Shown piece by piece: positions 1-7,613 of a DNA stretch of 7,613 bases. The stretch's first letter is position 1, and every line of letters starts with the position of its first letter. The notes beneath the pieces are model-generated. The model was given only the letters and a program-made list of their open reading frames with translations, was not told the DNA's origin and made no database searches. Made by a program: the position numbers and the translations under genes. Source of the stretch: Octopus sinensis. Lineage: Eukaryota. The stretch lies in NCBI RefSeq assembly GCF_006345805.1, contig NW_021826653.1, forward strand, positions 1-7,613. Reading direction: 5' to 3'.

Positions 1-286
1 TTAGAAAATAACAAAAAAATAAAAAAAACAAATAAAAAACTTTAAAAATTTGTAAAATAGTATAAACAAAAAAAATCTCTGCGCCACGGCAACAACCTGT
101 CTAATTTTTTTAACAGCCAATTAAGATAATGCTTAAGAGCCTTTATAGTCCGGAGATTTAGCTTAGTGACCTTGATTAGACAAACCACTGGCGGAAATGG
201 GGCAGGCAGAGTAGCAGCAGCCAAAAAAAGCGACACACAAAAAAGATTTAATTAATTACCTTAAGCTGACCGTTTTTTCTTCAGCT

Positions 287-509
287 TCGTTTTTCCTCCT
301 TCGGTTATCTATTTAAAAATTATTTTTGAATAATAAAAAATATTAGGAAAAAAGAGGCATACAGAAAATAAATTCTATCTTTACGAAAAACTTCTTTTCT
401 AAGGTCGTCTTCCCTCCTTCGGTTATCTATTGAAAAAATTATTTTTGAATAATAAAAAGTTTAGGAAAAGAGGCATACCGAAAATAAATTCTATCTTTAC
501 GAAAAACTT
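287..509. repeat. Two-copy direct duplication, period ~117 bp
   Basis: 287-393 and 405-509 share 'cctccttcggttatctatt...ttatttttgaataataaaaa...gaggcatac.gaaaataaattctatctttacgaaaaactt' with a few substitutions and indels. Confidence 0.92.
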
Positions 510-605
510 AACTAAATAGTTAATATTTTTACGCAAATTCTTCTGATTGCGCTGTCAATTGGTGGTAAATTGTGTTAATGATTGTGCTAATGTAGTTTCA
601 ACTAT

Positions 606-624
606 AAAAAAAAAAAAAAAAAAA
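606..624 (+). repeat. Poly(A) tract (19 A)
   Basis: Seen directly; 'ctat' lies on both sides of the run. Confidence 0.95.
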
Positions 625-643
625 CTATCAAAGTGTTTTTCAA

Positions 644-707
644 AATCTGTTAATTGCACACTCTATTCAAGGTCGTGCAATCTGTAATTGCACATTCTAT
701 CAAAGTC
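644..707. repeat. Short imperfect direct repeat (~30 bp x2)
   Basis: aatctgttaattgcacactctattcaaggtc (644-674) vs aatctgtaattgcacattctatcaaagtc (679-707). Confidence 0.8.
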
Positions 708-777
708 AAATATGATAATAGCTTTAATTTTGATTCATGGTCGATAATGATATATGCATTTAATTTTAAAGAGAAAA

Positions 778-940
778 TCATAGGATGAATTGAATTTCTT
801 TATCGCGAATAATTGGGAGTTCATCATTGTTAATATTCTCGCTGTCGTTTTCATCAAGGATATTCTTAATACGTGAGATTTTTGCCTCGAAGGTTTTAAT
901 GGACCTCATCATGAATGTCGAGGACATTAACGTTGTTCAT
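778..940 (-). pseudogene. Possible frameshifted coding remnant of unknown protein, starting in the divergent outermost copy of the 94-bp array
   Basis: Removing one base near 900, which is an insertion relative to the other array units, gives MNNVNVLDIHDEVLKTFEAKISRIKNILDENDSENINNDELPIIRDKEIQFIL*. The ATG has an AAAATG context and 40 open codons follow the shift. No family recognised. Confidence 0.3.
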
Positions 941-1603
941 TTTAACCAAAATGCAGAAATTTTTTTTTAATTTTTTGGGGGGGAAGGTTTTAAGGACCTC
1001 ATCATGTAAGTCGAGGACATCGTAGTTGTTCATTTTAACTAAAATGCAGAAAATTTTTTTTTAATTTTTTGGGGGGGAAGGTTTTAAGGACCTCATCATG
1101 TAAGTCGAGGACGTCGTACTTGTTCATTTTAACCAAAATGCAGAAAATTTTTTTTTAATTTTTTTTGGGGGGAAGGTTTTAAGGACCTCATCATGTAAGT
1201 CGAGGACATCGTAGTTGTTCATTTTAACCAAAATGCAGAACATTTTTTTTTAATTTTTTTTGGGGGGAAGGTTTTAAGGACCTCATCATGTAAGTCGAGG
1301 ACATCGTAGTTGTTCATTTTAACCAAAATGCAGAAATTTTTTTTTAATTTTTTGGGGGGGAAGGTTTTAAGGACCTCATCTTGTAAGTCGAGGACATCGT
1401 ACTTGTTCATTTTAACCAAAATGCAGAAAATTTTTTTTTAATTTTTTTTGGGGGGAAGGTTTTAAGGACCTCATCATGTAAGTCGAGGACATCGTACTTG
1501 TTCATTTTAACCAAAATGCAGAAAATTTTTTTTTAATTTTTTTTGGGGGGAAGGTTTTAAGGACCTCATCATGTAAGTCGAGGACATCGTAGTTGTTCAT
1601 TTT
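889..1603. repeat. Tandem array of 93-95-bp units, 7 full copies plus a partial
   Basis: Unit 'gaaggttttaaggacctcatcatgtaagtcgaggacatcgtagttgttcattttaaccaaaatgcagaaa(a)T-run aa T-run G-run' starts at 889 (divergent), 983, 1077, 1172, 1267, 1360, 1455 and 1550. Length variation is mostly in homopolymers. Confidence 0.98.
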
Positions 1604-1666
1604 GCCAATTTGAAGTTGGTGTGCACACACAGACAGACACACACCATACCATTTTATTATTAAGAT
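1604..1666 (+). mobile_element. Possible terminus of a non-autonomous Helentron/HINE-like element (short hairpin, AC/AGAC microsatellite, AT-rich end)
   Basis: 'gccaatttgaagttggt' + 'gcacacacagacagacacacacc' + 'attttattattaagat' directly follows the tandem array. This resembles the core-repeat then microsatellite layout of HINE/DINE-1-type elements. No matching left end was found. Confidence 0.35.
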
Positions 1667-2132
1667 TGTATACAAATATAACTCTACACAACATGAAACT
1701 ACGAAATGGGCGCCCTTCAAAATTTTTATGGAGGATAAAAGAGATTCGGAGAGAACAGAAGATCAAATAAATGCATTGTTAATGTTCGACGGAACAAATG
1801 CAGAACTCAATGATGAGTCAAATTCGAATTATTTTGAAAATGACGATAAAAGAACTGAGAAACAAGTGCATGAAAACCTTGTTAAAGCTGGAGAGAAAAT
1901 GAAAAAACGTCGTAAGTGTAAATATGACGCAGAAGACATTGAAATTGGAGATACAGTACTGCTGAAACACGACAGGGATGATAACCCTGGTAACCGTAGA
2001 TACCCATTATATGACGAACTGGATATAAATAAGTACACAGTTTCAGAAAAATTTGAAACTACGTGTACTATTAATAAAGATAATGGAGAAACAGTATCAA
2101 ACGTGCATTTAAGTAGATTAAAAAAAATTTGA
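1656..2132 (+). mobile_element. 5'-truncated DDE integrase/transposase C-terminus (Ty3/gypsy- or Ginger-type)
   Basis: The frame of ORF 1728-2132 stays open upstream and reads IIKIVYKYNSTQHETTKWAPFKIF, matching the YNxxxHxxTxxxPF motif that ends retroviral-type integrase cores. It continues to EIGDTVLLK and NVHLSRLKK, typical of their C-terminal SH3-like region. The catalytic DDE part is absent. Confidence 0.8.
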
Positions 2133-2230
2133 TTAAAATTGTGATTTTTTTAAATGAATTAATTCTTATTTTTTATTGACTCCCATTAAAATAAATAAAA
2201 TTTCATTTATTTTTAAAATGTAAAGCACAA

Positions 2231-2314
2231 ATGTTTAAAACCGACACTGGCGTACCTCAGGGCGACTCGTTATCTCCGGTTCTATTCATAATCTACCTGG
2301 AGGCAGCCCTAAGA
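2231..2314 (+). mobile_element. Non-LTR retrotransposon (LINE-type) reverse-transcriptase fragment
   Basis: Translates MFKTDTGVPQGDSLSPVLFIIYLEAALR, the GVPQGxxLSPxLF motif. The downstream YADD motif is missing because the sequence switches to antisense ITPR. Not in the ORF track. Confidence 0.9.
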
Positions 2315-2664
2315 CCGCAATTTATAGTGAGGAACCACTACAAACCATGATTCGTCTTTTCCTTGACGACTCAAATAAACTGAAAGTGCATTCTTTTCTA
2401 CTGGTGCTTGAACACGCTGACTGCAAGATAGAAACTTGTTACTTTTAATGTGCAAAAACTTAATTTAATTTGCTTAAATTTTACTTGAATAATGGTTCCG
2501 TACTGTACTACTGTTCCTTGCAATTTTTCGTTTATGATTTCGTTGTGGTTAAATTCTGTTTGCACGGCGTCCTTAAAATCAACTAATAAAAGTCTAACGT
2601 GTAGTTTTTTAAGCAAAACTTCATTATTTTCTTCCAAGCCTTGAATTTGACACAAAAAATTCTT
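2312..2664 (-). pseudogene. ITPR: Inositol 1,4,5-trisphosphate receptor fragment (part of the N-terminal suppressor domain), 3 exon pieces
   Basis: Splicing GT-AG introns 2598-2572 (27 nt) and 2484-2459 (26 nt) gives KNFLCQIQGLEENNEVLLKKLH|DAVQTEFNHNEIINEKLQGTVVQYGTIIQ|FLHIKSNKFLSCSQRVQAPVEKNALSVYLSRQGKDESWFVVVPHYKLRS*. This is colinear with ITPR1 as I recall it ([85 protein letters not shown]). Truncated at both ends. Confidence 0.92.
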
Positions 2665-2667
2665 TAC

Positions 2668-3343
2668 GTCAAGCCATGAAATATCAGAAAGCAAAGGCAG
2701 GGCCTTTTGTTTGGCCTCAGAATTAAAACATTCTGAATTTTCAACGACACAATCAATCCACGAAATGTCGCAAGAATCAGGAGTTTGTATAAACTTTAAC
2801 GAATTTAAAAGCGAATCCTTCATTCTCACCTAATTTCTATTAAACTTCTAATAAAACCTGTAACATTGAAGAATCGCTTATGACGTCAATATTTTCAAAT
2901 ATTTTTGGAGAAAATGTCTTGCCAGAAACCAGCGAATTGGCAGAACAGTGACGAGTGAGAGAATTGGCACTCTCAGTACTAGAATGCACGAGAATCTAAG
3001 AAGACTAGCAATTCCATATTTACTAGATTTTTTGGCCTAATCTGCTGAAGGATCCTCCGAATAGAATCGCCATCAGACCTACCCTCAAAGTCGATAAAGA
3101 GTGATTTTGCCCGTACATCAACATGTCGGATTTCACTGGTATATTCCTCCACTGTGTTAAGCTCATAATAATTCTCAAACTCCTCAGATTTTATATTATC
3201 TAAAATAAATATTGCCAACAAAAACATTCTTCGTTAATTTTATCCTAATTTTAATAAAATATTTAAAACAACCTTTTTGTGAGGAATTTTCTTTTCATGA
3301 AACAAAGCACGACTAGAAAAAACAGTGAAAATGGGTAAAATAC
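2668..3343 (-). pseudogene. CPSF2: Cleavage and polyadenylation specificity factor subunit 2 (CPSF100) internal fragment, multi-exon
   Basis: Introns 3023-2996 and 2857-2830 (28 nt each) give [30 protein letters not shown]...FSPKIFENIDVISDSSMLQ|VRMKDSLLNSLKF...ISWIDCVV. This matches recalled CPSF2 motifs [29 protein letters not shown] and VRLKDSLVSSLQF...LAWIDGVL. Less certain upstream introns: 3225-3200 (26 nt), 3272-3245 (28 nt), 3343-3313 (31 nt). The N-terminal and extreme C-terminal parts are absent. Confidence 0.92.
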
Positions 3344-6300
3344 GAGGTCTCTAGATGTGTACATATGCGGGTTCTTGAGATTATGCAATAAATTACGTAA
3401 TATATTATGCAATTTTGGGAGGTCGCTAGATGTGAGCATATGTGGGTGCTTGAGATTATTTAATAAATTCCGTTATATATTATTCATTTTGGGAAGTCCC
3501 TAGATGTGAGCATATGGGGGTACTTGAGATTATGCAATAAATTACGTAATATATTATTTATTTTGGGAGCTCCCTAGATGTGAGCATATCTGGGTACTTG
3601 AGATTATGTAATAAATTACGTAATATATTATTTATTTTGGGAGGTCCCTAAATTTGAGCATATGGGGGTACGTGAGATTATGCAATAAATTACGTAATAT
3701 TTTATGCAATTTTGGGAGGTCCCTAGATGTGTACATATGAGGGTACTTGAGATTATGCAATAAATTACGTAATATTTTATGCAATTTTGGGAGCTCCCTA
3801 GATGTGAGCATATGCAGGTATTTGAGATTATGCAATAAATTGCGTAATATTTAATGCAATTTTGGGAGGTCCCTAGATGTGAGCATATGTGGGTACTTGA
3901 GATTATGTAATAAATTGCGTATTATATTATTCATTTTGGGAAGTCCCTAGATGTGAGCATATTGGGGTACTTGAGATTATGCAATAAATTACGTAATATA
4001 TTATTTATTTTGGGAGCTCCCTAGATGTGAGCATATGGGGTACTTGAGATTATGTAATAAATTGCGTAATATATTATTTATTTTGGGAGGTCCCTAGATG
4101 TGAGCATATGGGGGTACTTGAGATTATGCAATAAATTACGTAATATTTTATGCAATTTTGGGAGGTCCCTAGATGTGTACATATGGGGGTACTTGAGATT
4201 ATGCAATAAATTACGTAATATTTTATGCAATTTTGGAAGCTCCCTAGATGTGAGCATATGCAGGTACTTGAGATTATGCAATAAATTGCGTAATATATTA
4301 TGCAATTTTGGGAGGTCCCTAGATGTGAGCATATGTGGGTACTTGAGATTATGTAATAAATTCCGTAATATATTATTCATTTTGGGAAGTCCCTAGATGT
4401 GAGCATATGGGGTACTTGAGATTATGCAATAAATTACGTAATATATTATGCAATTTTGGGAGGTCCCTAGATGTGAGCATATGGGGGTACTTGAGATTAT
4501 GCAATAAATTACTTAATATTTCATGCAATTTTGGAAGCTCCCTAGATGTGAACATATGCAGGTACTTGAGATTATGCAATAAATTACGTAATATATTATG
4601 CAATTTTGGGAGGTCCCAAGATGTGAGCATATGTAGGTACTTGAGATTATGAAATAAATTACGTAATATTTTATGCAATTTTGGGAGCTCCCTAGATGTG
4701 AGCATATGTGGGTACTTGAGATTATGTAATAAATTGCGTAATATATTATTTATTTTGGGAGGTCCCTAAATTTAAGCATATTGGGGTACGTGAGATTATG
4801 CAATAAATTACGTAATATATTATTTATTTTGGGAGGTCCCTAGATGTGAGCATATGTGGGTACTTGAGATTATGTAATAAATTACGTAATATATTATGCA
4901 ATTTTGTGAGGTCCCTAGATGTGTACATATGCAGGTACTTGAGATTATGCAATAAATTACTTAATATTTCATGCAATTTTGGAAGCTCCCTAGATGTGTA
5001 CATATGCCGGTACTTGAGATTATGCAATAAATTACGTAATATATTATGCAATTTTGGGAGGTCCCAAGATGTGAGCATATGTAGGTACTTGAGATTATGT
5101 AATAAATTGCGTATTATATTATTAATTTTGGGAAGTCCCTAGATGTGAGCATATGGGGGTATTTGAGATTATGTAATAAATTGCGTAATATATTATGCAA
5201 TTTTGGGATGTCCCTAAATGTGAGCATATGGGGGTAGTTGAGATTATGCAATAAATTACGTAATATATTATGCAATTTTGGGAGGTCCCAAGATGTGTAC
5301 ATATGCGGGTACTTTAGATTATGTAATAAATTCCGTAATATTTAATGCAATTTTTGGAGTTCCCTAGATGTGAGCATATGTGGGTACTTGAGATTATGTA
5401 ATAAATTGCGCTATATATTATTTATTTTTGGAAGTCCCTCGATGTGAGCATATGGGGGTATTTGAGATTATGTAATAAATTCAGTAATATTTAATGCAAT
5501 TTTGGGAGTTCCCTAGATGTGAGCATATATGGGTACTTGAGATTATGTAATAAATTGCGCTATATATTATTTATTTTTGGAAGTCCCTCGATGTGAGCAT
5601 ATGGGTGTATTTGAGATTATGTAATAAATTCCGTAATATTTAATGCAATTTTGGGAGTTCACTAGATGTGAGCATATATGGGTACTTGACATTATGTAAT
5701 AAATTGCGCTATTTATTATTTATTTTTGGAAGTCCCTCGATGTGAGCATATGGGTATATTTGAGATTATGTAATAAATTCCGTAATATATTATGCAATTT
5801 TGGGAGGTCGCTAGATGTGAGCATATGTGGGTGCTTGAGATTATTTAATAAATTCCGTTATATATTATTCATTTTGGGAAGTCCCTAGATGTGAGCATAT
5901 GGGGGTACTTGAGATTATGCAATAAATTGCGTAATATATTATTTATTTTGGGAGGTCCCTAAATTTGAGCATATTGGGGTACGTTGAGATTATGCAATAA
6001 ATTACGTAATATTATTTATTTTGGGAGGTCCCTAGATGTGAGCATATGTGGGTACTTGAGATTATGTAATAAATTACGTAATATATTATTATTTTGGGAG
6101 GTCCCTAGATGTGAGCATATGTGGGTACTTGAGATTATGTAATAAATTACGTAATATATTAGCAATTTTGGGAGGTCCCTAGATGTGGACATATGCAGGG
6201 TACTTGAGATTATGCAATAAATTACTTAATATTCATGCATTTTGGAAGCTCCCTAGATGTGTACATATGCAGGTACTTGAGATTATGCAATAAATTACGT

Positions 6301-7613
6301 AATATATTATGCAATTTTGGGAGGTCCCAAGATGTGAGCATATGTAGGTACTTGAGATTATGTAATAAATTGCGTATTATATTATTAATTTTGGGAAGTC
6401 CCTAGATGTGAGCATATGGGGTACTTGAGATTATGTAATAAATTGCGTAATATATTATGCAATTTTGGGATGTCCCTAAATGTGAGCATATGGGGGTAGT
6501 TGAGATTATGCAATAAATTACGTAATATTTAATGCAATTTTGGGAGGTCCCTAGATGTGAGCATATGGGGGTACTTGAGATTATGTAATAAATTCCGTAA
6601 TATTTAATGCAATTTTGGGAGTTCCCTAGATGTGAGCATATGTGGGTACTTGAGATTATAATAAATTGCGCTATATATTATTTATTTTTGGAAGTCCCTC
6701 GATGTGAGCATATGGGGGTATTTGAGATTATGCAATAAATTACGTAATATTTAATGCAATTTTGGGAGGTCCCTAGATGTGAGCATATATGGGTACTTGA
6801 GATTATGTAATAAATTGCGCTATATATTATTTTTTTGGAAGTCCCTAGATGTGAGCATATGTGGTACTTGAGATTATGTAATAAATTCCGTAATATATTA
6901 TGCAATTTTGGGAGGCCCGAGATGTGAGCATATGTGGGTACTTGAGATTATTTCATAAATTCCGTAATATTTATTCATTTTGGGAAGTCCCTAGATGTGA
7001 GCATATGGGGTTGCTTGAGATTATGTAATAAATTCCGTTATATATTATTCATTTGGGAGTCCCTAGATGTGAGCATATGGGGTATTTGAGATTATGCAAT
7101 AAATTGCGTAATATATTATGCAATTTTGTGAGCTCCCTAGTGTTTGAGAAAATGGGGTTACTTGAGATTATAAAATAATTGCCTAATATTTTATGCAATT
7201 TTTCGGAGTTCCCTAGATGTGAGCATATGTGGGTACTTGAGATTATGCAATAAATTACGTAATATTTTATGCAATTTTGGGAGCTCCCTAGATGTGAGCA
7301 TATGCAGGTATTTGAGATTATGCAATAAATTGCGTAATATATTATCCAATTTTGGAAGCTCCCTAGGTGTGAGAAAATGGGGTTACTTGAGATTATAAAA
7401 TGAATTGCCTAATATTTTATGCAATTTTTCGGAGTTCCCTAGATGTGTATGGGGGTATTTGAGATTATATAATAAATTACGTAATATATTATGCAATTTT
7501 GGGAGGTCCCTAGATGTGAGCATGTGCGGGTATTTGAGATTATATAATAAATTACGTAATATATTATGCAATTTTGGGAGGTCCCTAGATGTGTACATAT
7601 GGGGGTACTTGAG
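3344..7613. repeat. Satellite DNA, 74/75-bp monomer, ~57 copies, runs off the window end
   Basis: Approximate consensus GGGAGGTCCCTAGATGTGAGCATATGGGGGTACTTGAGATTATGCAATAAATTACGTAATATATTATGCAATTTT (75 bp). 'ctagatgtg' recurs at 3351, 3426, 3500 and 3574. The 74-bp variants carry tattattta or tattattca in place of tattatgcaa. Copy number is estimated as length divided by period. Confidence 0.99.

Follow-up and report, generated by a model that had tools for sequence, protein, structure and literature searches.

A likely deletion-eroded duplicate of neighbouring CPSF2 and ITPR genes beside satellite DNA in a probable dicyemid contig of the Octopus sinensis assembly

The window, the whole stretch of DNA that was analysed, is the complete 7,613-bp contig NW_021826653.1 (C3124) of the 2.72-Gb assembly GCF_006345805.1; it starts inside a Helitron and stops inside a 75-bp satellite. 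Its left half consists of three nested transposons, an integrase element into which a Helitron and a truncated LINE have been inserted, and positions 1-2316 are collinear at 94-99% with contig C7755 from 29383 to 26558, where the matching nest occupies 26558-29383. The integrase (rve-type) element is represented by a 3' remnant on the + strand (1666..2233), its 5' part lying beyond the Helitron in C7755. It is a multicopy element (658 candidates, 40 scored), and while a Pfam search with the remnant gave no hit, an rve core (E = 2.5e-10) is found just upstream in one of the sister copies, L010.

The Helitron in the window is the 5' part of a non-autonomous element on the - strand (1..1665), with its 5' TC at 1665 and the rest beyond the left edge of the contig. 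Its extent in C7755 is 27216-29972, where it begins with TC after an A and ends with CTAG before a T, so that an A and a T flank it and no target duplication is seen; these are the hallmarks laid out in the relevant part of PMC4778049 (5' TC, 3' CTAG, AT target, no duplication). The CTAG is preceded by a GC-rich, hairpin-like stretch, the last 45 nt folding into an imperfect stem at -7.9 kcal/mol, a value that carries no shuffle control. Of 26 sister integrase copies examined, 14 extend to the insertion site, and in 13 of these it is empty; the same Helitron ends are found at other sites too. The RepHel-type coding sequence noted in the C7755 element is a C-terminal fragment of a PIF1 helicase (Pif1_2B_dom, E = 2e-18). 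A 95-bp tandem array lies within the window Helitron (889..1603); it has 7.6 copies here and 2.6 in the C7755 version, its copy number thus differing between Helitron copies, and the window Helitron lacks a ~1-kb insertion present in C7755. Our literature search found no published report of Helitrons in dicyemids.

The LINE is represented by its first 83 bp (2234..2316, + strand), cut short where the gene pieces begin, and it continues for ~950 bp in C7755. It carries a reverse transcriptase motif (Pfam RVT_1, E = 5e-5), and a 13-bp target-site duplication precedes it (left copy at 2221..2233, + strand), the right copy lying behind the LINE tail in C7755. The site is empty in 19 of 26 sister copies and filled in none of the 26, and together the reverse transcriptase remnant, simple-repeat tail, target-site duplication and empty sister sites identify a 5'-truncated LINE insertion. 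A young 3-kb non-LTR family with a reverse transcriptase and many copies at 98-99% lies nearby (C7755:22213-25267) and presumably encodes a restriction-like endonuclease. In run X4, which derives from another organism, the 95-bp Helitron array and the LINE are present, and the integrase remnant and the 75-bp satellite have no cover at 90% likeness.

To the right of this nest lie 2 gene pieces on the - strand. The first (2313..2652) comes from the N-terminal part of ITPR, the IP3 receptor, with an Ins145_P3_rec domain (Pfam, E = 3e-12) and introns at 2572-2598 and 2459-2484; it corresponds to C7755:38237-38576 with 4 substitutions. The second (2653..3343) comes from CPSF2 (CPSF100), with an RMMBL domain (Pfam, E = 6e-4), five introns preserved whole (26-31 nt) and a sixth of which half remains; it corresponds to C7755:36548-37238 with 2 substitutions, a 99.7% DNA match to the full CPSF2 gene. 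Together the pieces retain 7 whole introns of 26-31 nt and one half, which bears out the preliminary description in its view that copying took place at the DNA level. With introns kept and an intact parent present, the pieces have the character of unprocessed pseudogenes.

From position 3344 to 7613 the window consists of the 75-bp satellite (57.5 copies), so that both of the flanking tandem arrays noticed at the outset, 95 bp at 889-1603 and 75 bp at 3344-7613, are indeed there. The family occurs on many contigs, including C7755:12997-21731, and the summed depth of the repeat in the short reads of run X1 reaches the millions. The window satellite and the C7755 array are not collinear (best ~88%); the former shares a 2-kb block with C3523 at ~98.5%, but neither the first 300 bp past the gene pieces nor the remainder. 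A common mobile end for the satellite was rejected, the outer array edges that were compared having no sequence in common. The idea that satellite edges are regular sites of broken host genes was likewise dropped: 10 outer flanks (111 ORFs; an 11th, L084, was left aside as tandem repeat) gave 5 with transposons, 1 with a host gene and 4 with nothing, and the sole host gene was a class II tRNA synthetase. That gene lies on C9705 (60050-82000) in a ~12.7-kb tandem duplication bounded by 75-bp arrays. Elsewhere, seven insertions of an element 1.3-1.4 kb long, bearing long terminal inverted repeats (C10523:12434-27916 and C3523:8886-10000), interrupt one 75-bp array at AT-rich sites and in both orientations.

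The preliminary description regarded the region between the arrays as a patchwork of four unrelated gene fragments. The LINE, ITPR and CPSF2 pieces and the integrase remnant are all present, but they do not stem from four unrelated loci. In C7755 CPSF2 and ITPR are same-strand neighbouring genes whose matched parts are 998 bp apart, and run X4 has the same order, with 1016 letters between the aligned parts at ~94% identity. The donor CPSF2 (C7755:34825-37483) models as a complete gene of 703-725 aa and the donor ITPR spans residues 5-2634 of a 2685-aa homologue, so the intact donors that the preliminary description hoped to find in the assembly do exist. The 2 gene pieces thus represent one donor segment, its full-length neighbours lying 10-12 kb from the matching transposon nest. 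Every part of the window other than its satellite maps to C7755:26558-38576 in one orientation, and the proposed capture from several loci gives way to a single 12-kb region.

Among the 5 candidates, all of which were scored, the gene pieces occur only on C3124 and C7755, where each also has a second match (ITPR 4036-4375, CPSF2 2347-3037). This second CPSF2-ITPR copy (C7755:1-12997) carries a 2.7-kb LINE insertion at 8004-10768 and is cut off by the 75-bp satellite. It lies 34.2 kb from the intact copy, with 2 mismatches over 8012 bp and 7 in the next 2,257 bp; the first 8 kb of C7755 may be an assembly echo, given 99.84% identity to the intact copy and 1:1 depths in run X1.

This arrangement leaves only three true rearrangement joints: LINE|ITPR (J1), ITPR|CPSF2 (J2) and CPSF2|satellite (J3). 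The boundaries at 1665/1666 and 2233/2234, earlier taken for patchwork joints at 1666 and ~2230, are ordinary transposon insertions that recur in C7755; J1 and J3 are found on no other contig. J1, first put at 2312, falls within a 4-bp microhomology common to both donors (2313..2316), up to which its flanks match their respective donors error-free; the chance of at least 4 bp of microhomology is ~0.024 per joint. Within one codon past J1 the ITPR frame reaches a stop. J2 lies at 2652..2653 and not at 2665 as first described, and is a blunt 998-bp deletion that brings half of the last CPSF2 intron up against an ITPR exon. Read-through of this half intron would keep the CPSF2 and ITPR frames joined, as would happen 1 time in 3 by chance. 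J3 (3343..3344) is also blunt, and it falls exactly where a modelled CPSF2 intron has its first base, at the 5' splice site; this is probably chance, because such a coincidence has a likelihood of ~1.2% per position and there are four gene-side ends. Comparison of the three joints gave no motif in common. Microhomology-mediated repair, as suggested earlier, is plausible for the 1 joint of 3 that has 4 bp of microhomology, but the other 2 have none.

The source of this DNA is likely a tiny parasite that was co-sequenced and co-assembled with the octopus, and probably a dicyemid. Pointing that way are introns of 25-49 nt and the presence of both genes a second time, on chromosomal sequence of the assembly. 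The CPSF2 model on C7755 has 15-16 introns of 25-55 nt, most of them 25-32 nt and hence mostly near or under 30 nt as in Dicyemida, and the 27-nt ITPR intron coincides with a 9-residue gap against the solved ITPR1. Animal introns this short are reported, in the portions of PMC13644364, PMC6543705 and PMC6736024 that bear on the subject, only for dicyemids and myxobolids, the tiny introns of the latter being covered in PMC13644364. Another ITPR-family exon lies on C2 (position 186 Mb), and a CPSF2-type domain lies on C10 (40 Mb) in an uninterrupted 786-residue frame, in contrast to the tiny-intron genes of C7755; this match (C10:40629598-40630134), a frame without breaks, marks a host copy that is apparently intronless. 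The ITPR of C7755 shows 43-55% identity to the best 120 of 3169 hits, which come from many animal groups with no close relative among those 120. The DNA is deep in run X1 and next to absent from run X6 of the same sample. The dicyemid-type lineage raised in the preliminary description is therefore a likely one, an assignment made by intron size, host and exclusion. In the source annotation, gene model P0001 (C7755:1155-8967) merges exons of CPSF2 and ITPR into an 'ITPR1-like' octopus protein of 589 aa and treats several tiny introns as coding sequence; it is likely misannotated parasite DNA. Parasite contigs filed under the host, with P0001 carrying an octopus-protein label, call for caution in use of the assembly.

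Short-read contigs of run X1 bear directly on the joints, although X1 may be the source sample of the assembly, so that it is not sample-independent, and its contig depths are coarse. A 91-nt contig spans J2 (window 2615-2705) with 0 mismatches at depth 73, and the undeleted form, which holds the letters missing between 2652 and 2653, is present at depth 81. The CPSF2 part common to both forms (2676-3343) has depth 147 and stops exactly at 3343, and a 9,070-nt contig that contains the ITPR piece and continues past it has depth 70, passing unbroken through the J1 position into native ITPR. Both limits of the X1 bubble lie exactly 30 bases away from the two substitutions that flank J2, which implies that the undeleted form lacks both. 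J2 thus has direct support. No contig crosses J1 or J3 among the matches listed (10,447 records lie beyond these), so of the junction-spanning support looked for, only that for J2 was obtained; the depth bins, whose sums were reproduced in a recheck, show no sign of a J1 contig. J1 and J3 have indirect support: the contig at depth 147 ending at 3343 and the ITPR body at half that depth mean that the deleted copy has to part from the gene pair at J3 and close to J1.

Set against either C7755 copy, the gene pieces show the same 6 substitutions in 1,031 sites, with 0 indels and 0 stops. At these six sites run X4 has the donor letter at 3 and a third letter at 1, with 2 not displayed. All 6 are amino-acid changing (P = 0.17 if neutral, 3e-4 at a dN/dS of 0.1), which, small as the number is, indicates a copy free of purifying selection. 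The left part of the window has diverged comparably, with 5 substitutions in 713 bp against C7755, 3 of them private to the window, 1 to C7755 and 1 unpolarised. The pieces had been described as free of stops and frameshifts, which holds against the donors and is yet unsurprising, because with only 6 substitutions the probability of no stop is 0.75. To judge from this divergence, the whole block has the look of a heritable copy with about half a percent of drift, and not that of a fresh amplification chimera or a somatic product, since such a product would match its donor. The segment is likely a dead, deletion-eroded duplicate, which would do nothing because the 5' end of CPSF2 is missing and the ITPR frame stops right after J1.

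The favoured explanation, which we consider somewhat probable, is that the segment arose as a tandem duplicate of the region that was then shortened by end-joining deletions. The order along C7755 (CPSF2, ITPR cut at 12997, 75-bp satellite, non-LTR element, LINE, integrase, Helitron, CPSF2, ITPR) could be read as a ~34-kb repeat of the order from CPSF2 to Helitron, and the window would then correspond to this repeat order, in one orientation, minus three deletions. One would have removed at least 14.8 kb between satellite and CPSF2 with 0 bp of microhomology, another the 998 bp between CPSF2 and ITPR, again with 0 bp, and the third 22.2 kb between ITPR and LINE with 4 bp, after which the copy would have drifted without selection. 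In favour of such a duplication, the second, truncated CPSF2-ITPR copy 34.2 kb away in C7755 ends at the same satellite family, and C9705 holds another satellite-bounded tandem duplication. The window cannot derive from the truncated copy as assembled, because that copy lacks the six substitutions, and the assembly does not contain the additional tandem unit that the third deletion calls for. Also counting against this reading are the lack of J1 and J3 contigs among the X1 matches listed, the two satellite arrays not being collinear, and the chance that part of C7755 is an assembly echo. The same end product could also be reached by template switching in one step.

In that case, whether by iterative MMBIR/FoSTeS or by polymerase-theta joining, a fork that broke within the LINE would have used templates 10-12 kb away, taking 340 bp from ITPR and 691 bp from CPSF2 before rejoining in the satellite; at least 4.8 kb would thereby have been replaced. 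Local donors in one orientation, the microhomology at J1, three joints within 1.03 kb and freedom from an unseen tandem unit all agree with this, and the relevant sections of PMC6902434 attribute non-recurrent complex rearrangements with several join-points to NHEJ/MMEJ and FoSTeS/MMBIR and describe multi-join-point junctions that mix microhomology and blunt joins. J2 and J3 have no microhomology, however, blunt or 1-bp joins making up ~12% of the 159 join-points in that part of PMC6902434, and the order of the pieces is that of an existing tandem repeat, which plain deletions explain; we regard template switching, the main rival, as rather unlikely. A partial assembly or library chimera, in which the deletion copy is real and its joins to LINE and/or satellite come from a chimeric read or from the assembler working in repeats, appears improbable. 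The window is a whole contig of 7.6 kb with a Helitron at its start and satellite at its end, and, as above, J1 and J3 lack spanning contigs among the matches listed and counterparts on any other contig. Both sides of J1 are nonetheless error-free to their donors up to the microhomology, the two-copy X1 contig stops at 3343 with the ITPR body half as deep, as expected if the deleted copy departs there, and the left and right parts are similar in private divergence.

The near 1:1 ratio of deleted to intact form in X1 (73 to 81, with 70 for the ITPR body) fits either a fixed duplicate or a broken allele, in the latter case one haplotype without working CPSF2 and ITPR and a parasite hemizygous for both. 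We hold this second allele to be quite improbable, as a fixed one-copy duplicate yields the same ratio, and the intact locus would have to have suffered a further loss; if true, it would matter for the question of hemizygosity in a parasite that is largely clonal. It is also doubtful that the equal dose of cassette and intact genes reflects a parasite in which essential genes persist as one functional and one wrecked haplotype, or else a young fusion in which the in-frame CPSF2-ITPR join is transcribed under the drive of the satellite. Either would mean that breakage bounded by satellites is a principal driver of how dicyemids lose and shuffle genes; no RNA run figured among those listed as containing this DNA. 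Developmentally programmed DNA elimination, amplification or circle formation, to which the preliminary description had linked the patch, is very unlikely. Such processes are reported for dicyemids (PMC6543705, in the part that draws on Noto 2003 and Awata 2006), a dicyemid source is likely here, and J3 lies exactly on a 5' splice site. A somatic product should equal its germ-line donor, however, and here there are six private changes, two of which travel with the deletion, the undeleted X1 form lacking them; the depth is about that of the intact locus, the three joints have no common motif, and the long circles in that part of PMC6543705 have a median of 702 bp and contain mitochondrial domains only. 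Least credible of all is capture of gene fragments by a Helitron or Pack-type element. A Helitron does adjoin the segment, and CPSF2 and ITPR run in its direction, but the element, whose 5' TC stands at 1665, is directed away from the patch, which starts 648 bp outside that end and so does not lie between the element ends. The capture shown experimentally, as far as treated in the relevant part of PMC4778049, proceeds by 3' read-through, and the 3' end of this Helitron is intact in C7755. One donor segment in one copy, with no dispersed copies, also argues against capture of either type, and among the 25 longest of 457 inverted-repeat pairs none forms a terminal repeat that brackets the patch.

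The meaning of the tandem duplicate with later deletions would be modest. A parasite genome with streamlined genes would still duplicate and erode regions of essential genes beside satellites and nested transposons, and the segment lends no support to a new capture mechanism or to programmed rearrangement.

Unprocessed pseudogene fragments occur in satellite-flanked segmental duplications of the pericentromeric type. The segment resembles these in its intron-keeping scraps beside satellite and nested transposons and in a copy without selection; unlike them, it has a single local donor 10-12 kb away and no mosaic of distant loci, and its scale is 1 kb since both genes and introns are miniature. 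With the rearrangements described in the sections of PMC6902434 that concern us it shares segments from one region and blunt and short-microhomology joints within 1 kb, beside repeats; here, in contrast, the copy is old, diverged and at high frequency, it belongs to an invertebrate parasite, and a single haplotype hides the order of events. The element at 1-1665 fits the Helitron end and target criteria in the cited part of PMC4778049. Helitrons with internal tandem repeats are known as well, and this one holds a 95-bp array; it did not capture the host fragments, which sit outside its 5' end. In its introns of 25-49 nt, its many repeats and LINEs and its association with an octopus, the DNA agrees with dicyemid genomes as portrayed in the relevant parts of PMC6736024, PMC6543705 and PMC13644364.

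Follow-up and report, generated by a model that had tools for sequence, protein, structure and literature searches.

The window (the whole stretch of 7,613 nt analysed here) carries on its reverse strand an internal fragment of CPSF2 that runs into an N-terminal fragment of ITPR, with a satellite array on one side and a LINE-like reverse-transcriptase scrap on the other (Table 1). In the original prediction, this region was read as a single spliced frame of seven exons adding up to 840 nt, and that reading holds: 279 codons are open as far as a TAG at 2311-2309. All six introns of the frame are GT-AG and 26-28 nt long. Four of the six (3272-3245, 3225-3200, 3023-2996 and 2857-2830) are absent from contig 12 of sequencing run X2, which we infer from these missing introns to be spliced RNA. 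Another, 2598-2572, corresponds to a 9-residue read-through insertion in the protein model XP_036354678.1 relative to all nine aligned ITPRs (9/9), and the last, 2484-2459, is a putative intron assigned by homology.

Table 1. Features of the window, with positions and strand
Feature	Position	Strand	Description
75-nt satellite array	3344-7613	.	TRF; 57.5 copies in the window; abuts the copied segment bluntly
CPSF2 intron	3343-3313	-	31 nt, GT-AG; spliced X2 contig leaves the window at 3312; contigs 8 (X1) and 23 (X4) both stop at 3343
Internal CPSF2 fragment	3312-2668	-	Exons 3312-3273, 3244-3226, 3199-3024, 2995-2858, 2829-2668; four introns of 26-28 nt
CPSF2 intron remnant	2667-2653	-	15 nt, opens with the native GTA donor; 5 codons in the frame first predicted
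Predicted hybrid intron	2667-2640	-	28 nt, native donor with nearest fitting AG
Deletion junction	2653/2652	-	Joints in X1 and X4; zero shared letters; about 989 nt of parent sequence absent
ITPR N-terminal fragment	2652-2313	-	Exon parts 2652-2599, 2571-2485, 2458-2313; introns 2598-2572, 2484-2459
Reverse-transcriptase (LINE-like) scrap	2233-2316	+	84 nt; RVT_1 E 5.2e-5, below gathering score
Multi-copy element	1614-2190	+	172-codon open frame; abundant in X1 (high summed depth)
Tandem array	889-1603	.	95-nt unit, 7.6 copies, 95% matches

The upstream half of the frame matches residues 524-561 of human CPSF2 (E 6.9e-7), with a further weak match to residues 608-636 (E 0.51). Pfam profiles are covered in part, RMMBL at positions 2-34 of 63 and CPSF100_C at 2-37 of 163, both below gathering score, and exon 2995-2858 by itself has no PDB or Pfam match. 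Since the fragment lacks the metallo-beta-lactamase part, a full RMMBL and a full C-terminal domain, it does not belong with the CPSF2/CPSF100 proteins. The downstream half aligns to residues 85-171 of the human ITPR, with a match to ITPR1 residues 122-169 (E 7e-11), and hits Ins145_P3_rec (E 6.4e-12) up to profile position 155 of 213. With this domain incomplete and MIR, RIH and channel domains missing, it does not qualify as an ITPR either. The copied piece is thus without the catalytic-fold half of CPSF2, without a complete ITPR domain and without a start codon of its own.

The first exon had been drawn as 3311-3273; it actually begins at 3312. The spliced X2 contig leaves the window at that position, and therefore 3343-3313 is one more CPSF2 intron, which brings the introns of the copy to a range of 26-31 nt (mean 27.7, SD 1.7, n=7). 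When it is removed, the frame extends 39 codons into the satellite without a Met. The absence of a visible start, already remarked on, is borne out: the first Met of the frame is codon 122 and the only other is codon 127. The stop fared differently. ITPR sequence ends at 2313, and therefore the TAG that was thought to terminate a CPSF2-ITPR frame is supplied by the antisense strand of the reverse-transcriptase scrap. Two AATAAA/ATTAAA hexamers lie downstream of it, at 2211 and 2177. Both halves and the 840-nt frame are real; the apparent 279-codon gene is probably not a gene.

The switch from CPSF2 to ITPR had been placed inside one exon (at about 2668-2662), but the joint in the DNA lies at 2653/2652, 15 nt into a native CPSF2 intron. 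Contig 12 of X2 and contigs 14 and 15 of X3 (two runs from two studies) depart from the window at 2667, with identical letters, into a different next exon; read by eye, the departing sequence keeps the CPSF2 frame open for 10 codons. In contrast, the genomic X4 contig tracks the window through 2667 as far as 2653. The GT at 2667 is therefore the donor native to CPSF2, and the letters from 2667 to 2653 are what is left of an intron, a stub whose GC content is 0.20, versus 0.37 in the exons. The junction is also present in read data, as contig 7 of X1 (91 nt, depth 73) bridges 2653/2652 with 0 differences and with 38 and 53 letters on either side.

Because the parent CPSF2 uses the GT at 2667, an in-frame reading of the fusion requires that the native donor be ignored. 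If the copy were transcribed, this donor would be expected to pair with the AG 28 nt on. The resulting hybrid intron agrees in size with the other introns, and its removal breaks the frame, as had been remarked of a competing intron at 2667-2640, with a stop 26 codons later. Consistent splicing here had been named as evidence against the fused frame; the donor half of the event is seen in the parent in X2 and X3, and the splice to 2640 itself is predicted. Among the AGs between 2640 and 2572, five of six shift the frame. The only in-frame acceptor is 2572. Junction-crossing records are absent among four X2 and four X3 contigs, which come from a diverged organism and as contigs cannot show absence.

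These data bear on the idea of an incipient functional chimera that would be transcribed from the satellite side, with donor 2667 either ignored or spliced to 2572 (96 nt) and with translation starting at Met 122 or further upstream. Such a product could use the open 279-codon frame, or 256 codons after the 2667-2572 splice, and the hexamers at 2211 and 2177. However, the native donor is in use in X2 and X3 and faces an acceptor at the ideal distance of 28 nt, the frame has no Met ahead of codon 122, each half covers its domains only in part, and the stop and poly(A)-like hexamers sit in unrelated AT-rich scrap. We regard a functional chimera of this kind as highly improbable on sequence grounds. 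Of the two readings first offered, an incipient gene or a chance in-frame join, it is the chance join that is supported, the incipient gene being disfavoured with donor 2667 in use. The probability that an unspliced join is open by chance was computed at 0.23-0.33.

The original account of the chimera had missed that the donor genes are neighbours, that a deletion joined them and that the break is intronic. In X4, a run from a relative, contig 23 (13,119 nt) carries CPSF2 directly upstream of ITPR, head-to-tail on one strand. Window positions 3343-2653 correspond to positions 1838-2528 of this record and 2625-2313 to 3545-3857. The two pieces are separated by 1016 letters in the record and 27 window letters are unaligned, leaving about 989 nt missing from the window; by our estimate, this length could hold what remains of CPSF2, a spacer and the roughly 76 ITPR residues that precede the window's piece in XP_036354678.1. 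The parental intron presumably begins at the G that corresponds to window position 3343. X4 contig 23 and X1 contig 6 both track the ITPR piece and continue past 2313.

Run X1 is near-identical to the window and may be its source sample. Depths in X1 are 147 for the CPSF2 piece, 73 for the junction and 81 for the intact joint, the last in a second contig that links both sides of the junction through different intervening letters and so represents the intact form. A 9,070-nt ITPR contig that carries 2644-2313 and continues beyond has a depth of 70 (about 67 after correction). The CPSF2 piece is thus at double depth and downstream ITPR at single depth, which argues that an additional copy, flanked by sequence of its own, is present about as often as the parent, although contig depth is a poor measure of copy number and these values come from the 8 of 760 X1 records listed. 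The intact parent in X1 is known from the joint depth and the 9,070-nt contig. Junction depth close to intact depth also means that the copy may be near fixation in the X1 sample, which would be compatible with selection and is a point on the side of an incipient gene.

The outer ends of the copy raise another possibility, namely a real internal deletion with misassembled flanks, in which a deletion allele or a collapsed repeat was stitched to the satellite and the LINE. Neither 3343/3344 nor 2313/2312 is bridged among the 8 of 760 X1 records listed, and contig 6 of X1 passes 2313 unbroken, without the window's letter at 2401; therefore, the ITPR-LINE join and its TAG are without read support. 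X1 also has only 0.68 of the sampled words. Against misassembly, contig 8 of X1, which carries CPSF2, ends exactly at 3343, a branch that is independent of the window's assembly, and a 9-kb ITPR contig at half the CPSF2 depth is not what a plain deletion allele would produce. In addition, the 4-nt overlap at the LINE joint resembles repair. Altogether, we consider misassembled flanks unlikely.

Three X1 contigs covering 2313-3343 have two listed differences from the window, at 2401 and 2708. Two more, at 2645 and 2675, are suggested by 30-nt contig overlaps, and XP_036354678.1 has Ser where the window has Ile (2646-2644). Counting all four, the copy would be about 0.4% diverged from its parent over 1,031 nt. 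Both listed differences (2/2) are non-silent and one replaces a Leu common to X1, X2 and X4, which counts against an incipient gene, though two to four derived changes are too few to show neutrality (P 0.63-0.40). Between the window and X4, there are 58 differences in about 1,004 aligned places. Of the 31 examined, 7 are intronic, 13 silent and 11 non-silent (two changes in a single codon scored separately), so that the silent share of exonic changes is 13/24 versus a neutral share of 0.21 (P=3e-4). Changes relative to X4 are thus mostly silent and those relative to X1 both non-silent, and therefore the visible constraint is that of the parent genes.

Judged from the sequence, the window piece very probably arose recently at the DNA level, as an incomplete duplicate of two adjacent genes, and most likely has no function. 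In support of this, the model XP_036354678.1 independently shows the same CPSF2 piece leading into the N-terminus of ITPR. The contigs strongly imply that about 2 kb over the 3' part of CPSF2 and the 5' part of ITPR was copied to a repeat-rich site, with the satellite on one side and the LINE-like scrap on the other, and that the parent locus was left intact. With about 989 nt missing (the rest of the CPSF2 intron, the end of CPSF2, the spacer and the start of ITPR), base 15 of the intron is joined to ITPR coding sequence, the unspliced join being in frame most likely by luck. The joints share 0, 0 and 4 letters, and end joining or a template jump during repair may have produced them. The exons, frames and tiny introns of the parents have been inherited almost unchanged. 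A processed (retro)pseudogene was rejected, as seven introns and an intron remnant are kept and there is no A-run at 2313.

On the right flank, satellite contigs of X1 begin at 3344. Copies of the satellite unit match at 86%, possible higher-order periods of 149 and 373 nt are present, the summed X1 depth of the array is very high, and one X3 contig matches its start. The first base of the copied segment, 3343, is the G of a GT donor; this may be chance, or it may allow transcripts from the satellite to be spliced into the CPSF2 exon. At the opposite end, ITPR and the reverse-transcriptase scrap share 4 nt (2313-2316). The family of the scrap has multiple copies in each of X1, X2 and X4; contigs from the latter two runs cover 2233-2316 in full, with a loose end at either side. 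Full-length relatives of the scrap extend past both of its ends. A Pack-type DNA transposon capture would have terminal inverted repeats and a target-site duplication around its cargo; none turned up in 1-3400 when the 25 longest inverted pairs (of 202) and the 20 largest direct families (of 40) were inspected, although an element extending beyond the window is possible.

The copy would start on a splice-donor G if it had arisen by dicyemid-specific DNA handling (a re-integrated circle or programmed rearrangement) or by RNA-templated capture of unspliced read-through RNA, and a reverse-transcriptase scrap does abut its other end. Dicyemids are reported to rearrange their genome and to make extrachromosomal circles (PMC6543705). 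Every intron is kept, however, the ends of the copy show neither a poly(A) tail nor a terminal repeat, and the internal break does not coincide with a splice site. The scrap is, moreover, antisense. An antisense reverse-transcriptase fragment is unlike a simple template-switch chimera. By a rough estimate, one of four break ends would fall on a donor by chance in a few percent of cases. We consider this origin highly improbable. A literature search found no relevant paper on the elimination of repeats from dicyemid chromatin.

When the junction-spanning frame was used as a query, XP_036354678.1 was the one protein recovered among 318 candidates. This automatic model is labelled Octopus sinensis ITPR1-like and lies on an 854-kb contig. 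Its CPSF2 domains, Lactamase_B_6 and RMMBL, precede a complete ITPR N-terminus and MIR. Identity to the query is 78% where the two align, and its CPSF2 exon is the window's letter for letter. It keeps the ITPR N-terminus that the window lacks and does not contain the window's junction. Over 348 columns, its long-branched ITPR part is 58-62% identical to nine animal ITPRs, two of them from molluscs, that are mutually 72-90% identical, and therefore it is not an octopus gene. Residues 107-480 gave identities of at most 56% in the best 120 of 3,173 matches, and there was no close full-length relative in the best 150 of 981 representatives. The model is probably a mis-merged one of the adjacent intact genes that reads through a 27-nt intron, and a parasite contaminant. 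An octopus-labelled ITPR protein in RefSeq is thereby flagged.

The intron sizes (26-31 nt) and the octopus-labelled relative suggest that the source is a tiny-intron parasite, probably a dicyemid of octopus kidneys. Dicyemid introns are reported to have a median of 27 nt (PMC6543705) or a mean of 26.2 +/- 1.9 nt (PMC2222250), with splice signals reduced to GTa and AG (PMC13644364), and cephalopod kidneys are described as dicyemid habitat (PMC12953835). Repeats are given as 49% of the D. japonicum genome, with many LINE ORF2 copies (PMC6736024). Myxobolids likewise have median introns of 22-27 nt (PMC13644364); a myxozoan origin is thus possible on intron size, but the octopus label favours dicyemids. 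Our literature search found no relevant paper on Kudoa contamination of an octopus genome.

The closest known parallel in our comparison is Sdic of Drosophila melanogaster, described as a duplication over two adjacent genes (sw/Cdic-AnxB10) fused by deletions (PMC7475035, PMC3449122). As reported there, Sdic combines the 3' part of one gene with the 5' part of its neighbour through an internal deletion, keeps intact parents and has a non-LTR retrotransposon fragment alongside; that it arose by the same route is an argument for an incipient gene here. In the window, too, there are two genic donors, these are adjacent with an internal deletion, and the parent locus is intact alongside. Unlike the window copy, Sdic is expressed, has its own first exon, is tandemly amplified and affects sperm competition. 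The window copy, known from DNA alone, is single, has no start, carries a frame-breaking native donor and, if natively spliced, does not yield a complete frame that has a start of its own. It also resembles partial and chimeric duplicates (the classes of Katju 2012, and Qtzl), described as common among young animal duplicates (PMC3449122), in having two genic donors, a DNA-mediated origin and retained introns, but is more scrap-like and has satellite and retroelement flanks. For a CPSF2-ITPR1 fusion, the literature search returned no relevant paper.

The window thus resembles the first step of the Sdic route, and lacks a start and a frame that survives native splicing. We interpret it as a chimeric duplicate of the Sdic type, very young and most likely dead from the outset. 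As probable dead scrap it has little biological weight, but it offers a worked case of the Sdic route in which parent, copy and parent mRNA are all visible, and it illustrates how, in genomes whose introns are tiny, the stub of one intron can mimic an in-frame fusion. We think it very unlikely that the window has caught a chimeric gene at birth in a dicyemid, driven by the satellite and translatable via the 15-nt stub or the 2572 acceptor; in the boldest form of this proposal, a retroelement would have captured unspliced RNA from the splice-donor G. Were a live newborn chimera present, 27-nt introns and near-touching genes would let kilobase deletions easily yield fusion proteins, and in-frame junction transcripts would mark a newborn chimeric gene, a rare find, in a phylum that has received little study.

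The remainder of the window is repetitive in several places. The multi-copy element at 1614-2190 has no X4 cover and one short X3 contig, and its 172-codon frame (1614-2132) has no Pfam match and no homologue among 268 candidates. It is possibly an integrase C-terminal region, a weak lead being the rank-13 Atlas cluster (score 0.92), in which 60% of members carry MLVIN_C. Ten other frames in 1-2150 gave no match at gathering score, and Rfam gave 0 matches on 1-3600. The left end of the 95-nt array grades into unique sequence near 880-950. Further left, at 287-509, a 116-nt direct repeat is present in two copies with 91% matches, beside an A-run at about 606-624.
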